Shown one piece after another: positions 1 through 64,000 of a stretch of 64,000 nt of DNA (positions are counted from its first letter, which is position 1; every line of letters starts with the position of its first letter). Below the pieces are notes generated by a model. It ran no database searches and was not told where the DNA came from. It was given only the letters and a program-made list of their open reading frames with translations. This DNA comes from Candidatus Methylomirabilis sp. (GTDB lineage: Bacteria > Methylomirabilota > Methylomirabilia > Methylomirabilales > 2-02-FULL-66-22). The translations under genes and the position numbers were made by a program. The stretch is taken from contig DATIFO010000045.1 in assembly GCA_035455275.1 (NCBI GenBank), forward strand, positions 2,421 through 66,420, written 5' to 3'.

Positions 1-1015
1 CGCCGTCCCGGAATCCGAGGTTGGCCGCCACCGGGACCTGGAGCGAGAGGCTGAGGATGTCGGTCTTGCCCGCGTGAAGGTAGTGCAGCTCGCTCCGGAC
101 CCGCAGCAGGAAATCCAGCGCCTGGAGGCACTGGGCCAGCTCCACGGGGGTGAGCAGGCCCAGGCCCGGCAGGGCCTTGAGATCCTCCAGGCGATGGCGG
201 GCGCGCGCCGCCCAGAGGCCGGTGTGAAAATCCCGCAGCCCTCCCGGCCCCTCCTTGACGTTGGGTTCCTGCACGTACACGGACCCACCGTACTTGGCAT
301 GACGGCGCTCCTGCTCGTTGATCTTGTGCTGGACGTACTGCTGGGCCCGCCGCCCCTGAAACGCCCGCCACATCCGCTCCTGGAGGTCGGCGAACACCGT
401 GAAGCTTCCCGCCAGGAAGCGGGCCTCCAGGAGGGCCGTCCGCACCGTGAGGTCCGCCTCCAGCATCTGCACGGTGTCGCTGAGCGAGCGGCAACTGTGT
501 CCCACCTCGAAGCCCAGATCCCACAGGAAGTAGAGGACGTGGTCCAGCAAGGTGGTGACGTAGCCGTCCACGCGCCTGGGGTACAAGAACATCACGTCCA
601 CGTCCGAGGCGGGGTTCAGCTCGCGCCGGCCGTAACCCCCCAGGGCCACCAGCGCGCAGCCCTCCGTCCGCTCGCGGGCCGCGCGGCCTGCCCCCTCGTC
701 GGCCAGGCGGAAGAGCTGGCACACCACCGCGTCCACCAGGTCGGCGTGGCGGGCCACCACCTCCAGGCCGCTGGCTCCCTGGCGATGGGACGCCTCGATG
801 GTGGCGCGCTCCTTCAGGATGAAGCCCTTCACCGCCGGGAGCAGCGCCGCGCGCAGGGCTTCCCCGTCACCTGCGGGGACGCCGGGGAGATGGTCTTCCA
901 GGAGCGTCCGGAATCGCCGGGACAGCTCCGTCTCGGGACCGTAGGTTGTCCCCACGGCCGGCGCAGGTGCGGACCAGCGGAAGAGTCTCGTCAGGGAGCG
1001 AACAGCATCCGCCAT
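1..1015 (-). CDS. glnD: [protein-PII] uridylyltransferase GlnD, N-terminal part (C-terminus lies beyond the left edge)
   Basis: Minus-strand translation from ATG at 1013-1015 is absent from the ORF track because its stop is off-window. It reads MADAVRSL...LVALGGYGRRELNPASDVDVMFLY...QEPNVKEGPGGLRDFHT, the nucleotidyltransferase core and following motif of GlnD. The listed + ORF 74..1537 is its antisense shadow. Confidence 0.8.
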   Translation of the reverse strand, partial: MADAVRSLTRLFRWSAPAPAVGTTYGPETELSRRFRTLLEDHLPGVPAGDGEALRAALLPAVKGFILKERATIEASHRQGASGLEVVARHADLVDAVVCQLFRLADEGAGRAARERTEGCALVALGGYGRRELNPASDVDVMFLYPRRVDGYVTTLLDHVLYFLWDLGFEVGHSCRSLSDTVQMLEADLTVRTALLEARFLAGSFTVFADLQERMWRAFQGRRAQQYVQHKINEQERRHAKYGGSVYVQEPNVKEGPGGLRDFHTGLWAARARHRLEDLKALPGLGLLTPVELAQCLQALDFLLRVRSELHYLHAGKTDILSLSLQVPVAANLGFRDG

Positions 1016-1178
1016 GTCGCCTCCAGAGGCCCCTCGCCTCTCTCACGCACTATAGCGGTCGGCCCTGCGCTGGTCAAGGCGGGCGACCGGGAGAAGGAGG
1101 GGAGGAGGGATTGGCGCCGAAGACCGGGCGGAGGGGAGCGCGTCAGGACTCCGGGACCGGGGCCGGAGGGTTGCAGGC

Positions 1179-1661
1179 TCACAGGGGGTCCCCGTGCGGG
1201 GGAGCCTCCGCCCGGGACCGACGGTAGTCTGCCAGGATCTGGTCATGGTCAAAGGCCAGGGGAGCGGGGAGGTCTGCGAGGGGGACCGAGCGGGCGTCGC
1301 CCGCGTCATCGCCGGCGCGCGGCGCTCCGTCCGCCCGGGCGAGGAATACCGTGCTCACCGTGTGTCCCCGCGGGTCCCGGGCCGGGTCCGAGTAGGTATG
1401 CACTTGCCGGATCAGCTCGACCTCCAGCCCCGTCTCCTCCCTGCCCTCGCGCACGGCCGCCTGTTCCAGGCTCTCCCCGTATTCCAGGAAGCCACCCGGG
1501 AGGGCCCATCCGTGAGGGGGATTCTTGCGGCGGATGAGGACGATCCGATCCCCCGGGAGCAGAATGATGAGGTCCACCGCAATCCGTGGGATCCGGACCG
1601 GTGAGGCCTCGGTCCATTCTTCGATCGGGTGTCCCCCGGCCTCCGGAGCCTCCGCTCCCAC
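1179..1661 (-). CDS. NUDIX hydrolase
   Basis: 160-aa ORF with Nudix box [26 protein letters not shown]. It abuts the upstream ThiF-family gene. Confidence 0.85.
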
Positions 1662-1662
1662 C

Positions 1663-2415
1663 TCAGAGCCTCCCGCAGACGCCGCACCTCGGGTCCTTCC
1701 GCACCTTCACCTCGAAGAACCGCATCTCCAGGAAGTCACAGCACAAGAGCCTCCCCTTCAGCAGGCTGCCCACCCCTGCCAGGTACTTGATGGCCTCCAT
1801 GGCCTGGATGGTGCCCGTGATTCCCGGGGTGGCCCCAAGGACGGGGAAGACCTCTCGGGGGGGCGATTCCTTGAAGAGGCACGCCAGGCAGGCGGTCTCG
1901 GGAGAATGGATGAAGGTCACACGCCCCTCGAATCCCCAGATGCTCCCGTGAACCAGAGGGATTCCCTTCCGGACGGCCGCGGCGTTCAAGAGAAACCGGG
2001 TGGGATAGTTGTCCATGCAGTCGAGGATGAGGTCCGAGTCGGAGACCAGGCGATCCACGCTCCCCTCGTCGATCTTCTCCGTGAGGGGCTCGATCTGGAC
2101 GTGGGGGTTGAGTCTGGCCAGGGTCCGCTTGGCCGACTCGGCCTTGTTCGTCCCGATGCGCGAGTCGTCGTGCAGGAACTGCCGGTTGAGGTTGGAAAGC
2201 TCGGGCGAATCGAAGTCGCAGATGCGGAGGAGACCGATCCCCGCGACGGCGAGGTTGAACGACACCGGGCTTCCGAGGCCGCCGGCCCCCGCGATGAATA
2301 CCTTGGAGGCCTTGAGCCTTCGCTGGCTCTCTTCCCCCCAGTTGGGAATGATCATCTGTCGGGCGTAGCGCTGCTTCTCCTCCGACGTAAGCTCGGTCCC
2401 GCCTGCCTGCAGCAT
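1663..2415 (-). CDS. ThiF/MoeB/HesA-family E1-like adenylyltransferase
   Basis: 250 aa. Contains the GAGGLGS nucleotide loop, an NLNRQ motif and two C-terminal CxxC pairs (CLAC, CGVC). Confidence 0.85.
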
Positions 2416-2602
2416 CTGCTCCTCCCTCCTTCCGGCTTCCCGGATCCTGGCATGGGTTCCTGCGGACCGCGCCTCTCCCCTCTTGCGGCGCTCCAGGTGT
2501 AGCCCATGCGAATCCCAAAGTCAACCGGGGTCTGCGGGGAGATTGCTGGGACGGTCATCCGGTGGGCATGACGGGGGAGCAGCGATAGAAATGAAGCGGG
2601 AC

Positions 2603-2638
2603 GGGTACCCCGGGGTCAAGAGGGGAGCCGGGGTGCCC
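2603..2638 (-). terminator. possible hairpin terminator downstream of amtB
   Basis: Minus strand reads GGGCACCCCGG-14 nt-CCGGGGTACCC (11 bp, one mismatch), 28 nt after the amtB stop. The U-tail is weak. Confidence 0.3.
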
Positions 2639-2665
2639 GTCACAGCGCAGGCGTGGCCATGGGGA

Positions 2666-4159
2666 TCAGTGGGTGGCCGCCTTGGACGAGGTCGGCGAGG
2701 CCGCTCCGTGTCCCAGAACCGACCGGTATTCCGCGGTCCCGAAGCCCGTTCCCTGTCCGGCCGTGCCGATCAGCCCGAGCGAGTACGCGTTCTCGTTGTG
2801 CTGGCTGAGATCCAGGCCCATGACCTCGTCCTCTTCGTCGACGCGGAGTCCGATCAGCACGTCCACGATCTTGAGGAGGATCAGCGAGCCGATGAAGGCA
2901 AAGATCCACGTGGCCAGGACGCCGACGACCTGCACCCAGAGCTGCCCCGGATTGCCGAAGAAGAGCCCGTTGTTGCCGGCGTCGTTGATGGCCTTGCTGG
3001 CGAACAGGCCGGTGGCCAGGGCCCCCCAGGTCCCGCCGACCCCGTGCACGCCCACCACGTCGAGGGAATCGTCGTAGCCAAGGCGGGTCTTGAGGTTACA
3101 TGCGCTGTAGCAGAGATAGCCAGCCACCGCGCCGATGATGATGGCCGAGAGGGGCCCCACGAATCCGGAGGCGGGCGTGATCGCCACGAGCCCCGCCACC
3201 GCGCCCGAGGCCGCCCCCAGGACGGTGGGCCTGCCCCGGCTCAGCCACTCGACGAGCATCCAGGAGACCGCCGCCGCCGCCGTCGCCACGTGGGTGACCA
3301 CGAAGGCGCTGGTGGCCAGGGCACCCGAGCTCAGGGCGCTGCCGGCGTTGAAGCCGAACCATCCCACCCACAGCATGGCCGCCCCCGTGACCGTCAAGGG
3401 GAGGTTGTGCGGCGGCATGGGCTCGGAGCCGAAGCCGCGTCGCTTCCCGATGAGGAGGGCGGCTGCCAGCGCCGAGATGCCTGAGCTCACGTGGACCACG
3501 GTCCCGCCCGCAAAATCCAGGGCGCCGAGGTTTCGCAGCCACCCGCCCGTCCCCCACACCCAGTGGGCCAGGGGATCGTAGATGAAGGTGGTCCAGAGCA
3601 GCGTGAAGACCAGGAAGGCGCTGAACTTCATGCGCTCCGCGAAGGCCCCGGTGATGAGCGCAGGTGTGATGATGGCGAACATGAGCTGGTAGATCATGAA
3701 CGCCTGATGGGGGATGGTCGCAGCGTAGTCGGGGTTCGGGGTCAGGTCGACGCCGTTGAGGCCGATCCAGGACAGGTTGCCGACCAGACCGTGGACGTCC
3801 GGCCCGAAGGAAAGGCTGTAGCCCCAGAGCACCCACTGGAGGCTGACCACGGCCATGATGATGAAGCTGTGCATGATGGTGCCCAGCGCGTTCTGGCGCC
3901 GGACCATGCCCCCATAGAACAGGGCGAGCCCGGGGGCCGTCATCATGAGGACCAGGGCCGAGGAGACAAGCATCCAGGCGGTGTCGCCGCTGTCGATCTT
4001 GGGTGGAGGCGCAGCCTGCGTCGTCGCCGCGGGTGCCGTGGCGGGCGGTGCCGCCGGCGCGGGAGCGGGCTGCTGCGCCGCCAGGGGAACGGCCAGCAAG
4101 CAGAGGGCTGTGAGGAGCCCGAAGGTCACGAGCAGCCGAAGCAAACGATACCCTCCCAT
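2666..4159 (-). CDS. amtB: ammonium transporter (Amt family)
   Basis: 497 aa with a signal peptide, a Pro/Ala-rich linker and multiple TM segments. Amt motifs DFAGGTVVH and VGVHGVGGTWG are present. Confidence 0.9.
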   Translation of the reverse strand: MGGYRLLRLLVTFGLLTALCLLAVPLAAQQPAPAPAAPPATAPAATTQAAPPPKIDSGDTAWMLVSSALVLMMTAPGLALFYGGMVRRQNALGTIMHSFIIMAVVSLQWVLWGYSLSFGPDVHGLVGNLSWIGLNGVDLTPNPDYAATIPHQAFMIYQLMFAIITPALITGAFAERMKFSAFLVFTLLWTTFIYDPLAHWVWGTGGWLRNLGALDFAGGTVVHVSSGISALAAALLIGKRRGFGSEPMPPHNLPLTVTGAAMLWVGWFGFNAGSALSSGALATSAFVVTHVATAAAAVSWMLVEWLSRGRPTVLGAASGAVAGLVAITPASGFVGPLSAIIIGAVAGYLCYSACNLKTRLGYDDSLDVVGVHGVGGTWGALATGLFASKAINDAGNNGLFFGNPGQLWVQVVGVLATWIFAFIGSLILLKIVDVLIGLRVDEEDEVMGLDLSQHNENAYSLGLIGTAGQGTGFGTAEYRSVLGHGAASPTSSKAATH

Positions 4160-4202
4160 AACAATTCCCTCCTTGTAAGGGCGCAGACCTCTCCCCGATA
4201 CA

Positions 4203-4217
4203 GCATGCTGCGTGCCT
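4203..4217 (-). promoter_or_regulatory. candidate sigma-54 (-24/-12) promoter for amtB
   Basis: Minus strand reads AGGCAC-GCAGC-ATGCT. The invariant GG and GC are at consensus spacing (TGGCAC-N5-TTGCW). It lies about 45-58 nt upstream of the amtB ATG, which has SD AAGGAGGG. Confidence 0.4.
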
Positions 4218-4407
4218 ACACGAACGGGGCTGGATCGGTCGCTTCACGAATGGCGCAACGTCCGGACAATCCACGGGAATCCGAGGGGCGTGGGGGGAGA
4301 GCCGCGGTCCTCGCGCTCTGGGTCCTGCCTTCCGTTTCGGCAGGAGCAGTCCCCGCTGCCTATCCAGTGGGCGGAAGGGTCCGAGCCGAGAGGGCCTGGA
4401 GGCGTCC

Positions 4408-5064
4408 CTACGAGTGTCGCAGCCGCGCCTCGGCCCGCTGGGCCAGGAGGGACAGGGGATAGCTGATGCAGAAATAGATGGCCGCGGCCAGCAGGTAGAT
4501 CTCGAAGGAGCGGAAGGTGCGCTCGATGGTCTCCTGGGCGGCCCGGGTGAGCTCGAAGACACCGATGATGGCGGCCAGGGACGTGTCCTTGATCAGGATC
4601 GTGCACAGACCCACGAAGGGGGGGAGCATGCGGCGGACGGCTTGGGGGAAGATCACGTGGCGCATGGTCTGGAGCCCGGTGAGGCCGGTGGAGCGCGCCG
4701 CCTCTGTCTGACCCCGGGGAATGGATTGAATCCCGCCGCGGACCACCTCGGCCGTGTTGGCCATCATCCACAGCGACATGGCGAGGACGGCCGCCGGGAA
4801 GGTGGGGATCCTCACCCCCACCGCCGGCAGGCCGAAAAAAATGAAGAAGATCTGGAGGAGCAGGGGGACGGCGCGGACGAACTCCACCGTCCACTCGACG
4901 CCGGTCCGGACGGCCGCCCAGGGGGCGAAGCGCAAGAGTCCGGCCAGGACGCCGGCCGAGCTGCCCAGGACGATGACCGCGGCGGAGATCTCCACCGTGC
5001 TCACGGTGCCTCGCAGCAGATAGCCGATGTTCTCGAGGATGACCGCCCAGTGCATTCCGGACAT
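4408..5064 (-). CDS. amino-acid ABC transporter permease (His/Glu/Gln/Arg family)
   Basis: Hydrophobic ORF with EAA loop EAARSTGLTGLQTMRHVIFPQA. The start is uncertain: 5103, 5064 or 5055. I chose 5064 to avoid overlapping the upstream permease. Confidence 0.85.
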   Translation of the reverse strand: MSGMHWAVILENIGYLLRGTVSTVEISAAVIVLGSSAGVLAGLLRFAPWAAVRTGVEWTVEFVRAVPLLLQIFFIFFGLPAVGVRIPTFPAAVLAMSLWMMANTAEVVRGGIQSIPRGQTEAARSTGLTGLQTMRHVIFPQAVRRMLPPFVGLCTILIKDTSLAAIIGVFELTRAAQETIERTFRSFEIYLLAAAIYFCISYPLSLLAQRAEARLRHS

Positions 5065-5071
5065 CCCGGGG

Positions 5072-5755
5072 TCAGGCCGCCGAATGGCTCGGCGGGACCG
5101 CACCCCTGCGCAGGATCCGTGCCTCCGTCAGGTTGAGGAGGCGTGTCAGGGTGAGGACCAGGATCACGTACAGGACGGCGGCGGCGCCGTAGATCTCGAA
5201 GGAGCGGAAGTTGTTGAAGGAGATGTCGTTGGCCACGAACATCAGCTCCACCATGCCGATCGTGGAGACCAGCGACGAGTTCTTCACCAGGGAGACGAGG
5301 TTGTTGCCCAGGGCGGGGAAGGAGATCCGCACGGCCTGGGGAATGACGACGTGGAGCGCCTCCTGAAGGGGGCTGAGGCCGGTGGAGCGCGCGGCCTCGT
5401 GCTGGCCCTTGGGCACGGCCTCCAGCCCGGCCCGGAAGATCTCCGTGTTGTAGGCCGCCGTGTACAGGGTGAGGGCCGACAGGCCGGAGAGGAAGGCCGA
5501 GAGCCTCAAGCCGAGCTGGGGCAGGCCGAAATACACGATGAAGATCTGGATGAGGAGCGGCGTGTTGCGGAAGACCTCGACGTAGGCGCGGGTGAGCCAG
5601 CGGGCCGGACGCCACGGGAGCTGGGACAGGAGCGCCGCGATCGTCCCCAGCGCCAGGGCCAGCAGCATGGCCGCGGCCGAGATCAGGACTGTGAGCCCCG
5701 CTCCCTGCAGCAGGTAGGGCAGCCCCTGCCAGACGGCCGGCCAGGAGAACGTCAT
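5072..5755 (-). CDS. amino-acid ABC transporter permease
   Basis: 227 aa with EAA loop EAARSTGLSPLQEALHVVIPQA. It is a paralog of the downstream permease. Confidence 0.9.
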   Translation of the reverse strand: MTFSWPAVWQGLPYLLQGAGLTVLISAAAMLLALALGTIAALLSQLPWRPARWLTRAYVEVFRNTPLLIQIFIVYFGLPQLGLRLSAFLSGLSALTLYTAAYNTEIFRAGLEAVPKGQHEAARSTGLSPLQEALHVVIPQAVRISFPALGNNLVSLVKNSSLVSTIGMVELMFVANDISFNNFRSFEIYGAAAVLYVILVLTLTRLLNLTEARILRRGAVPPSHSAA

Positions 5756-5845
5756 GGGTGCGTGGATTGCCGTGGCGGGTCGGTGCCCGCCCCACCGGAT
5801 GCCACGCGGTCTCCCGGCGGGGCGGGGGAAACGGCCCGGGACGGA

Positions 5846-6655
5846 TCAGGGCTTGAAGAGGTTCGCCTCGACCTCGCCGAAGTATTTCTTCCAGAGCTTG
5901 TCGTACGTCCCGTCCTTCTTCAGCTTGAGGAGCTGCCCGTCCACCCACTTGACAAATTCACCCTCGCCTTTCCGCACGGCGATGCCGTACGGGCGCGGGG
6001 TGAACGGCTTGCCGACGGGCTTCAGGTCCGGGTTCTCCTTGGCCAGCGTCAAGATCAGGATGTCGTCCTGGGAAAAGGCGTCGGCCCGCCCGCCCTTCAC
6101 CGCCAGGACCGCCTCCGAGACCTTCCCGAACTTCACGCGGGCGGCCTTGGGGGCGAGCTGCTCGATATCCTTGTCCTGGATGGCGCCCTGGATGACGGCG
6201 ACCGTCTTGCCCGCCAGGTCCTCGACCCCCTTGATGCTGCTGTTCTTGGGGACGAGGAGCAGGCCGCCGGACATGAAGTATGGCTCCGAGAACTCGACCA
6301 CCTGCCGGCGCTCATCGGTCACCGTGACCGAGGCGATGATGATGTCGATCTTGCCGCTCTGCAGAAACGGGATGCGATTCCCCGAGGTCACCGCCACCAG
6401 CTCGACCTTGGTCTCGTCGTCGAAGAGCGCCTTGGCGAAGAGGTGGGCGATGTCCACGTCGAACCCCAGGTTCTTGCCGGCGCTGTCCACGTACCCGAAC
6501 GGCGGGAAGTCGGTCTTGACGCCGGCGATGAGCCGTCCCCGCTTCTTCACCTCGTCCAGGGTGCCGGCCGCCGCCTGCCCGGCCAGGGCGGAGGCCACGA
6601 GTCCGGTCACCAGGATGAGCCCCATGCGTCGTATGAACCCTCGCACGCTGTGCAT
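5846..6655 (-). CDS. amino-acid ABC transporter substrate-binding protein
   Basis: The internal start MHSVRGFIRRMGLILVTGLVASALAGQAAAG gives a signal peptide and is preceded by a GGGGGAGGGGG SD. The rest is type-2 periplasmic binding protein-like sequence (GFDVDIA...). Confidence 0.85.
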   Translation of the reverse strand: MHSVRGFIRRMGLILVTGLVASALAGQAAAGTLDEVKKRGRLIAGVKTDFPPFGYVDSAGKNLGFDVDIAHLFAKALFDDETKVELVAVTSGNRIPFLQSGKIDIIIASVTVTDERRQVVEFSEPYFMSGGLLLVPKNSSIKGVEDLAGKTVAVIQGAIQDKDIEQLAPKAARVKFGKVSEAVLAVKGGRADAFSQDDILILTLAKENPDLKPVGKPFTPRPYGIAVRKGEGEFVKWVDGQLLKLKKDGTYDKLWKKYFGEVEANLFKP

Positions 6656-6826
6656 CGTTCCCCCTCCCCCTGGATGGATCCTGCGGATGCGTTCTGGAAG
6701 CGGCGACCGCCCTTCCGCGGCGCCCCGTCCTGCGGCGGGGCTCAGGCAGCCGTGGTCTCGCGCCGGGGTGACCGCCTCCGAAGGTCGCGGATCAGCCATC
6801 GGCAATCGCCCGGCACGGATGGAATC

Positions 6827-7555
6827 TCAGTGCACCAGGATCTTGCTGAGGAACGTGCGCGTCCGCTCTTCCGTGGGATTGGCGAAGAACGCCTGGGGGT
6901 CCCCCTCTTCGACGATCCGCCCCTCGTCCATGAAGATGATCCGGTGGGCGACCTTCTTGGCGAAGCCCATCTCGTGGGTGACGACGATCATGGTCATGCC
7001 CTCCTTGGCAAGGTTGACCATGACGTCCAGCACCTCGTTGATCATCTCCGGATCCAGGGCGGAGGTGGGCTCGTCGAACAGCATGATCTTGGGCTGCATG
7101 GCCAGGGCCCGGGCGATGGCCACCCGCTGCTGCTGGCCGCCGGAAAGCTGGGCCGGGTAGTGATCGGCCTTCTCGGGGATGCCGACCTTGGCCAGGAGGG
7201 CCCGCGCACTCCTCTCCGCCTCCTGCCGGGACTGCTTCCGGACCTTGACGGGGGCGAGGGTGATGTTCTGGAGCGCCGTCATGTGAGGATAGAGGTTGAA
7301 CTGCTGGAACACCATCCCGACCTCGGCCCGCAGCTTGGTGATGTCCGTGGCGGAATCACTGAGCGACATGCCGTCCACCACGATCTCGCCCTTCTGGATC
7401 GGCTCCAGCTTGTTGATGCAGCGGATCAGGGTGCTCTTGCCGGACCCGCTCGGGCCGCAGACCACGACCACCTCTCCGGCCTTCACCAGGAGATCGATGT
7501 CGTTCAGGACGTGGAGGGGCCCGAACCACTTGTTGACGCCGCGGAACGCTATCAC
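6827..7555 (-). CDS. amino-acid ABC transporter ATP-binding protein
   Basis: Walker [10 protein letters not shown], signature [15 protein letters not shown] and Walker [13 protein letters not shown]. GlnQ-like, 242 aa. Confidence 0.95.
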
Positions 7556-7598
7556 GAGGGGGGGCCTCCTCGGGTCGTGGCACGCGGGGGTCCCAGCC

Positions 7599-8354
7599 CT
7601 ACCCCCGGTCCTTGTAGCATCGCTGGCTGGGCAGGAGTGGCGGTGACGTTTCCGCCAGTGCCCGGCAGACCGCGGCCCGGGCGAGGATCCAGGTGGGGTC
7701 GATCACGGGCACGGAGAGGTCGCCGTCCTGGAGGACGAGCGGGATCTCGGTGCAGCCGGCGAGGACCGCCTCGGCGCCGCGCCCGCACAAGTGTTCTGCC
7801 GCCTCGCGGATCAGGCGGCGGGGCCGCCCCTCCGGTTCGCCGTGCTTGACCGCGTAGATCGCCTCCATGACGGCTGCGGTCTGGATCGCCGGGTCCGGCG
7901 TCAGGATGGTGAAGCCCCGCGGCTCGAAGAACGACTCGAAGAGATGGCTCTGCAGGGTGCCGGACGTGGCCAGGAGGCCCAGACGGCGAAGACCCGGATA
8001 CCCGCTCGCCACCGCCGAGACAGTTTCACCGATCAGATGCAGGATGGGAACCCGCACGGCCCGCTGGAGCGGCGCGAAGAAATGATGGGCGGTGACACAT
8101 GGGATGGTGAGAAAGGCGGCGCCGCCGCGGATCAGGGCCTGAGCGCTCTCCACCAGGCTGGGGAGCGGGTCGGGTCCCTCGCCCCGGATGGCCGCGGTAC
8201 GATCGGGAATCTGGGGATTGCTGTAGATGAGGACCTTGAGATGATCCTGGTCCGCCTTGGCGGGGGTGGCCCGGATGATCTTCTGGTAGAAGTCCGCGGT
8301 GGCCGCGGGCCCCATTCCCCCCAGGACGCCGATGATCTTCCCCGAATTGCTCAT
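7599..8354 (-). CDS. aspartate/glutamate racemase family protein
   Basis: N-terminal [11 protein letters not shown] and two catalytic-Cys contexts (TIPCVTAH and LAGCTEIP). The start is either 8372 (MVQIPS) or 8354 (MSNSGK). Confidence 0.85.
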
Positions 8355-8362
8355 GCTGGGAA

Positions 8363-8391
8363 TTTGTACCATTGTGCCACAGGCGTGTCAA
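8363..8391 (-). promoter_or_regulatory. candidate sigma-70 promoter for the racemase gene
   Basis: Minus strand reads TTGACA-17 nt-TACAAA. The -10 ends 8 nt before the second ATG (8354). Confidence 0.3.
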
Positions 8392-8555
8392 GGCTTCGCC
8401 GCCCCGCCGGATGTTGATCCTTCGCCGGTGGGTGGGAGTCATGATGTCTTCGGGGGGTGTCAGGTTTTTCGCCACGGCCGACGGGGCAGCCGGCCCGGCC
8501 CGCGGCGGCCTTCGACCCCGGCGGTGCCGAACGGCGGACATCAGCCCAGGAACGC

Positions 8556-8585
8556 TTGACGCGGCGCGCGCGTTAGGGCTACTCT
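8556..8585 (+). promoter_or_regulatory. candidate sigma-70 promoter
   Basis: TTGACG-18 nt-TACTCT, about 35 nt upstream of the 8621 ATG. Confidence 0.3.
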
Positions 8586-8620
8586 GCGCCCACACGCCTT
8601 CGAGGGAAGGAGGATTCGCC

Positions 8621-8872
8621 ATGCGCTGGACACCGACGCATCGCATCATCGCCACGGCCAGGCGCGAGGGGCCCGAGACATTCGAGGTGATGGCGTTTGA
8701 CCTCGGATGCGATCATCCCGGTCCCGGCAGGTATGCCCTGTTCACCCGGGAGGAGTGGGAGGCCGGCACGCCGGCGGATTGGACCATGGATGTGGAGGGC
8801 CAGGTGTGGTTCCAGGGGGGGAGTGTGCCGCCCGGAGGGTCCGCGACCGCCCAGGGAATCTGGGACGATTGA
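8621..8872 (+). CDS. hypothetical protein (83 aa)
   Basis: ATG preceded by SD GGAAGGAGG. This is the 3' part of listed ORF 8372..8872. I recognise no family. Confidence 0.5.
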   Translation: MRWTPTHRIIATARREGPETFEVMAFDLGCDHPGPGRYALFTREEWEAGTPADWTMDVEGQVWFQGGSVPPGGSATAQGIWDD

Positions 8873-8909
8873 GTTTCACACTCCGTGGTCCGGAATTCTG
8901 TCCTAGCGG

Positions 8910-8945
8910 AAAATCTGCGTGATCTGCGAAATCTGCGGATAACTC
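8910..8945 (+). repeat. tandem 9-nt word array (NNATCTGCG x3)
   Basis: aaATCTGCG tgATCTGCG aaATCTGCG gataactcg, in the spacer upstream of pfkA. No inverted partner was seen. Confidence 0.5.
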
Positions 8946-8996
8946 GGATTCTGGTTCCTTCCGTTCTGTGGTGCGATCGAGGCGAGGAGCAGGCAC

Positions 8997-9968
8997 ATGA
9001 AACGGATCGCGGTCTTGACGAGCGGGGGGGATGCGCCGGGGATGAACGCGGCCATCCGGGCGGTCGTGCGAACGGGCATCGACCGGGGGTGGGAGGTCTT
9101 GGGTGTCCGACATGGCTATGCCGGCCTGATCGCGAACGATATGGCCGCGCTGAACGCCCGGGATGTGGGCGGCATCCTGCAGCGCGGCGGCACGGTGCTG
9201 GGAAGCGCCCGGAGCGCGGAATTCGAGACGGAGGCCGGACGCGAGAAGGCCATCCGTAATCTGAATGCGCGGGGCGTCGAGGACTTGATCGTCATCGGCG
9301 GGAACGGATCGCAAACGGGGGCCGCGTGCCTGTTCCGGATGGGTTTCCCGGTGATGGGGGTGGCGTCCACGATCGACAACGACCTGGTCGGCTCCGATAT
9401 CACCATCGGAGTGGACACGGCCCTGAACATCGCCCTGGAAGCCATAGACCGGCTGAAGACGACGGCCTCCTCCCACCAGCGGGCCTTCCTCGTCGAGGTG
9501 ATGGGTCGACGCTGCGGGTATCTGGCCCTGATGGCCGCCATCGCCGGCGGGTCGGAGGCGGTCCTGCTGCCGGAGTTCGAGACCGACCCGGAAGAGTTGG
9601 CCGCCGACCTCCACGCGGTGTACCTCCGCGGAAAGCCGCACGCCATCGTGGTCGTGGCCGAGGGAGCCAAGTACAACGCCGAGGCGCTGGCAGCCTACTT
9701 CCGGAAAAACCAGGAGCGACTCGGCTTCGATCTCCGCGTCACCACCCTCGGCCATGTCCAGCGGGGAGGGGCGCCCGGGGCCTTCGACCGGATCCTGGCG
9801 ACGCGGCTGGGGGGCGGGGCCACGGAGGCCCTGGCGAAGGGGGAGCGCGGGGTGCTGGTCGGCCTCATCAAGGGCGAGGTCGTGACCACGCCGCTGGAGG
9901 AGGTTGTTGGAAAGCAGAAAACGCTGGACCCCTGGCTCGTGGCGCTGGCCGGTGTCCTGGCCAAGTAG
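8997..9968 (+). CDS. pfkA: ATP-dependent 6-phosphofructokinase
   Basis: Motifs SGGDAPGMNAAIR, IGGNGS, STIDNDL and EVMGR. 323 aa. Confidence 0.9.
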   Translation: MKRIAVLTSGGDAPGMNAAIRAVVRTGIDRGWEVLGVRHGYAGLIANDMAALNARDVGGILQRGGTVLGSARSAEFETEAGREKAIRNLNARGVEDLIVIGGNGSQTGAACLFRMGFPVMGVASTIDNDLVGSDITIGVDTALNIALEAIDRLKTTASSHQRAFLVEVMGRRCGYLALMAAIAGGSEAVLLPEFETDPEELAADLHAVYLRGKPHAIVVVAEGAKYNAEALAAYFRKNQERLGFDLRVTTLGHVQRGGAPGAFDRILATRLGGGATEALAKGERGVLVGLIKGEVVTTPLEEVVGKQKTLDPWLVALAGVLAK

Positions 9969-9980
9969 CCTGGTACGGAT

Positions 9981-10400
9981 ATGCAGGCGCCTGCTGTGGC
10001 GAAGGGGCGGGGCCGGGCCGTTGCCCGGGCGGGGCTCGGTTTCTTCGATCGGGTCTACGTCCTGGTGGCCCGGATCCCGCGGGGCAAGGTGGCCACGTAC
10101 GGTCAGATCGCCCGCCTCCTGGGAGCCTCTCGTTCTGCCCGGGTCGTCGGGTGGGCCATGCACGGGAATCCCCACGGGTCCAAGGTTCCCTGCCACCGGG
10201 TGGTGCAGCGGGGCGGGTCCTTGAGCCCGAACTACTGCGTCGGCGACCCCGACCGCCAGCGCCGCCTGCTGGAGCGGGAGGGCGTGACCTTCCGCCTGGA
10301 CGGCCGGGTCGACATGAGCCTCCATCAGTGGGATGCCAAGAGGCCCCGGCCGGCACAGCGGGGCCCGGCGCGAGGAGGTGGCACATGCGGAGCGGACTGA
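9981..10400 (+). CDS. MGMT-family protein (methylated-DNA-protein-cysteine methyltransferase DNA-binding domain)
   Basis: YGQIA...PCHRVV active-site context. Only the C-terminal domain is present. Confidence 0.8.
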   Translation: MQAPAVAKGRGRAVARAGLGFFDRVYVLVARIPRGKVATYGQIARLLGASRSARVVGWAMHGNPHGSKVPCHRVVQRGGSLSPNYCVGDPDRQRRLLEREGVTFRLDGRVDMSLHQWDAKRPRPAQRGPARGGGTCGAD

Positions 10401-11341
10401 ATTATCCAGGGTTCCTGCTGGCGGTGTCTGCGGTGCTCTGCGCGGCGGTGCCGGCGGGGGCGCAGGAGTATCCGACCAAACCAGTCGAGGTGGTCGTCGG
10501 CTATCCGCCGGGAGGCGGCACGGACATGATTGCCCGCGCCATCGCCGACGTGGCCCAGAAGTACGTCGGGCAGCCGCTGGTCATCAACAACAAGCCGGGG
10601 GCCACGGGGATCATCGGGTCACAGTACGTGGCCAGTTCGAAGCCCGATGGCTATACGCTGCTCGTGGCGGGCGGGAGCGAGACCGTGTCCGTCCCGCACT
10701 TCAAGAGCCTGCCGTTCAACCCCATCAGCGATTTCGATCCCATCATCCGCCTGATGATCGAGCGGGTGGCGTTCTATGTGAAGGGCGAGAACCCCTGGAA
10801 GACCATGCAGGAGTTCGTGGCGGATGCCAGGCGAAATCCCGACAGGTTCACGTATGCCACCTCGGGCGTCGGCGGCATCCATCACGCCACGGTGCTGGTG
10901 CTGGAGAAGCGGACGGGGATGCGTCTGAGCCACGTCCCGCACAAGGGCGGAGCGGAGACCCTGGCCGCCGTGGCGGGGGGCCATGTCGACGTGGCCATGG
11001 CCTCGCCCAACGAGGCGTACGCCCTGGTGCAGGGGGGCCGCATCCGGGCGCTGGCCAACGCCTCGCTGACGCGCTCTCCGACGGAGCCGAACACGCCCAC
11101 CCTGCGGGAGCTGGGCTACGACGTGTACATCGAGAACCAGAAAGGGTTCGTGTTCCCCAAGGGCGTCCCGCAGCCGATCCTCCAGAGACTCCATGATGGT
11201 CTGCGGAAGGCCTGGGATGATCCCCAGTTCAGGGCCAACGCGGACAAGCTGAAGCTCGAGTTGGCGTACCTCAACGGGGAGGAGTTTCGGAAGGCCCTGA
11301 AGGCCATGTACGATCAGATCGGTGATTCCGTGAAGAAGTGA
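10385..11341 (+). CDS. tctC: tripartite tricarboxylate transporter substrate-binding protein (Bug/TctC family)
   Basis: Internal ATG gives signal peptide MRSGLNYPGFLLAVSAVLCAAVPAGAQEYPTKP. The following YPPGGGTDMIAR and NKPGATG motifs are typical of TctC. Confidence 0.9.
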   Translation: MRSGLNYPGFLLAVSAVLCAAVPAGAQEYPTKPVEVVVGYPPGGGTDMIARAIADVAQKYVGQPLVINNKPGATGIIGSQYVASSKPDGYTLLVAGGSETVSVPHFKSLPFNPISDFDPIIRLMIERVAFYVKGENPWKTMQEFVADARRNPDRFTYATSGVGGIHHATVLVLEKRTGMRLSHVPHKGGAETLAAVAGGHVDVAMASPNEAYALVQGGRIRALANASLTRSPTEPNTPTLRELGYDVYIENQKGFVFPKGVPQPILQRLHDGLRKAWDDPQFRANADKLKLELAYLNGEEFRKALKAMYDQIGDSVKK

Positions 11342-11359
11342 CCCCGGGACACGCGAGGC

Positions 11360-11818
11360 ATGCCGATGACCCTGGATCGGGCTCTCGGCGCGGGGGCCGT
11401 TCTGCTGGCCGTTCCGGTCAGCGTGGCCTCGTGGGGATATGGGGTGGGGAGCCCTCGATCCCCCGGCGCCGGGTTCTGGCCGCTGCTCATCGCCGCGACG
11501 ATGGCCGGTCTGGGCCTATGGCTCTTCCTGCGGCCGGCCCACGCCCCCTCCGCCGGAATGTCCCCGGTGTCCCGCTGGGGGAGGTTCGGCATCGCCCTGG
11601 GCACGCTGGCATTCTATGCGGTCGCCCTGGAGCCGCTCGGGTACCTTCTCGCCACCGCTCTCCTGCTGTTCGTCCAGTTCCGATGGGTGGAGAGCCGTTC
11701 CTGGCGGATGAGCGCGTGGACCGCGGTCTTGACGGCCCTCGTCACCCTGCTCCTCTTTCGCACGCTGCTCAAGGTCCCCTTGCCCGTGGGCGTGATCCCA
11801 CTGCCCCGGGGCTGGTGA
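11360..11818 (+). CDS. tctB: tripartite tricarboxylate transporter small membrane protein TctB
   Basis: 152-aa four-TM-like protein located between tctC and tctA. Confidence 0.8.
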   Translation: MPMTLDRALGAGAVLLAVPVSVASWGYGVGSPRSPGAGFWPLLIAATMAGLGLWLFLRPAHAPSAGMSPVSRWGRFGIALGTLAFYAVALEPLGYLLATALLLFVQFRWVESRSWRMSAWTAVLTALVTLLLFRTLLKVPLPVGVIPLPRGW

Positions 11819-11840
11819 GATCGATCGCGCGGGAGCGAGA

Positions 11841-13382
11841 TTGGATACGCTGGGCTCCCTGTTCCACGGCTTTGCCGTTGCCCTGACGCCCGGGAACCTG
11901 CTCGTGGTGCTCCTGGGGACCCTCGTCGGGACCGTGATCGGGGTCTTGCCCGGACTGGGTCCCACGGCCTCCATCGCCCTGCTCTTGCCCATCACCATCG
12001 GCATGGACATGCTGCCGGCCCTGATCATGCTGGCGGGGATCTACTACGGGGCGATGTACGGGGGCTCGACCACGTCCATCCTGGTGAACATCCCGGGCGA
12101 GGCCGCCTCCGTCGTCACCTGCATCGACGGCTATCAGATGGCGCGCCAGGGGCGGGCGGGCCCGGCGCTGGGAATGTCGGCCTTCGGATCGTTCATCGGC
12201 GGCAGCGTGGGCGTGGTCGCCGTGATGCTCATCTCTCCCGTCCTGGCCGAGGCCGCGCTCAAGTTCGGGCCGGCCGAGATGTTCGCCCTGCTGTTTTTCG
12301 CCTTCACCTGCATCGGCGGCCTGACCGGAACGTCCAAGGGCCGGGGCCTCCTCATGGCCAGCGTCGGCCTGCTCCTCGGCTCGATCGGCACCGACGATAT
12401 CCACGGGGTGGACCGGTTCACCTTCGGGAGCCTGTACCTCCGGGACGGCATCGGGCTCGTGCCGCTCGCCATGGGACTCTTTGGGCTGGGGGAGATCCTG
12501 TACAACATCGAGCAGCGGGAAGGGACCGGCGCGGTCATGGAGACGCCCAGGAACCTCCTGCCGACGCTCCGGGACTGGAAGGATTCGACCTGGCCGATCC
12601 TGCGGGGAAGCCTCCTCGGCTTCGGCATCGGCGTCCTCCCGGGCGGCATGCCGGCGGTGGCGTCGCTCCTGAGCTATGCCGTGGAGAGGCGCGTCGCCAG
12701 GCGGCCGGAGGAGTTCGGGAAAGGGGCCATCGCGGGAGTGGCGGGTCCCGAGACGGCCAACAACGCCGCCACCGCGGGCGGCTTCGTGCCGTTGCTCACG
12801 CTCGGGATCCCCACCAACAGCGTCCTCGCCCTGATGCTGGCGGCGCTCATGCTGCACGGGGTGACGCCGGGGCCGCTCCTGCTCCTCAAGTGGCCGGACG
12901 TGTTCTGGGGCGTGATCGCCAGCATGTACATCGGCAACCTCATGCTCCTCATCCTCAACCTGCCGATGATCGGGCTCTTCGTGCAACTGCTCAAGGTGCC
13001 CTACGGAATCCTGTCGCCCCTGATCATCATGTTTGTCTTGGTGGGGGCGTACGCCCTCAACCACAGCGTCGCCGATGTGTGCATGACCATCCTCTTCGGG
13101 ATCGTGGGCTACCTCATGAAGCGGTACGGGCTCGAGCCGGCCCCCTTGGTGCTGGCCTTCGTCCTGGGACCCATGCTCGAGAACAACCTGAGCAAGGCCC
13201 TCATTCTATCCCGGACGGGGAACCCGCTGTTCCTATTCTCGCGGCCCATCTCGGCGACCCTCCTCACGCTGGCCATCCTCGTCCTGGCCTACCCGCTGGT
13301 CCGGTGGTGCCTCACGCGGAGGGTCGACCGGGAAGGTTCGTCCTCCCACCCCTTTCCTGTTGGTCCGGGACATTCTCCTTGA
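11841..13382 (+). CDS. tctA: tripartite tricarboxylate transporter large permease TctA
   Basis: 513-aa polytopic protein with a TTG start; opens MDTLGSLFHGFAVALTPGNLL. Confidence 0.9.
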   Translation: MDTLGSLFHGFAVALTPGNLLVVLLGTLVGTVIGVLPGLGPTASIALLLPITIGMDMLPALIMLAGIYYGAMYGGSTTSILVNIPGEAASVVTCIDGYQMARQGRAGPALGMSAFGSFIGGSVGVVAVMLISPVLAEAALKFGPAEMFALLFFAFTCIGGLTGTSKGRGLLMASVGLLLGSIGTDDIHGVDRFTFGSLYLRDGIGLVPLAMGLFGLGEILYNIEQREGTGAVMETPRNLLPTLRDWKDSTWPILRGSLLGFGIGVLPGGMPAVASLLSYAVERRVARRPEEFGKGAIAGVAGPETANNAATAGGFVPLLTLGIPTNSVLALMLAALMLHGVTPGPLLLLKWPDVFWGVIASMYIGNLMLLILNLPMIGLFVQLLKVPYGILSPLIIMFVLVGAYALNHSVADVCMTILFGIVGYLMKRYGLEPAPLVLAFVLGPMLENNLSKALILSRTGNPLFLFSRPISATLLTLAILVLAYPLVRWCLTRRVDREGSSSHPFPVGPGHSP

Positions 13383-13457
13383 TCTGGGAACCCCGCAGGG
13401 GTAAGTACACTGTTTCGTAGGTTCGATGACATGTCTCGTGACCAGGGGATCGGCCTT

Positions 13458-13500
13458 GCCCCCCGCTCGCCCTGAGCCCGTCGAAGGGTGAGCGGGGGGC
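13458..13500. repeat. GC-rich palindromic intergenic element
   Basis: GCCCCCCGCTC gccct gagcccgtcga agggt GAGCGGGGGGC. The outer stem is a perfect 11 bp and there is an inner 5-bp stem. Confidence 0.6.
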
Positions 13501-13628
13501 AGATGCGTCGCCGAGCGCAAGGGCCACCGGAGTGAGCAAAGAGCCACAGCCGGGACCGGGCGGGCCGGGGGCGCCGGGCGTCGAGGAACGGGGAACAGGA
13601 CTTCCTAACACGTGAGGCGAAGGAACCC

Positions 13629-14594
13629 ATGAAGCCAAGAGTGCTGGTGACGGAGGCGATCCATCAAGCGGGATGGGATCTGCTGGCTGGGGAGACGGTG
13701 GGGGTGGCGTGGACCGGGGAGCAGGCCGAGCCGCTGGCCAGGGCGCTGGAGGGCGTCCAGGCGGTCATCGTGCGGGTGGCCAAGCTTCCGGCGGATGTCA
13801 TCCGCGGGGCGAAGGGACTGAAGATCATCGCCAAGCACGGCGTGGGCTACGACAACATCGATGTGAAGGCGGCCACGGAATGCGGCATCCTCGTGACCAA
13901 CACGCCCACCGCCAACTCGCAGTCGGTGGCGGAGCACGCCCTGGCCCTGCTCCTCGCCGTGGCGCGCCGGGTCGGCGATGTCAGCCGCGACCTGGCCCTC
14001 AAGCACATCCAGTCCCAGAAGGCCTATCAGGGGTTCGAGCTCGGCGGGAAGGTCATGGGCATCATCGGGCTGGGCGGGGCCGGGCTCCGGCTGGCGCGCA
14101 TGACGGGGAACGGCCTGGGCATGCGCGTGATCGGGTACGACCCGTACAGGCAGCCGTGGCCCGAGGGGGTCGAGCGATTCCAGGATCTGAACCCCCTGCT
14201 GGCGGAAGCGGACTACCTTTCCATCCACGTTCCCCTCACCGCCGAGACGAGGAACGTCATCGGGCCGGCGGCCATGTCGCGGATGAAGCCGACGAGCGTC
14301 CTGGTGAACACGGCCCGGGGCGGCATCGTGGATGAGGCGGCGCTGGCCGAGGCGATCAAGGGGGGGCGCATCGGCGGGGCGGGGTTGGACGTGATCGTGG
14401 ACGAGCCGCTCCAGGCAAATCATCCCCTGGCCGGGCTCCCCAATGTGATCCTCACCCCCCACATGGCGGGCGTGACGGAAGAGGCCATGATGCGGATGGC
14501 CCAGAACGCCGCCGAGGACGTCGTGCGCGTCCTGCGGGGCGAGCGTCCGAAGTACCCGGTCAATCCGGACGTTTTCACCCGGCGTGGCATGTAG
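13629..14594 (+). CDS. D-isomer-specific 2-hydroxyacid dehydrogenase family protein
   Basis: 321 aa with NAD loop GIIGLGGAGLRLA, NTARGGIVDE and TPHMAG motifs. Confidence 0.9.
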   Translation: MKPRVLVTEAIHQAGWDLLAGETVGVAWTGEQAEPLARALEGVQAVIVRVAKLPADVIRGAKGLKIIAKHGVGYDNIDVKAATECGILVTNTPTANSQSVAEHALALLLAVARRVGDVSRDLALKHIQSQKAYQGFELGGKVMGIIGLGGAGLRLARMTGNGLGMRVIGYDPYRQPWPEGVERFQDLNPLLAEADYLSIHVPLTAETRNVIGPAAMSRMKPTSVLVNTARGGIVDEAALAEAIKGGRIGGAGLDVIVDEPLQANHPLAGLPNVILTPHMAGVTEEAMMRMAQNAAEDVVRVLRGERPKYPVNPDVFTRRGM

Positions 14595-14659
14595 CCGGTT
14601 GTCGCCGCCGGAAGCGGAAGAAGGGAAGTGAATCCTGGGTCCCGGCAGGTTGACCCCGG

Positions 14660-14704
14660 GACCGGAAAACGAAAACGACGGCCCCACGATCAGGGGCCGC
14701 CGTC
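14660..14704 (-). terminator. rho-independent terminator of the small peptide gene
   Basis: Minus strand reads GACGGCGGCCCC tgatcgt GGGGCCGTC followed by GTTTTCGTTTTCC. It starts 28 nt after the peptide stop codon. Confidence 0.6.
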
Positions 14705-14731
14705 TCGCAAGACTTTTCTGTGATCCAGCAA

Positions 14732-14866
14732 TCAACTCTGGGGCATGGGCTTCGTCGGGGCGGGTGTGGCGGTGTCGGTGTGAGACCCTCCACACTCGGC
14801 CAATGCAGTTCCGGCGATTCCGAGCAGCAGGCCAAGGGCGAATACCAGACTCAGTAGCTTTCGCAT
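14732..14866 (-). CDS. small secreted peptide (44 aa), too short for the ORF track
   Basis: Sequence is MRKLLSLVFALGLLLGIAGTALA/ECGGSHTDTATPAPTKPMPQS. It has SD AAGGAGGAGAAGGAG, an ATG start, a signal peptide with an ALA-E cleavage context, its own promoter and its own terminator. Confidence 0.55.
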   Translation of the reverse strand: MRKLLSLVFALGLLLGIAGTALAECGGSHTDTATPAPTKPMPQS

Positions 14867-14919
14867 CGCTGTCTCCTTCTCCTCCTTGATACTCCCATCC
14901 CCCCCGGTCTCGATGGGCC

Positions 14920-14948
14920 CTTATACCGGACCAGTCTAGTCCTGTCAA
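14920..14948 (-). promoter_or_regulatory. near-consensus sigma-70 promoter of the small peptide gene
   Basis: Minus strand reads TTGACA-17 nt-TATAAG, about 54 nt upstream of the ATG. Confidence 0.5.
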
Positions 14949-15944
14949 GGCATTTCCACGGGCTCCGGGGTGCGTAGCGATCCTGATCCGAGGGCCGCGG
15001 TGGGGTCTCGCCTCGTCGAGCCGTCTCCTGCTTCCCCCCCGGATGCGTGCACGCGTCGTCTCGGATCCGCCGTCGTGTTCCGGCGCGCCCCTCGACTCTT
15101 CACGCCGCTTCCCTCCGCGCTACGGCGTCACACTTTCCGTCGCCCCTCACGGAAATGCCGTGGCCGGATTTGCCCCGACACGGACGCCAGACATCTCTGA
15201 GACTCGGACAGTCCACGTACAAAGCTCAAACTGCCCGACATTGACCTGAAACTATGAGGGCACGTTGGATTGCCAATCCAGCGGATAAAGCCACCTCCCG
15301 CTCTGCCAGCCTCTCTGCTCATCGGTCACCGACTGCCGCCGCGCTATCGCAGGGGCTTGCCCGGGTTGCACTTCACCATGATGATGGTGTTCCGCCTGGT
15401 ACTGCATTGCCGATAGGACAAGCCGAAGTTCGTTCTTGACTCAGATCCCACGTGGGTAGTAGAGAGTTGACAATCGTTACACTTCCCCCTGTTTTCGCCC
15501 GGCCGCGTTTTTCGGGCCTTGTGCCCTGTTCGATATCTCGACCCCCACCATCTCACCCCGTCTGGCTGAGGGTGTCCGCATGCGCCACCCCGGCGTCCCG
15601 AGGGTCCTCGGGGGGAGCCCCTGGGCATGCGTGGCCACACCGGCCACGTCTTACCTTCCACGTTTTCCTGCCGAGTTCTGGCAGAGAGCTTCCATCGAGA
15701 CACTCTCCCGACTCCTAAGCGAAGCACAAGCGCCGCTAGCCGATTGGGCTGGAGCGGGCGACTGCACGTTGCACTGCCCGTCTCCCTCGCCTGGGTACCG
15801 GCGATTGCGCTCCGGCTGCGCCATCCACAATCACAGGGGGCACCAGCAGGTGGATAGCCAAACCTGGATCGCCCTCCCGAGCGAATCACCAAGCCTGGAT
15901 CCTGGCGTCATGGGGGTAATCGTACTGCCAATAGGAGCCGCATC

Positions 15945-18155
15945 ATGCGAGGCCGGATAGCGACAAGAACCCTGCGGCTCGGGCTGGTCGTGGGCTGCCT
16001 GTGGGCCTGGTCACCCGCCGGGAGCGCGGCGCACGCACAGTCAGCGTTCACCGACGACCCGCTTGTGCCGCGGCTCAGCGCAATCAAGGCGGCGCATTTC
16101 ATGGAACTGCGGACGGCCATTGACGACCTCCGAGCCCGATTTGGCCTCAAGCCTTTCCTGTTTACCGACCCCGTGCTCACCCCGAGAAGCACGCTGATTC
16201 GGCTGGTTCATCTCACCGACCTCCGCACCGCCCTCGCCGCGGTCTATCAAGGGGCCAAGAAGGTGCCGCCGAGCTACACCGACCCCAGCCCCGTGGTCCG
16301 GCAGAGCATCGTCGAGGCGACCCACCTGAGCGAGCTGCGCGCGGCGGTCCACACCCTTGAGCAGCTCCTCGTGCCCCTCACGGTGAAATTTCTGGGAAGC
16401 GGCAGCGGCACCGTAGCTTTCGACCGGCCAGGCAGCACGTGCCACCTGACCTGCACGGAACGCGTCGTCGCGGGCAATGAGGTCACTCTACAGGCACAGG
16501 CCGACACCGGCACCACATTCGAGGGCTGGGGCGACTCCCGTTGCGGCATGACCAACCCCTGCAAGCTGAACGTGAAGACCGCTACGGAGGTGACAGTTAC
16601 CTTCTCCCGCCCCCTGGGCTGGCCGCCGGCGATTTCCAACCTCAAGATCAATCCTGCGATCGCAGAACAAGGAGTTGGCCCGGTCGAGGTGAGCGGGAGC
16701 GTGGACTTCAGCGATCCCGACGCCAATGTCGTTCGCGTGCGGATCCTCCTTTCTGGCGGCCCGCAGGTCATCGAGATCCCGGTCACGCCTGGGGCCACGA
16801 CAGGCGTTCTCACGTGGCCGCTCGGGGTGGACACGGCCACACTGGGTGACATGCCCTTTACGGTGACGGCCGTCGACGCGAAAGGCAATGAGTCCAATGC
16901 CCTGCCGGGGAAGTTTCAGGTCGTGAGCCCTTACATCCCTGTCTACAGGCTTCACGGTCTTAATTTCGGGCCATACGTGGAGGGGCAGGACCCTGACGTG
17001 GGCTCCCAGATTGGCGAAGGGCAGCTACGGGCGCGGATGCGGGTCATCCGGTCATACACGCGGTGGATCCGAACGTTTGGAAGCGGCAATGGCTTGGAGA
17101 GGGCGGGACAGATCGCCCATGACATGGGTCTCAATACGGCCATCGGGGCCTGGCTCGGCCGAGATGCCTTGGCGAACGAGCGGGAGATCGCGAATCTCAT
17201 CGCCGCCGGGAAGGCCGGATGGGTGGACCTGGCGATCGTCGGGAGCGAAGTCTTGCGGCGAAACGACCTCTCGGCGGATCAACTCATTGCCTACATCGCT
17301 CGCGTGAAGAAGGAGTTACCCGAGATTCAAGTCACCACTGCAGAGATCTACCCCATCTATCTCGAGCACCAGTCGCTCCGCGCTGCGGTGGATGTGCTCT
17401 TCGTCAACTACTACCCGTACTGGGAAGAGGTCAGCGTGAGTCAGGCGCTGGCCGCACTCCATGATCGCCATCAGCAAGTGTTGGCGCTGGCCGGAGACAA
17501 GGCCGTCATCGTGTCGGAGAGCGGCTGGCCGAGTTGCGGGTCCCCGCGAGGAGAAGCGATCCCCTCGCCCGAGAATGCGAGCCTTTACTTCCTCAACTTT
17601 GCCTCGTGGGCGCAAGCCACTCAGGTTGAATACCACTACTTCGAGGCGTTTGATGAGAGCTGGAAGGTCAGGCAGGAGGGTCCGCAGGGCGCCTGCTGGG
17701 GCCTCTGGGACAAGGATGGCACGTTGAAGGCGGGCATGCAGGACGTCTTCGACGGGAAGACCATGCCCGACAACTGGAGCGGCACCGAGGTGGTTGGCGG
17801 ACCGGGGATTGCTTCCATCAGCTTCACCCGCGTGCCACCTTACGGCGGCTCCGAGAATCTCGGCGGCGAGGTACGACACGTCAGGCCCGCGGATCATCGG
17901 GTGGCGGTGTACATCAAGGTCGGCGGACGGTGGTGGACGAAGCCGACGTTCGCCGAGCCGCTCACGCGGATACGGCCTGACGGCACATGGATGTGCGACA
18001 TCACGACTGGCGGCATCGATGAGCAGGCGACGATGATCGCCGCCTACCTCGTGCCCGTCGGATACAGTCCTCCAACGATGGCAGGAGGTGTAACGCTTCC
18101 GGCAGAGCTTGCTGGAAGGGCTCTCGCCAAGGTCGAGATCACTCGGGCACCCTGA
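15945..18155 (+). CDS. secreted multidomain glycoside hydrolase family 17 (beta-1,3-glucanase/transglycosylase-like) protein
   Basis: SD TAGGAG precedes the start. Order of parts: signal peptide; three approximately 40-aa repeats with an H..ELR core; a GSGTV...C...C...F.GW..C B-repeat-like module; an Ig-like segment; a GH17 core (LNFGPY, NYYPYW, VSESGWPS); a C-terminal beta-rich domain. Confidence 0.85.
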   Translation: MRGRIATRTLRLGLVVGCLWAWSPAGSAAHAQSAFTDDPLVPRLSAIKAAHFMELRTAIDDLRARFGLKPFLFTDPVLTPRSTLIRLVHLTDLRTALAAVYQGAKKVPPSYTDPSPVVRQSIVEATHLSELRAAVHTLEQLLVPLTVKFLGSGSGTVAFDRPGSTCHLTCTERVVAGNEVTLQAQADTGTTFEGWGDSRCGMTNPCKLNVKTATEVTVTFSRPLGWPPAISNLKINPAIAEQGVGPVEVSGSVDFSDPDANVVRVRILLSGGPQVIEIPVTPGATTGVLTWPLGVDTATLGDMPFTVTAVDAKGNESNALPGKFQVVSPYIPVYRLHGLNFGPYVEGQDPDVGSQIGEGQLRARMRVIRSYTRWIRTFGSGNGLERAGQIAHDMGLNTAIGAWLGRDALANEREIANLIAAGKAGWVDLAIVGSEVLRRNDLSADQLIAYIARVKKELPEIQVTTAEIYPIYLEHQSLRAAVDVLFVNYYPYWEEVSVSQALAALHDRHQQVLALAGDKAVIVSESGWPSCGSPRGEAIPSPENASLYFLNFASWAQATQVEYHYFEAFDESWKVRQEGPQGACWGLWDKDGTLKAGMQDVFDGKTMPDNWSGTEVVGGPGIASISFTRVPPYGGSENLGGEVRHVRPADHRVAVYIKVGGRWWTKPTFAEPLTRIRPDGTWMCDITTGGIDEQATMIAAYLVPVGYSPPTMAGGVTLPAELAGRALAKVEITRAP

Positions 18156-18540
18156 AGTACACTGCCGGCGAGACCGCGGATGGAGAGTAGGAGGTCCGTC
18201 TCCGTGGCGATAACCACGGATGATCTGCTGACACCTGGCAAGATCGCAGGTGTTGCTCCGAACTCGTGACCCGGTGGGTCGGTGCGGGCCATCCACCCCA
18301 TGGCTTGTCCGGGAGCGTAGCGCATCATCGGATGGCGGGGCAGCAAGTCGCCGAGGGAGGAGCCGTTCAGGAACTCGCAACACTTTGCTCCGGAGTTCGG
18401 CCACCGAGCGGGCGCCGCCGGGGCCAACTCGCACCGGTCTCTCGATTCCGCTGCAGGTTCCCTTGCTGTGAAAGCGCGTTCATGCCTTTGGCGGAACGCA
18501 GCGACGGGGGCGGGAGCTTGTCGGGCGTGGTTGATGAGGA

Positions 18541-18590
18541 GGCCGGTTCGAGTCCTGCTTGGCTCCCCATTGAGGACTCGAACATACCGG
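18541..18590. repeat. palindrome containing a tRNA T-loop-like motif
   Basis: GTTCGAGTCCT (18546-18556) and AGGACTCGAAC (18573-18583) form an 11-bp inverted repeat. GGTTCGAGTCC followed by TGCTTGGCTCCCCA resembles a tRNA 3' end. Confidence 0.4.
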
Positions 18591-18872
18591 GGAGTGGCTG
18601 ATCCAGCTTGGGCGTGCGAACACCTCACAAGATCGCTCGCCTCATCGGGAAGAACCCGACCCGACCATCACGAGGCGTGATGGCGAGTTTTGGGTCAGGC
18701 GACCGCGTCCGATCGCGCGCGAAGTGGGGTCGACAGAATCCCCTCCTCTCGGTCCCAGGGTAGCCGTGGGAGGGCTTGCCCCTGTTCGGTTTCGTTCCTC
18801 CTTCCCGCCCGTACTCGCGAAGGCCTCGGCCAAGGGCTCGCCCGCAGTTTGTCATCCTTCGCTACCCGGGCG

Positions 18873-19076
18873 TCAGTCGTCGCCCTGACTGCTGGTGAGT
18901 GGTCCGCGCTGGCCGGTGAATACCGACGCAGAGTCCGAGATATCCTCGCCGTGGGTCGCCCACCACGTCAGGAAGGCCTTCGGGTGGCCTCTCAGTCCCC
19001 GCAGGATGAAAGACACCCCCTCGCGCTGGATGGTGTCATGATCGCGTCTCGTTGCGTCGAGGTGTTCGCTGCTCAA
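18873..19076 (-). CDS. hypothetical 67-aa ORF (possible gene fragment)
   Basis: TTG start with an AAGGA 10 nt upstream. Third-position GC is about 80% by hand count. I recognise no family. Confidence 0.3.
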   Translation of the reverse strand: MSSEHLDATRRDHDTIQREGVSFILRGLRGHPKAFLTWWATHGEDISDSASVFTGQRGPLTSSQGDD

Positions 19077-19167
19077 TTCAACACCGTCCTTTCAGTTGCG
19101 CGCGGGTTGCGTCTCAGCGCATCGGAGTGCCTTTCCGTGTGGCCAAAACCCTTGGCCGGGATTCTGC

Positions 19168-19197
19168 TTGACACCCTGGTTTACCCTCGCGTAGCAT
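19168..19197 (+). promoter_or_regulatory. candidate sigma-70 promoter
   Basis: TTGACA-18 nt-TAGCAT, about 48 nt upstream of the 19245 ATG. Confidence 0.35.
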
Positions 19198-19244
19198 CGG
19201 CGAGTTTTCGGCTCGTTGGATCCTCGACTTCCCGGGGACTGTGT

Positions 19245-20000
19245 ATGCGCGCCATCCTCTTGGTCGCGGGTGCCGGCTGGCGGCTGAAGCCCTACACCCA
19301 GGCAACTCCCAAGTGCCTCCTGGACATGGGGGGAAAGTCCCTCCTCCTGCGCAACCTGGAGGCTTTCGCCGCGCTGGGAATCCGCGAGGCCGTCCTGGTG
19401 GTGGGCTTCATGCAGGAGCAGGTGGTGGCCGAGGCGGCCCGGGGTCCGGCCGAGGTGCATGTCCGCATCGTGCAGAACGACCGGTTCAGCCGGGGCAACA
19501 TCCTGTCCCTCTGGCACGCCCGGCACGAGTTCGACGACGACGTCCTCATCATGGACGGCGACGTGCTCTATCCGCAGGAGTTGCTGGCGCGTCTGCTGGC
19601 CTCCACCGATCCCAACGCCATCGCCGTGGATGAGCGATTCCAGGACAGCGGCGAGGAGCAGAAGGTCCTCTGCGAGGACGGCTGGGTGGTGGAGGTCACC
19701 AAGAAGGTTGGCGGCGACCCACGCATCCGCGGCGAGGCCGTGGGATTCCTGCGGCTGTGCGCCGATGCCGCCGAGGTCCTGCGCGGCATCCTGGAGGAGT
19801 TCATCGAGACCGGCAAGGACACGCTGGAGTACGAGGACGCGTTCCGGGAGTTGGCCGTGGAGGTGCCGATCGGGGTGGTCGAGGTGGGCGACCTGCCCTG
19901 GATCGAGATCGACTTCGAAGAAGATCTCAGCCGGGCACGCGACAAGATCCTTCCCCAGGTGGAGTGCCTGGATCGCGGCCAGACCATCCCCTCACAGTAA
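19245..20000 (+). CDS. sugar/alcohol-phosphate nucleotidyltransferase family protein
   Basis: Internal ATG of listed ORF 18690..20000. Opens MRAILLVAGAGWRLKP (GxGxR loop), with LIMDGD and WIEIDFEEDL motifs. The upstream 185 codons look like noncoding read-through. Confidence 0.8.
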   Translation: MRAILLVAGAGWRLKPYTQATPKCLLDMGGKSLLLRNLEAFAALGIREAVLVVGFMQEQVVAEAARGPAEVHVRIVQNDRFSRGNILSLWHARHEFDDDVLIMDGDVLYPQELLARLLASTDPNAIAVDERFQDSGEEQKVLCEDGWVVEVTKKVGGDPRIRGEAVGFLRLCADAAEVLRGILEEFIETGKDTLEYEDAFRELAVEVPIGVVEVGDLPWIEIDFEEDLSRARDKILPQVECLDRGQTIPSQ

Positions 20001-20102
20001 GTCCGGCAGACGCTCCGCTCAACACCGCCCTCGCTGCAACACCCACCCCGCTCGGGTTCAATACCGTTGACATAAGGTTCGAGGATGGCGTCGGGGTCGA
20101 CC

Positions 20103-20201
20103 AAATCCCCCCGTTCCCCCCTTTGTCAAAGGGGGGCGGAGGGGGGATTTCGCAAAGAGGGCTCGCCCCGTGGCGACGGGGCCGCATCCCCACAGGGCGA
20201 G
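20103..20201. repeat. C-tract/G-tract palindromic element cluster between convergent genes
   Basis: AAATCCCCCCgttCCCCCCTTTG tc CAAAGGGGGGcggaGGGGGGATTT occupies 20103-20150. It is followed by CTCGCCC-CGT ggcg ACG-GGGC ... GGGCGAG (20162-20201). Confidence 0.6.
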
Positions 20202-20237
20202 CGAGGATCTGGCCGAGGTGAGGACCTCCGGCCGCCG

Positions 20238-21348
<1,111 letters not shown>

Positions 21349-21356
<8 letters not shown>

Positions 21357-23034
21357 GGGCGGCGAAGACCCGGATTCCGGTTCGCCTCGCCAGGCTGCCC
21401 AAGCCCGCCAGGCAGATCGCCACGGTCCCGATCAGGATGACCGAGACGGCGCAGGCGATCCCCATGTCCCCCTCGCGGGCTCGGTTGAAGATGTATACCG
21501 AGGCCAGCAGCCGCCCCGGGGCCACCAGGAAGATGGCGGCGCTCAGGCTGATCATGGACTGCATGAAGGTGAAGAGGAACCCGGCGGCGAAGGCGGAGGA
21601 CATCAGGGGCAGGACGATCCGGCGAAAGGTGGTCAGGGCCCCCGCCCCCAGGTCCGCCGAGGCTTCCTCCAGGCCCCGGTCGATCTGGTGGAGCTTGCTC
21701 ACGCCCGCCTCCAGCCCCACCGCCAGGAACCGGGCGATCATGTTCAGGACCAGGATCGCCAGCGTCCCGGTAAGCAGCAGCGGCGGATGGTTGAAGGCCA
21801 GGAGGTACCCGATGCCCATGATCGTGCCGGGCAGGGCGAAGCCGATCAGGGTGATCGCCTCCAGCAGGCCGCGCCAGCGGTGCTCTCCGCGCATGCACAG
21901 GTACGCCAGCCCCGTCCCGACCAGGGCAGCGGCGGCCCCCGCCAGGAGCGAGACCTTCAGGCTGGTCCATACCGTATCCAGCCCCGCGTCCCTGAGCAGG
22001 TGTTCCAGCGTGAGGGTGTTGTCGATCCCCACCAGCTTGGTCACCGCGCCGAGGAGGATCACCCCGTAGCAGACCAGGATCACCGCCGCATACAGGAGGG
22101 CGGGGATGAGCAGGACGGCCTGCAGCGGCCGGCCGATCCTCCGCTCCTCGGCCGCGGTGGGGGCGCCGCTCACCGTGGTATATGTCTTCCCCTTGAGCCA
22201 GTAGTGCTGTGCCAGGAAGATGGCCAGGCTGGGGACCAGGAGCACCACGGAGATCACGCTGGCCATCTCCGTGTTCCATTCGCCCGTGATCATCAGGAAG
22301 GCGTCCGGCGCCAGGAAGGAGAGCCCGCCGCCGAGAAGGGCCGGATTGCCGAAGTCGGCGATGGCCAGGCCGAACGTCAGCAGGGCCGCCTTGAGGAGCC
22401 CCGGGCTGGCCAGGGGGAGGATGATGGTCCAGAGCAGTGTCGGCTCCCCGGCCCCCAGGTCGCAGGCGGAGTCCTCCAGGGTCGGGTCGAGCGACTGCAG
22501 CACGTTCTCGATCATCAGGAAGGCCACGGGGAGCAAGGACAGGACCTGGGCGAGGACGACACCCAGCCAGCCGTAGATGGGAATCTGGGTGTCCAGGAGC
22601 TGGGCCAGGAATCCCCGGCGACCGGCGACGATGATCAGCGCCAGCCCGAAGATGTACGGGGGCGCGATCAGGGGGGCCAGGGTCGTGGCCCGCAGCGGCC
22701 CGCGGAGGGGCCGGGGGCCCCGCGTCACCAGGTACGCCAGGGCGAAGCCCAGCGCCGTGACCAGGGCCGTGACCGTGGTGCCCAGGATCAGGGTATTCGC
22801 GAGGGATCGCAGAAAGTAGGCCTTCCCGAAGAAGGTCTGGAAGTGGCTCAGGGTAAGGCCACCCCCTTTGGCGGCCAGGCTCCGAGCCAGCATCACCGCC
22901 ACCGGGTAGGCGATGAAGACGAGCAGCCAGGCCGCGAGCAGGACCACCAGGCCGGCCGGCAGGAATCGCGCCAGGGCGTGCCCGCGTAGCTCGCGCCGGG
23001 TGGTGAGTCGGTCGAGGAAGAGTTCTGTGGGCAT
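21349..23034 (-). CDS. ABC transporter permease with two tandem permease domains (FbpB-like)
   Basis: 561-aa polytopic protein. It overlaps the ATPase start by 8 nt. Confidence 0.9.
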
Positions 23035-23077
23035 GGGGATGGGGCCGGCCGGGGCGACCCGGCCGGACCGACCGCGC

Positions 23078-24103
23078 CTATTTTCTGAGGAACTTGGACT
23101 TCCAGGTCTCGATCACGCGGGCGTGGTTGTCGGCCGCCCACTCGTAGGAATAGTCGATGAACTTGGGCTTCGTCGGGTACATGGGATTGGGGGCATCGCG
23201 GGCGGAGAGATAGCCGTACTGGGCGAGCCAGCGCTGGAACTTCTCGGTCCCGGCAAAGTTCACGACCCGCTTGGCCGCCTCGAGCTGCTTCGTGCCCTTG
23301 ACGATGGTGAGGATGTTTCCCTCGTAGCCGATCCCCTCCTTGGGGGCAGACCAGTAAATGGGGAATCCCTGCTGCAGCCGCTGCGGGACCTTCTCGTCCG
23401 AGGTGATTCCCAGCATGTACTCACCCCGCCCGACGCTCTCCAGGGGCGTGTTCCCGCTCTTGGTGTACTGGGCCACGTTCTTGTCCAGCTTCTCCAGGAA
23501 TTCCCAGCCCTTCTCCCACCCGAGAAGCTGCAGGAAGGTGGCGTTGATCATGAAGGCCGTCCCCGAGGTCACCGGGGACGGCATCACGACCTCCCCTTTC
23601 CACTTGGGGTCGAGGAGATCGAACCAGGACTCGGGCAGCTTGTAGCCCTTCTTGTTCAGGAGATCTTTGTTTCCGACCAGGACGAAGGACGAGGTGCCCA
23701 CATCGTACCACGTCCCGTCCTTGTCCTTGTAACGCGTGTGGATGTCACGCCAGGCCGGGGCGTCAGGATACGGCGCCCACAGCCCTTCCCGCTTTCCCAG
23801 GATGGCCGGGCCCGGCCCGAATCCGAAGAGGACGTCCGCCCCGATGTTCGGCTTCTCGGCCTGGACGCGGGCCCACAACTCCCCGCCGGACAACCCCAGG
23901 ATCTTCACCTGAGTCTCGGTATTCTCGGACAGAATCCGCGCCAGCTCGTCCTGGACGACAAGCATGTAGGTGTAGACGCGAATCTCCTGAGCGGCCCGGG
24001 CGGGGGAGATCCCGGCGGCGAGGAGCAGTGCGAGCGCGAGCAACCCGATGGATGGTCCACTCAGCAACCGAATCCGACCACTCGATGTCCGCGGCATCTC
24101 CAT
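23078..24103 (-). CDS. ABC transporter substrate-binding protein (Fe(III)/solute-binding family 1-like)
   Basis: Start at MEM (24103 or 24097) after GGAGAGG. Signal peptide LLALALLLAAGISPARAAQE. The listed ORF 23078..24274 extends further upstream. Confidence 0.85.
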   Translation of the reverse strand: MEMPRTSSGRIRLLSGPSIGLLALALLLAAGISPARAAQEIRVYTYMLVVQDELARILSENTETQVKILGLSGGELWARVQAEKPNIGADVLFGFGPGPAILGKREGLWAPYPDAPAWRDIHTRYKDKDGTWYDVGTSSFVLVGNKDLLNKKGYKLPESWFDLLDPKWKGEVVMPSPVTSGTAFMINATFLQLLGWEKGWEFLEKLDKNVAQYTKSGNTPLESVGRGEYMLGITSDEKVPQRLQQGFPIYWSAPKEGIGYEGNILTIVKGTKQLEAAKRVVNFAGTEKFQRWLAQYGYLSARDAPNPMYPTKPKFIDYSYEWAADNHARVIETWKSKFLRK

Positions 24104-24344
24104 TCCTCTCCGTTGGATGCTGAGGGGGGCTACGGCGAAAGAAACGGCATACCCTGTGGTGCTTCGCCGTGCCCCGGTCCTGTGTGAAGGTGGCTGATCT
24201 CCCGGCCGTGTTCGGAGCCATATTCCTAGCACTACACCGGATGCATCGTCAAGCGGTGCACGGGTGGTGACCACGCTTGGGCCTCGGCGGGCTTCACCCG
24301 CACGGGTTGACCCCAGGCTGCCTCGCTTCCTGCCTGGCGGGTGA

Positions 24345-24635
24345 TCAGCACGTGGCGCCGCCGGCGAGGGGGGTCAGGACGTCCACCTTCGCGCCGTCGG
24401 GAATCACCGAGTCCAGGGACAGAAAGTCGCCGTCCAGGATCACGGCCACGATCTCGTTCATGACCTCGTCCTGGAGCCCCTCGCGGGGCACGTGCGCGCG
24501 GAGGGTGGGATAGTCGTCCAGGAGACGCAGGAAGATGTCGCGAAGCGTGGCCTGTCCCTCCCAGGAGAGCGTCAGGAGACGCTGTCCGATCCACTCGCGG
24601 AAGGGGCTGGCGAACCAGAACGTTGCCTGGGGCAT
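24345..24635 (-). CDS. MoaD/ThiS-family ubiquitin-like sulfur-carrier protein with a C-terminal extension
   Basis: 96 aa with a beta-grasp-like pattern, ending ...DGAKVDVLTPLAGG-ATC. Confidence 0.75.
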   Translation of the reverse strand: MPQATFWFASPFREWIGQRLLTLSWEGQATLRDIFLRLLDDYPTLRAHVPREGLQDEVMNEIVAVILDGDFLSLDSVIPDGAKVDVLTPLAGGATC

Positions 24636-24654
24636 GGATCACGCTCCAACGAAG

Positions 24655-24940
24655 AATGACCAATGACAAAATCCCAATGACCGATGGCCGTAACCTGACG
24701 GGAAAGGCCGGGACTCAGCGTGGGAGCCTTGCGCCTGGACGGGAGTGTGGTTTAGGATAGACCGGAAATCAATGAAAAACCGATGTGAGCGTTCAGCTCT
24801 CAGCAATCGGCGGTCAGCTTCGGATGGGGGACGGCGGTGTTCGGCACGAGCCAAGTCGGGTACACTCTCCGGAGCTGAAGGCTGAACGCTGACTGCTGAA
24901 CGCTGAGGTTTGTCATTGTCGGTGGTCGGGTTTGTCGTTG
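24655..24940. repeat. composite nested heptamer-word inverted repeat
   Basis: Outer arms are AATGACCAATGACAAAATCCCAATGACCGATGG (24655-24687) and TTTGTCATTGTCGGTGGTCGGGTTTGTCGTTG (24909-24940). An inner hairpin has arms 24785-24823 (NTCAGCN words) and 24869-24908 (TGANNGC words). Confidence 0.65.
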
Positions 24941-24959
24941 ACCCGAAGGAGCCGCGCCC

Positions 24960-26192
24960 TTGATCAAGACCGCCATTGTCGTCTGCCCCGGGGCCGAGAC
25001 GCCGGAGGCGGGCCTGCTGGGAGTGCGTGTGGCCGGCCTGCCCCTGGTTACGCGGGTCCTCCTGACCGCTCAGCAGGCGGGGGTGGGTCGATTCGTCGTC
25101 GTGGCCTCAGGTCCTCAGCAGGGGGTGCTGCGCCCCCAGATCGAGGAGGATCACCGGCTCCAGGGCCGCGTCCGATGGATAGATGCCTGCGAGCCGCCGC
25201 CGACCTCAGCCGACAGCCTGCTGCTGCTACCCAGCGTCGTGCTGGAGGCGGGGGCCTTGCGGCGGTGGCTGGAGCGGGACGCGGGCGGTGGGTGGCTCGT
25301 CGCCACGGAGGGGGCGACCGGGCCCCTCATCGTGCCTGCGCCGCACCTCCCCGCATGCATCAAGGCAGCCCAGGAGGGGTTGTCGGGGCTGGCGGGGCTC
25401 CTCGCCAAGCTGGGGGGTCGCGGAGAGGTTATCCACATCCCCTGGGACGGCGCCCCGCAACGCCCCATCCGCTCGGCGGGGGATGTCCCCGGCGTGGAAG
25501 GCGCCATGCTCGAGGCGCTCGGGTCACCGGATGACGGGCCGATCCTGGACCGCTTCGTGAACCGGAGACTCTCGGGGTGGCTCACACGGCGTCTGGTTCG
25601 CTGCCGGGTGAGCCCGAACCAGATCACCGCTGCCAGCCTGTTCACGGGCCTCCTGGGTGCATGGCTCCTGGGGCGGGAAGGCGCGCTGGCCTCGCTGGCC
25701 GGGCTCCTCCTGTTCCAACTGTCGGTGGTGCTGGACCACTCGGATGGCGAGCTGGCCCGCCTCACCTTCCGGTTCTCCCGGCTGGGAAAATGGCTGGACA
25801 ACTTCAGCGACCACGCGGTGGGTCTGGCCGTGATCGCCTGCGTGGCGTGGCGGGTGGCTGCCGAGGGGGGGGCCGGTCGCGTGGCGCTCCTCGGCATCCT
25901 GGCGGCCGTGGGCGTGACCGGATCGTTCCTGGTGGTCTTCTGGTGGACAGTCGCGAGGGAGGGAAGGACTGCGCCTGCCGGGGTGGGCGGCCGGCGCGGG
26001 CTGGCCTCCATGGCCAACCGCGACGGCTTCTGCCTGGCGCTCTGGGCCGCGGTGCTCCTGGGTCGGCCCATCTGGTTCCTGTGGGTGTTGGCCCTGGGCT
26101 CCAACGCCTACTGGCTGGCCTGGCTCCTGATCTATGGCTACCCGGGGAAGAAAGACGGGCAGGGGACCTGCGCAGGTCGTGGCGTCGTCTGA
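24960..26192 (+). CDS. CDP-alcohol phosphatidyltransferase fused to an N-terminal degenerate nucleotidyltransferase-like domain
   Basis: TTG start. The C-terminal half has DHSDGELARLTFRFSRLGKWLDNFSDH (D-G-x2-A-R-x8-G-x3-D-x3-D) and TM helices. The N-terminal approximately 190 aa is soluble. Confidence 0.8.
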   Translation: MIKTAIVVCPGAETPEAGLLGVRVAGLPLVTRVLLTAQQAGVGRFVVVASGPQQGVLRPQIEEDHRLQGRVRWIDACEPPPTSADSLLLLPSVVLEAGALRRWLERDAGGGWLVATEGATGPLIVPAPHLPACIKAAQEGLSGLAGLLAKLGGRGEVIHIPWDGAPQRPIRSAGDVPGVEGAMLEALGSPDDGPILDRFVNRRLSGWLTRRLVRCRVSPNQITAASLFTGLLGAWLLGREGALASLAGLLLFQLSVVLDHSDGELARLTFRFSRLGKWLDNFSDHAVGLAVIACVAWRVAAEGGAGRVALLGILAAVGVTGSFLVVFWWTVAREGRTAPAGVGGRRGLASMANRDGFCLALWAAVLLGRPIWFLWVLALGSNAYWLAWLLIYGYPGKKDGQGTCAGRGVV

Positions 26193-26215
26193 CCACGGAG
26201 GGATCGCAAGGCGAG

Positions 26216-27073
26216 ATGGGATCGCAGCGGTGGTGGGTGATGCGGATCGGGGGGGAGATCGTCCGACGCCTCAAGGAGCACGACCTCATGACGATGGCGG
26301 CGGCGATTGCCTTCTACTGGCTGCTGGGCCTCATCCCGCTCCTGCTCCTCGGGACGTCGGCCGTCGGGTACTTCTTGGGGTCGTCCGACCGGGCGGTGGA
26401 CGAGGTGCTGGCGGCCGGGCGACGTCTGATCCCCCGGGCCGCCGGCACCGATCTGGAGGAGTTCCTGCGGAGCCTGATCCAGAGCCGGCGCGTCACCGGG
26501 GTCCTCGGAATCGGGTTCATGGTCTGGGTGGCCATGGGTGTATTCGAGATCATCGGCATCTCGCTCACGGCGCTCACCGGGGGCAAGGAGACCCGCTCGT
26601 ATCTCCGGCGGAAGCTTGTGGCCTTGATCCTGATGTGCACCGTCGGCCTGCTGTTGATCGCGGCATTGATGGGCGGGTGGTTCCTCGCCGCATGGCCGAA
26701 TATCGAGGATCTCTTGGGAATGCGTTTGAAGCTCCCCGCCTTTCTGCTCGACCCCGGCTTTCCGCGCTACCTCGCCTCGATCCTGATAGGGGTGGCGCTG
26801 ACCATCGTGTACCATGTGGCTCCGGCCCGGGGTATCCCGTGGCCCGCCGCCATGACCGGGGCCACCGTCGCCGCGCTGCTCTGGCATCAGGCCAAGGTAT
26901 TCTTCAACTGGTACGTGACGCACTACTCCCGCCTGAACATCTTCTACGGCGTCCTGGCCGGCTTCGTCATCCTGGTCCTGTGGACCTTCTACACCGCCAT
27001 TATCTTGCTGGTGGGCGGCATGCTGGCCGATATCCTGGATCGGGGCGGTCGCCCGCCGAAGCGCGGCACCTGA
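26216..27073 (+). CDS. YihY/BrkB family membrane protein
   Basis: Internal ATG of listed ORF 25577..27073. AIAFYWLLGLIPLLLL and six TM-like segments. Confidence 0.85.
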   Translation: MGSQRWWVMRIGGEIVRRLKEHDLMTMAAAIAFYWLLGLIPLLLLGTSAVGYFLGSSDRAVDEVLAAGRRLIPRAAGTDLEEFLRSLIQSRRVTGVLGIGFMVWVAMGVFEIIGISLTALTGGKETRSYLRRKLVALILMCTVGLLLIAALMGGWFLAAWPNIEDLLGMRLKLPAFLLDPGFPRYLASILIGVALTIVYHVAPARGIPWPAAMTGATVAALLWHQAKVFFNWYVTHYSRLNIFYGVLAGFVILVLWTFYTAIILLVGGMLADILDRGGRPPKRGT

Positions 27074-27075
27074 GG

Positions 27076-29784
27076 ATGCCTTCCTCCATGGACCTCATCA
27101 GCACGCACGTGAGCGCCGACTTCGACGCCCTGGCCTCCATGGTGGCGGCGTCGAAGCTCTACAGGAAGGCCCGCCTGCTCTTCCCCGGGTCCCAGGAGCG
27201 GAACGTCCGCGAGTTCCTGCGGGAATCCCGCTTCCCCCTCCAGGCGGATCGCTTGAAGGGATTTCCCCTGGAGCGCGTCACCCGCCTCATCCTGGTGGAT
27301 GTGAAGCGCGGCACCCGGATCGGGCCGCTCCGGGACCTCTTGGGACGACCGGGGCTGGACGTGCACATCTACGACCACCATCCGGCCCATCCCAAGGACG
27401 TCCAGGGGAGCCTGGAGGTCCTGCGCGAGGTGGGGGCCACCACGACGATCCTGCTGGATCTCCTGCGGGAGCAGGAGTTGCCCCTCAGCCCGCAGGAGGC
27501 CACGCTGCTCGCCCTGGGCATCTACGAGGAGACGGGCTTCCTCACGTTCACCAACACCACCGAGGCCGACTTGCAGGCGGCGGCCTACTGCCTCTCGCGG
27601 GGGGCCAACCTGAGCATGGTCTCGGACTTCATCCGGCGGGAGCTCACGGCCGAGCAGGTCGGGCTGCTCAACGACCTCATCCGGTCGGCCGAAACGTACA
27701 CCATCAACGGGGTCCGGGTGGTGATCAGCACGGCCTCCCTGGATCGGTACGTGGGCGACATGGCCATGCTCACCCACAAGCTGCGGGACATGGAGAACAT
27801 CAACGTGCTGTTCACGCTGGTCCGCATGGACAACCGCGTGCACATGGTCGCGCGCAGCCGACTCGAGGCGGTGGATGCCGGGGAGCTGGCCGACGCTTTC
27901 GGGGGCGGCGGCCACGCCACGGCGGCCTCGGCCACGGTGAAGGACCTCACCCTGTTCCAGGTGAAGGAGCGGCTGCTCCAGCTCCTGAAGGAGCGGGTGC
28001 GGCCCCTCAAGCAGGCGCGGGACATCATGACGGCGCCGGTGAAGGCCATCCCCGAGCGGTTCACGATCCGGGGCGCGGCGGAGATCATGAACCGGTTCAA
28101 CCTGGCCCACCTGCCGGTGGTGCGCCGCGGGGAAATGGTGGGCCTCATCACCCGCGAGGTGGTGGACAAGGCCATCTTCCACGGGCTGGGCGAGGCCGCC
28201 GTCCGCGACTACATGTCCGGGGAGTTCCCCCGGGTGGCGCCCGACGCGCCCCTCCCGCAGGTGCAGCGGCTCATGGTCGAGCGGAGCCTGGGCTTTCTGC
28301 CGGTGATGGAGGGATCCCGACTCAAGGGGGCGGTGACGCGGGCGGACATCCTGCGCCATACCTACGAGGACCTCTTGAAGCGACCGACCTTCCCGGCCGC
28401 GGAGGAGCGGGAGCTGGGCGGGCCCGTGGCGCGACAGATGGCGGGGCTACTGGCCAACCGCCTGCCCCCGCGGCTCCAGTCCCTGCTGCGCCTCGGCGGC
28501 ACGGTGGCCGACGAGCTGGGCGCCAAGGTGTACGCCGTCGGCGGCTTCGTGCGGGACCTGCTGCTCCGCCACGAGAACCTGGACGTGGATCTGGTGGTGG
28601 AAGGGGACGGCATCGCCTTCGCCGAGGCCCTGGCCCGCCGCCTGGCGGGCAAGGTGACCGGCCATCCGCGCTTCGGCACGGCGGTGGTGAGCCTGCCGGA
28701 CGGCTTCAAGATCGACGTGGCCACGGCGCGCACCGAGTACTACGAGTACCCGGCGGCCCTGCCCACGGTGGAGCACAGCTCCATCAAGATGGATCTGTAC
28801 CGCCGGGACTTCACCATCAACACGCTCGCCGTCTGCCTGAACGCCGACCGGTACGGGGAGCTGCTGGATTTCTTCGGCGGGCAGCAGGACCTGCGCGACA
28901 AGACGCTCCGGATCATCCACAACCTGAGCTTCGTCGAGGACCCCACCCGGATCCTGCGCGCGGTCCGCTTCGAGGTGCGCTTCGGCTTCCACCTCAGCCG
29001 GCACGCCGAGCAGCTCATCGCCAATGCCGTCCAGATGGGCCTGCTGGCAAAGCTGTCGGGGGCCAGACTCTACACCGAGCTGCAACTGATCCTGCAGGAG
29101 GCCCGGCCCCTGGCGGTCCTGCAGCGCCTGCAGGAGCTGGCCGTCCTGGCGGCCATCCACCCGTCCCTGGACGTGAGCGCGACCACGGAGCGTCGCTTCC
29201 AGCGGGTCGGGGAGGTCCTGACCTGGTACAGCCTGCTGTACCAGGAGGACCAGCCCACCCCCTGGATCGTGTACCTGCTGACCCTCCTGGGGGAGCGGGT
29301 CGGGACCGAGGCCCGCGCCATCCTGCGGCGCCTGGGACCGCCGCCCCGACCGGCCGCCATGCTCGCCAGAGACCTCACCCGGCTCCGCGGGCTGGCGCGG
29401 CAGATCCACCAGGCACAGGAGCTGCCACCCAGCCGGGTCTTCCGCTGGCTGGCGGATGCGCCGCTGGAGGTCGTCCTGGCCCTGATGGCCCGGATGGAAC
29501 GACCGGAGCTTCGCAAGTCGGTTGGCGACTTCCTCGCCACCACGCGGCGCATCCGCCCGCACCTGCGGGGCGACGACCTCCGGGCCCTGGGCATCCGGCC
29601 GGGGCCGATCTACCGGGAAATCCTGAACTCGGTCCTGTACGCGAGGCTCGACGGCCACGTGCAGAACCGGGACGACGAGCTGCGCTTCGTCCGCCAGCGG
29701 TTCGCCCGCGCCCTCGCCGCAGGCGCCAGCGACAGCCCCGCTCGGCGATTGACAAACCGGGGCGGATCGGGTACGGTTCGATAA
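27076..29784 (+). CDS. DHH-DHHA1 / CBS-pair / tRNA nucleotidyltransferase (CCA-adding or poly(A) polymerase family) fusion protein
   Basis: Internal ATG (MPSSMDLISTH). Motifs in order: DHH (IYDHHP), GGGGH, two CBS modules, then GGFVRDLLL..DVDLVV and RRDFTINT of the pol-beta nucleotidyltransferase head. Confidence 0.85.
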   Translation: MPSSMDLISTHVSADFDALASMVAASKLYRKARLLFPGSQERNVREFLRESRFPLQADRLKGFPLERVTRLILVDVKRGTRIGPLRDLLGRPGLDVHIYDHHPAHPKDVQGSLEVLREVGATTTILLDLLREQELPLSPQEATLLALGIYEETGFLTFTNTTEADLQAAAYCLSRGANLSMVSDFIRRELTAEQVGLLNDLIRSAETYTINGVRVVISTASLDRYVGDMAMLTHKLRDMENINVLFTLVRMDNRVHMVARSRLEAVDAGELADAFGGGGHATAASATVKDLTLFQVKERLLQLLKERVRPLKQARDIMTAPVKAIPERFTIRGAAEIMNRFNLAHLPVVRRGEMVGLITREVVDKAIFHGLGEAAVRDYMSGEFPRVAPDAPLPQVQRLMVERSLGFLPVMEGSRLKGAVTRADILRHTYEDLLKRPTFPAAEERELGGPVARQMAGLLANRLPPRLQSLLRLGGTVADELGAKVYAVGGFVRDLLLRHENLDVDLVVEGDGIAFAEALARRLAGKVTGHPRFGTAVVSLPDGFKIDVATARTEYYEYPAALPTVEHSSIKMDLYRRDFTINTLAVCLNADRYGELLDFFGGQQDLRDKTLRIIHNLSFVEDPTRILRAVRFEVRFGFHLSRHAEQLIANAVQMGLLAKLSGARLYTELQLILQEARPLAVLQRLQELAVLAAIHPSLDVSATTERRFQRVGEVLTWYSLLYQEDQPTPWIVYLLTLLGERVGTEARAILRRLGPPPRPAAMLARDLTRLRGLARQIHQAQELPPSRVFRWLADAPLEVVLALMARMERPELRKSVGDFLATTRRIRPHLRGDDLRALGIRPGPIYREILNSVLYARLDGHVQNRDDELRFVRQRFARALAAGASDSPARRLTNRGGSGTVR

Positions 29785-29809
29785 TTTCGGCGCCACGAGA
29801 AGGGGTCCT

Positions 29810-30445
29810 ATGTTCGGTCTGCCCTCGGTTTCAACGCTCGTCATAACCATTCCCGTCTTCCTGCTGGCTCTCACGATCCACGAGTTTGCGCACGGTTGGG
29901 TGGCCAACTGGCTGGGTGATCCCACGGCGCGGCTTCAGGGTCGTCTCACGCTGAACCCCCTCGCGCATCTCGACCCCATCGGAACTCTGGCCATCGTCTT
30001 CATCGGCTTCGGCTGGGCCAGGCCGGTCCCGGTGGATTCCCGGCATCTCAAGCGACCGCAGCGGGACATGATGCTGATCGCCGCGGCCGGGCCCGTGAGC
30101 AACCTGCTGCTGGGTGTCGCTTCCGCCTTCTGTGTCCGCATGATCCCCTGGTCGGGGTCGAGTCCAGAATGGGTGTGGCTCGTCAAGCCGGTACTGTTGA
30201 TGCTCTACACATCCGTGGGCGCCAATGTTATCCTGGCCGTGTTCAACCTGCTTCCCATCCCACCCCTCGACGGGAGTCGCGTCCTGTCCGGACTCCTGCC
30301 TCTGCGGCAAGCCATCAGCTTCAACCGCCTGGAGCCCTACGGGGGCATCATCATTTTCCTGCTGTTCATCACGGGGATCATGAATCCTATATTCGGGCTG
30401 GCGCAGCACACGATAACGCGCGCCCTGTTGCACATGTGGGGGTAG
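29810..30445 (+). CDS. site-2 protease (M50) family protein
   Basis: HEFAHG zinc motif and NLLPIPPLDGS. 211 aa, membrane protein. Confidence 0.85.
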   Translation: MFGLPSVSTLVITIPVFLLALTIHEFAHGWVANWLGDPTARLQGRLTLNPLAHLDPIGTLAIVFIGFGWARPVPVDSRHLKRPQRDMMLIAAAGPVSNLLLGVASAFCVRMIPWSGSSPEWVWLVKPVLLMLYTSVGANVILAVFNLLPIPPLDGSRVLSGLLPLRQAISFNRLEPYGGIIIFLLFITGIMNPIFGLAQHTITRALLHMWG

Positions 30446-30484
30446 CGGCGAGCCACGAGCCACGAGCCACGAGCTGCGATCGGA
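30446..30484 (+). repeat. tandem heptamer array (CGAGCCA x3 and variants)
   Basis: gcggCGAGCCACGAGCCACGAGCCACGAGCTGCGATCGG, directly after the S2P stop. It uses the same word as the arms flanking the four-helix-bundle gene. Confidence 0.6.
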
Positions 30485-30502
30485 CCTTCTCATGGAGACG
30501 GT

Positions 30503-33029
<2,527 letters not shown>

Positions 33030-33602
33030 GCGAGCCTCGAGCCGCGAGCCACGGGGGGCGAGCCGTGAGCTGCGAGCCGCGAATGGACTTGGGGGGAGGG
33101 AGGTCACGAACCGTCAGGGGTGGAGACTCCAATAACCGCGCCGGTGAAAGGAGGGTACACCATGTTTCGGTTCGAGCGTCTCAGGGTGTGGCACAAAGCG
33201 ATCGAACTTTATGAAGCGGTGGACGAGGTCAGCCGCAGGTTTCCCGGAAAGCCAGAGTTCTTTCTTTCGGACCAACTGAGGCGCGCAACCCTTTCCATCT
33301 CTTCGAATATTGCGGAAGGTTCTGGGCGAGAAACCACAAAGGACGCTCAGCACTTCTATACAATTGCGAAGGGCTCTGCCTTCGAGGTGGTCAGCATCGC
33401 CACGGTTTGCCATCGCCGTGGACTCATTTCGACTGAACACTACCGCGACATGTACGGACGCGTGGAGGACATCGCGAAGATGCTGAGCGGCCTCAAACGC
33501 GTCCAACAGACGGACTAATCCCCGCTCGTGTCATGTCGCGGCTCCCCGGTTCAGCCTTCGATAATTCGTCGCGGCTCGCGGCTCTAGGATCGAGGCTCGA
33601 CC
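33030..33602 (+). mobile_element. IVS-like cassette: four-helix-bundle ORF bounded by inverted heptamer arrays
   Basis: The left arm (33030-33086) is eight CGAGCCN-type heptamers. The right arm (33521-33602) carries the complementary NGGCTCG words. The outermost 10 nt are perfectly complementary (CGAGCCTCGA / TCGAGGCTCG). The cassette fills the whole guaB-guaA spacer. Confidence 0.5.
33162..33518 (+). CDS. four-helix-bundle protein (23S rRNA intervening-sequence protein / Avd family)
   Basis: SD AAAGGAGGG. MFRFERLRVWHKAIEL...LSDQLRRATLSISSNIAEGSGR...GSAFEV matches the family pattern (F..L.VW.KA..L, Q..RAA.SI..NIAEG). Confidence 0.9.
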   Translation: MFRFERLRVWHKAIELYEAVDEVSRRFPGKPEFFLSDQLRRATLSISSNIAEGSGRETTKDAQHFYTIAKGSAFEVVSIATVCHRRGLISTEHYRDMYGRVEDIAKMLSGLKRVQQTD

Positions 33603-33603
33603 T

Positions 33604-35136
<1,533 letters not shown>

Positions 35137-35138
35137 AC

Positions 35139-35651
35139 GTGGGTAGAGGCGACGAGGCGCATGGGAGCAAGGGCGAAGAGGATCTGCTGGACCTTGCTCA
35201 CTTCATCCTGGAGCATGATCTGCAGGCGGAGATCGTGGCGCCGGGGGCGCACATGCCGACGGTGGATGCGGCCGCGGCGGCGATGAATGTGGCGCCGGAG
35301 CAAATCTTCAAGTCCATCCTGTTCCAGTCGCTGGCGGGCCGGTGCGTCATGGTGGTGGCCTGCGGCAACGCCCGGGTGGATGTCAAGCGAGTGCAGGACC
35401 TCACGGGCATCTTCGGACTCAAGCTGGCCAAGCCGGACGTGGTCCTCGCCAAGACGGGATACCCGGCGGGCGGGACGCCGCCGGTGGGTCACCGGGAGAA
35501 GTTCCCCGTCATCGTGGATGCGGCCGTGGCGGCGCAGGAATGGGGCTACGCCGGCGGCGGCCGGCCGGAGCTCTTGGTGAAGATCAGATCCGCCGACATC
35601 ATCCGCCTGACCGGTGCGGACGTGCACAACGTCATAATCAATGACAAATGA
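35139..35651 (+). CDS. YbaK/aminoacyl-tRNA editing domain protein
   Basis: GTG start 2 nt after the guaA stop, in the frame of listed ORF 34371..35651. KSILFQ...GGTPPVGH motifs. The start position is uncertain. Confidence 0.7.
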   Translation: MGRGDEAHGSKGEEDLLDLAHFILEHDLQAEIVAPGAHMPTVDAAAAAMNVAPEQIFKSILFQSLAGRCVMVVACGNARVDVKRVQDLTGIFGLKLAKPDVVLAKTGYPAGGTPPVGHREKFPVIVDAAVAAQEWGYAGGGRPELLVKIRSADIIRLTGADVHNVIINDK

Positions 35652-35723
35652 CCAATGACAAATGACCAATGTCGGATGACCGGTATCGGTTCCCAATTGG
35701 TCATTGGGATTTGGTCATTGGGA
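35641..35723. repeat. heptamer-word hairpin (ATGACCA/ATGACAA arm versus TTGGTCA/TTGGGAT arm)
   Basis: Strict 7-nt register: atgacaa atgacca atgacaa atgacca atgtcgg atgaccg gtatcgg ttcccaa ttggtca ttgggat ttggtca ttgggat. AATGACCAAT (35661-35670) pairs with ATTGGTCATT (35696-35705). Confidence 0.7.
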
Positions 35724-35750
35724 TTTCTCAGGGGTGCCTGAGGGCTAATC

Positions 35751-38700
35751 ATGGCGCACGCGGATTTCGTTCATCTGCACCTGCACACGCAGTATTCCCT
35801 GCTGGACGGGGCCTGCCAGCTCGACCGGCTCATCGCCAAGGCCAAGGAGTATCGGATGCCGGCCCTGGCCATGACCGATCACGGCAACATGTTCGGGGCC
35901 ATCGACTTCTACAACCTGGCGGCCAAGGAGGGCATCAAGCCCATCGTGGGCTGCGAGCTGTACATGGCCCCCGGGAGCCGCTACGAGCGGACGCCGCAGG
36001 ACGGCCAGTACGAAGGGGCGAACCACATCACGCTGCTGTGCCGGGACCTCACCGGCTACAAGAACCTCATCAAGCTGGCCACCGCCGGCTACCTGGAGGG
36101 CTTCTACTACAAGCCGCGCATCGACCGGGAGTTGTTCGCCCAGCACGGCCAGGGGCTCATCGTGCTGTCGGGGTGCCTGAACAGCGAGCTGGGACACGCG
36201 CTGGTTGACAAGGACGAGGCCAAGGCCGCGCAGATCGCAGACTGGTACCTGGAGGTGGTGGGGAAGGGTAACTACTTCCTGGAGATCCAGGACCACGGCC
36301 TGGAGGACCAGCGCACCATGACCCGGGGTGTCCTGCCCCTGGCGAAGCGCCTGGGCATCCCCGTGGTCGCCACCAACGACGTCCACTACCTCAACGCGGG
36401 GGACCACAAGGCGCACGAGGTCCTGCTGTGCGTCCAGACCGGCAAGACCATGAAGGACGCGGACCGCTGGCGGTTCAGCTCGCAGCAGTTCTACTTCAAG
36501 TCCCCGCAGGAGATGCAAACCCTCTTCGCCGAGCTGCCGGAATCGCTCAGGAACACCGTCGCCATTGCCGAGCGCTGCAACCTGGAGCTGACCTTCGGCA
36601 AGATCCGCCTGCCCAGGTACACGGTCCCCGAGGGGTTCACCCTGGACTCCTACCTGCGGAAGCTGGCCGAGGAGGGACTGCCCCGGCGCTTCCCCAGCCC
36701 CCCGGCCGGGGCGGTAGAGCGGCTGAACCGGGAGCTGGCGGTCATCGAGAAGATGGGCTTCGCCGGCTACTTCCTGGTGGTCTGGGACTTCATCAGCTAC
36801 GCCAGGTCGCGGGGCATCCCGGTGGGGCCGGGCCGGGGCTCCGCCGCCGGCTCCCTGGTGGCCTACTGTCTCGGGATCACGAACATCGACCCCTTGCGCT
36901 ACGGCCTGCTGTTCGAGCGGTTCCTGAATCCCGAGCGCATCAGCATGCCGGACATGGACATCGACTTCTGTGACGAGCGGCGGGACGAGGTCATCGAGTA
37001 CGTCACGCGCAAGTACGGGGCGGACAACGTCAGCCAGATCATCACCTTCGGGACCCTGGGGGCCAAGGCGGTCATCCGGGACGTGGCCCGCGGCATGGGG
37101 ATGCCGTATTCGGACGGGGACAAGATCGCCAAGATGGTCCCCAACACCCTGAACATCAGCCTGGAGGACGCCATCAAGGAGTCCCCGGCGCTCCGCGAGG
37201 CCATCGAGAAGCGGCCCGAGGTGGCCGAGCTGATCGAGTCGGCCAAGGTGCTGGAGGGGCTGACCCGCCACGCCTCCACCCACGCGGCCGGGGTGGTCAT
37301 CAGCAACGAGCCGCTCATCGAGCACGTCCCCCTGTACAAGGGGGCCAAGGGCGAGGTCACGACCCAGTACGCCATGGGGGCCATCGAGAAGATCGGCCTC
37401 CTGAAGATGGATTTCCTGGGCCTCAGGACCCTGACCGTCATCGCCAACAGCGTGAAGCTCATCGAGAAGACGCGCGGCGTCCGGGTGGACATCGAGCAGA
37501 TCCCCCAGGACGATGCCCTGTCGTTCCAGCTCCTGGGCGAGGCCAGAACCAACGGCGTATTCCAGCTCGAATCGGCGGGGATGCGGCGGCTGCTGCAGGA
37601 CCTGCGGCCGACCCAGATCGAGGAGGTCATCGCCCTGGTGGCCATGTACCGCCCGGGTCCCATGGACAACATCCCGAAATTCATCGAGCGCCGGCACGGC
37701 CGGACCAAGGTGGAGTACGACCACCCCCTGATGGAGGCGATCCTGAAGGAGACCTACGGCATCATGGTCTACCAGGAGCAGGTCATGCGGATTGCCTCGG
37801 AGCTGGCCGGCTTCAGCATGGGGGACGCGGACATCCTGCGCCGGGCCATGGGGAAGAAGAACCCCGAGCTGATGGCGGAGCAGCGGAAGCGGTTCGTGGA
37901 CGGGGCCAAGGCGCGCGGGGTGCCCGAGCGGAAGGCGGACAAGATCTTCAGCCAGATGGAGCAGTTCGCCGGCTACGGGTTCAACAAGTCCCACGCCGCG
38001 GCCTACGCCATCGTCGCCTACCAGACGGCCTACCTGAAGGCCAACTACCCGGTGGAGTTCATGGCGGCCCTGCTCACCTCCGAGACCTCCGACACGGACA
38101 AGATCGTGAAGTACATCGAGGAGTGTCGGGCCATGGGGATCGAGGTCCTGCCCCCCGATGTCAACGAGTCGAGCAGCGACTTCACCGTGGTGGGGGACAA
38201 GATCCGCTTCGGCCTGGTGGCGGTCAAGAACGTGGGCGAGACGGCCATCCAGTCCATCCTGGCGTCGCGCCGGGACCAGGGGCGGTTCCGGGACCTCTAC
38301 GACTTCTGCGAGCGGGTGGACCTGCGCCTGGTGAACAAGCGGGTGCTGGAGAGCCTGATCAAGTGCGGGGCGCTGGATTCCCTGGGGGCGCGGCGGGCCC
38401 AGCTCATGGCCGTGGTGGACAAGGCCATGGAGGCGGCCGCCTCGACGCAGCGCGACCGGGCGCACGGCCAGGTGTCGCTCCTGGACGTGCTCTCCTCCCG
38501 GGGGGCCACACGACGCGAGTCACCGGCCCTGCCCGACGCTCCCGAGTGGGATCGGCTGGCCGTGCTGGCCGCCGAGAAGGAGACGCTGGGGTTCTACATC
38601 ACGGGGCATCCCCTGGCGGAGCACCGGGGATACCTTGCCCAGCAGGCGACCACCACCACCGAGGAGCTGGCGTCCCTGCCGGACAAGTCCACGGTGAAGG

Positions 38701-39185
38701 TGGGCGCCATCGTCAGCGCGGTGAAGGAGATCAGCACCAAGAGCGGCGAACGCATGGCCTTCATCACGCTGGAGGATCTGGCGGGCTCGGTGGAAGCCGT
38801 GGTCTTCCCGGACGTGTACCGGTCCAGCATGCTCCACCTGGCCAAGGAATCGGCGGTCCTGGTGAAGGGCCAGGTGGACATCGCAGAGGAGACTGTCAAG
38901 CTGCTGGTGAGCGAGGTCCGTCCGCTCTCCCTGCAAGCCAACGGAGGCATCCCCCTGGTCGAGGTGACGCTGGGGCGCGCCGTCGCCAGCCCCGACGGGT
39001 TGCGCCGCCTGCGGGCGATCCTCCAGGCGCACCCGGGGGGCGCGCCGCTCCGGCTGCACCTTCAGCTCCCGGAGGGGGGCCAGGTCACCATCGCGCCCGA
39101 TCCCTCGCTGACCGTGGCGGCGGACGAGGCGCTGCGCCAGGCCCTCACGGCGGAGTTCGGCGCCGCCTGCCTCTCGATGGGATAG
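35751..39185 (+). CDS. dnaE: DNA polymerase III alpha subunit
   Basis: 1144 aa with PHP motif FVHLHLHTQYSLLDG and a full-length DnaE-like sequence. Confidence 0.97.
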   Translation: MAHADFVHLHLHTQYSLLDGACQLDRLIAKAKEYRMPALAMTDHGNMFGAIDFYNLAAKEGIKPIVGCELYMAPGSRYERTPQDGQYEGANHITLLCRDLTGYKNLIKLATAGYLEGFYYKPRIDRELFAQHGQGLIVLSGCLNSELGHALVDKDEAKAAQIADWYLEVVGKGNYFLEIQDHGLEDQRTMTRGVLPLAKRLGIPVVATNDVHYLNAGDHKAHEVLLCVQTGKTMKDADRWRFSSQQFYFKSPQEMQTLFAELPESLRNTVAIAERCNLELTFGKIRLPRYTVPEGFTLDSYLRKLAEEGLPRRFPSPPAGAVERLNRELAVIEKMGFAGYFLVVWDFISYARSRGIPVGPGRGSAAGSLVAYCLGITNIDPLRYGLLFERFLNPERISMPDMDIDFCDERRDEVIEYVTRKYGADNVSQIITFGTLGAKAVIRDVARGMGMPYSDGDKIAKMVPNTLNISLEDAIKESPALREAIEKRPEVAELIESAKVLEGLTRHASTHAAGVVISNEPLIEHVPLYKGAKGEVTTQYAMGAIEKIGLLKMDFLGLRTLTVIANSVKLIEKTRGVRVDIEQIPQDDALSFQLLGEARTNGVFQLESAGMRRLLQDLRPTQIEEVIALVAMYRPGPMDNIPKFIERRHGRTKVEYDHPLMEAILKETYGIMVYQEQVMRIASELAGFSMGDADILRRAMGKKNPELMAEQRKRFVDGAKARGVPERKADKIFSQMEQFAGYGFNKSHAAAYAIVAYQTAYLKANYPVEFMAALLTSETSDTDKIVKYIEECRAMGIEVLPPDVNESSSDFTVVGDKIRFGLVAVKNVGETAIQSILASRRDQGRFRDLYDFCERVDLRLVNKRVLESLIKCGALDSLGARRAQLMAVVDKAMEAAASTQRDRAHGQVSLLDVLSSRGATRRESPALPDAPEWDRLAVLAAEKETLGFYITGHPLAEHRGYLAQQATTTTEELASLPDKSTVKVGAIVSAVKEISTKSGERMAFITLEDLAGSVEAVVFPDVYRSSMLHLAKESAVLVKGQVDIAEETVKLLVSEVRPLSLQANGGIPLVEVTLGRAVASPDGLRRLRAILQAHPGGAPLRLHLQLPEGGQVTIAPDPSLTVAADEALRQALTAEFGAACLSMG

Positions 39186-39267
39186 GAAACCGATAGCGAG
39201 ATCCGACAGGGATAGCGAAAGTGGCCTGAGGTCTTTCGCTATCGGATGTCGCTATGGCTATCGGTCG
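39184..39267. repeat. word hairpin (GATAGCG / CGCTATC)
   Basis: GATAGCGAAAG (39211-39221) pairs perfectly with CTTTCGCTATC (39233-39243). The outer CCGATAGC..CGACA words are matched on both arms. Confidence 0.65.
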
Positions 39268-39280
39268 TTCAGGAGTTCGC

Positions 39281-40240
39281 ATGCCGACCTACACCCTGGA
39301 TTTCGAGCGGCCGATCCTGGAGCTGCAGGCCAAGATCCAGGAGCTGCGGCAAGTCGCCCAGGCGGGTCAGGTGGACTTCTCCAGCGAGATCGCGAGACTG
39401 GAGAGAAAGGTCGCGCGGCTGCAGGAAGAGGTCTTTGCGAACCTCACGGCCTGGCAGCGCACCCAGATCGCACGGCATCCTCAGCGCCCATACGCCGCGG
39501 ATTACATCCGGTTGATCCTGACGGATTTCATGGAGCTGCACGGGGACCGAGGCTTTTCCGATGATCGCGCCATCGTCGGGGGCTTTGCCCGGCTGGAGGG
39601 CATGCCGCTGGTCGTGATCGGGCAGCAGAAGGGACGGGACACCAAGGAGAAGATCGCCCGGAACTTCGCCATGGCCAACCCGGAGGGGTATCGCAAGGCC
39701 CTCCGGCTGATGCGGCTGGCGGAGAAGTTCGGGAAGCCAGTCCTCGCGCTGGTGGACACACCGGGGGCGTATCCCGGGATCGGCGCGGAGGAGCGGGGCC
39801 AGGCCGAGGCCATCGCCCGGAACCTCCGCGAGATGGCGGAGCTGGCGGTTCCCATGGTCGTCGCGGTGGTGGGGGAAGGCGGCTCGGGCGGCGCGCTGGG
39901 CATCGCCGTCGGGGACGTCGTCCTGATGCTGGAGTACGCCATCTACTCGGTGATCTCTCCCGAGGGCTGCGCCTCGATCCTCTGGCGGGATCCAGGCAAG
40001 GCGCCGGACGCCGCCGCCGCCATGGGGATCACCCCCAACTCGCTCCTGCGGCTCGGAGTGATCGACGAGATCGTGCCCGAGTCGATCGGGGGTGCCCACC
40101 GGAACCAACAGGAGACGGCGGCCAACCTGAAGGAGGCCCTGCTGAAGGCCTTCGCGCGGGTGCGGCGGGTTCCGCTGGAGGAGTTGCTGGAGCAGCGGTA
40201 TCAGAAGTTTCGCCGGATGGGAGTCTTCGAGGAGGGGTAG
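39281..40240 (+). CDS. accA: acetyl-CoA carboxylase carboxyltransferase alpha subunit
   Basis: Internal ATG after [25 protein letters not shown]..., with DTPGAYPG and [10 protein letters not shown] motifs. Confidence 0.93.
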
Positions 40241-40325
40241 CCGCCCATCCGCGGCAGTCTCGGGGCGCCCGGCAGAACGTCGCGGCGCCGTTTTTGTGGC
40301 GGCGTGGTACTGCGACGGAGGGCCC

Positions 40326-40598
40326 ATGCTCTTCATGCTGATCGAGCGCTTCAAGAACCGGGATGCGCTGGCGGTGTACCGCCGCTTCCGGGAGAAGGGG
40401 CGCATGGCCCCCGAGGGGCTCACCTACGTGGGGAGCTGGATCGAGGCGAACTTCGACCGCTGCTTCCAGCTCATGGAATGCGATGACGCGCGCCTGCTCC
40501 AGCAGTGGATGCTCCAGTGGCAGGACCTGGTCGAGTTCGAGATCGTTCCCGTCGTCCCGTCCAAGGAAACCGTGGAAACCATCACGCCCATGCTGTGA
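40326..40598 (+). CDS. DUF3303-like small protein
   Basis: SD GGAGGG. MLFMLIERFKNRDALAVYRRFREKGR resembles the DUF3303 family from memory. Confidence 0.65.
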   Translation: MLFMLIERFKNRDALAVYRRFREKGRMAPEGLTYVGSWIEANFDRCFQLMECDDARLLQQWMLQWQDLVEFEIVPVVPSKETVETITPML

Positions 40599-40631
40599 GC
40601 CGCATGCGGCCACCAGGGGAGCCGACGGCAC

Positions 40632-41675
40632 ATGCCCACCCTTCGCCCGGAACCACTCGAGACGCTCGCCCGAGACATCTTCCAGGCTATCACGGTGCCG
40701 CTCGCGGGGGCGGCGTGGATGGCCCAGCTACTCGTCCGCGCCAACTTGCGCGGCCATGACTCCCACGGGGTGATCCGCGTCCCCCAGTATGTCGCCTCCT
40801 GGAAGAAAGGCGAGGCGAATCCCACGGCCGACCCGGTGGTGATCCAGGAGGGACCGGCCACGGCGTTGATCGACGGCAAGCGGGGGTTCGGACAGATCGT
40901 CGCCCGGCGGGGAATGGAGGTGGCGATGGAGAAGGCGGCGGCCATCGGTATCTCCGCCGTCGGGGTCTTCAACAGCAACCACATCGGCCGGCTCGCCGAC
41001 TACACCGAGATGGCGAGCGAGCGAAACATGCTGGCCCTGCTGGCCGTCAACGCCGGGGGGGCGGGCCAGCGGATGGCCCCCTGGGGTGGCCGGGCAGCGC
41101 GCCTCAGCACGAACCCCATCGCCTTCGCCTGCCCCACGGGACGGGACGTCCCCATCAGCTTCGACGTGGCCACGACCGTGGCCGCGGAGGGAAAGGTCCG
41201 GGTGAAGCGGAACCGGAAGGAGCCGATTCCATCCGGCTGGTGCTTGGATGCGCAAGGCAACCCCACGACCGACCCCAACGCCATCTATGGGAATCCGCCG
41301 GGGACGATCCTGCCGATGGGCGGCCACAAGGGCTACTCGCTGGCGCTCATGATCGAGATCCTGGCTGGCATCGTGGGTCGCGGAGGGTATTCCCGGGAGA
41401 ACCCGGGTCCCATCCTGAACGGGATGTTCATGGTCGTCGTGGACCTGCAGCGCTTCGTGGAGCCCGGAACTTTCCGGAGGGAGGTGGACGACCTGATCCG
41501 CTACCTGAAGACGAGCCCGACGGTGCCAGGTGTGGACCAGATCCTCGCCCCCGGGGAGCCCGAGGCGATCACCGAGGCGAAGCGGCGTGCGGCCGGCATC
41601 TTCGTCGAGGAGCAGACCTGGGGACAGATCGCGGAGGTCGCACGGGAATTCGGGCTGGCGCTCCCCACGGCTTGA
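40632..41675 (+). CDS. Ldh2-family (malate/L-lactate/sulfolactate) dehydrogenase
   Basis: 347 aa with RGHDSHGV, NHIGRL and GGHKGYSLALMIE motifs. Confidence 0.85.
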   Translation: MPTLRPEPLETLARDIFQAITVPLAGAAWMAQLLVRANLRGHDSHGVIRVPQYVASWKKGEANPTADPVVIQEGPATALIDGKRGFGQIVARRGMEVAMEKAAAIGISAVGVFNSNHIGRLADYTEMASERNMLALLAVNAGGAGQRMAPWGGRAARLSTNPIAFACPTGRDVPISFDVATTVAAEGKVRVKRNRKEPIPSGWCLDAQGNPTTDPNAIYGNPPGTILPMGGHKGYSLALMIEILAGIVGRGGYSRENPGPILNGMFMVVVDLQRFVEPGTFRREVDDLIRYLKTSPTVPGVDQILAPGEPEAITEAKRRAAGIFVEEQTWGQIAEVAREFGLALPTA

Positions 41676-41722
41676 GACGACTGCCGGGCATCCCCGGTGT
41701 CTGAAACAGGATCGGAGGGGCG

Positions 41723-42226
41723 GTGAAGATCCGAGGCCGGTCTCGCTGGGTGCCGCCCGCCTTGCTCGCCGCCTGGCTGCTGGGCGGGGCGGGCTGTGCG
41801 TCCCTCCCTCCGGAGACGGCGAAGCTTCCACTGGGAGTCCAGGTCGAGAACCCCGGCCACATGCGGGTGGCCGTGGTGCGAGCGACCAGGCGGCCGCTCA
41901 CGGCCGCCGAGCTGCGGCCGTTCGAGCATGGGGGCTTCCGCTGGGACTACAGCGTGGAGTTCACGGACACCGCCGGGACGGGGGTTCAGTTCATGGTGGT
42001 GGAGGCGACCGTACGGAGCCTCACCGGTATCTCGGCGACGACCGTGACACAGTTGGCCAGCCGCGTGGAGCCCCTGGGGACGACTCCGATCCAGATCCAC
42101 GCGATCCTCTCCAGCTCCAACCCCGACGAGCCGGGGAACGTGAGCGGGGTCCAGGAGCTCACCTTCCTCGGCGTGGACGATCGTGGCGAGTCCGTGCGAG
42201 TCATCGTCCGCGTCCCCCTGGAGTGA
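41723..42226 (+). CDS. hypothetical lipoprotein
   Basis: GTG start and lipobox LLGGAGC. I recognise no family. Confidence 0.6.
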   Translation: MKIRGRSRWVPPALLAAWLLGGAGCASLPPETAKLPLGVQVENPGHMRVAVVRATRRPLTAAELRPFEHGGFRWDYSVEFTDTAGTGVQFMVVEATVRSLTGISATTVTQLASRVEPLGTTPIQIHAILSSSNPDEPGNVSGVQELTFLGVDDRGESVRVIVRVPLE

Positions 42227-42324
42227 GCGGCTCATCACGACACGTAGGCCCACAGCACCAGTCCGACTGCCCCAGACCTTGAAGACGGAAGTCCTTTCGC
42301 GCCTGGCTTGAGGATGAGGCGGGC

Positions 42325-43725
42325 TCAGCGGGCGGTGTCGCGTCCCGTGGTCCTGGCGAGCTCGGGCATCTCGGTGGAGAAGAGGCGGAGCTTCCGGTAG
42401 AGGGTGCGCTCGGAGAGGCCGAGCGTCCTGGCAGCCGCCGAGCGGTTCCCCCGGCAGTGGGAGAGCGTGCGCAGGATGGCCTCCCGCTCCAGGTCCGCCA
42501 AGGTCATGCCTATCGGCAGGCGGAGGCCCTCCTTGGGGGAGATGGCGCGAATGGAGGGAGGCAGTTCGGCCGCCGTGATGATCGGCCCCTTGGCCAGCAC
42601 CACGGCCCGCTCGATGCAGTTCTCCAGCTCCCGCACGTTGCCCGGCCACCGGTAATCCATGAGGAGGGCCATGGCCTCTTCGCTGAGGCGCTCGACGGGT
42701 TTGCGCAGCTTCTTGACAAATCGATCCAGGAAGTGGGTGACCAGGAGGGGGATGTCCTCCGCCCGGTCCGCCAGGTCCGGCAGCGACAGGGTGATCACGT
42801 TCAGGCGGTAGTACAGGTCCTCCCGGAATGTCCCCTCCGCCACGGCCTGCATGAGGTCCCGGTTGGTCGCCGCGATGAACCGGACGTTCACCTTTGCCGT
42901 CTGGGTCGATCCCACCGGCTTGACCTCGCCCTCCTGGATCGTCCGCAGGAGCTTCACCTGCATGGGCGGAGGCATGTTCGAGATCTCGTCCAGGAACAGG
43001 GTCCCTCCGTCCGCCTCCTGGAACACCCCAGTCTTGTGGCTCAGGGCACCGGTGAAGGCCCCCTTGACGTGGCCGAACAGCTCACTCTCCAGCAGGGTCT
43101 CGGTGAGCCCCCCGCAGTTCAGGGCGACGAAGCGGCGCTCGCGCCGCGGGCTCTGGGAATGAATGGCCCGCGCCACCAGCTCCTTGCCGGTCCCGCTCTT
43201 CCCGTGCACCAGCACGTTGCTCTCGGTGCTCGTCAGGCTCTCCAGGAGCTGGAAGACCTCCTGCATGCGCGGGCTCTTCCCGATGAGATCCTGGTAGGTG
43301 TAGCGCCGGTCCAGCTCCCGTCGCAAGGCCTCGTTTTCCTGGCGCAGGCGGATCTCCTCCACGGCCTTGCGGGTCAGGTGCAAGAGCCGCTCGGAGGTGA
43401 GGGGCTTGGTGATGTAGCCGAAGGCGCCTCGCTTGATGGCCTCCACGGCGGAGTCGATCGTCCCGTAGGCGGTGACGAAGATGACCCCGGGGGGATTCGG
43501 CAGGGTCCGGATGCTCTCCAGCAGGGCCAGGCCATCCATGCCGGGCAGGACGTAGTCCGTGAACACGAGGTCGACGGGCTCCCGCTTCAGACAGATCAGG
43601 GCGGCATCCCCGCTTTCGGCCGGGATCACGGTGAAGCCGTCGGCCTCCAGGATCTCCTTGAAGAGGAGCCGGGATTCGACATCCTGGTCTACAACCAAGA
43701 GGCGGGCGTGTCTTCCCATGCACAA
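42325..43725 (-). CDS. sigma-54-dependent response regulator (NtrC family)
   Basis: Receiver domain (LLVVDQD...FTDYVLPGMDG), AAA+ Walker A GKSGTGKE, GAFTGA loop and a C-terminal Fis-type HTH. Confidence 0.9.
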   Translation of the reverse strand: MCMGRHARLLVVDQDVESRLLFKEILEADGFTVIPAESGDAALICLKREPVDLVFTDYVLPGMDGLALLESIRTLPNPPGVIFVTAYGTIDSAVEAIKRGAFGYITKPLTSERLLHLTRKAVEEIRLRQENEALRRELDRRYTYQDLIGKSPRMQEVFQLLESLTSTESNVLVHGKSGTGKELVARAIHSQSPRRERRFVALNCGGLTETLLESELFGHVKGAFTGALSHKTGVFQEADGGTLFLDEISNMPPPMQVKLLRTIQEGEVKPVGSTQTAKVNVRFIAATNRDLMQAVAEGTFREDLYYRLNVITLSLPDLADRAEDIPLLVTHFLDRFVKKLRKPVERLSEEAMALLMDYRWPGNVRELENCIERAVVLAKGPIITAAELPPSIRAISPKEGLRLPIGMTLADLEREAILRTLSHCRGNRSAAARTLGLSERTLYRKLRLFSTEMPELARTTGRDTAR

Positions 43726-43730
43726 ACCTC

Positions 43731-44093
43731 TCAGGTCGCGTGCTGCCGGAGGATCTCCGCAAGCTCCGCGGTGAAGGCCGAGCGGGCGACGACCCGGTCG
43801 CAGCCGGCCTCCGTGGCGGCCGCCCGGAGCTCTCGCTGCACGTGGGAGAAGAACCCCAGGGTCGGAATGGCCCGCAAGTCCGGGTCTGCCTTCAGCTGGC
43901 GAATCGCGGCCAGGGGCTCACAGCCCGTGGCGTTCAGGTCGAAGATCACCAGGGCCGGGTGGCTGGCCCGGGCCAGCCCCATCAATTCCCCCGGCGACCG
44001 GACCAGGCTGAGCGGCAGACACAGGCGCTGCGCCGTCTCCTGGATCTTCGCCCCGAAGAACAGGTCGTCCACGGCGGCGATCACGCCGGCCAT
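43731..44093 (-). CDS. single-domain receiver-like protein (atypical)
   Basis: 120 aa with AAVDDLFF and VIFDLN acidic-pocket positions. The conserved Lys context is not obvious. Confidence 0.6.
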   Translation of the reverse strand: MAGVIAAVDDLFFGAKIQETAQRLCLPLSLVRSPGELMGLARASHPALVIFDLNATGCEPLAAIRQLKADPDLRAIPTLGFFSHVQRELRAAATEAGCDRVVARSAFTAELAEILRQHAT

Positions 44094-44126
44094 GAGCCCT
44101 CCCTGCGATTCGAAGACCTCCCGCCC

Positions 44127-45341
44127 TCAGCTCAGAATCCTGGACACCTTGGGCGCCCGGAGCCTCTGGGCGGACTGCAGCCCGGATCCGAGCAAGGGCC
44201 GGACGTAGTAGCGGAAGGCGTCGGTCACGTTGTTCCCCGCCTCGTTGATGAAGTGGTCCGGCATGTGTCGAGTCTTGCCCGCGACCTCCGGCAGGGGGGT
44301 GAGCCGGTAGTCCACGGAGTACTCGCCCGTCCGCTGGATGGTGATGGAGCCGTCCAGGTTGTGCCAGATGGCGAACTGGGCCGCCTTCTCGCCGACCTCC
44401 CGGGCCTCGTGCTGATCCACATCCGAGACGCACCCGAAGAAGGATCGCTGCAGGTACCCGAAGGTATCGGCCCGGACCCGCTTGATGCTGAGGTTTCCCT
44501 TGACGTACTCGGCGAGCAGATCCCCCAGCGCCCCCGTCCCCGAGAGCTGGATGTTTCCGTGGGCGTCCCGCTCTTTCGTCTCCAGGGACTTCGTCAGGAT
44601 GGGCGTCCCCTTCTCATCCTGGATCCCCTCCGACACGGCGACGACGCAGCGCCCGTGCGAGTCGTAGGCCGCCTTCACGTCCCCCAGGAACCGCTCGAGG
44701 CTGAAGGGGCGTTCCGGGAGGTAGATCAGGTGCGGTCCGTCGTCGGGGTACTTCCGCGCGATGGAGGCCGCGGCCGTGAGGAAGCCCGCGTGCCGTCCCA
44801 TCACCACGGCGATGTACACCCCGGGCAGGGCGCGGTTGTCCAGGTTCGCGCCGATGAAGGCCTGCGCCACGAACCGCGCCGCAGAGCCGTAGCCGGGCGT
44901 GTGGTCGTTCACCACGAGATCGTTGTCGATGGTCTTGGGGATGTGAATGGCGCGGAACTCGTAGCCGGCCTGCTCGGCCTGCTGGTTCACGATATGGACC
45001 GTGTCCGCGGAGTCGTTCCCCCCGATGTAGAAGAAGTACCGCACGTCATGCGCCTTCAGCACCCGGAAGATCTCGTGGCAGTACTTCTCATCCGGCTTGT
45101 CCCTGGTGGAGAGCAGCGCCGAGGAGGGGGTGATGGCGACCTGCTCGAGATTGTGCGTCGTCTCCTGGGTGAGGTCGAGGAAATCCTCGTGGATGATCCC
45201 TCGCACCCCCTGCACGGCCCCGTACACGCTGGTGACCTGGGGGAACTTCCGCGACTCCAGGACCACCCCGACGAGCGACTGGTTGATGACGGCGGTCGGG
45301 CCGCCGCCTTGGGCCACCACGACCTTTCCCACGAGTGCCAT
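44127..45341 (-). CDS. pfp: pyrophosphate-dependent phosphofructokinase-type enzyme
   Basis: Internal ATG after GAGGAGGAAGG. IGGNDS (Asp at the position that is Gly in ATP-PFKs) and PKTIDNDL (Lys) follow the PPi-PFK signature. Confidence 0.8.
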   Translation of the reverse strand: MALVGKVVVAQGGGPTAVINQSLVGVVLESRKFPQVTSVYGAVQGVRGIIHEDFLDLTQETTHNLEQVAITPSSALLSTRDKPDEKYCHEIFRVLKAHDVRYFFYIGGNDSADTVHIVNQQAEQAGYEFRAIHIPKTIDNDLVVNDHTPGYGSAARFVAQAFIGANLDNRALPGVYIAVVMGRHAGFLTAAASIARKYPDDGPHLIYLPERPFSLERFLGDVKAAYDSHGRCVVAVSEGIQDEKGTPILTKSLETKERDAHGNIQLSGTGALGDLLAEYVKGNLSIKRVRADTFGYLQRSFFGCVSDVDQHEAREVGEKAAQFAIWHNLDGSITIQRTGEYSVDYRLTPLPEVAGKTRHMPDHFINEAGNNVTDAFRYYVRPLLGSGLQSAQRLRAPKVSRILS

Positions 45342-45689
45342 GCCTTCCTCCTCGCGTGCGCTCTGCGACCGACGCTGAATGAACGGGAACGACGCGAACC
45401 TCCCGGGAACCCAGGGAGCGCTGCCGCCGGGACGCCGGGCCTCCGGTGGCGAGCGCACCGCCCCGCCGGGCCATGGACTCACGGATTCACGAACCCACGT
45501 CCCGACGCGCTCCTTTGTATCACACCGCCCGAAGGTCCGTAAAGACCAAAGCCGGGAATGTGCGGGTGGCGTGCGTTATGCGCCGGAAGGCTGCCGCAAT
45601 CCGCCCGGGGGCCCGGCGGAGCCTCCCGGACGGAATTCCGGCGGCGCGGGCCTGAGGATGCCGGGGTGGAAGGAGGTGACGGGCGGGGG

Positions 45690-46499
45690 CTATTCGTCCT
45701 GGCGGGAGCCGACCCCGGCTTGAGCGTGATCGGTCGAGACCTTGGTGCAGCAGAGCAGCACGTACCAATGGTTCAGCCACCACTCGCCGCCCACCTCCCG
45801 CAGATTCATGGTCTCCTGCTGGGCGGGGGTGAGGCGGCCGAGCACGGCCTGGATGCCGCGCACATTCTCGGGAGAGACGTCTGCGGTCAGCGCCGTGAGC
45901 GGGCGATGCCGGGTGTAGCACTCGACCGTCTCCACGGCAAACCCACAGCCTTCCAGGACGTGTCGCCATTCGCCGGGGCGGTACTCGCGCACGTGGGAGG
46001 CGTCGTGATAGCGATCCAGGTGGTTCATGCAGGCATCCGCGAAGTCGTCCTCCGGGACGCTCCGATCGTCGATGACGAGACGGCCCCCCACGCGGAGCAC
46101 CCGGTGCATCTCGCTCACGGCCCGCTGGATGTGGGAGAAATGGTGCGCCGCCCGCCGGCACGTGACCAGGTGGAACGTCTCCGCGGGAAACGGCAGGTGG
46201 TGGACGTCCGCCAGCCCGTAGCTCACGTTGGAGATCCCCCGCGCCGCCCGGAGCTGCGCCGATTCCGCCAGCATTTCCGGCGTGAGATCGATGCCGATGA
46301 CTGCGCGGACATGGGGGGCCAGCGCCAGGGCGGTGTGTCCCGTCCCGGTCGCGATGTCCAGGGCCACCCAATCCGGTTGCGGCACGGCCAGCGCGACCAC
46401 CCGGGCCAGGATCTGCGGGTCGGCGTGCGCGGGGCTGGTCGTGTAGCGGGCCGCCCGTTGCCCGAAGATGCTGCGCGCCCGGTCTTCGATGCTGGCCAT
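45690..46499 (-). CDS. class I SAM-dependent methyltransferase
   Basis: Internal ATG after GGTGGAGGGG. Motif I LDIATGTGHTALAL. The listed ORF extends to 46802. Confidence 0.85.
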   Translation of the reverse strand: MASIEDRARSIFGQRAARYTTSPAHADPQILARVVALAVPQPDWVALDIATGTGHTALALAPHVRAVIGIDLTPEMLAESAQLRAARGISNVSYGLADVHHLPFPAETFHLVTCRRAAHHFSHIQRAVSEMHRVLRVGGRLVIDDRSVPEDDFADACMNHLDRYHDASHVREYRPGEWRHVLEGCGFAVETVECYTRHRPLTALTADVSPENVRGIQAVLGRLTPAQQETMNLREVGGEWWLNHWYVLLCCTKVSTDHAQAGVGSRQDE

Positions 46500-46805
46500 G
46501 CTGGCGCTCACCCCTCCACCATCCGTATGCCTGAGGCCGGGCCGGCCGGATTCCCCAAGCCTGCTCGTCTCCCGGCCAGTCGCTGCCCGCGGGAGGGATT
46601 CTAGCAGCCTCGTCGCCATGGCGCCAGACGGAGTGTCGCACGGGGTGCAGGCTACACTTTTCAAGCTTAGCAGGATATCCTCAAGCGCCGGTTGCTCCCG
46701 CTTGGCTCGGCGGCACTGGAGAGGATCCCGGACAAGACGTGGCGTGGTGGCGAAAGGGCGTTTTCGGCCGGATTGACCTGTCCGCTCACAGAGGAGGATC
46801 ATCCC

Positions 46806-47828
46806 ATGAGACCAGCCAGCCGCGTGCTACCCCTTGCCCTGCTCAGCCTCACGTTGCTTGTGGCGCCTGCAGGCGCCTGGATCCGAAGTCCTGCGACGAC
46901 CTTCGCGACCTTGCCGGCCGGGAGCATCAACCCGGAGGGCATCACCGTCGACGCGAAGGGGAACGTGTACGTGACCACGTTTGCGCCGAGCCAGACCCCT
47001 CCGGGCCATCTGGTCGTCTTCGATCACAGCGGGCACCTGCTGCGACAGGTCGAGGTGGATGGTTCGAGCAACCTGCTCCTCGGCCTGGCCTTTCATCCCA
47101 AGACCGGTGCCCTGCTGGTCCTCGACCTCGGCGGGGCGCAGGTCCTCAAGGTCAATCCGGTCACGGGCGCCTCGACGATCTTCGCGACGATCCCGGGGGG
47201 CGCCGCGGCCGGGCCAAACGCCCTCACCTTTGACGGCGCAGGAAACGTGTACGTCTCCGACTCCTTCCAGGGGATCATCTGGCGCATCGGCCCGAATGGC
47301 GGGACCCCCGTCGCCTGGGTGACCAGCCCGCTGCTCACCACAGCCGGGTTTCCGCCCTTCGGCGCCAACGGCCTGGGGTTCAACAAGGCCAGGACCGCCC
47401 TCTTCGTGACCAACACCGGCAACGACACGGTGGTGAAGATCCCCGTGAGCAACGGCACGGCCGGAGATCCGGTGGTCTTCGTGAACAGCATCAACGGGGC
47501 GGATGGGCTGATCCTCGACCATGAGGACAACCTCTGGGTGGCGGCCAACCAGGCGGACGAGATCGTTGTGGTGAATCCCTCGGGTCGGGTCATCGCCAAG
47601 CTGGGGGACTTCGACGGGATCGACCCGCATGGATCGCCCAACGGACTCCTGTTCCCCGCCAGCCTGGTCTTCAGCGGGGAATTCCTCTACGTGACCAACC
47701 TGTCTCTGGACCTGCGCCTCTTCGGCCTGCCCCAGGCCGTGGATTCCCAGTGGGCGGCGCAGGTGACCAGGCACACCGTGGCCAAGATCCGGGCCAGGAT
47801 CCCCCCGGTTCCCGGTCTGCGGCGGTAA
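46806..47828 (+). CDS. secreted SMP-30/gluconolactonase/NHL-type beta-propeller protein
   Basis: SD GAGGAGG, a signal peptide and repeated GNVYV.D / NGL.F blades. Confidence 0.75.
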   Translation: MRPASRVLPLALLSLTLLVAPAGAWIRSPATTFATLPAGSINPEGITVDAKGNVYVTTFAPSQTPPGHLVVFDHSGHLLRQVEVDGSSNLLLGLAFHPKTGALLVLDLGGAQVLKVNPVTGASTIFATIPGGAAAGPNALTFDGAGNVYVSDSFQGIIWRIGPNGGTPVAWVTSPLLTTAGFPPFGANGLGFNKARTALFVTNTGNDTVVKIPVSNGTAGDPVVFVNSINGADGLILDHEDNLWVAANQADEIVVVNPSGRVIAKLGDFDGIDPHGSPNGLLFPASLVFSGEFLYVTNLSLDLRLFGLPQAVDSQWAAQVTRHTVAKIRARIPPVPGLRR

Positions 47829-47883
47829 ATCCACGAAGTCGATCGAGGCACACGGATCGCCTCACGAAAGTCTGCGGGTAGCC

Positions 47884-47918
47884 CACGAGCGCCGAGTCCC
47901 CCGGCGCTCGTGTTGTTT
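47884..47918 (+). terminator. rho-independent terminator
   Basis: CACGAGCGCCG agtcccc CGGCGCTCGTG TTGTTT: a perfect 11-bp stem with a U-rich tail. Confidence 0.7.
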
Positions 47919-48114
47919 GCGCGGCTGGCGCTGACGCCCCCATCGAAGAGGGTGGCGTGCAGGGGCAAATCCCCGGGCGGAGCAAAACCCGGCGTTGCGG
48001 TTCGCTCGGCCGCCATGATTCCGGGCAGGGAGACACGATCCGACTCAGCCTGATGTGCAGCTTTTCCGGAGATTTGTGCGGATGGTGGCCCTGGAGTCGG
48101 TGCTCGGAGTCGCA

Positions 48115-48130
48115 TGGCATCGCCTTTGCT
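48115..48130 (+). promoter_or_regulatory. near-consensus sigma-54 promoter
   Basis: TGGCAT-CGCCT-TTGCT against consensus TGGCAC-N5-TTGCW. GG and GC are at exact spacing. It lies about 75 nt upstream of the 48204 ATG. Confidence 0.55.
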
Positions 48131-48203
48131 TTCAAGTCGTGGTGAGCGGTTGTGTGAAGGCGCAAAGCTGAATGAACCTCAATGGGGCAAGGAGGGGTGG
48201 GCG

Positions 48204-48401
48204 ATGGAACAGGTCGTATGTCATTTCCTGGATTCCGACACAGACGGGAAACCCGCTGTATACGAGGAGGACTACCTCCGCTACCCGATCCGCGAAGGCG
48301 TGGTCTGCCACGCCAAGGTCTACAACTCCGTGCGCCCGTGCCGTTGTCCGGAGCGGGAATCCTTCGAGAAGCGGTTTGTCGCGTCCATAGGGTCCCGATA
48401 G
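48204..48401 (+). CDS. small Cys/His-rich hypothetical protein (65 aa)
   Basis: SD GGAGGGG. Sequence is MEQVVCHFLDSDTDGKPAVYEEDYLRYPIREGVVCHAKVYNSVRPCRCPERESFEKRFVASIGSR. GC3 is about 75% by hand count. Confidence 0.5.
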   Translation: MEQVVCHFLDSDTDGKPAVYEEDYLRYPIREGVVCHAKVYNSVRPCRCPERESFEKRFVASIGSR

Positions 48402-48519
48402 CCTCCCTTCGGACTCCCCGGGTGGATCCGCTCGAACTCCTCGCAGTCCCAAGCCAGGCGAGGAGCGCCCACCGCCATGGAACGTCGCCTGGTTCGCCCA
48501 GTCAAGCCCCACGTTGGCG

Positions 48520-48549
48520 TTGACACCCTTTCGCGCCGGGCAGTATACT
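48520..48549 (+). promoter_or_regulatory. near-consensus sigma-70 promoter for glpX
   Basis: TTGACA-18 nt-TATACT, about 60 nt upstream of the GTG start. Confidence 0.45.
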
Positions 48550-48610
48550 GCGACGCGCTGTTTTCTGCCCGACCCGACAAGACCTTTCGACGGACTGGCG
48601 GAGGGAAGCC

Positions 48611-49567
48611 GTGGAACGAAATCTGGCGCTGGAGGTGGTCCGCGTGACCGAGGCCGCGGCGCTATCCTCGGCCCGGTGGATGGGACTGGGCAACCTGAAG
48701 GCGGCGAACCAGGCGGCCGTGGACGCCATGCGCCGGTCCTTCGAGGCCGTGCGCTTCTGCGGGACCGTGGTGATCGGCGAGGGGGAGCGCGACGAGGCGC
48801 CCATGCTGTTCGTCGGCGAGCGGATCGGCAGCGGTGAGGGGGGGGAGCTGGAGGTGGCGGTGGATCCGCTGGAGGGGACCGGCATCGTCGCCGAGGGTCG
48901 CGCCAATGCCGTCTCGGTGGTGGCGATCGCCGAGAAAGGGGGGTTCCTCCGCGCGCCTGACACGTCCATGGAGAAGATCGCCGTGGGCCCCAGGGCGAAG
49001 GGGGCCGTGGATCTCACCCTGAGTCCGGCGCAGAACCTGCAAGCCATCGCCGATGCCATGAAGTGTTACGTCGAGGATCTCACAGTGGTGATCCTGAACC
49101 GCCCGCGCCACGCCGACCTGATCCGTTCGGTCCGCGAGGTGGGGGCCCGGATCAAGTTGATCCAGGACGGCGACGTCTCCGCCGCGATCGCCACTGCCTT
49201 TCCGGAGTCCGGGGTGGACGTCCTCATGGGGATCGGCGGCGCCCCCGAGGGGGTCCTGGCGGCGGCCGCGCTCCAGTGTCTGGGTGGCGACATGCAGGGA
49301 CAGCTCCGGCCGCGCAACGACCACGAGGTGGAACAGGCTCGCCGGATGGGCCTCAAGGACATGGAGCGAATCTACGGGATCGGCGACCTGGCATTCGGCG
49401 AGGATATCATGTTCGCGGCCACGGGGGTCACCGACGGCGACCTGCTTCGCGGGGTGCGCTTCTTCGGCGGCGGGGCCCGGACGCATTCGGTGGTCATGCG
49501 TCGCCGCTCGGGGACGGTGCGGTTCATCGAGGCAACCCACCGATTCGACCGCAGGCCCGTTTACTGA
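48611..49567 (+). CDS. glpX: class II fructose-1,6-bisphosphatase
   Basis: LALEVVRVTEAAALSSARWMG...VAVDPLEGT...GGAPEGV are typical GlpX motifs. Confidence 0.92.
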   Translation: MERNLALEVVRVTEAAALSSARWMGLGNLKAANQAAVDAMRRSFEAVRFCGTVVIGEGERDEAPMLFVGERIGSGEGGELEVAVDPLEGTGIVAEGRANAVSVVAIAEKGGFLRAPDTSMEKIAVGPRAKGAVDLTLSPAQNLQAIADAMKCYVEDLTVVILNRPRHADLIRSVREVGARIKLIQDGDVSAAIATAFPESGVDVLMGIGGAPEGVLAAAALQCLGGDMQGQLRPRNDHEVEQARRMGLKDMERIYGIGDLAFGEDIMFAATGVTDGDLLRGVRFFGGGARTHSVVMRRRSGTVRFIEATHRFDRRPVY

Positions 49568-49628
49568 CCCCTCGCCCTGGCCCTCTCCCCGCGGGGAAAG
49601 GGATGGGGGGAGGGAGGTCCAGCGAGGG
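49568..49628. repeat. C-tract/G-tract palindromic element
   Basis: CCCTCTCCCCGC/GCGGGGAAAGGG core (49581-49602) with outer CCCTCGC...GCGAGGG arms. The G-rich arm is GGGGAAAGGGATGGGGGGAGGGAGG. Confidence 0.6.
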
Positions 49629-49636
49629 ATTCACAC

Positions 49637-50908
49637 GTGATGAAGGGCGTGCGGGGCGCACCCGATATCCTCCCCGAGGACGCCGGGAGCTGGCAGGCGC
49701 TGGAAACGGTGGCGCGCGATGTCCTCGACCGGTACGGGTATGCCGAGATCCGGACCCCGGTCTTCGAGCGCACCGAGTTGTTCGTCCGCGGCATCGGCGA
49801 GGGGACGGACATCGTCGAAAAGGAGATGTACACCTTCCAGGACCGGGGCGGGGAAAGCCTGACTCTTCGACCGGAGGCGACGGCGTCGCTCATGCGAGCC
49901 TACGCCGAGCACGGCCTCGGCGCCAAGAGCAGCCTGGTCAAGCTGTACCTGATCGGCCCCATGTTCCGGCACGAGCGGCCGCAGTCTGGCCGCTTCCGGC
50001 AGTTCCACCAGATCGACGTGGAGGCCGTGGGGTCCCCCGGCCCCGCCGTGGACGGCGAGGTGGTGGCGCTGCTGCATCACCTGCTGGAGGCCTGGGGGCT
50101 CACGGGGATCCTGCTGCACGTCAACAGCATCGGCGACCGCAACTGCCGCCCGGCGTATCGAGAGGCCTTCGTGGCCTACCTTCAGGGACACCGCGAGGCC
50201 CTGTGCGCCGACTGCCACGTGCGGCTCGAGAAGAATCCCCTCCGGGTCCTGGACTGCAAGCAGCCGGGCTGCCAGCAGATCGCCGCCGGGGCCCCGACGA
50301 TCGCGGGGTACCTGTGCGAGCCCTGTCGCGACCACTTCGCGGCGGTGCGGGGCCTCCTGGATGATCTGAAGATCGCCCACAGCGTGAATGAGCGACTGGT
50401 GCGGGGGCTGGATTACTACACGCGGACGACCTTCGAGTTCCTGAACCCGGCCCTGGGCGCGCAGAACGCCGTGGCGGGGGGCGGCCGGTACGACGGGCTG
50501 GTCGAGGAGCTGGGCGGCCCCCCCACGCCGGCCATCGGCTTCGCCATCGGCGAGGAGCGGATCCTCACCTCGCTGGTCGCCCAGGGGAGGCGGCAGGAGG
50601 CGGCGGAGTGCACCGGCGTGTACGTGGCGACGGCCGGGCCCGTCCCCCTGGGTGTCGCGCTGGATCTGGCCCAGACACTCCGGCGGCGGGGTCTCCGTTC
50701 GGCCGTGGACCTGGAGGCGCGGAGCCTCAAGGGGCAGATGCGGCAGGCGAACAAGGACCGGTTCCGGTATTCGGTCATCCTCGGCAGCGACGAGCTGGTG
50801 CGAGGCCAGGCAACGCTCAAGGACATGCTCTCGGGAGAGCAGCGGGAGGTTCCCCTGGCCGAGGTGGTGGACCAGTTGACGCGGCTGCCCGAACGGGAGA
50901 TCGCCTGA
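49637..50908 (+). CDS. hisS: histidine--tRNA ligase
   Basis: Class II motifs ([17 protein letters not shown] and GGGRYDGL). 423 aa. Confidence 0.95.
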
Positions 50909-52677
50909 TGCGGGCCTGGGAGCGAAGCCTCTACTGCGGGGAGGTCCGATCCGCCGACGCCGGACGGGTCGTGACCCTGAATGGCTGGGTGGACCGCCGG
51001 CGCGACCTGGGTGGCGTGATCTTCGTGCACCTGCGCGATCGGGAGGGGATCCTCCAGGTGGTCTTCAACCCCGAACCCTTCGCTGATGCCTACGACTGCG
51101 CCAAGGGGATGCGGTCCGAGTTCGTGGTGGCCGTCCGGGGTGAGGTGCGCGTGCGCCCGGCGGGGGCGGTGAACCCGGACCTTCCCACCGGCGAGGTGGA
51201 GGTGGTCGCCCAGGAGGCGATCATCCTCAACGAGGCCAAGACGCCGGTCTTCCCCATCGAGGATACGACCGACGTGGCCGAGGAGATCCGCCTGACCTAT
51301 CGCTATCTGGACCTGCGACGGGGGCCCTTGCAGCGGAACCTGCGCCTGCGACACCGGTTCTACCAGGCGACCCGACGGTACCTGGACGGCCAGGGCTTCC
51401 TGGAGGTGGAGACGCCCGTCCTCACCAAGAGCACCCCCGAGGGGGCTCGCGACTACCTGGTCCCGAGCCGGGTGAATCCGGGGCAGTTCTTCGCCCTGCC
51501 GCAGTCGCCCCAGCTCTTCAAGCAATTGCTGATGGTCTCGGGCTTCGATCGCTACTTCCAGATCGTGAAGTGCTTCCGGGACGAGGATCTCCGGGCGGAC
51601 CGCCAGCCCGAGTTCACGCAGATCGACCTGGAGATGTCCTTCGTGGATCGGGAGGACGTCCTCACCACCATGGAAGGTCTGGTCGTGGAGATCTTCCGCG
51701 AGGTCAGGGGGCTGGAGCTGCCGCGGCCGTTTCCGCGCCTGACCTACGACGAGGCCATCGGACGCTATGGCCTGGACGCCCCCGACCTCCGCTTCGGCCT
51801 GGAACTGCAGGACGTGGGGGATCTCTTCGCGGGGAGTGCGTTCCGTGCCTTCGCGCAGCCGCTCGCGGCCGGGGGGCGGGCCATGGCCCTGAACGCCAGG
51901 GGCTGCGGCGGCTATCCCCGGAGCCAGCTCGACCAGCTCGAGGAGTTCGCCAAGACCTTCGGAGCCAAGGGCCTGGCCTGGTTCAAGATCGGGCCGGAGG
52001 GCATCCAGTCCCCGGTCGCGAAGTTCCTGACGGAGGAAACACTGGGACGCTTCCGCGAGCGGATGCGGGGTGAGGAGGGGGACCTGCTGCTCCTCTGCGT
52101 GGACAAGGCCAAGCCCGCGGCGGACGCCATGGGGCGGCTTCGCCTGCGCTTCGGTCAAGAGCTCAAGCTCATCGATCCGGCGGTGCTGGCCGTCACCTGG
52201 GTGACCGATTTTCCCCTGCTGGAGTGGGACGAGAAGGAAAGCCGCTGGTCGGCCATGCACCACCCGTTCACCTCGCCCGCGGACGAGGACCTGCTGCTGT
52301 TCGACACGGACCCTGGGAAGATCCGCGCCAAGGCCTACGACCTCGTGATCAACGGGTCAGAGGTCGGTGGGGGCAGCATCCGGATCCACCGGCGCGAGGT
52401 CCAGAACAAGATGTTCCAGGTCCTGGGCATCGGACCGGAGGAGGCCAAGGCGAAGTTCGGGTTCCTCCTGGATGCCCTGGAGTACGGGACGCCCCCACAC
52501 GGCGGGATCGCTTTCGGCGTGGACCGCCTGGTCATGATCCTGACGGGGGCGGAGTCCATCCGCGACGTGGTGGCCTTCCCCAAGACGCAACGCGCGCAGG
52601 ACCTCCTGACCAAGGCCCCCTCCCCGGTGGATCCGGCCCAACTCCGGGAACTCCACATCAAGCTCGACCTCGCCTGA
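50908..52677 (+). CDS. aspS: aspartate--tRNA ligase
   Basis: Its ATG overlaps the hisS TGA (TGATG). Motifs [27 protein letters not shown] and GGGSIRIH. Confidence 0.95.
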
Positions 52678-52699
52678 CCACCCCCGAGATAGATACATG

Positions 52700-52727
52700 A
52701 ATGGCTGACCCCATGGGGTCAACCATT
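52700..52727. terminator. bidirectional hairpin between convergent aspS and xerD
   Basis: AATGGCTGACCCCATGGGGTCAACCATT: a 13-bp palindrome with one mismatch. Confidence 0.55.
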
Positions 52728-52751
52728 GCTGAGTTGATGTTGGCCCCCCGG

Positions 52752-53639
52752 TCAGGCACGGGGGTGGTACTTGTCGTAGATGGCCTTCAGGTGGGCCCGG
52801 CTCAGGTGGGTGTAGATCTGGGTCGTGCCGATGTCGGCGTGGCCCAGCATCAGTTGCACCGAGCGGAGGTCCGCCCCCCGCTCCACGAGATGCGTGGCGA
52901 ACGAGTGGCGCAGGGTGTGGGGCGTCACCCGCTTCGTGATCCCGGCGGCGGCGGCCTGCCGCTGCATGAGGTGCCAGAACATCTGGCGCGTGAGGGCTCG
53001 CCCGCGCCGGCCGGGGAAGAGATAAGGGCTGGCGCCGCGCCTGTCCAGTTGGGGCCGTCCGCGCGTCAGGTACGCGCGCAGGCTCTCCGCCGCCACCTCG
53101 CCCAACGGCACCAGTCTTTCCTTGTTGCCCTTCCCCAGCACGCGGACGATTCCCACGGTCAGGTCCAGATCCGCCAAGCGCAGGCCGACCAGTTCCGACA
53201 CGCGTAACCCGGAGGCGTACATCAACTCCAGCATGGCTTGATCCCGCAGGGAGCGGGGGGTCGTCGGCTCGCGTGCGGTGAGGAGGCGGTCCACCTCCTC
53301 GCTGCTCAGGACGCCGGGGAGCCGCCGCCACGGCCGGGGGGACTCCAGGTGGGCCGTCGGGTCCTCCTGCGCCCGGCCCTGGCGGACCAGGAACCGGTGG
53401 TACTGCCGGATGGCCGAGAGGTGGCGGGCCACGGAGCGCGGGCCAAGACCGGCCTCGCGGAGGGCCAGGAGATACCGCGGGACCTCGGCCCGCTCCAGGC
53501 TGGTGACAGCCTTTCGTCGGGCGGTCAGGTAGGCGGTGTATCGCACCAGGTCGCGCCGGTAGGCCTCCAGGCTATTCTGGGCAAGGCCCCGCTCCACCAC
53601 CAGGTGCTCGAGGAACGCGTCGAGAAGGGGGTCCGTCAC
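52752..53639 (-). CDS. xerD: tyrosine recombinase XerD
   Basis: GTG start overlaps the upstream stop (GTGA). Motifs ARG...HTLRHSFATHL...LGHADIGTTQIYTH, with the C-terminus ...YHPRA as in XerD. Confidence 0.85.
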   Translation of the reverse strand: MTDPLLDAFLEHLVVERGLAQNSLEAYRRDLVRYTAYLTARRKAVTSLERAEVPRYLLALREAGLGPRSVARHLSAIRQYHRFLVRQGRAQEDPTAHLESPRPWRRLPGVLSSEEVDRLLTAREPTTPRSLRDQAMLELMYASGLRVSELVGLRLADLDLTVGIVRVLGKGNKERLVPLGEVAAESLRAYLTRGRPQLDRRGASPYLFPGRRGRALTRQMFWHLMQRQAAAAGITKRVTPHTLRHSFATHLVERGADLRSVQLMLGHADIGTTQIYTHLSRAHLKAIYDKYHPRA

Positions 53640-54838
53640 ACTTTGGCATCCTTGGGGCGAAAGGCTTGGCCTCGGAGCGGGAGGGTCCCGCGCACCCGGA
53701 TCAACTCCTGGTAGAGTTCCAGCATCCTGGCCGCCAGCGCGTCCGGCGCATAGCCCGCCGCAACATGCCGCCCGCCCCGCCCCATGGCCTGCCGCCGCTC
53801 GGGCTGCCCCCACAGCGTGACGACCTGGTCCGCGAACGCCGCCGGGTCCTCGGGTACCATCGTGCCGCCTTCCCCGTTCCGCAGGAGTTCCGCCGCCGCG
53901 TCCGAGGTGACGGCCACCACGGGGAGGCCAGCGGCCAACGCCTCCAGGATCACGAGACCCTGCGTCTCGGACGTGGAGGGAAAAAGGAAAAGGTCTGCCG
54001 CTTGATAGTAGGTGCCCACGACCCCGTGTGGGACGGCGCCGGTGAAGTGCATCTTTGGCTCGAGGCCCAGGTCACGGGCCATCCGTTCCAGCCGCAGGCG
54101 GTCGTCTCCCTCGCCCACGAGGACCAACCGGGCCGTCGGGAGCTGTGTCAGGATCCGGGCGAACGCCGACAGGAGAAATGCTTGGTTCTTCTCCCGGGCC
54201 AGCCTCCCCACCGAGAGGCAGAGAGGGTCCCCCCGACAGAGGCCGAGGGTCCGGCGCGAGGCCTGGCGATCCGCCTCGGCCATGATCGGCGGGACCGTGA
54301 CGCCGGTCGGGATCACCTCCAGCGGCGCGTGAAGGCCGCGGGCCCGGAGCTCCCGCGCCACGGCGGTCGTGGGGGCGATCACCAGATCGGACCGGTTGGC
54401 GAAGGCCAGGGCCCGGCCGACCGCAAGGCGGACCACCAGACGAGACGGACCGGGAACGTAGTGGGCGTAGCACTCATAGCGGGTGTGATAGGTGAAGACC
54501 AGGGGCCGCCCCAGGTGACGGGCCCAGCGCCCCGCCGCTGCCCCGAGCAGGAACGGGTGCTGGGCATGGAAGATGTCGAGGTCGAGCCTTGCGACCGCGC
54601 TGGCCACGCCCGGCCACCTCGAGAGAGGAAGGATGTAGGCGTGGTGAGTCGGCGCCCGGAACCCGGGGACCCGCAGGATGTCCGGCTCCCCGCCAGGCAG
54701 AGCTCCGTAGCGGGGCGCCACAACAGTCACCCGGTGGCCGGCGCGGCGGAAGGCCCTGGCAAACGTCTCCACCGAGGTGGCCAGCCCATTGGCCAGCGGC
54801 CGGTAGTTATTGGTGAAGAGGCCGATGTGCATCCTCAA
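53636..54838 (-). CDS. glycosyltransferase family 4
   Basis: 400 aa with a GT-B fold pattern and E-x7-E motif FPSTSETQGLVILEALAAGLPVV. Confidence 0.85.
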   Translation of the reverse strand: MRMHIGLFTNNYRPLANGLATSVETFARAFRRAGHRVTVVAPRYGALPGGEPDILRVPGFRAPTHHAYILPLSRWPGVASAVARLDLDIFHAQHPFLLGAAAGRWARHLGRPLVFTYHTRYECYAHYVPGPSRLVVRLAVGRALAFANRSDLVIAPTTAVARELRARGLHAPLEVIPTGVTVPPIMAEADRQASRRTLGLCRGDPLCLSVGRLAREKNQAFLLSAFARILTQLPTARLVLVGEGDDRLRLERMARDLGLEPKMHFTGAVPHGVVGTYYQAADLFLFPSTSETQGLVILEALAAGLPVVAVTSDAAAELLRNGEGGTMVPEDPAAFADQVVTLWGQPERRQAMGRGGRHVAAGYAPDALAARMLELYQELIRVRGTLPLRGQAFRPKDAKV

Positions 54839-54840
54839 GC

Positions 54841-54925
54841 CTTCAGCGCGGAGCCCTCAGCCATCCCCCCACCCACCCCCCTCGAGGGGGAGGGGTGGGT
54901 GGGGGGCCGACCGCTGACTGCTGAG
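54841..54925. repeat. nested element: TCAGC-word arms around a C-tract/G-tract palindrome
   Basis: The outer arms are cTTCAGCGcggagcCCTCAGCc and cCGCTGACTGCTGAGG. The inner palindrome is CCCCCCACCCACCCCCC tcga GGGGGAGGGGTGGGTGGGGGG (54865-54906). Confidence 0.65.
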
Positions 54926-54936
54926 GACTTTCCTCG

Positions 54937-56622
54937 TCATTTCCGGGTGACGGGCGTGTGCGCGATGGGGAAGCCGAGGGCCAGTTTCCCCTGGGTGTAG
55001 AGCTGGGCTGTGGCCATGAGGAAATAGTTGTGCAGATTGATGGGGGTGAACACCAATCGCGTCCATTCCAGAAACTTGCGGGTCCGCCGCCAGCGCCGCG
55101 GCGATCGCTGGTAGATGATCGGCTTCAGCGTGTGCGGGACGACCACCATGCCCAGGAGGGTGGACGACGTGAGGACGATGGTCTGGAAGATCAGGTTGAA
55201 GGCGGCCATCGGGCTGACGCAGAGGCTCTTGCCCCCCAGCTTGAGGGCCAGGACGTCCGGCGAAAGGAAGACGGGCACCGGCCACAGCTCCTTCACGCAC
55301 GGGCTGATCCACGAGATCAGGATGAGCTGGGCCGGCAAGAGGACAGTGAGGGGGGGCATCGCGTTCGCGAGAAGCGCGCGCAAGGCCTGGAAGGACTTGC
55401 TGCGAAGCAGGCAGAGCGCCGCCCCGGGAAACTTGCGCTGGTAGCGCACGACGAATTTCACGTCCACGGCCCCACGCGCCCATCGGGCGATTTGCCCCCA
55501 GGATTCCTTGGTGGTGAGCGGGGCCTGCCCCCAGGTCGGGATCTTCAGCGGGGCAACCCGGTACCCCTCCATCACCACCTTGTACCGGAACTGCATGTCC
55601 TCGTTGTGGCGGTTCGGCTCGAAGTAGTCTACGTCTTGGAATGCCTGGAGGTCCAGGCTGGTCCCCGGGCCCAAGACCAGGTAGTCCCCTCTGGCCTGCA
55701 TCTTTCCCATCTGATACAGGACGAAGCCCGTGTTGTGCAGCCGCGGGAGCATGGGGACCTTCCAGTAGTTTGCCGTGTAGGTGGTCAGGGACTGCAGGAC
55801 GACCCCCCGCAGTCCCCCGGCCACCGCCTGGGCCTCTTCCTGGCGGTGTGTCAGCTCTCGGAAGGCCAGATCCTGGGAATGCAGGATGGTATCGGCGTCG
55901 ATGATGAGGACCCTGACCCCACCTGGGCCGGGCTGGAAGCCTCCCTCGGCCACACGCCCAGACAGCCAGCGTCCCGCCGTGGTGACGGACGTGGCCTTGC
56001 ATTTCACCGGAACACCGTCGGCAGGATACACGAAGGGCTCGACCTGTATCCGATCCTTGAAGATCGGCACGACCTCTTCCAGCTTCTCCAGCGTGATTCG
56101 ATCCTCGGCCTCGACGATGGGGATCAGGGTCACCAGCGACTTGGGATAGTGCAGCCGCTCCACCGAGAGGAACGTCTGGAACAGGACGTGACGGTTGCCC
56201 TCGTGCTTTAGCGGCATGAAGATGGCGTAATGGCTGAGGGGCGCCCCCAGGGAGCGCAGCCGGTCCAGCCAATCCGTCTCCAGGTTCTGGAGGACGGCCT
56301 GTTTGGTCTTGTGCGCCCGGACCATGTTCACGATGAGGAAGCCGATCCAGAAGGAGATGAAGGCGAAACGGAAGATCTCAGCGGGGAAAGGGTCGTGCCT
56401 GAGATAACGGAGCAGGGGATAGACGGAAAGGAGGAGGAGTGTGGTCAAGAAGGGGGCAACCTCCAGCAGACGGTCGGCTCCCCGTCGGACGATCCTCTCA
56501 CGCAGCCTCCAGGACTGGCGGCGGACAAAAGAAAAGGCTCGCCCGTGCTGTTCCGGTTGTGTCGGGCGAGCCATAAAGGAGGCGTCCGAGGCCTCCTCGG
56601 CCCCGGGAAACATCGCTCCCAT
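54937..56622 (-). CDS. membrane glycosyltransferase family 2 (processive type)
   Basis: 561 aa with N- and C-terminal TM segments. Contains IIDADT (DxD) and QIARW (QxxRW). SD GGAG. Confidence 0.8.
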   Translation of the reverse strand: MGAMFPGAEEASDASFMARPTQPEQHGRAFSFVRRQSWRLRERIVRRGADRLLEVAPFLTTLLLLSVYPLLRYLRHDPFPAEIFRFAFISFWIGFLIVNMVRAHKTKQAVLQNLETDWLDRLRSLGAPLSHYAIFMPLKHEGNRHVLFQTFLSVERLHYPKSLVTLIPIVEAEDRITLEKLEEVVPIFKDRIQVEPFVYPADGVPVKCKATSVTTAGRWLSGRVAEGGFQPGPGGVRVLIIDADTILHSQDLAFRELTHRQEEAQAVAGGLRGVVLQSLTTYTANYWKVPMLPRLHNTGFVLYQMGKMQARGDYLVLGPGTSLDLQAFQDVDYFEPNRHNEDMQFRYKVVMEGYRVAPLKIPTWGQAPLTTKESWGQIARWARGAVDVKFVVRYQRKFPGAALCLLRSKSFQALRALLANAMPPLTVLLPAQLILISWISPCVKELWPVPVFLSPDVLALKLGGKSLCVSPMAAFNLIFQTIVLTSSTLLGMVVVPHTLKPIIYQRSPRRWRRTRKFLEWTRLVFTPINLHNYFLMATAQLYTQGKLALGFPIAHTPVTRK

Positions 56623-56635
56623 GGCTGAACTCCAG

Positions 56636-57097
56636 TTAACCTGCGGCGAAACCCGCCGCCGGGGAATCCACCAGAATAGTCACCGGTCCGTCGTTGACCA
56701 ATTCCACCAGCATGCTTGTCTGAAATTTCCCAGACGAAATTTGTATCCCATGCGAGCGCAGCTTGTCAACGAATTTCTCGAACAGGACTCGGGCTTCGGA
56801 GGGGGGTGCCGCGGCATCAAAACCGGGACGCCTGCCCTTCCTGGCATCGCCATACAGGGTGAATTGAGAAACGACCAGCGCCTCACCGCCAACCTCCAGG
56901 AGGGACCGATTCATCTTCCCGGCGTCATCCTCGAAGATGCGGAGATGGATCACCTTCTCCGCCATCCACCCCAGCTCCTCCTCTCGGTCCCCAGTCCGGA
57001 AGGCCACAAAGATCAGGAGACCCCGGCCGATGGAGGCCACGGGGTCTTCGCCGATGTATACCGACGCGCGCCTCACGCGCTGGATCAGGACGCGCAT
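56636..57097 (-). CDS. dtd: D-aminoacyl-tRNA deacylase
   Basis: MRVLIQRV...SQFTLYGDARKGRRPGF. 153 aa. Confidence 0.93.
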   Translation of the reverse strand: MRVLIQRVRRASVYIGEDPVASIGRGLLIFVAFRTGDREEELGWMAEKVIHLRIFEDDAGKMNRSLLEVGGEALVVSQFTLYGDARKGRRPGFDAAAPPSEARVLFEKFVDKLRSHGIQISSGKFQTSMLVELVNDGPVTILVDSPAAGFAAG

Positions 57098-57190
57098 GCT
57101 GACTCTCTCCTTCGCGGGAAGTACACACCGGCGGGACCAGGGGCGACCGATCGTCGTGCCTTGCCAGAGGATGGGGGCGGGACGGTGGCC

Positions 57191-59197
57191 CTAGGAGGGG
57201 GAGTCAGAGGTCCGTAGTTCCTGGCCAGGGCGAAGCTGAGCGTCCCCGGAGAGACCGTTCCAGCGGCGCAGTTCCTCCGCCGACACCCCGTGCTCCCGCG
57301 CGATCTCCCAGAGGGTGTCGCCGCGCTTCACGACGTACTTCTTGGGGACGGGCTGGGTTCCCCGGGGCTCCTGGGAGGTCCGCGGTCTTTCGGCGGCGAC
57401 GGTCCTGGCTCCCAGAGCACCGGCGGTCTTCAGGGTTTGACCCGGTCGGATCCTCGCGTCCCGGGAGAGGCCATTCCAGCGGCGCAAGTCCTCGACGGAA
57501 ACCCCGTGGGCTTTGGCCACCGCGCTGAGGGTGTCCCCCTTCCGGATGGTGTACTGCGGAGTGGCCGGGCGACGGGCTGCGGTCTTGGCTGGCGGCGGCA
57601 AATCGTCGGCCGCGGCGCCCACCTCGATGGCCATCGCCGGGACCAGGATGGTCCCGCCGGCCTTGAGGGGCTGCCGCTTCCGCAACTGGTTCATGTCCAG
57701 GATCACCTGAAGGTCCACACCATACCGCTTGGCGATGAGGGCCGGGGTTTCGCCCTTCCGGACGCGGTGCTCTACCCAGGGAGCGCGTTGCTCGGGTGGA
57801 ATCCCAGCCAGGACCTCCTGGAATTCGTCCCGGAGACCCGCAGGGATGCGCAGTCTGTAATTCCGCACGTCTGGCGGCGTTGACCACCGCAGCAACTCCG
57901 GGTTCAGGGTCTGGATGCGCTCGACGGTCGTCCGTGCCGCGTGGGCTATGATCTTGAGCGGGGTCGGGTGAGCGAGAACCACGGTATCGGTTGTCGGCGG
58001 GTCCTCCGGGGGCGGGGAGAAGCCATAACGCTCGGGCTCCTTGGAAATGACGGTCATCGCCATGAACGCCGGGACGAAGAGCTGCGTCTCTTTGGGAAGC
58101 CGCAACTTCCAGAAATCCCGGGTCCGCTGGCGATCGATGGCCCGCTGGACGGCCCCCTCGCCCGCGTTGTAAGCGGCCAAGGCCAACGGCCAGGAATTGA
58201 ACATGCGGTAAAGGTTCCTCAGGTACTCGGCGGCGCCGCGCGTGGACTTTTCCGGGTCCCGCCGCTCGTCCACCCACCAGGAGGTCCGCATCCCGTACAC
58301 CCGCCCCGTGGAAGGAATGAACTGCCAGATTCCCGCTGCCTTGGCCCGGGAGACGGCCCGAGGATTCACCGCGCTCTCGATGAAGGCCAGATTGAGCAAG
58401 TCCTCCGGCAGTTCCTTCTCGCGGAAGATCTTCCGCATGATGGGCAGGTGGCGGCTGGCCCGCTCGAAGGCCCGGGTGATCACGTCCCACTTCCTGGTCT
58501 GGAAGTAGTTGATGAAGGTCTTCACCTGGTCGTTGAACACGATCGGGAAGTCGTACTTCAGGGTGTCGGGTTCCGGCAAAGGCGCAGTCCCGTCCCCCGG
58601 GGGGTTGGTCACGGCTTGCATGTCCTCAGGTCCGAGAAGGGCGGGGGCCTCCAGAGGCGGCTCCTCGGCCTCGGGTGCCGTCAGCACTTCGGATGTGAGG
58701 CTCTGCTGCGGGGTCGCCAGGGTTCCCAGCCAATCGGGGGCAGGGAAGGGAGGAAGTGGACGAGCGCTGACGAGGCTTCTCGGCTCTCGGATGCTGAGGT
58801 TCATGTCCAGGAGGGTCTCCAGGGCGGCATCGAATTCCCACTCGGCCCGATCGGCATCTCCCTTGCGCATGGCCAGGAGACCCTGCTGGTAGTGCGAGCC
58901 CGCCCGCTGCATTGCCAGGGTGATGGGCGACGGGTGCTGTGAGGGAGTCTGCGGGATCGCGGGGGTTGTGGCCGACGCCTGCGCGGGGGGCGATGGTCCG
59001 GAGGAAACACTCGGGCTGGCCGGGAAATCCACCCCGGGCAAATTCCGCGCTCCGAGGAAGGAATTCCCCGGGAGAGGGGTGAGGGTGCATCCAGTCAGGG
59101 AGAGAATGAGCGCGGTGGCCCCCAGGCGGGCCAGGGGTCCAGGATGTTGCCGAATGCGCATCACTATCCTCCGCCAGGTCATGCCGCGGTTCTGCAA
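57191..59197 (-). CDS. lytic transglycosylase lipoprotein with three LysM domains (MltD-like)
   Basis: Lipobox LSLTGC, SLT motif ESAVNPRAVSRAKAAGIWQF, and three C-terminal LysM repeats (Y.V/I.KGDTL..IA...GV). The start may be an internal ATG (59161). Confidence 0.85.
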   Translation of the reverse strand: MQNRGMTWRRIVMRIRQHPGPLARLGATALILSLTGCTLTPLPGNSFLGARNLPGVDFPASPSVSSGPSPPAQASATTPAIPQTPSQHPSPITLAMQRAGSHYQQGLLAMRKGDADRAEWEFDAALETLLDMNLSIREPRSLVSARPLPPFPAPDWLGTLATPQQSLTSEVLTAPEAEEPPLEAPALLGPEDMQAVTNPPGDGTAPLPEPDTLKYDFPIVFNDQVKTFINYFQTRKWDVITRAFERASRHLPIMRKIFREKELPEDLLNLAFIESAVNPRAVSRAKAAGIWQFIPSTGRVYGMRTSWWVDERRDPEKSTRGAAEYLRNLYRMFNSWPLALAAYNAGEGAVQRAIDRQRTRDFWKLRLPKETQLFVPAFMAMTVISKEPERYGFSPPPEDPPTTDTVVLAHPTPLKIIAHAARTTVERIQTLNPELLRWSTPPDVRNYRLRIPAGLRDEFQEVLAGIPPEQRAPWVEHRVRKGETPALIAKRYGVDLQVILDMNQLRKRQPLKAGGTILVPAMAIEVGAAADDLPPPAKTAARRPATPQYTIRKGDTLSAVAKAHGVSVEDLRRWNGLSRDARIRPGQTLKTAGALGARTVAAERPRTSQEPRGTQPVPKKYVVKRGDTLWEIAREHGVSAEELRRWNGLSGDAQLRPGQELRTSDSPS

Positions 59198-59271
59198 GCG
59201 CGGCGGGGGACGTTGGAATCTTTCGGGCGTCCTTGCTGGCCCCTGAGCGAGCGGCCCCAGAAATCTAGGAC

Positions 59272-59300
59272 TTTATAACGAACGGGTCGATCTTTGTCAA
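59272..59300 (-). promoter_or_regulatory. near-consensus sigma-70 promoter for the mltD-like gene
   Basis: Minus strand reads TTGACA-17 nt-TATAAA. Confidence 0.45.
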
Positions 59301-59544
59301 GATATTCCCGCAGTCTGACTGTTCCGCCGAACTTTCTCCCGGAAGGAGCAGGAGCAGTGGGCCACGCTCCCGACGGCTGGCGGCATCCGGCCTCTGGAGT
59401 TCCGTGGCGGCCGTTCGGCGTTTGCGCCAAGGGGGATGCGGCAACGCGCTTCCCGGGAATGGCCGCGATGCGCGGCGTGCATTGGGTCGAGTGCGAACGG
59501 AGGATTGGCGGTCGGACGGGGGCGGGAGGTTGGGGAGTCTCGGG

Positions 59545-59880
59545 TCAGGTGATGGACCTCCGGACCCAGGAAAGGTACGGATCGGAACCGGCCACGACGG
59601 GCAGGGCGATGATTTCGGGAACCGAGTAGGGGTGGAGCGCCTTCACCCGGCGGGAAAGGGCGGCGAGTTTCCTCCGACCGGTCTTGATGACCAGCAGGCT
59701 CTCGGCGTCCCGACACACCTTCCCCTCCCAGCGATAGATCGAGGTGAGGGAGGGTACGACGTTGACGCAGGCAGCCAGTTTGTCGTCGACCAGCGCCCGG
59801 GCGATCTTTTCCCCCACCTCCTGGCCCGGGCAGGTCACCAGGACCACGATCACGCCGGGTCGTGTGGTTCGATCGGTCAT
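59545..59880 (-). CDS. cutA: divalent-cation tolerance protein CutA
   Basis: Internal ATG (MTDRTT...). ACVNVVP.L.SIYRWEGK...YSVPEIIALP. Confidence 0.85.
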   Translation of the reverse strand: MTDRTTRPGVIVVLVTCPGQEVGEKIARALVDDKLAACVNVVPSLTSIYRWEGKVCRDAESLLVIKTGRRKLAALSRRVKALHPYSVPEIIALPVVAGSDPYLSWVRRSIT

Positions 59881-59906
59881 GCACCTCGCTCCGGGTGGGC
59901 CCAAAC

Positions 59907-61082
59907 CTATGAGCCAGGCATCTCCCCCACCTTGATTTTCAGGGTACGCTTCTCTTTCTCCCGCACGATGGACATCTCCAGAGTCTTCCCGATATCCGTC
60001 TCGGCGATCAGGCTCTGGAGTTGTCTGGGGTCCTTCAGGGGTTTCCCGTCCACGCTCAGGATCAGATCGCCGGTCTTCAGGCCAGCAACCTCGGCCGGGC
60101 TCTTGGGCATGATCTGGCTCACGAGGATGCCATCATCAACACTCACACCAAAACTCTTGGCCAACTCCGGGGTGAGCTTCTGGATGCCCACCCCCAACCA
60201 CCCTCGCGTCACCTTCCCCTTCTTGACGAGGTCTCCCATCACCTTCCTGGCCATATTGACCGGGATGGCGAATCCAATCCCCTGTCCCGATGCCACAATG
60301 GCCGTGTTGATCCCGATGACCTCTCCCCTGATATTCAGCAGCGGGCCTCCGCTATTTCCCGGGTTGATGGATGCGTCGGTCTGGATGAAGTTCTCGTACG
60401 TGGCAATGCCGACCTCGGAGCGGCCGGTGGCGCTGACGACCCCGACGGTCAGGGTGTGGTCCAGCCCAAAGGGATTGCCGATGGCGATCGCCCACTCCCC
60501 CACGTGCAGTGCGTCGGAATCCCCCAGGGCCGCAACCGGCAAATCCTCTTTGGCGGGGACCCGTATCACCGCGAGATCGGTCTTCGGATCCGTGCCGACC
60601 ACCTTGCCTTTGAGTTCATGCTTGTCCGAGAACTTCACCGTGATCTCATCCGCATCCTTGACCACGTGATTGTTCGTCAGGATCAGCCCCCCCTTTTCTA
60701 TGATGAGGCCGGACCCCAGGCTGGTCTGCTGCCGACGATGAGGCATCCCCTCGAAGAACCGGTCGAAGAAGTCACGAAAGAACGGATCGTTGCCGAAGGG
60801 ACGGAACTGTTCATGGGGCGTCTGCCCCTTCCCGGTGGTCACCGTGCTGATATTCACGACGGAGGGAGTCACGCGCTCCGCAACGCGGACGAAAGGGCTG
60901 TCCGGCAGATCTCGTGCCTCGCGGGAAGCCCCCGCGACCGTGGAGGATGGGAGGATGCGAATCCCGCTCGCGCCCTGCGTGGGCGATCTCGTGAGGGCCC
61001 CATGGACATAAATTCCCAAGCTGAAGAAAACCAGGCCGTACAATGCCAATGTCAGCGCCTTGAACCATCGCGTACTTGTCAT
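59907..61082 (-). CDS. htrA: HtrA/DegP-family serine protease with one PDZ domain
   Basis: Signal anchor, TNNHV and GNSGGPL catalytic motifs, and a PDZ segment. Confidence 0.9.
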   Translation of the reverse strand: MTSTRWFKALTLALYGLVFFSLGIYVHGALTRSPTQGASGIRILPSSTVAGASREARDLPDSPFVRVAERVTPSVVNISTVTTGKGQTPHEQFRPFGNDPFFRDFFDRFFEGMPHRRQQTSLGSGLIIEKGGLILTNNHVVKDADEITVKFSDKHELKGKVVGTDPKTDLAVIRVPAKEDLPVAALGDSDALHVGEWAIAIGNPFGLDHTLTVGVVSATGRSEVGIATYENFIQTDASINPGNSGGPLLNIRGEVIGINTAIVASGQGIGFAIPVNMARKVMGDLVKKGKVTRGWLGVGIQKLTPELAKSFGVSVDDGILVSQIMPKSPAEVAGLKTGDLILSVDGKPLKDPRQLQSLIAETDIGKTLEMSIVREKEKRTLKIKVGEMPGS

Positions 61083-61254
61083 GGGTGAGTTTCCTCCGGG
61101 ATGACGTCATCCGCATTAAAGGCCACATAGAGTCATGTGTCAATGATGAAGATGTCCTTGGAAGCACGCCCGGAAGCCCCTGCCGGCTGAACCGGCTGTA
61201 ATTCGTGCTCGCCTCGCCCATCGGGGCATGGATTGTCGTTCAACCCTTGGAGCC

Positions 61255-61283
61255 TTGACAAAGACCGGCTCAGGTTTTATATT
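61255..61283 (+). promoter_or_regulatory. near-consensus sigma-70 promoter for dnaK
   Basis: TTGACA-17 nt-TATATT, about 84 nt upstream of the GTG start. Confidence 0.5.
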
Positions 61284-61366
61284 ATGTCCGGCATGATTGG
61301 TGAAACTATCGAGAATAGAAAGGATATCAGTGTGTCCGGGATAACTCGCTAGCCAGGAGGGAAGCC

Positions 61367-63286
61367 GTGGGGAAAGTCATCGGGATCGATCTTGGGACTA
61401 CGAACTCTGTCGTGGCGGTCATGGAAGGGGGCGACCCAGTCGTCATCACCAATGCTGAGGGAGGTCGGCTGACGCCATCCGTGGTGGCCTTCACGAAGGA
61501 TGGCGAGCGGCTGGTTGGCCAGGTCGCCAGACGGCAAGCCATCACCAACCCGGAGAACACCATCTTTTCGATCAAGCGCTTCATGGGTCGGCGACACGAT
61601 GAGGTGACCCAGGAGATCAAGCTTGTGCCGTACAAGGTCGTGCGAGCCTCGAACGGGGACGCACGCGTCGAGGCCCGGGGAAAGCAGTACTCCCCCCCCG
61701 AGATCTCGGCGATGATCCTCCAGAAACTCAAGGAGTCGGCTGAGGCCTATCTGGGCGAGAAGGTGAGCCAGGCCGTGATCACGGTGCCGGCCTACTTCAA
61801 CGACAGCCAGCGTCAAGCCACCAAGGATGCCGGGAAGATTGCCGGGCTGGAGGTCTTGCGGATCGTGAACGAGCCGACTGCGGCCTCACTGGCCTACGGG
61901 CTCGACAAGAAAAAGGATGAGAAGATCGCGGTCTTCGACCTGGGCGGCGGCACCTTCGACATCTCCATTCTGGAGCTGGGGGAGGGGGTCTTCGAGGTCA
62001 AGTCGACCAACGGGGACACCCACCTGGGAGGCGACGATTTCGACGAGCGGGTCATGCGGTGGCTGGTGGACGAGTTCAGGAGGGACCAGGGAATTGACCT
62101 GAGCAAGGATCGCATGGCCCTCCAGCGCCTGAAGGAGGCGGCGGAAAAGGCCAAGTGCGAGCTGAGCACGACCCTCGAGACGGAGATCAACCTGCCCTTC
62201 ATCACGGCAGACGCCTCGGGGCCAAAGCACCTGAACATCAAGCTCACCCGGGCGAAGCTGGAGCAGTTGGTGGAAGAGCTCGTGCAGCGGACCATCGGCC
62301 CGTGCCGTCAGGCTCTCAAGGACGCCGGCCTGGGCTCGGAGCAGATCGACGAGGTGGTCCTGGTGGGCGGCCAGACCCGGATGCCCAGGGTCCAGCAACT
62401 GGTCAAGGAGTTCTTCGGGAAGGAGCCGCACAAGGGAGTGAACCCGGACGAGGTGGTCGCCATCGGGGCGGCGATCCAGGCCGGCGTGCTGGTGGGGGAT
62501 GTCAAGGACGTGGTTCTCCTGGACGTCACGCCCCTCAGCTTGGGGATCGAGACGCTGGGCGGGGTCATGACCCGTCTCATCGAGCGGAACACCACCATCC
62601 CCACGCGGAAGAGCGAGATCTTCACGACCGCCGCGGACAGTCAAACCAGCGTGGAGATCCACGTCCTCCAGGGCGAGCGGGAGATGTCCCGGGACAACCG
62701 GACCCTGGGCAAGTTCCACCTGGTGGGCATCCCGCCGGCCCCCCGCGGCATCCCGCAGATCGAGGTGACTTTCGATATCGATGCCAACGGGATCGTGAAC
62801 GTCTCGGCCAAGGACCTCGCCACCGCCAAGGAGCAGGCGATCACTATCACCGCGTCCTCCGGCCTGGCCAAGGATGAGATCGACAAGATGGTGAAGGACG
62901 CCGAGCGGCATGCGGAGGAAGACAAGAAACGTCGGGCCGATATCGAGACCCGCAACCAGGCCGACGGTCTGGTCTACAATACCGAGAAGATGCTGAACGA
63001 GAATCGGGAGAAGATCCCGGTGAGCGACATCAAGCCGATCGAAGATGCCCTGTCGGCGGCCAAGGACGCCCTGAAGAGCGAGGAGATGGACCGCATCCGC
63101 TCGGCCGTGGACACGCTCACCAAGGCCTCTCATCGCCTGGCCGAGGTGATGTACAAGCAGGCCCGCGAGAAACAGGGCCCCACACCCACCGCAGAGGACA
63201 AGGGAGCAGAGCCCAAGGGGGGGGCTGCTGGCGAGGGTGACGTCGTGGACGCCGAGTTCGAGGATCTCGGGAAGGGCAAGAAGTAG
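61367..63286 (+). CDS. dnaK: molecular chaperone DnaK
   Basis: [21 protein letters not shown], a full-length Hsp70 and an acidic C-terminus. Confidence 0.98.
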
Positions 63287-63357
63287 GTGGGAGAGCCGCG
63301 TGGCCGACTCGGGCGGGCTCGCGACCGGACATCCCCCCGGGGGGGAGGTGAGCGCAC

Positions 63358-63804
63358 ATGGCCGTGGTGAAGTGGGACCCGTTCCGCGACCTCATCTCGA
63401 TTCAGGATCGGATGAACAAGCTGTTCGAGCAGACCCTCTCCCGCTCGCGGGTGGAGGAAGGGATCGCGGCCACCACCTGGACGCCGGCGGTGGACATCTA
63501 CGAGACGCCGGACACGATCGTCATGAAGGCGGAACTCCCGGGCCTCGGCCGGGAGGACATCGACATCCAGATACGGGACGACACCCTTACCCTCAGAGGG
63601 GAGCGACGCTTCGCCAAGGACGTCCAGGAGGAGAATTACTTGCGGATCGAGCGGGCCTACGGAAGCTTCCAGCGCAGCTTCACCTTGCCCACGACCGTCC
63701 AGCAAGAGAAGATCCGGGCCGTCTTCAAGGATGGGGTGTTGGAGCTGACCCTGCCGAAGGCGGAGGGGGTCAAGCCGAAGAAGATCGCCATCGAGGTGCG
63801 TTGA
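63358..63804 (+). CDS. Hsp20/alpha-crystallin small heat-shock protein
   Basis: WDPFRDL..., AELPG and GVLELTLPK motifs. 148 aa. Confidence 0.92.
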   Translation: MAVVKWDPFRDLISIQDRMNKLFEQTLSRSRVEEGIAATTWTPAVDIYETPDTIVMKAELPGLGREDIDIQIRDDTLTLRGERRFAKDVQEENYLRIERAYGSFQRSFTLPTTVQQEKIRAVFKDGVLELTLPKAEGVKPKKIAIEVR

Positions 63805-63886
63805 CCCTGCGACGGCAGGTCGGCGGAACGCCGCGCAGCCCGTCCGCCGACCGTCCAGGAGAGGCTGCCACACAAGGGGACGCCGG

Positions 63887-64000
63887 ATGGGAGTGCAACC
63901 GTGGCCGGGGCCAGGCTGGTATCCGCTGAGCGACCTCGCAGTCATCAAGCAGGAGATGGGCCGGCTCTTCGAGAGCTTTCTGGGCTTGAGTCCCGGCTAC
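63887..64000 (+). CDS. second Hsp20-like protein, N-terminal fragment (runs off the right edge)
   Basis: ATG after AAGGGGA. MGVQPWPGPGWYPLSDLAVIKQEMGRLFESFLG parallels the N-terminus of the preceding sHSP. Confidence 0.5.
   Translation, partial: MGVQPWPGPGWYPLSDLAVIKQEMGRLFESFLGLSPGY

Follow-up and report, generated by a model that had tools for sequence, protein, structure and literature searches.

The spacer that separates a ThiS/MoaD-like gene from a divergently transcribed CDP-alcohol phosphatidyltransferase-domain gene (hereafter cdp) is probably a mosaic, in which at least three separately acquired, gene-less modules made of heptamer arrays flank an ancestral promoter-like block. It lies in a stretch of 64,000 nucleotides that is referred to here as the window. 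The modules would belong to genus-wide families, whose full-length members would be small cassettes consisting of a four-helix-bundle (4HB, PF05635) protein gene bracketed by inverted arrays of a single 7-nt word, and typically squeezed into the gap that separates a stop codon from the ribosome-binding site after it. The left AATGACC module would be a solo copy that was inserted recently, on the upstream side of the promoter. The inner TCAGC/GCTGA hairpin, a candidate gene-less member of a TCAGC-armed cassette lineage, would cap a short AATGA/TCATT stem, the right half of which would be an older TTGTC-type array.

Such modules would spread at the DNA level in a hairpin-dependent manner, without target duplication, and would land preferentially in or beside existing hairpins, while slippage would tune the number of words in each array. 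No mobilising enzyme was identified. Most likely, they are selfish or neutral passengers whose presence is tolerated since the promoter and the Shine-Dalgarno (SD) sequence are spared.

Structure of the spacer

The features of the spacer and its neighbours are collected in Table 1. ThiS-like orthologues adjoin the cdp gene at five other loci (L085, L087, L113, L121, and L122), and the starts of the cdp orthologues align with the TTG codon retained here.

Table 1. Features of the thiS-cdp spacer and flanking genes (positions in the window)
Feature	Position	Strand	Basis
ThiS/MoaD-like gene, left neighbour, leftward transcription	24345..24635	-	Pfam PF02597 (ThiS), E 9.1e-5, exceeding the curated cut-off
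Left outer arm, 33-nt AATGACC-family module (AATGACC AATGACA AAATCCC AATGACC GATGG)	24655..24687	.	Repeat consensus, BLAST copies
Promoter-like block (TTGCGC 24729-24734, 18-nt gap, TAGGAT 24753-24758)	24729..24758	+	10-species alignment A1
Middle stem, left half, CAATGAAAAACC	24770..24781	+	11/12 paired with 24907-24918
Inner hairpin 5' arm, four TCAGC-type heptamers (TCAGC, TCAGC, TCGGC, TCAGC) running into the apical stem	24788..24824	+	Inverted-repeat search, fold
Inner hairpin apical region, small local helices in the fold	24825..24867	+	
Inner hairpin 3' arm, GCTGAnn words, strict period 7	24868..24904	+	Tandem Repeats Finder (TRF)
Right outer arm, GGTTTGTCATTG-TCGGTGGTCGGGTTTGTCGTTG, degenerate TTGTC/GGTCATT-type array	24907..24940	+	Pairing, BLAST, L113 alignment
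cdp Shine-Dalgarno AAGGAG	24946-24951	+	Read from sequence
cdp start codon TTG	24960	+	Read from sequence
CDP-alcohol phosphatidyltransferase-domain gene (cdp) together with its Shine-Dalgarno, right neighbour	24946..26192	+	Pfam PF01066, E 5.5e-10

An earlier note on this DNA had described two inverted outer arms, and these do pair in the fold: they are complementary at 20/24 positions, and in the minimum-energy structure 24661-24684 is joined to 24919-24940 by 20 pairs, including two G.U, with a 2-nt bulge. The enclosed TCAGC-word inverted repeat with its period-7 right arm was likewise recovered by repeat search, TRF, and folding. Its arms measure 37 nt each, are 78% complementary, and enclose a loop of 43 nt, with TRF reporting 4.7 copies of a 7-nt unit at 24874-24906. 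As also noted earlier, this inner element is off-centre, with about 97 nt to the left arm and 0-3 nt to the right one. The earlier note had not set apart a middle stem that closes the inner hairpin; GGTTTGTCATTG of the right arm contributes to this stem, while TCGGTGGTCGGGTTTGTCGTTG pairs with 24661-24684. The left half of the middle stem overlaps a conserved GGAAATCAAG..GAAA block located 3' of the -10 element, and only 6/12 positions of the orthologue consensus CAAGCGGAAAGG, counted by hand, would pair with 24907-24918.

The inner hairpin folds at -71 kcal/mol (z -6.1) as a series of 5-bp helices with 2x2 internal loops between them, and none of 200 shuffles was as stable. The fold of the entire 321-nt spacer is only moderately more stable than those of shuffled sequences (z -3.4 on the plus strand and -3.1 on the minus strand). 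The apical region has no second copy in the genome (G000) in a blastn-short search, and no target-site duplication was seen at 24655/24687 or 24785/24908.

Promoter-like block and orthologous spacers

The block at 24729-24758 is a putative promoter and is ancestral spacer sequence: it is conserved in nine related species devoid of these repeats, with TTGC and GT.TGGT.TA..AT unchanged throughout the 10-species alignment. A consensus promoter/terminator scan of the spacer called nothing, the block matching sigma-70 at only 7/12 positions, and the promoter assignment therefore derives solely from conservation. From the block to the start codon, the distance goes from 44-45 nt at L122/L124, which carry no hairpin, up to 211 nt here. 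At the position of the inner hairpin, orthologous spacers have either no hairpin or another one; the comparison of orthologous spacers suggested earlier returned hairpins that are present or absent, rather than one sequence gradually diverging. A metagenome scan for nearer orthologues found none above 62% protein identity, so no nucleotide-level empty site was found.

Between the outer arms, the promoter-like block and the pre-core sequence are collinear with species that have no arms. This interval bears on the idea that 24655-24940 is one mobile unit, in which the inner element was inserted into the loop of an outer hairpin. The complementarity of the outer arms would fit, as would nested composites that recur at C77, C164, C195, and C274 (GCGCA outside CAGAG outside TCAGC). 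Nevertheless, the supposed loop holds ancestral spacer DNA including the promoter-like block, so the outer arms do not make up a single invaded element; the arms are, moreover, very unequal in age, and no second copy of the composite was found. It is, hence, very improbable that the stretch moved as a unit, and a single composite MITE was ruled out by the orthologue alignments. In a mosaic, the left module would be complementary to the older array only incidentally, because the word families are related. The earlier preference for insertion over slippage thus holds as regards dispersed, lineage-specific families, and fails as regards an outer pair forming a single element invaded in its loop.

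Relative age of the modules

The left arm is identical to the genome consensus at 32 of its 33 positions, and this consensus has 39 matches at six or fewer mismatches; BLAST copies of the arm show 94-100% identity across 28-36 nt. Metagenome depth leaps about 17-fold at the arm, with loose ends at 24655 and 24687/24690, and the orthologous thiS-proximal spacers all (5/5) present a 28-37-nt gap facing it, the exact edges of which depend on the alignment. From these comparisons, the left arm is a young, sharply bounded copy of a dispersed repeat.

The right arm has no BLAST copy elsewhere in the genome; it is degenerate and probably older. It aligns with the right arm of a GACAAC-type hairpin found at the equivalent place in L113, an alignment which points to the TTGTC-type right arm being older than the TCAGC hairpin that it now encloses. 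Between haplotypes, the right arm carries three substitutions in 32 nt and the inner arms carry none. In strains X3-X5, 24937 G>A brings back the canonical word TTTGTCATTG; the substitutions of the X5 haplotype leave the middle stem weakened and uncompensated. Strain variants of the spacer in eight soil metagenomes differ by substitutions only, with no joints and no indels. Presence/absence polymorphism was, therefore, absent from the strain variants in these metagenomes, and no insertion event was captured.

Predicted transcript

The cdp mRNA would start near 24765, and in the predicted transcript the middle stem and inner hairpin would form a rod of about 150 nt, which may be a substrate for RNase III, by analogy with the stem structures found in rRNA intervening sequences. 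In this mRNA, the outer arms would not be able to pair.

The rod could be viewed as a selected element of the cdp 5'UTR, which would stabilise the mRNA, be processed by RNase III, or control translation. The hairpin is located between the inferred promoter and the SD sequence, the 5'UTR fold reaches -100 kcal/mol with the rod beginning 6 nt from the inferred start, the inner arms are unsubstituted between haplotypes, and transcript stabilisation has been suggested for STRR hairpins (PMC2670836). However, orthologues do without the hairpin or have a different one there, the middle stem of the X5 haplotype is weakened with no compensation, and a permissive Rfam search of 24000-25600 matched no family, returning two chance-level matches only, both outside the spacer. 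G.U counts are equal on both strands (10 vs 9), a comparison that is uninformative on strand-specific RNA selection, and no RNA run was found to contain the stretch. Selection for an RNA function is, overall, quite unlikely, and passenger modules are preferred.

Heptamer families in the genome and the genus

Around 100 period-7 hairpins, distributed among about ten word families, are present genome-wide. With thresholds of at least four units and at least 85% match, 91 arrays of period 7 were counted, against 16-31 for periods 5, 6, and 8. A reverse-complement partner lies within 400 nt for 119/700 arrays, while the control, reversed but not complemented, gave 9. About 101 opposite-strand array pairs were found, with loops of 6-349 nt (median 42). 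TGACCAATGAC occurs 63 times, for 1.2 expected, and AATGACCAATGAC is present in 21/21 genomes of the genus (1-107 copies), against 0-1 in 40 genomes from other genera of the order. The earlier note had made its reading depend on other copies of both word families, and these do exist, as dispersed, lineage-specific repeats. Within G000 every hairpin loop is unique; G003 and G011 contain a subfamily in which the loop is conserved.

The 13-mer CGCTGACTGCTGA, which had been put forward as a sign of insertion, was confirmed at both 24887-24899 and 54912-54924. The genome has 130 NGCTGAnnGCTGA word dimers, to which this 13-mer belongs, with five occurrences of its own; among the 46 distinct dimers, 28 are present more than once. 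Read against this background, it is no more than a family word and gives no evidence of copying.

Polarity is strict genome-wide: a TCAGC array is followed by a GCTGA array in 19 cases and the reverse in none (19:0), and AATGACC precedes GGTCATT in all 31 pairs (31:0). The arm polarity is inherited. These data bear on a purely local origin, in which slippage with a 7-nt period acts in place and inverted partners arise by fold-back or template switching, with no element moved. In agreement with it, word number differs from copy to copy, and in TCAGC arms pairing reaches 98% for the cores and only 62% for the variable dinucleotides. Coxiella strains also differ in heptamer copy number (PMC4990558), and a polymerase-footprint explanation for heptamer excess has been proposed, according to the passage of PMC4692102 that cites it. 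Nevertheless, the 33-nt left arm keeps its order of words at about 39 sites whose flanks are unrelated, strict polarity is unexpected under symmetric fold-back, identical words border 4HB genes in other species, and the family is genus-wide and missing from neighbouring genera. A local origin is, thus, unlikely, and the data support the view that the AATGACC and TCAGC words are dispersed, lineage-specific repeat families, not products of local slippage.

An autocorrelation by lag of the "intergenic" DNA was dominated by residual coding periodicity, the gene caller being crude and strands mis-assigned.

Link to four-helix-bundle cassettes

PF05635 proteins are Avd/S23p-like, are named "23S rRNA intervening-sequence protein", and are homologues of Avd, the accessory protein of DGRs. 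The small PF05635 proteins carried by rRNA intervening sequences are not known to have a role outside DGRs. In the genus, 72 PF05635 matches were examined (two loci being counted twice): 37/72 have period-7 arrays on both sides and these are complementary in 34/72, against 0/2000 random segments. TCAGC arms flank a 4HB gene in L211, L213, and L216, and L211 and L213 have right arms to which the inner 3' arm of the spacer is 87-90% identical across 27-32 nt. AATGACA/AAATCC arms flank the gene in L196 and L200, and L188/L201 have AATGACC arrays on the upstream side only, in a gene-oriented view.

At the site orthologous to the intact cassette L211 (G000:C162), the arms are kept and the gene is reduced to its last 37 codons; it is a cassette that lost its gene by internal deletion. 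The spacer element was classed as a gene-less relative and not as a cassette, because no PF05635 gene lies between its arms. Neither a PF05635 gene or remnant nor similarity to cassette interiors was detected in the inner loop (43-55 nt); as the loop resembles no cassette interior, the putative descent of the inner hairpin from a gene-bearing cassette is drawn from its arms. Three intact 4HB genes are present in G000, two with CGAGCC- or GAACGTT-type arms and the third with no evident arrays, and no cognate 4HB gene was found in this genome for AATGACC- or TCAGC-type words. Across 21 genomes, AATGACC copy number is weakly correlated with 4HB count (rho 0.38-0.48, uncorrected for phylogeny and MAG quality); G018, for example, has 98 copies of the AATGACC 13-mer and one weak 4HB match. 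Several cassettes occupy orthologous sites in more than one species, such as the guaB-guaA cassette in the genome itself, L184, and L191; these are long-lived residents and not frequent movers.

The arm word varies with the identity of the 4HB protein to that of L196: AATGACA at 100% and 91%, AATGACC at 68%, AATTTCC at 60%, GACAACC in three of four loci at 42-46% (with TCGAAA in two others), and GGAGAAT at 31%. Words are uniform inside one cassette and different between orthologous cassettes. This co-variation and homogeneity would allow another proposal, that heptamer arrays are written or homogenised by a machinery including the Avd-like 4HB protein, rather than just inherited as arms. Each 4HB lineage would then specify its own 7-nt word, possibly one word per subunit of a pentamer, and the machinery, acting at hairpin apices, would give rise to gene-less arrays and to nested "onions". 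It is a doubtful proposal, and co-descent of gene and arms accounts for the same word and protein data equally well.

The link to 4HB proteins also enters a regulatory interpretation, in which the inverted arrays around the divergent promoter would bind a multimeric regulator, such as a 4HB pentamer, that loops or occludes the promoter. Arm words follow 4HB protein lineages, the arrays stand at about -70/-100 and +140/+175 from the inferred start and about 19 nt from each start codon, and paired sets of 3-5 tandem heptamers on opposite strands have been interpreted in Geobacter as sites of a global regulator (PMC2700814). Nevertheless, the three intact 4HB genes of G000, none of them cognate to AATGACC or TCAGC, face about ten word families, array-free orthologous spacers still work, and the right arm is decaying between haplotypes. 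Regulatory sites are, on balance, improbable, and a mosaic of passenger modules remains the preferred reading.

Comparison with known repeats

Among the closest known systems are the ORF-containing 23S rRNA intervening sequences (IVS) of Coxiella burnetii and Leptospira (PMC4990558), where a PF05635 gene (here a gene-less remnant) is placed between inverted terminal repeats that include tandem heptamers and fold into a long stem. The IVS stems of Coxiella carry the heptamer GACAGAT in strain-variable number and are cut by RNase III (PMC4990558). Unlike IVS, the element described here lies between ThiS-like and CDP-alcohol transferase genes and not in 23S rRNA, has no ORF between its arms, and brings together modules of several word families, nested or juxtaposed in the spacer.

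Cyanobacterial STRRs are 7-bp repeats forming hairpins between genes (PMC2670836) and resemble the present arrays in being intergenic, tandem, hairpin-capable, and divided into several word families. The host is here a member of Methylomirabilota/NC10 with 67% G+C and not a cyanobacterium, the arrays are mostly inverted pairs of fixed polarity, and they are linked to 4HB cassettes, a link not described for STRRs. The class 2/3 sites of Geobacter metallireducens (PMC2700814) likewise occur in many intergenic places as pairs of 3-5 tandem heptamers, the two members lying on opposite strands with a varying distance between them, and the Geobacter word MTYCTGA resembles TCAGnnn. They differ in being read as protein-binding sites, and nesting, a cassette gene, or comparative loss and gain are not reported there. 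Other heptamers have been described, such as GGGAATC in Xanthomonas and GGGGA(T/C)T in Nostoc (PMC4692102), or TAACTGA in Beggiatoaceae, cyanobacteria, and Bacteroidetes (PMC4679880). They share with the present families an intergenic excess, some inverted pairs, frequent mixing with other heptamers, and high variability among close relatives, although they are mostly direct and have been studied as G-quadruplex or translational elements, with no cassette-gene link reported.

REP/BIME/REPIN elements, mobilised by RAYT (Y1) transposases (PMC3116915), are also short, gene-less, hairpin-forming intergenic repeats, which build mosaics, leave no target duplications, and are lineage-specific. They have a GTAG-type conserved head, which is missing here, where the units are arrays of 7-nt words. 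RAYT/Y1 transposases were considered as mobilisers and dropped: among the 11 PF01797 (Y1_Tnp) matches of G000, eight were checked within 1.5 kb and none had a word-family array (period-7 arrays were missing at four, and the rest showed only low-complexity GC-rich stretches), and AATGACC density correlates with them only weakly. MITEs differ by their target-site duplication, none being seen here, and the loops are unique in G000.

Significance

In cyanobacteria, Xanthomonas, Geobacter, and Beggiatoa, an unexplained excess of intergenic 7-bp repeats has been on record for decades. The class of heptamer hairpins is real and was already glimpsed in many genomes in the literature; a single locus adds modest value. 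This locus and its genus do offer a clean comparative case, in which gene-less heptamer hairpins and 4HB cassettes have word families and polarity in common, cassettes decay into gene-less hairpins, and modules gather around promoter and ribosome-binding signals, not within them. If the 4HB machinery did write the arrays, STRR, TAACTGA, GGGAATC, and Geobacter repeats would be united with rRNA intervening sequences as footprints of one system.

On the practical side, assemblies break at heptamer mosaics, which may also be taken for regulatory RNAs or binding sites. The very stable structures that these mosaics bring into 5'UTRs and operon junctions may affect mRNA processing. The heptamer sequences of cyanobacterial STRRs were reportedly given by Mazel et al. 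in 1990, and one Calothrix STRR unit is presumably TTGGTCA, the complement word of the AATGACC family.

Anatomy of the Nested Hairpins

The nested hairpins occupy a 324-nt divergent spacer, running from a ThiS/MoaD-like gene (thiS) to a gene encoding a CDP-alcohol phosphatidyltransferase domain (cdp), in an assembly of 6.97 Mb, 286 contigs, and 66.8% G+C, of which the window is C45:2421-66420. The nesting of heptamer-array hairpins here is genuine. The outer arms, the inner inverted repeat, and the 13-mer listed in an earlier note are each found in the spacer sequence. The nested repeats it described are thus present, but the fold gives three tiers rather than two, as there are two distinct outer helices. 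One pairs 24661-24684 with 24919-24940 (20 pairs, including 2 G.U). The other, the middle stem, pairs 24770-24781 with 24907-24918 (11 of 12 positions) and directly closes the inner hairpin, in which 5-bp TCAGC:GCTGA helices alternate with 2x2 internal loops (-71 kcal/mol, z -6.1).

Coordinates of the features discussed (window positions, unless a contig or locus is named; G000 is the genome holding the window, G003 and G011 are congeners)
Feature	Location	Strand	Description
ThiS/MoaD-like gene (thiS)	24345-24635	minus	PF02597
Left outer array	24655-24687		AATGACC-AATGACA-AAATCCC-AATGACC-GATGG
Promoter-like block	24729-24781 (conserved stretch)		Hexamers TTGCGC 24729-24734 and TAGGAT 24753-24758; upstream of cdp
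Inner inverted repeat	24788-24824 / 24868-24904		Arms of 37 nt, 78% complementary, period 7
Right outer array	24907-24940		GGTTTGTCATTG-TCGGTGGTCGGGTTTGTCGTTG
CDP-alcohol phosphatidyltransferase-domain gene (cdp)	24960-26192	plus	PF01066
Onion hairpins	C77:12120-12275; C164:28560-28775; C195:9115-9260; C274:9940-10080 (G000)
Decayed TCAGC-armed 4HB cassette	L251 (G000:C162:18950-19850), positions 415-545		Between SDR-type gene and next gene
MITE-like AATGACC hairpin subfamily	L099-L101, L107, L108, L110 (G003, G011)		Flanks ATTATTCGCGAAC-ATG-TTCGCGAATAAT

Orthologous Spacers and Unequal Arms

No relative above ~62% protein identity was found in the genome and metagenome collections; despite this distance of the nearest relatives, both genes stay paired and some of the spacer sequence is conserved. 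A block of the form TTGCG(C/T)-N18-TA(G/A)(G/A)AT, then GGAAATCAAG.GGAAA, is common to ten species of the genus (alignment A1), and its conservation and spacing suggest that it is the cdp promoter. A consensus promoter scan did not call it, because only 7 of the 12 positions match. As the outer arms enclose this block, the proposal of an older hairpin that received an insertion is wrong for the outer pair as a whole; for the TCAGC unit, insertion into an older hairpin is plausible.

The interval from block to start codon is hypervariable across species, at 44-45 nt in two orthologues without a hairpin (L122 and L124), 100-159 nt in others, and 211 nt in the window. The closest relative (L113) carries a GACAAC/GTTGTC-type hairpin between block and SD, of which the right arm, together with the SD region, can be aligned with the right arm of the window. 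Toward thiS, five orthologues are 26-33 nt shorter than the window sequence, and their alignment gap falls opposite the AATGACC module, with exact edges that depend on the alignment.

The left arm is identical at 32 of 33 positions to a 33-nt consensus whose words come in a fixed order and which matches 39 genomic sites. Its BLAST copies show 94-100% identity, and it recruits many foreign soil-metagenome contigs, with similarity ending at 24655 and 24687/24690. BLAST found no second copy of the right arm in the genome; this arm departs from the canonical words by A-to-G changes, position 24937 still being canonical in the X3-X5 strain variants from soil metagenomes. We read the left arm as a recent solo module and the right arm as an older array, their complementarity reflecting no more than the relatedness of the AATGACA and GACAA/TTGTC words. 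Were transcription to start near 24765, the left arm would lie wholly outside the cdp mRNA; in the predicted fold, the rod formed by the middle stem and inner hairpin begins 6 nt from this putative start.

Heptamer-Array Hairpins across the Genome

Period-7 arrays are three- to sixfold commoner in the genome than those of period 5, 6, or 8 under the same criterion (91 vs. 16-31). A reverse-complement partner lies at most 400 nt away for 119 of 700 arrays, compared with 9 in a reversed-not-complemented control. After merging, ~101 period-7 hairpins are left, in about ten word families: AATGACC (31 hairpins), ACGTAAA (15), TCAGCnn (9), GCGCAnn (8), GCTCATG (5), GACAACn (4), CGAGCCn and TTCGAAn (3 each), and CAGAGnT and GGCAGCn (1 each by the classifier, with further copies visible among the arrays). 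Outside every family pattern fall 34 of the 114 raw, unmerged pairs, some of which are simple GC-rich repeats. Polarity never varies: AATGACC arrays come before GGTCATT in every pair (31:0), as do TCAGC arrays before GCTGA (19:0).

A second period-7 array is held in the loop of 7 of the 101 hairpins (5 times from another family), where a rough estimate from array density predicts ~1.4, and three-tier "onion" hairpins recur on four contigs in the order GCGCAnn, CAGAGnT, TCAGC from outside to inside. Nesting is therefore real and recurrent, yet a minority state.

The 13-mer of the inner right arm (CGCTGACTGCTGA), found again at 54912-54924, had been taken as an argument for insertion. It occurs five times and belongs to a genomic set of 130 NGCTGAnnGCTGA dimers, in which 28 of 46 distinct sequences are present more than once. 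What the two loci share shows family membership, not copying. The TCAGC/GCTGA hairpin at 54829-54925, in a gap flanked by apparent minus-strand genes, has a C-rich/G-rich palindrome (CCCCCCACCCACCCCCCTCGAGGGGGAGGGGTGGGTGGGGGG) inside it, and a similar G/C palindrome lies within an AATGACC hairpin at C152:897 of the same genome.

Relationship with Four-Helix-Bundle Cassettes

Most likely, the spacer is a mosaic in which gene-less relatives of 4HB cassettes (four-helix-bundle genes, PF05635, bracketed by inverted heptamer arrays) were acquired one by one around the conserved promoter-like block. Intact PF05635 genes number only three in this genome and are common in congeners. Homology between this protein family and Avd of DGRs has been reported (PMC10053308), and the 4HB protein of this genome has a match in PDB 2gsc (Xcc0516, in which four-helix bundles form a pentamer; E 9.5e-15). 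One uniform scan covered 72 HMM hits with usable flanks (two loci being counted twice) from the genus and a few neighboring genera. Period-7 arrays occur on both sides, within 260 nt, in 37 of these hits, and are complementary in 34 of the 37; the same criterion gives 0 of 2000 random segments.

Within the genus, most word families of the gene-less hairpins can also be found as the arms of cassettes. TCAGC/GCTGA arms surround the 4HB gene at L211, L213, and L216, and arm and gene overlap at two of these loci, as the right-arm GCTGAnn array (L211 680-725, L213 680-722) also codes for KLKADR at the C terminus of the 4HB protein and for its TGA stop. AATGACA/AAATCC arms bracket the gene at L196 and L200; L188/L201 has AATGACC arrays flagged on one side of the gene only. 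Arm words shift as the proteins diverge from that of L196: AATGACA at 100% and 91% identity, AATGACC at 68%, AATTTCC at 60%, GACAACC at 42-46% (three loci), TCGAAA at 44-45% (two loci), and GGAGAAT at 31%. In at least four species, one and the same site of the guaB-guaA spacer carries a 4HB cassette (window 33030-33602, L184, L191, L237); its arm word varies slightly by species (GCGAGCC, AGAGCCG, CGAGCCA) and is homogeneous inside each cassette, a pattern suggestive of arrays evolving in concert.

On contig C162, a cassette has been caught mid-decay into a gene-less hairpin. At the site orthologous to the intact cassette L211 of the congener G009, both arms persist, the TCAGC arm shortened, but the 4HB gene is reduced to its final 37 codons.

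This class of hairpins has already been glimpsed as STRR hairpins (PMC2670836), Geobacter paired heptanucleotide sites (PMC2700814), Xanthomonas and Nostoc heptamers (PMC4692102), TAACTGA repeats (PMC4679880), and heptamer-bearing IVS stems (PMC4990558).

Mobility and Selection

Dispersal of AATGACC elements is suggested by three sequence features. An AATGACC 13-mer has 1-107 copies in each of the 21 congeneric genomes and 0-1 in 40 genomes of other genera. A MITE-like subfamily, common to two species (G003 and G011) at ~95% identity, recurs at several loci with its 55-nt loop and the TTCGCGAA palindromes on either side conserved. The left-arm boundaries are sharp. Against frequent movement, no target duplications were seen and no candidate mobilizing gene was found, the eight Y1 transposase loci that were checked all lacking word-family arrays on their flanks; cassettes, such as that of guaB-guaA, occupy one site in several species; and spacer strain variants from eight metagenomes differ by substitutions only, with no presence/absence polymorphism among them.

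Two haplotypes differ at 7 positions over the 324 nt of spacer, vs. 2 over ~390 nt of coding sequence on its flanks. Those at 24773 and 24913 make the middle stem weaker, with no compensating change, and the structure does not look to be under strong selection.

Near the spacer, a 1216-aa open frame (window 26134-29784) joins DHH, DHHA1, and two CBS domains to a poly(A) polymerase/CCA-adding head and its RNA-binding domain. The nearest relatives of this protein are in MAGs labelled Candidatus Methylomirabilota / NC10, and the DHH-CBS-CCA fusion is kept from Methylomirabilota to Nitrospirota and Thermodesulfobacteriota.

Follow-up and report, generated by a model that had tools for sequence, protein, structure and literature searches.

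The 574-nt spacer between guaB and guaA in this Candidatus Methylomirabilis metagenome-assembled genome, bounded by the guaB stop codon at 33027-33029 and the guaA ATG at 33604, is filled by a single unit, as the original prediction held. The unit comprises an array of tandem heptamers, an open reading frame (ORF) for a four-helix-bundle (4HB) protein and an inverse heptamer array, and its two arms pair with each other, the outer limits of the pairing falling at the stop codon of guaB and the start codon of guaA. Comparison with rRNA-borne elements shows that this design is identical to that of genuine 23S rRNA intervening sequences (IVSs). With modest confidence, the unit is interpreted as a resident, promoter-less, IVS-type 4HB hitchhiker cassette in the guaBA message, whose arms would form a looping-out stem in the transcript, probably a substrate of RNase III. 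The protein belongs to PF05635, a huge family whose proteins have no assigned function. Stand-alone members of the family have so far been regarded as scattered hypothetical genes, some of them listed as CRISPR-Cas 'associated'. The present comparison reveals that such genes come in a set package, an ORF between an array and its inverse, that fills operon spacers from stop to start.

All features of the locus lie on the forward strand of the window, the whole 64-kb stretch of DNA that was analysed. The IMP dehydrogenase gene guaB (PF00478, E=5.5e-162; ORF list) spans 31554-33029; its start is placed at 31461 in the ORF listing, and an ATG near 31554 is the likely start. The left arm occupies 33031-33086 and was delineated from the sequence, TRF, inverted repeats I1-I7 and D1. 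Its units read CGAGCCT, CGAGCCG, CGAGCCA, CGGGGGG, CGAGCCG, TGAGCTG, CGAGCCG and CGAATGG, so that the eight CGAGCCN heptamers originally proposed are present in register, but only five carry an exact CGAGCC and three are degenerate. TRF reports this array at 33030-33082, with period 7, 7.6 copies and 69% matches. The leader (33087-33161) is poorly conserved outside the region of its GGAGGG Shine-Dalgarno (SD) sequence at 33150-33155, and the 118-aa 4HB ORF follows at 33162-33518, its ATG starting at 33162 rather than 33163. Matches to PF05635 and TIGR02436 bear out the earlier reading of this segment as an SD plus a 4HB gene. Between the 4HB stop and the right arm lies a 3' spacer (33519-33568) with an extra proximal GTCGCGGCTC copy at 33535-33544. 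The right arm, a set of complementary NGGCTCG-type heptamers at 33569-33603, is supported by TRF, by inverted repeats I1-I7 and by its duplex with the left arm; TRF places the compact array at 33569-33600 (period 7, 4.6 copies, 80% matches). Complementary heptamers had been expected here and were found, but the range first given for them, 33521-33602, was generous, since it takes in both the compact array and the separate proximal copy. Both arrays lie in non-coding sequence and contain three or more 7-nt units arranged head to tail. An SD-like GAGG (33592-33595) sits inside the right arm, 8 nt upstream of the ATG of guaA, the GMP synthase gene (33604-35136; PF00958 and PF00117). A scan of 32800-33800 found no sigma-70-like promoter and no intrinsic terminator.

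Pairing between the arms is extensive. The outer 10 nt, CGAGCCTCGA (33031-33040) and TCGAGGCTCG (33590-33599), pair perfectly, exactly as claimed at the outset, and the 31-nt arms are 77% complementary, with an arm score that 0 of 200 shuffles reach (z=5.3). Folding of 33020-33610 (z=-4.3), which had been named as a check, predicts a long terminal inverted-repeat stem of the IVS type that joins 33027-33040 to 33591-33604 and 33067-33082 to 33568-33585, interrupted where the left arm forms an internal loop of 23 nt. The left-arm/right-arm duplex has an energy of -63.3 kcal/mol. In the MFE structure, the predicted terminal stem opens with the TAG stop of guaB as its first paired triplet and closes with the A of the guaA ATG as its last paired base. 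Among arm mismatches, G:U-compatible pairs are no commoner than A:C pairs (53 vs 59), so the mismatches do not distinguish RNA-level from DNA-level complementarity. Within the heptamer, mismatches are in weak excess at position 7.

The 4HB protein is a clear member of its family. Residues 5-110 of 118 match PF05635 at 108.9 bits (cut-off 33.8, E=1.8e-31), and TIGR02436 is matched at 98.7 bits (cut-off 24, E=2.1e-28). By sequence similarity, the closest solved homologue is XCC0516 (PDB 2GSC; E=9.5e-15, residues 4-109), which was deposited with five chains and is described as a homopentamer (PMC4990558). The 4HB ORFs are under purifying selection and the protein is kept by selection: dN/dS ranges from 0.03 to 0.15 in 11 pairs, and is 0.15 between the window gene and its L081 orthologue. 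At 50% identity, the window query matched no fewer than 14,401 clusters. No relatives of the window protein were found in viral contigs, and a look-up of the protein in the assembly index gave no record.

The closest counterparts of the cassette are the 23S rRNA IVSs. Rfam LSU matches place five independent 4HB ORFs inside LSU rRNA genes (L163 from Azospirillum, L173, L179, L180 and L181), and all five are bracketed by inverted heptamer arrays in the same array-ORF-array design as in the window. The IVS of Coxiella likewise carries tandem GACAGAT heptamers and a 28-bp terminal stem and is excised by RNase III (PMC4990558). These cases sustain the proposal that an IVS-like architecture sits in an mRNA operon spacer. 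The cassette and the IVSs with an S23p/4HB ORF (Coxiella, Leptospira, Azospirillum lipoferum 4B and four metagenomic examples) have in common the PF05635 family, the order of heptamer array, ORF and inverse array, an array copy number that varies, and a terminal stem, predicted in the cassette, that re-joins the flanking host RNA. They differ in their host, which is helix 25 or 45 of 23S rRNA for the IVSs and the guaBA mRNA operon for the cassette; an Rfam search of the whole window gave no match, and the cassette does not lie in a 23S rRNA helix. The IVS stem closes an rRNA helix, whereas the predicted stem of the cassette links the stop codon of one gene with the start codon of the next. The window ORF combines a good SD with purifying selection, in contrast to the Coxiella ORF, which is reported to be decaying and probably untranslated (PMC4990558). 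RNase III excision is reported for the Coxiella IVS, whereas RNase III cleavage of the window cassette is a prediction.

The guaB-guaA cassette recurs at the same site in L081 (4HB protein 81% identical), L168 (65%) and L082 (55%). In this comparison, set beforehand as a check, the arms are kept and the word shifts jointly in both arms (L081, L082, L168). L082 has CGAGTGC in its left arm and GCACYYG in its right, so both arms are altered yet complementary, and the left arrays of L081 and L168 are conserved with copy numbers that differ from the window. Array identity between the window and L081 is 81-85%, a figure possibly inflated since repeats align easily, against 51% for the leader and 62% for the 3' spacer. 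The dN of the 4HB gene is about five times that of guaB in both pairs tested (the L081 and L082 comparisons), a sign of vertical descent, and a guaB dS of 0.3-0.7 points to long vertical inheritance of the cassette at one site. Independent replacement of the cassette in L082, considered because of its 55% 4HB identity and different word, was rejected because the roughly fivefold excess of 4HB dN over guaB dN is found in the L081 comparison as well. The cassette is vertically inherited in four genomes, and most likely entered the guaB-guaA site before at least four Methylomirabilota genomes diverged. In L001, a more distant relative, there is no ORF at the site; one ORF-less heptamer hairpin is present in its guaB-guaA spacer and another in that of L003.

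The association with heptamer arrays, which was to be looked for around other 4HB genes, is general. Significant flank-to-flank inverted repeats surround 50 of 67 homologous metagenome genes and 0 of 119 neighbouring genes. Of the upstream flanks, 64 of 71 have lag 7 as their best repeat period, as do 51 of 71 of the downstream flanks. MFE folding gives 83% of cassettes, compared with 7% of shifted controls, a terminal helix of 15 bp or more; flank-flank pair counts in MFE folds are uninformative alone and were used only with these controls. At least 10 different heptamer words occur, and left and right are always matched. About ten loci have an upstream array without a downstream one, a point against the hitchhiker reading. 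In 20 of 30 loci, the window counted, the left arm starts -6 to +5 nt from the stop codon upstream, and in 19 of 23 the downstream ATG either falls within the final 11 nt of the right arm or follows it by no more than 6 nt. Between co-directional genes, cassettes are oriented sense in 40 cases and antisense in 4 (p=1.7e-8). Placement and orientation thus speak for a dependence on host transcripts. On the other side, about one in five cassettes has an opposite-strand neighbour, and some lie antisense inside integrase-like genes. Insertion contexts include guaB/guaA, sdhA/sdhB, czcB/czcA, liv, cas6-cas4 and helices 25 and 45 of 23S rRNA. These counts overstate the independent events because many of the sampled loci are mutual orthologues (e.g. 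the sdhA-sdhB group). Taken together, the data show an association specific to 4HB genes, with arms that change in concert, stop-to-start placement and a sense bias. Inverted heptamer arrays around non-rRNA 4HB genes are not described in the literature searched, which took in few subscription-journal papers, so that absence there is no proof.

A mechanism can be proposed for the cassette in the guaBA message. The cassette would be transcribed as part of that message, and its arrays would pair in the transcript as an interrupted stem of about 30-35 bp. Such a stem would loop out the 4HB ORF, bring the guaB stop codon beside the guaA start and hold the SD-like GAGG of guaA within the duplex, where some effect on guaA translation might follow. 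By analogy with rRNA IVSs of identical anatomy, the stem would be an RNase III substrate and is probably cut by that enzyme. Cleavage would free a separate 4HB mRNA and limit the damage to the host operon.

Other heptamer arrays are present in the window, which contains five in all versus 0.8 expected in shuffles. The separate CGAGCCA array first noted near 30446-30484 is real and maps to 30449-30474, with 3.7 perfect copies. A degenerate copy proposed at 63291-63325 did not hold up, as neither TRF nor a lag-7 scan finds an array there. ORF-less heptamer hairpins lie at 24786-24906 and 35639-35726. The 64-kb window holds three different words and one 4HB gene only.

The main competing account has the arms act on DNA: the cassette would be mobile but non-autonomous, with the arms as its terminal inverted repeats and a trans-acting recombinase, or the 4HB protein, to recognise them, and RNA pairing would be incidental. 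It is compatible with the RNA model and, as an explanation of the arms, is rather unlikely. A cassette 93-95% identical in nucleotide sequence occurs in unrelated contexts (L147 vs L144 and L140), where homology begins about 8 nt before the left array and stops at the end of the right array. The many unrelated insertion contexts and the lack of G:U bias in the arms point the same way, as do integron-integrase-like genes or fragments that adjoin 8 of 82 4HB loci and none in 663 kb of controls. Against this, the cassette has inverted termini but no transposase or recombinase gene of its own, although an enzyme might act in trans, and the junctions examined lack a target-site duplication; in the window, the TAGG / CCTA junctions are inverted, not direct. 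Long vertical inheritance at one site (guaB dS 0.3-0.7) also tells against mobility, the sense bias (40 vs 4) is not expected of a purely DNA-level element, and words that vary across lineages and among the window hairpins would require many cognate recombinases. Integron attC core sites read GTTRRRY / RYYYAAC. One large 4HB lineage has GTTGAGR left and YCTCAAC right arms that resemble integron core and inverse core sites, and the 4HB cassette is, like an integron cassette, a promoter-less single-gene unit near which integrase-like genes are over-represented. The CGAGCCN / NGGCTCG arms of the window, however, do not fit the core site, and no integron integrase is adjacent; the sole tyrosine-recombinase-like match in the window (52803-53339) is 20 kb away and 38% identical to an approximate IntI1 query. 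Integron cassettes form arrays at attI with one attC after the ORF, whereas 4HB cassettes are single, lie in housekeeping operons and have their arms split around the ORF. An integron-cassette reading of the window is rejected on heptamer word and context.

The arrays might instead be putative binding sites, in RNA or DNA, for the encoded, putatively pentameric protein, which would occupy four to five heptamers and serve autoregulation or act on heptamer hairpins elsewhere in the genome. A median arm of 32 nt, or about 4.5 units, suits the five chains of the homopentamer 2GSC (PMC4990558), and the two ORF-less hairpins coexist with the gene in the window. Avd, a homologue of PF05635, works with nucleic acid (PMC10053308). 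Three words accompany a single 4HB gene in 64 kb, however, orthologous cassettes switch word while pairing persists, and the pentamer/five-unit match is numerology at present, which leaves this idea improbable. Chance co-location, in which the hairpins are generic REP-like intergenic elements and a 4HB gene happens to lie inside one, could draw on the ORF-less hairpins (two in the window, one each in the L001 and L003 spacers) and on 39 heptamer arrays in 663 kb of unrelated control loci. REP/BIME elements and MITEs are likewise short palindromic or inverted-repeat elements between genes of operons, with possible roles in mRNA processing or stability; cassette arms differ in being tandem heptamers whose word varies by site and in flanking a conserved protein gene, and no RAYT or transposase partner of the cassette was identified. 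Chance is contradicted by the neighbouring-gene control (50 of 67 vs 0 of 119), by arrays at all five rRNA-borne ORFs and by unit boundaries that coincide with arrays, and it is very unlikely. The kinship with Avd that was originally proposed holds at the superfamily level only: both are small basic proteins of homologous four-helix-bundle fold (PMC10053308), and weak PF22296 (bAvd) matches occur in many homologues. Almost no credence can be given to the idea that the ORF serves a diversity-generating retroelement as its Avd accessory gene. The gene stands alone between heptamer arrays with guaB and guaA on either side, without a nearby reverse transcriptase, template or variable repeat, in a 574-nt spacer too small for a reverse transcriptase or template repeat; its product matches PF05635 only, and viral contigs yielded no relatives.

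The IVS-type hitchhiker reading brings rRNA IVSs together with a far larger set of elements carried by mRNA, and offers a mechanism open to test, in which a hitchhiker gene within essential operons is looped out and processed by RNase III. Because the package is fixed, apparent associations of 4HB genes with cas, sdh, gua and efflux operons probably reflect promiscuous insertion, a point of caution for annotators. Culturable carriers for testing exist in Nostoc/Anabaena, Xanthomonas and Azospirillum; they include Anabaena sp. 90 and Pseudanabaena, with the gene order cas6-4HB-cas4, and Xanthomonas campestris, the source of XCC0516.

The cassettes also offer a clue to why heptamer repeats are so abundant. 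Like the cassette arms, cyanobacterial STRR, Xanthomonas GGGAATC and Beggiatoaceae TAACTGA repeats are intergenic tandem 7-nt units, often found between co-transcribed genes. Such repeats often occur as inverted pairs, including convergent pairs of GGGAATC arrays in Xanthomonas, and their copy number varies between strains (PMC4692102, PMC4679880). STRR-type repeats are not tied to 4HB genes in these reports (PMC4692102, PMC4679880), whereas cassette arrays bracket one gene family and define a discrete unit. A bolder and rather doubtful proposal is that stand-alone 4HB cassettes, ORF-bearing and ORF-less rRNA IVSs, and orphan heptamer hairpins (STRR-type, Xanthomonas GGGAATC pairs) form one very large transcript-dwelling family of IVS type, in which the putatively pentameric protein would recognise array stems both in cis and in trans and help them to spread or persist, perhaps together with integron-type recombinases or, by analogy with Avd, a reverse transcriptase. 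If true, this would give a function to a family of at least 14,401 clusters and account for the long-noted excess of heptamer repeats in bacteria.

The arrays were also considered as all-frame stop-codon blocks against incoming ribosomes. This is not claimed as a rule, since all-frame stops are absent from several words, including that of the window. In the dominant GTTGAGR family, all-frame stops occur on the + strand of the left arm in 30 of 49 loci and on the - strand of the right arm in 36 of 49, compared with 2 of 49 each on the opposite strands.

The 574-nt spacer between guaB (+ strand, stop codon TAG at 33027-33029; PF00478, E=5.5e-162) and guaA (+ strand, start at 33604; PF00958 and PF00117) is filled by one unit. 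Its left array (33031-33086) consists of eight heptamers in register, five of them exact (CGAGCC followed by a variable base) and three degenerate (TRF period 7, 7.6 copies). A 75-nt leader with GGAGGG at 33150-33155 follows, then a 118-aa ORF on the + strand (33162-33518), a 50-nt spacer and a right array of the complementary word NGGCTCG (33569-33600; period 7, 4.6 copies). The ORF encodes a four-helix-bundle (4HB) protein that matches PF05635 (E=1.8e-31), TIGR02436 (E=2.1e-28) and the pentameric four-helix-bundle protein XCC0516 (PDB 2GSC, E=9.5e-15). Over their outer 10 nt the arms pair without a mismatch, and complementarity across the 31 nt of the arms is 77%; the arm score is reached by 0 of 200 shuffles. 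In the minimum free energy (MFE) fold of 33020-33610 (z=-4.3), 33027-33040 pairs with 33591-33604 and 33067-33082 with 33568-33585, so the predicted stem begins with the U of the guaB stop codon UAG and closes with the A of the guaA start codon AUG. On its own, the arm duplex has a computed energy of -63 kcal/mol. The right arm includes the SD-like GAGG (33592-33595) of guaA. A sequence scan found no promoter-like or terminator-like site near the cassette, and the whole window has no Rfam match. A 100% identical protein assigned to Candidatus Methylomirabilis identifies the window as part of a MAG of that name. Arrays, ORF and arm pairing together confirm the original prediction that a cassette fills this spacer.

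The same anatomy occurs in intervening sequences (IVSs) of 23S rRNA. A plasmid search recovered Azospirillum lipoferum 4B AZO_p2, in which a 23S rRNA gene (Rfam LSU, 2142 bits) contains a 4HB ORF between a left array of GGACGGA TGACAGA GGACGGA GGACAGA and a right array of TCCGTCC TCTGTCT TCTGTCA TCCGTCT. Homologues of its protein led to four more independent 4HB ORFs inside LSU rRNA genes, placed at helix-45 and helix-25 sites by eye from the flanking 23S sequence, and each has inverted heptamer arrays (CAGAAGT, CAGAAAC, NNTCAGT or GACAGAN). The Coxiella IVS carries three to four GACAGAT heptamers 5' of its ORF, their number varying among strains, and a 28-bp terminal stem; it is excised by RNase III beginning at the first repeat (PMC4990558). 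This shared array-ORF-array design gives the window cassette the anatomy of an ORF-bearing IVS, in support of the IVS-like reading first proposed for it, although its host is an mRNA instead of an rRNA. rRNA IVSs with S23p ORFs, the heptamer repeats of the Coxiella IVS and the homology to Avd, the accessory protein of diversity-generating retroelements, are already known. The open-access literature searched reports neither stand-alone 4HB genes systematically within inverted heptamer arrays that bridge operon stop and start codons nor an equation of stand-alone 4HB elements with rRNA IVSs. The protein family to which the finding extends is very large, with 14,401 clusters at 50% identity (E<=1e-3).

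A 4HB cassette also separates guaB from guaA in three other genomes: L081 (GCA_035455345.1), L168 and L082, whose 4HB proteins are 81%, 65% and 55% identical to that of the window. L081 and L168 retain the window word ([C/T/A]GAGCCN) in differing copy numbers. In L082 the words are CGAGTGC on the left and GCACYYG on the right; thus both arms have changed while complementarity was kept. Between the window and L081, guaB has diverged by dN 0.018 and dS 0.33, and between the window and L082 by dN 0.076 and dS 0.66; the 4HB dN (0.098 and 0.40, respectively) is about five times that of guaB in both pairs. The arrays of the window and L081 are 81-85% identical, and the remaining non-coding parts 51-62%. 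The fivefold dN ratio agrees with vertical descent of a gene that evolves fast yet under constraint (dN/dS 0.15). In the Methylomirabilis relative L001, the closest representative at species level (GuaA 70% identical), the guaB-guaA spacer is 113 nt long and lacks the 4HB ORF but holds a small ORF-less hairpin (3861-3902) of a different heptamer, GATGAGG. No 4HB gene lies at this site in any of 80 guaA loci taken from other genomes. The guaB-guaA spacer of a Candidatus Binatia MAG (L003) contains an ORF-less heptamer hairpin (3876-3984, -55 kcal/mol) whose word, CAGAAGT/TTCTGAC, is the arm word of the rRNA IVSs L173 and L179.

Inverted heptamer arrays are common around 4HB genes in 80 sampled metagenomic loci, where the 4HB gene has 41-55% identity to that of the window. 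A significant inverted repeat (z>3, 200 nt upstream against 200 nt downstream of the gene) flanks 50 of the 67 4HB genes with enough flank, the window and L081 counted in, as against 0 of 119 neighbouring genes of the same loci. The best self-match lag is period 7 in 64/71 upstream and 51/71 downstream flanks, and the median arm length is 32 nt. In 83% of 71 cassettes the MFE fold includes a terminal helix of 15 bp or more, vs 7% of 56 shifted control segments. Arm words differ by lineage: GTTGAGR/GTTGATR is the most common, others are AGTAGAA, GCTAAGA/CAATAGC, GAGTCAAGA and GAGTGCC, and isolate plasmids carry GGGAAAA (Nostoc), GGTGACA (Anabaena sp. 90), AAAGCTA (Pseudanabaena) and, in Gemmatirosa, an 8-mer unit. 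The dN/dS of 0.03-0.15 in 11 orthologous or paralogous pairs indicates that the 4HB ORF is functional. Locus L147 shares a near-identical cassette (93-95% nt) with L144 and L140 in unrelated contexts, the homology starting some 8 nt ahead of the left array and stopping with the right array; judged by these alignments, the cassette is a discrete unit. Among 49 distinct cassettes (L082-L161), stop codons occupy all three frames on the + strand of the left arm in 30 and on the - strand of the right arm in 36 (opposite strands, 2/49 each), so translation entering from either side would be stopped, a result due mainly to the GTTGAGR family and not true of the window's CGAGCCN word. At locus L170 (~1970-2060), the intact ORF is followed, ahead of the right array, by a truncated second 4HB N-terminus (MRNEMLGFEKLEVWHKAIDLADRIDEVTR...), which points to a tandem copy that has decayed within one pair of arms. 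Downstream of the 4HB gene at L100 (684-832), a 31-nt heptamer-array block (ACTCTCAACTCTCAACAATCAACTCTCAACT) occurs three times at a spacing of 59 nt, a CRISPR-like repeat-spacer layout that could mislead CRISPR finders.

Cassettes occupy operon spacers of unrelated function, including guaB/guaA, sdhA/sdhB, czcB/czcA, livG/livF, livK/livH and cas6/cas4 (contexts other than guaB/guaA and cas being assigned by reading neighbouring protein sequences); cmr3/cmr2 is a further context (PMC3936711). Neighbours are co-oriented in 57/69 cases upstream and 54/69 downstream, and between co-directional neighbours the cassette lies in sense 40 times vs 4 in antisense (p=1.7e-8). Median gaps to the neighbours, arrays included, measure 55 nt on the upstream side and 36 nt on the downstream side. 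The left arm starts between -6 and +5 nt relative to the upstream stop codon at 20 of 30 loci (window counted), and at 19 of 23 the downstream ATG falls within the final 11 nt of the right arm or no more than 6 nt past it; many of these loci are orthologues and thus represent fewer independent cases. At least five different operon contexts share this stop-to-start geometry. On Anabaena sp. 90 pANA02 (L165, 1590-1660) and in Pseudanabaena (L167), the gene order is cas6-4HB-cas4-cas1d. The right array of L165 (CTGTCAC x4) lies inside the annotated cas4 N-terminus, and the annotated start is therefore probably too far upstream. Published 23S_rRNA_IVP-cas 'associations' may reflect insertion, not function.

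An IVS-type hitchhiker is the best-supported model for the window cassette, with a plausible mechanism of processing and mobility. Because the promoter scan was negative, cassettes show a sense bias and they are packed from stop to start, the cassette would lack a promoter of its own and be carried along by host operon transcription. In the transcript the arms would then base-pair, so that the ORF loops out and the host stop and start codons come back into proximity, and RNase III may cut the stem, by analogy with rRNA IVSs. This RNA-level reading of the arms is weakened by arm mismatches without G:U bias (53 vs 59), by antisense cassettes and by cassettes with one array. The main rival, which may coexist with it, is that the arms act at the DNA level in mobility. 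The discrete unit boundaries favour such a role, as does the unexpectedly frequent presence of integron-integrase-like genes or fragments beside GTTGAGR-type cassettes (8/82 loci vs 0 in 663 kb of controls, a provisional result with an IntI1 query; L097, L099, L120, L140, L144, L145, L147 and L150). Against it stand the lack of target-site duplications at the junctions examined and of an encoded recombinase, a long history of vertical inheritance and the diversity of words. GTTGAGR itself is similar to GTTRRRY, the core site of integrons. At L120 and L144, the cassette lies antisense within the integrase gene in place of ~68 codons, between STQNQA and LRVKDVD, and further integrase-gene junctions occur at RHSFATHLL and GVKSPLD. 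The window itself contains a tyrosine-recombinase-like ORF (52803-53339, - strand), 38% identical to IntI1 over residues 107-315 and probably of XerC/D type; its distance to the cassette is 20 kb, and no link between the two is evident.

Heptamer arrays also occur apart from 4HB genes. Scattered intergenic heptamer repeats are already described, among them convergent pairs in Xanthomonas (PMC4692102) and TAACTGA arrays (PMC4679880). In the window, a solo direct CGAGCCA array of 3.7 perfect copies (30449-30474) lies just upstream of trpS without a nearby inverted partner, and L081 has an array of the same word family at the matching position (228-286). A degenerate CGAGCC copy had also been proposed at 63291-63325, where neither TRF nor a lag-7 scan detects a tandem heptamer array. 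An ORF-less hairpin in an intergenic gap (24786-24906; predicted -72 kcal/mol, z=-6.4) is formed by inverted arrays, GTTCAGC-type on the left and GCTGAAC-type on the right, with helices of at least 5 bp and a 2x2 internal loop every 7 nt. Another ORF-less hairpin (35639-35726), built of AATGACC/AATGACA heptamers and their complement (TTGGTCATTGGGAT x2), lies between a gene ending at 35651, whose stop codon TGA is within the left array, and a start at 35752. The gene starting there has an N-terminal sequence that we take to resemble dnaE, and the hairpin word TTGGTCA is presumably the cyanobacterial STRR2 repeat.

Follow-up and report, generated by a model that had tools for sequence, protein, structure and literature searches.

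In the established mechanism of sigma-54-dependent transcription, DNA looping brings an activator bound upstream into contact with the promoter, which is then opened at the expense of ATP. The classical promoters of this kind, such as those served by NtrC at glnAp2 and PspF at pspA and those of the EBP regulons of Desulfovibrio vulgaris (PMC4641369), combine GG and GC elements at an exact spacing with a tandem activator-type repeat further upstream; they are intergenic, lie 60-90 nt before a co-oriented gene, and are found in genomes that encode an NtrC-family activator with a GAFTGA motif. The locus described here lies in the window, by which we mean the whole 64-kb stretch of DNA that was analysed, and it is like the classical systems in each of these respects. 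It is unlike them in what it appears to control, which is a gene for a small unnamed protein, where the classical promoters drive metabolic, flagellar or stress operons. The regulatory architecture can be called textbook; the product family is rare and unnamed.

Our reading, to which we assign a probability of roughly 80%, is that this locus works as a self-contained module in which a small conserved protein is expressed from an enhancer-dependent promoter. Such a locus would provide a comparatively validated sigma-54 module (repeats, -24/-12 element, Shine-Dalgarno sequence and gene) from a high-GC soil lineage that is uncultured, with a 12-bp motif by which its activator and the other members of the regulon could be sought. 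It also defines a rare family of small proteins that has a confident predicted fold without structural relatives and a possible zinc-ribbon partner. It overturns nothing known; its use should lie in annotation and in work on small proteins and on sigma-54 regulons.

The -24/-12 element and its leader

A preliminary description of this DNA had proposed a TGGCAT-N5-TTGCT promoter about 75 nt before an ORF with a Shine-Dalgarno sequence. This was confirmed: TGGCATCGCCTTTGCT matches 10 of the 11 specified consensus positions, and its GG and GC are exactly 10 nt apart, the spacing by which sigma-54 promoters are recognised (Table 1). The pattern TGGCAY-N5-TTGCW has one occurrence in the 64-kb window against an expectation of 0.06, and TGGCATCGCCTTTGCT is the sole site in the window within one mismatch of TGGCAC-N5-TTGCW. 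The start of the element is at -89 from the ATG (48204), which lies 73 nt past the last promoter base. Transcription is predicted to begin near 48141, and the leader deduced from this position folds no better than shuffled sequences (z = -0.46) and has no Rfam match; an Rfam scan of the entire window likewise matched nothing.

Table 1. Positions of features in the window (upper rows) and in related loci (lower rows, each with the name of the locus)
Feature	Position	Strand	Description
amtB, ammonium transporter gene	2666-4159	-	Shine-Dalgarno sequence AAGGAGGG after AGGCACGCAGCATGCT
Second -24/-12 site	4217-4202	-	AGGCACGCAGCATGCT; 42 nt before the amtB ATG (4159)
NtrC-family response-regulator bEBP gene	42325-43725	-	REC, Sigma54_activat, AAA_lid, HTH_8; GAFTGA loop
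SGL/gluconolactonase-like gene	46692-47828	+	
Gap	47829-48610		782 nt
Intrinsic terminator of the SGL/gluconolactonase-like gene	47884-47918	+	11-bp perfect hairpin (47884-47912), then TTGTTTG
Repeat region	47963-47990		GGGCAAATCCCC-N5-GAGCAAAACCC
Candidate bEBP site, repeat 1	47963-47974	+	GGGCAAATCCCC; 152 nt upstream of the T of TGGCA
Candidate bEBP site, repeat 2	47980-47990	+	GAGCAAAACCC, degenerate; 17 nt after repeat 1
Conserved block	48070-48079	+	AGATTTGTGC; about 40 nt upstream of the -24 element
Predicted sigma-54 -24/-12 promoter	48115-48130	+	TGGCATCGCCTTTGCT (TGGCAT-CGCCT-TTGCT); consensus match and cross-locus conservation
GG of -24; GC of -12	48116-48117; 48128-48129	+	
Predicted 5' leader	48141-48203	+	63 nt; deduced from promoter position
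Shine-Dalgarno sequence	48190-48197	+	AGGAGGGG, strong
65-aa protein gene	48204-48401	+	MEQVVCHFLDSDTDGKPAVYEEDYLRYPIREGVVCHAKVYNSVRPCRCPERESFEKRFVASIGSR; member of the unnamed ~63-aa family
GC-rich hairpin without U-tract	48437-48465	+	CTCCTCGC...GCGAGGAG; downstream of the ORF
Sigma-70-like promoter	48520-48549	+	TTGACA-N18-TATACT; belongs to glpX, not to the module
glpX	48611-49567	+	
L088, -24/-12 element	-65 from ATG		TGGCATGGCCCTTGCT
L089, -24/-12 element	-89 from ATG		TGGCATCACCCTTGCT
L093, -24/-12 element	-88 from ATG	-	TGGCATCACCCTTGCT
L094, -24/-12 element	-87 from ATG		CGGCACCGCCCTTGCA
L088, repeat region			GGGCAAATGCCC-N5-GGGCAAATCCC and further copies
L089 and L093, repeat region			GGGCAAATGCCC-N5-GGTCGA(A/G)TCCC
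L094, repeat region			GGGCAGATGCCC-N5-GGGCAGATCCC
L089, family paralogues	550-741; 1727-1536	+; -	
L093, family paralogues	1671-1480; 493-684	-; +	
L089, zinc-ribbon microprotein	1313-1206	-	
L092, zinc-ribbon microprotein	1901-2008		
L093, zinc-ribbon microprotein	907-1014		
L095, zinc-ribbon microprotein	907-1074		
L096, zinc-ribbon microprotein	490-597		
L098, zinc-ribbon microprotein	617-727		

Conservation of the promoter and of a candidate activator site

For comparison, the contigs of 12 family members were retrieved, together with one extra metagenome locus. The subclade nearest to the window protein (48-61% identity) comprises four lineages and five loci, namely the window, L089 with L093, L088, and L094. 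Every one of these loci has a -24/-12 element with 10 of 11 matches, at -65 to -89 from the ATG, so that the check proposed in the preliminary description, whether the element is kept upstream of homologues, came out in its favour for the closest of them and at a comparable distance. Its core reading of a putative enhancer-dependent small-protein gene is supported by this comparative evidence from four lineages. Outside the subclade, L086 has only a weaker site (8/11), and eight of the more distant members have no -24/-12 site at all. Control by sigma-54 thus does not extend across the family, and on the loci compared the promoter is a trait of one subclade and not of the whole family.

When the regions upstream of the five genes are aligned, invariant columns cluster in two places, at the -24/-12 element and at a tandem motif, GGGCA(A/G)AT(G/C)CCC, and the remainder is divergent. 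The motif is found 152-173 nt upstream of the element in all five loci, with counterparts of repeat 1 at -152 to -173 in L089, L093 (minus strand), L088 and L094. Repeat 2 aligns with GGGCAAATCCC in L088, GGGCAGATCCC in L094 and GGTCGAATCCC in L089, always at an offset of +17. Within the window GGGCARATSCCC has a single exact match, which is repeat 1. A search for inverted-repeat activator sites had been suggested for 47940-48100; the region does hold a conserved tandem repeat, which emerged from the cross-locus alignment, whereas an inverted-repeat scan of 47830-48210 returned, at the settings used, the terminator hairpin only. The position of the repeat and its tandem form fit a candidate bEBP enhancer. 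Nothing on the motif was found in the literature searched, and it is not known to resemble the sites of NtrC, NifA or DctD. EBP sites in Desulfovibrio vulgaris typically lie within 100 nt of the promoter, with some more than 300 nt away, and the repeat-to-promoter distance seen here is inside the reported range (PMC4641369). Between the repeats and the promoter, the TT..GC (48074-48079) of the AGATTTGTGC block is invariant in the five loci (alignment columns T175, T176, G179 and C180); this block could be a site for an architectural protein or for a second regulator.

In the module that we propose, a bEBP would bind the tandem GGGCA(A/G)AT(G/C)CCC sites at 47963-47990, and looping of the DNA would allow its AAA+ ring to meet the sigma-54 holoenzyme in the closed complex at 48115-48130. 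Hydrolysis of ATP would then open the promoter for a start near 48141, and the 65-aa product would be translated from the 63-nt leader by way of its strong Shine-Dalgarno sequence.

Assignment of the promoter to the small gene

The small gene lies in the gap between the SGL/gluconolactonase-like gene and glpX, where GC content is 0.575-0.665 as compared with about 0.68-0.72 in the flanks. The preliminary description had placed a terminator and a sigma-70 promoter of glpX at the two sides of this lower-GC gap of about 780 nt, and these features were found as described. The terminator hairpin folds well (z = -3.16), and its presence would insulate the module from read-through from the SGL/gluconolactonase-like gene.

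On the downstream side, the sigma-54 promoter might mainly serve conditional transcription of the housekeeping genes glpX, hisS and aspS, in which case the small ORF would be a leader or a passenger. All four are on the same strand, and from the ORF stop (48401) to glpX (48611) there is no canonical terminator, just the hairpin without a U-tract, which folds no better than shuffles and has nothing comparable kept in L088, L089 or L093; some transcripts may therefore continue into glpX-hisS-aspS. Several observations speak against this as the main role of the promoter. The strong sigma-70-like promoter is glpX's own, and it is the sole part of the gap that is kept (L006 2975-3004 versus window 48520-48549) in L006, the closest glpX relative (86% identity), where the upstream genes are different and the whole small-ORF module is absent. 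At other loci the sigma-54 promoter and the upstream site stay with the small gene, and the genes downstream differ or face the opposite way: those of L088 are minus-strand ORFs, and in L089 and L093 a convergent paralogue operon follows. The small ORF is also itself under protein-level constraint. We therefore consider it unlikely that the promoter exists mainly for glpX, hisS and aspS; across genomes it accompanies the small gene instead.

The flanking genes differ in every locus. In the window they are the SGL gene and glpX; elsewhere they include an ABC permease, a LuxR-type regulator, an OYE reductase with TRAP transporter genes, DNA polymerase III delta, and transposase or integrase genes. 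These differing flanks, together with the absence of the module from L006, indicate that the gene is an accessory, self-contained unit, and a possible link to pfp and glpX, raised in the preliminary description, finds no support since the neighbours vary by locus. After L006, the next-closest glpX relatives show 60-68% identity and are mostly labelled Deltaproteobacteria, Myxococcota or Bdellovibrionota.

It is very unlikely that the -24/-12 match is a non-functional product of chance and that the small gene uses another type of promoter. The family can apparently be expressed without sigma-54, as some distant members have neither a sigma-54 site nor an obvious sigma-70 site (no sigma-70-like promoter was found in three scanned loci of distant members that lack the sigma-54 site). 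Yet a 10/11 match recurs in four independent lineages against a background of 0.002 such sites per 300 nt in about 1 Mb of comparable high-GC loci, and shuffle frequencies of the element, locus by locus, are 0.0015-0.004. The upstream repeat is conserved along with the element, and no sigma-70-like site was found upstream of the 65-codon ORF in the window.

The letters TGGCAT...TTGCT could in principle be coding, as part of an N-terminal extension. Reading from an in-frame ATG at 48114 gives an ORF of 95 aa, the element is in frame with the ORF in L089 and L088 as well as in the window, giving an apparent MASPLL extension, and gene callers extended P0002 upstream. In L093 and L094, however, the reading frame of the element is not that of the ORF, with a stop codon immediately past it in L093 (-88) and with no start codon in L094 (-87), from which it follows that the constraint is on the DNA and not on a coding sequence or an N-terminal extension. 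Moreover, the stretch from the element to the ME... start is not kept as protein, a strong Shine-Dalgarno sequence precedes the ME... start in every locus, and most homologues are exactly 63 aa. We regard a coding role as highly improbable, and reject the extension on the frame in L093 and L094 and on the stop codon in L093.

The small protein and its family

The preliminary description had called the 65-aa product an orphan, and a word-index protein search with the single sequence did return only the identical protein, on five identical short contigs; an identical copy is present on MAG GCA_035456365.1. However, when 1.84 billion cluster representatives were searched exhaustively with HMMER, 15 homologues came to light (E 3e-19 to 9e-4), mostly of 63 aa. 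The family consensus is MExxVxHFWVxGxDGxxTLYExDYxxYPxRxGVxCxxKVxxSERPCxCPER, and H7, E21, Y24, G32, C46 and C48 are invariant in the alignment of 15 members. A metagenome scan with the family alignment yielded one true extra locus, L089, with L090 and L091 being spurious, and viral contigs held no family member. The ORF has GC of 0.62, 0.41 and 0.76 at codon positions 1, 2 and 3. The coding-like GC3 noticed earlier is thus borne out, at a value lower than the 0.83-0.93 of neighbouring genes. Nucleotide differences by codon position are 1/6/12 between L089A and L093A and 2/1/6 between L089B and L093B. Taken together, the homologues, their kept length, the invariant residues, the third-position bias and a confident AlphaFold model argue that the gene is real, and in relatives it is intact, being conserved as a gene of about 63 codons.

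In several Myxococcota genomes (L012, L027, L040, L055 and L059), a gene for a YbgC/4HBT-type thioesterase lies directly before glpX, about 400 nt upstream, and no gene of this type is present at the corresponding position in the window. That the small ORF is a deletion relic of such a gene is hardly credible: two short collinear tblastn matches of 16 and 20 aa (E 0.008 and 0.065, in an 850-nt database) to the thioesterases that precede glpX in those five genomes would favour it, but hhalign against hot-dog thioesterases gives a probability of 0.3% (E 0.2, 19 columns aligned) and the ORF belongs to a conserved family with its own invariant residues and unrelated genomic contexts, which together rule it out.

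The family has no match in Pfam, NCBIfam, PHROGs or PADLOC, a PDB sequence search with the protein gave E values of 0.8 or worse, and nothing relevant on related small proteins was found in the literature searched. AlphaFold, run on the shallow family alignment, gave a confident model (mean pLDDT 90.1) in which residues 2-11, 17-30 and 33-38 form strands, a loop carries the Cys-x-Cys, and residues 51-63 form a helix. We take the product to be cytoplasmic; its predicted fold is a beta-meander of three strands that ends in a C-terminal helix. Foldseek returned no significant match for it (best E 0.2 in PDB and 0.06 in BFVD, TM at most 0.52). The order of elements, strands and then a C-terminal helix, is that of the PUR/Whirly-like beta-beta-beta-beta-alpha repeats (Borrelia Pur-alpha, 3n8b/3nm7); this candidate was rejected on a Foldseek E of 0.3, TM of 0.32 and rmsd of about 8 A, which are not significant.

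The pattern of conservation makes a metal-binding or redox (Cys-x-Cys) centre the most likely role of H7, E21, C46 and C48, an assignment that we hold with low to moderate confidence. A metal site of four Cys and two His, as proposed earlier, is not conserved: only H7, C46 and C48 are invariant among the Cys and His residues. The duplicated VVCH motif on which attention had been drawn is particular to the window sequence: of the 15 members, 11 have C35, six have H36 and four have C6. The protein resembles small Cys-rich metal-binding proteins and zinc ribbons in its size and in its conserved Cys-x-Cys and His. It is unlike zinc ribbons in having two invariant Cys and one His, no CxxC...CxxC knuckle, and no match in sequence or fold.

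Paralogues and a zinc-ribbon partner

L089 and L093 each carry two convergent family paralogues, about 0.8-1 kb apart on one contig. One of them, type A, has the sigma-54 promoter and the upstream repeat, and the other, type B (P0003), has neither. In at least five loci the type B gene has behind it, on the same strand, a gene for a zinc-ribbon microprotein of about 36 aa, PTHxITCxxCxxTxxVPxxRRFLCDxCF, and in L095 the microprotein shares the reading frame of the family domain, so that one polypeptide of 187 aa (P0006) results. The window holds no copy of this partner; its best tblastn match there (48020-48136, E 0.066) is without the Cys pattern, and we take it for a chance match. A tentative and on balance doubtful proposal is that the ~63-aa family represents a new small fold, has a metal or redox centre made up of His, Glu and Cys-x-Cys, and acts jointly with the ~36-aa zinc ribbon, and that the sigma-54 copy would be a conditional paralogue under a dedicated bEBP recognising GGGCAAATGCCC repeats.

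Sigma-54 machinery and other genes of the window

The window contains further signs of sigma-54 regulation. The activator gene at 42325-43725, which had been noted 4.4 kb upstream of the small gene, does encode a real bEBP with GAFTGA, and nothing connects this bEBP to the small-gene site. A second -24/-12 site precedes amtB, and amtB is a classic nitrogen-regulated sigma-54 target. The GAFTGA bEBP and the amtB site together indicate that this genome uses the sigma-54 promoter class; rpoN itself is absent from the 64-kb window. The amtB promoter is like that of the small gene in having its -24/-12 element just upstream of a Shine-Dalgarno sequence and ATG. It is unlike it in that no GGGCAAATSCCC-like site is nearby, so that another activator presumably acts there, and a motif scan of the window found no site resembling the upstream repeat near amtB or near the bEBP operon.

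No histidine kinase gene was seen adjoining the bEBP gene. The latter is preceded, in a same-strand row (42325-45482, minus strand), by a phosphofructokinase-family gene (44127-45482) and by an ORF of 120 aa (43731-44093, minus strand) that has no Pfam match. On the other side of the small gene, about 4.4 kb downstream, there is a gene for a tyrosine recombinase (52752-53813, minus strand) with Phage_integrase and SAM-like N-terminal domains, which may be XerC/D.
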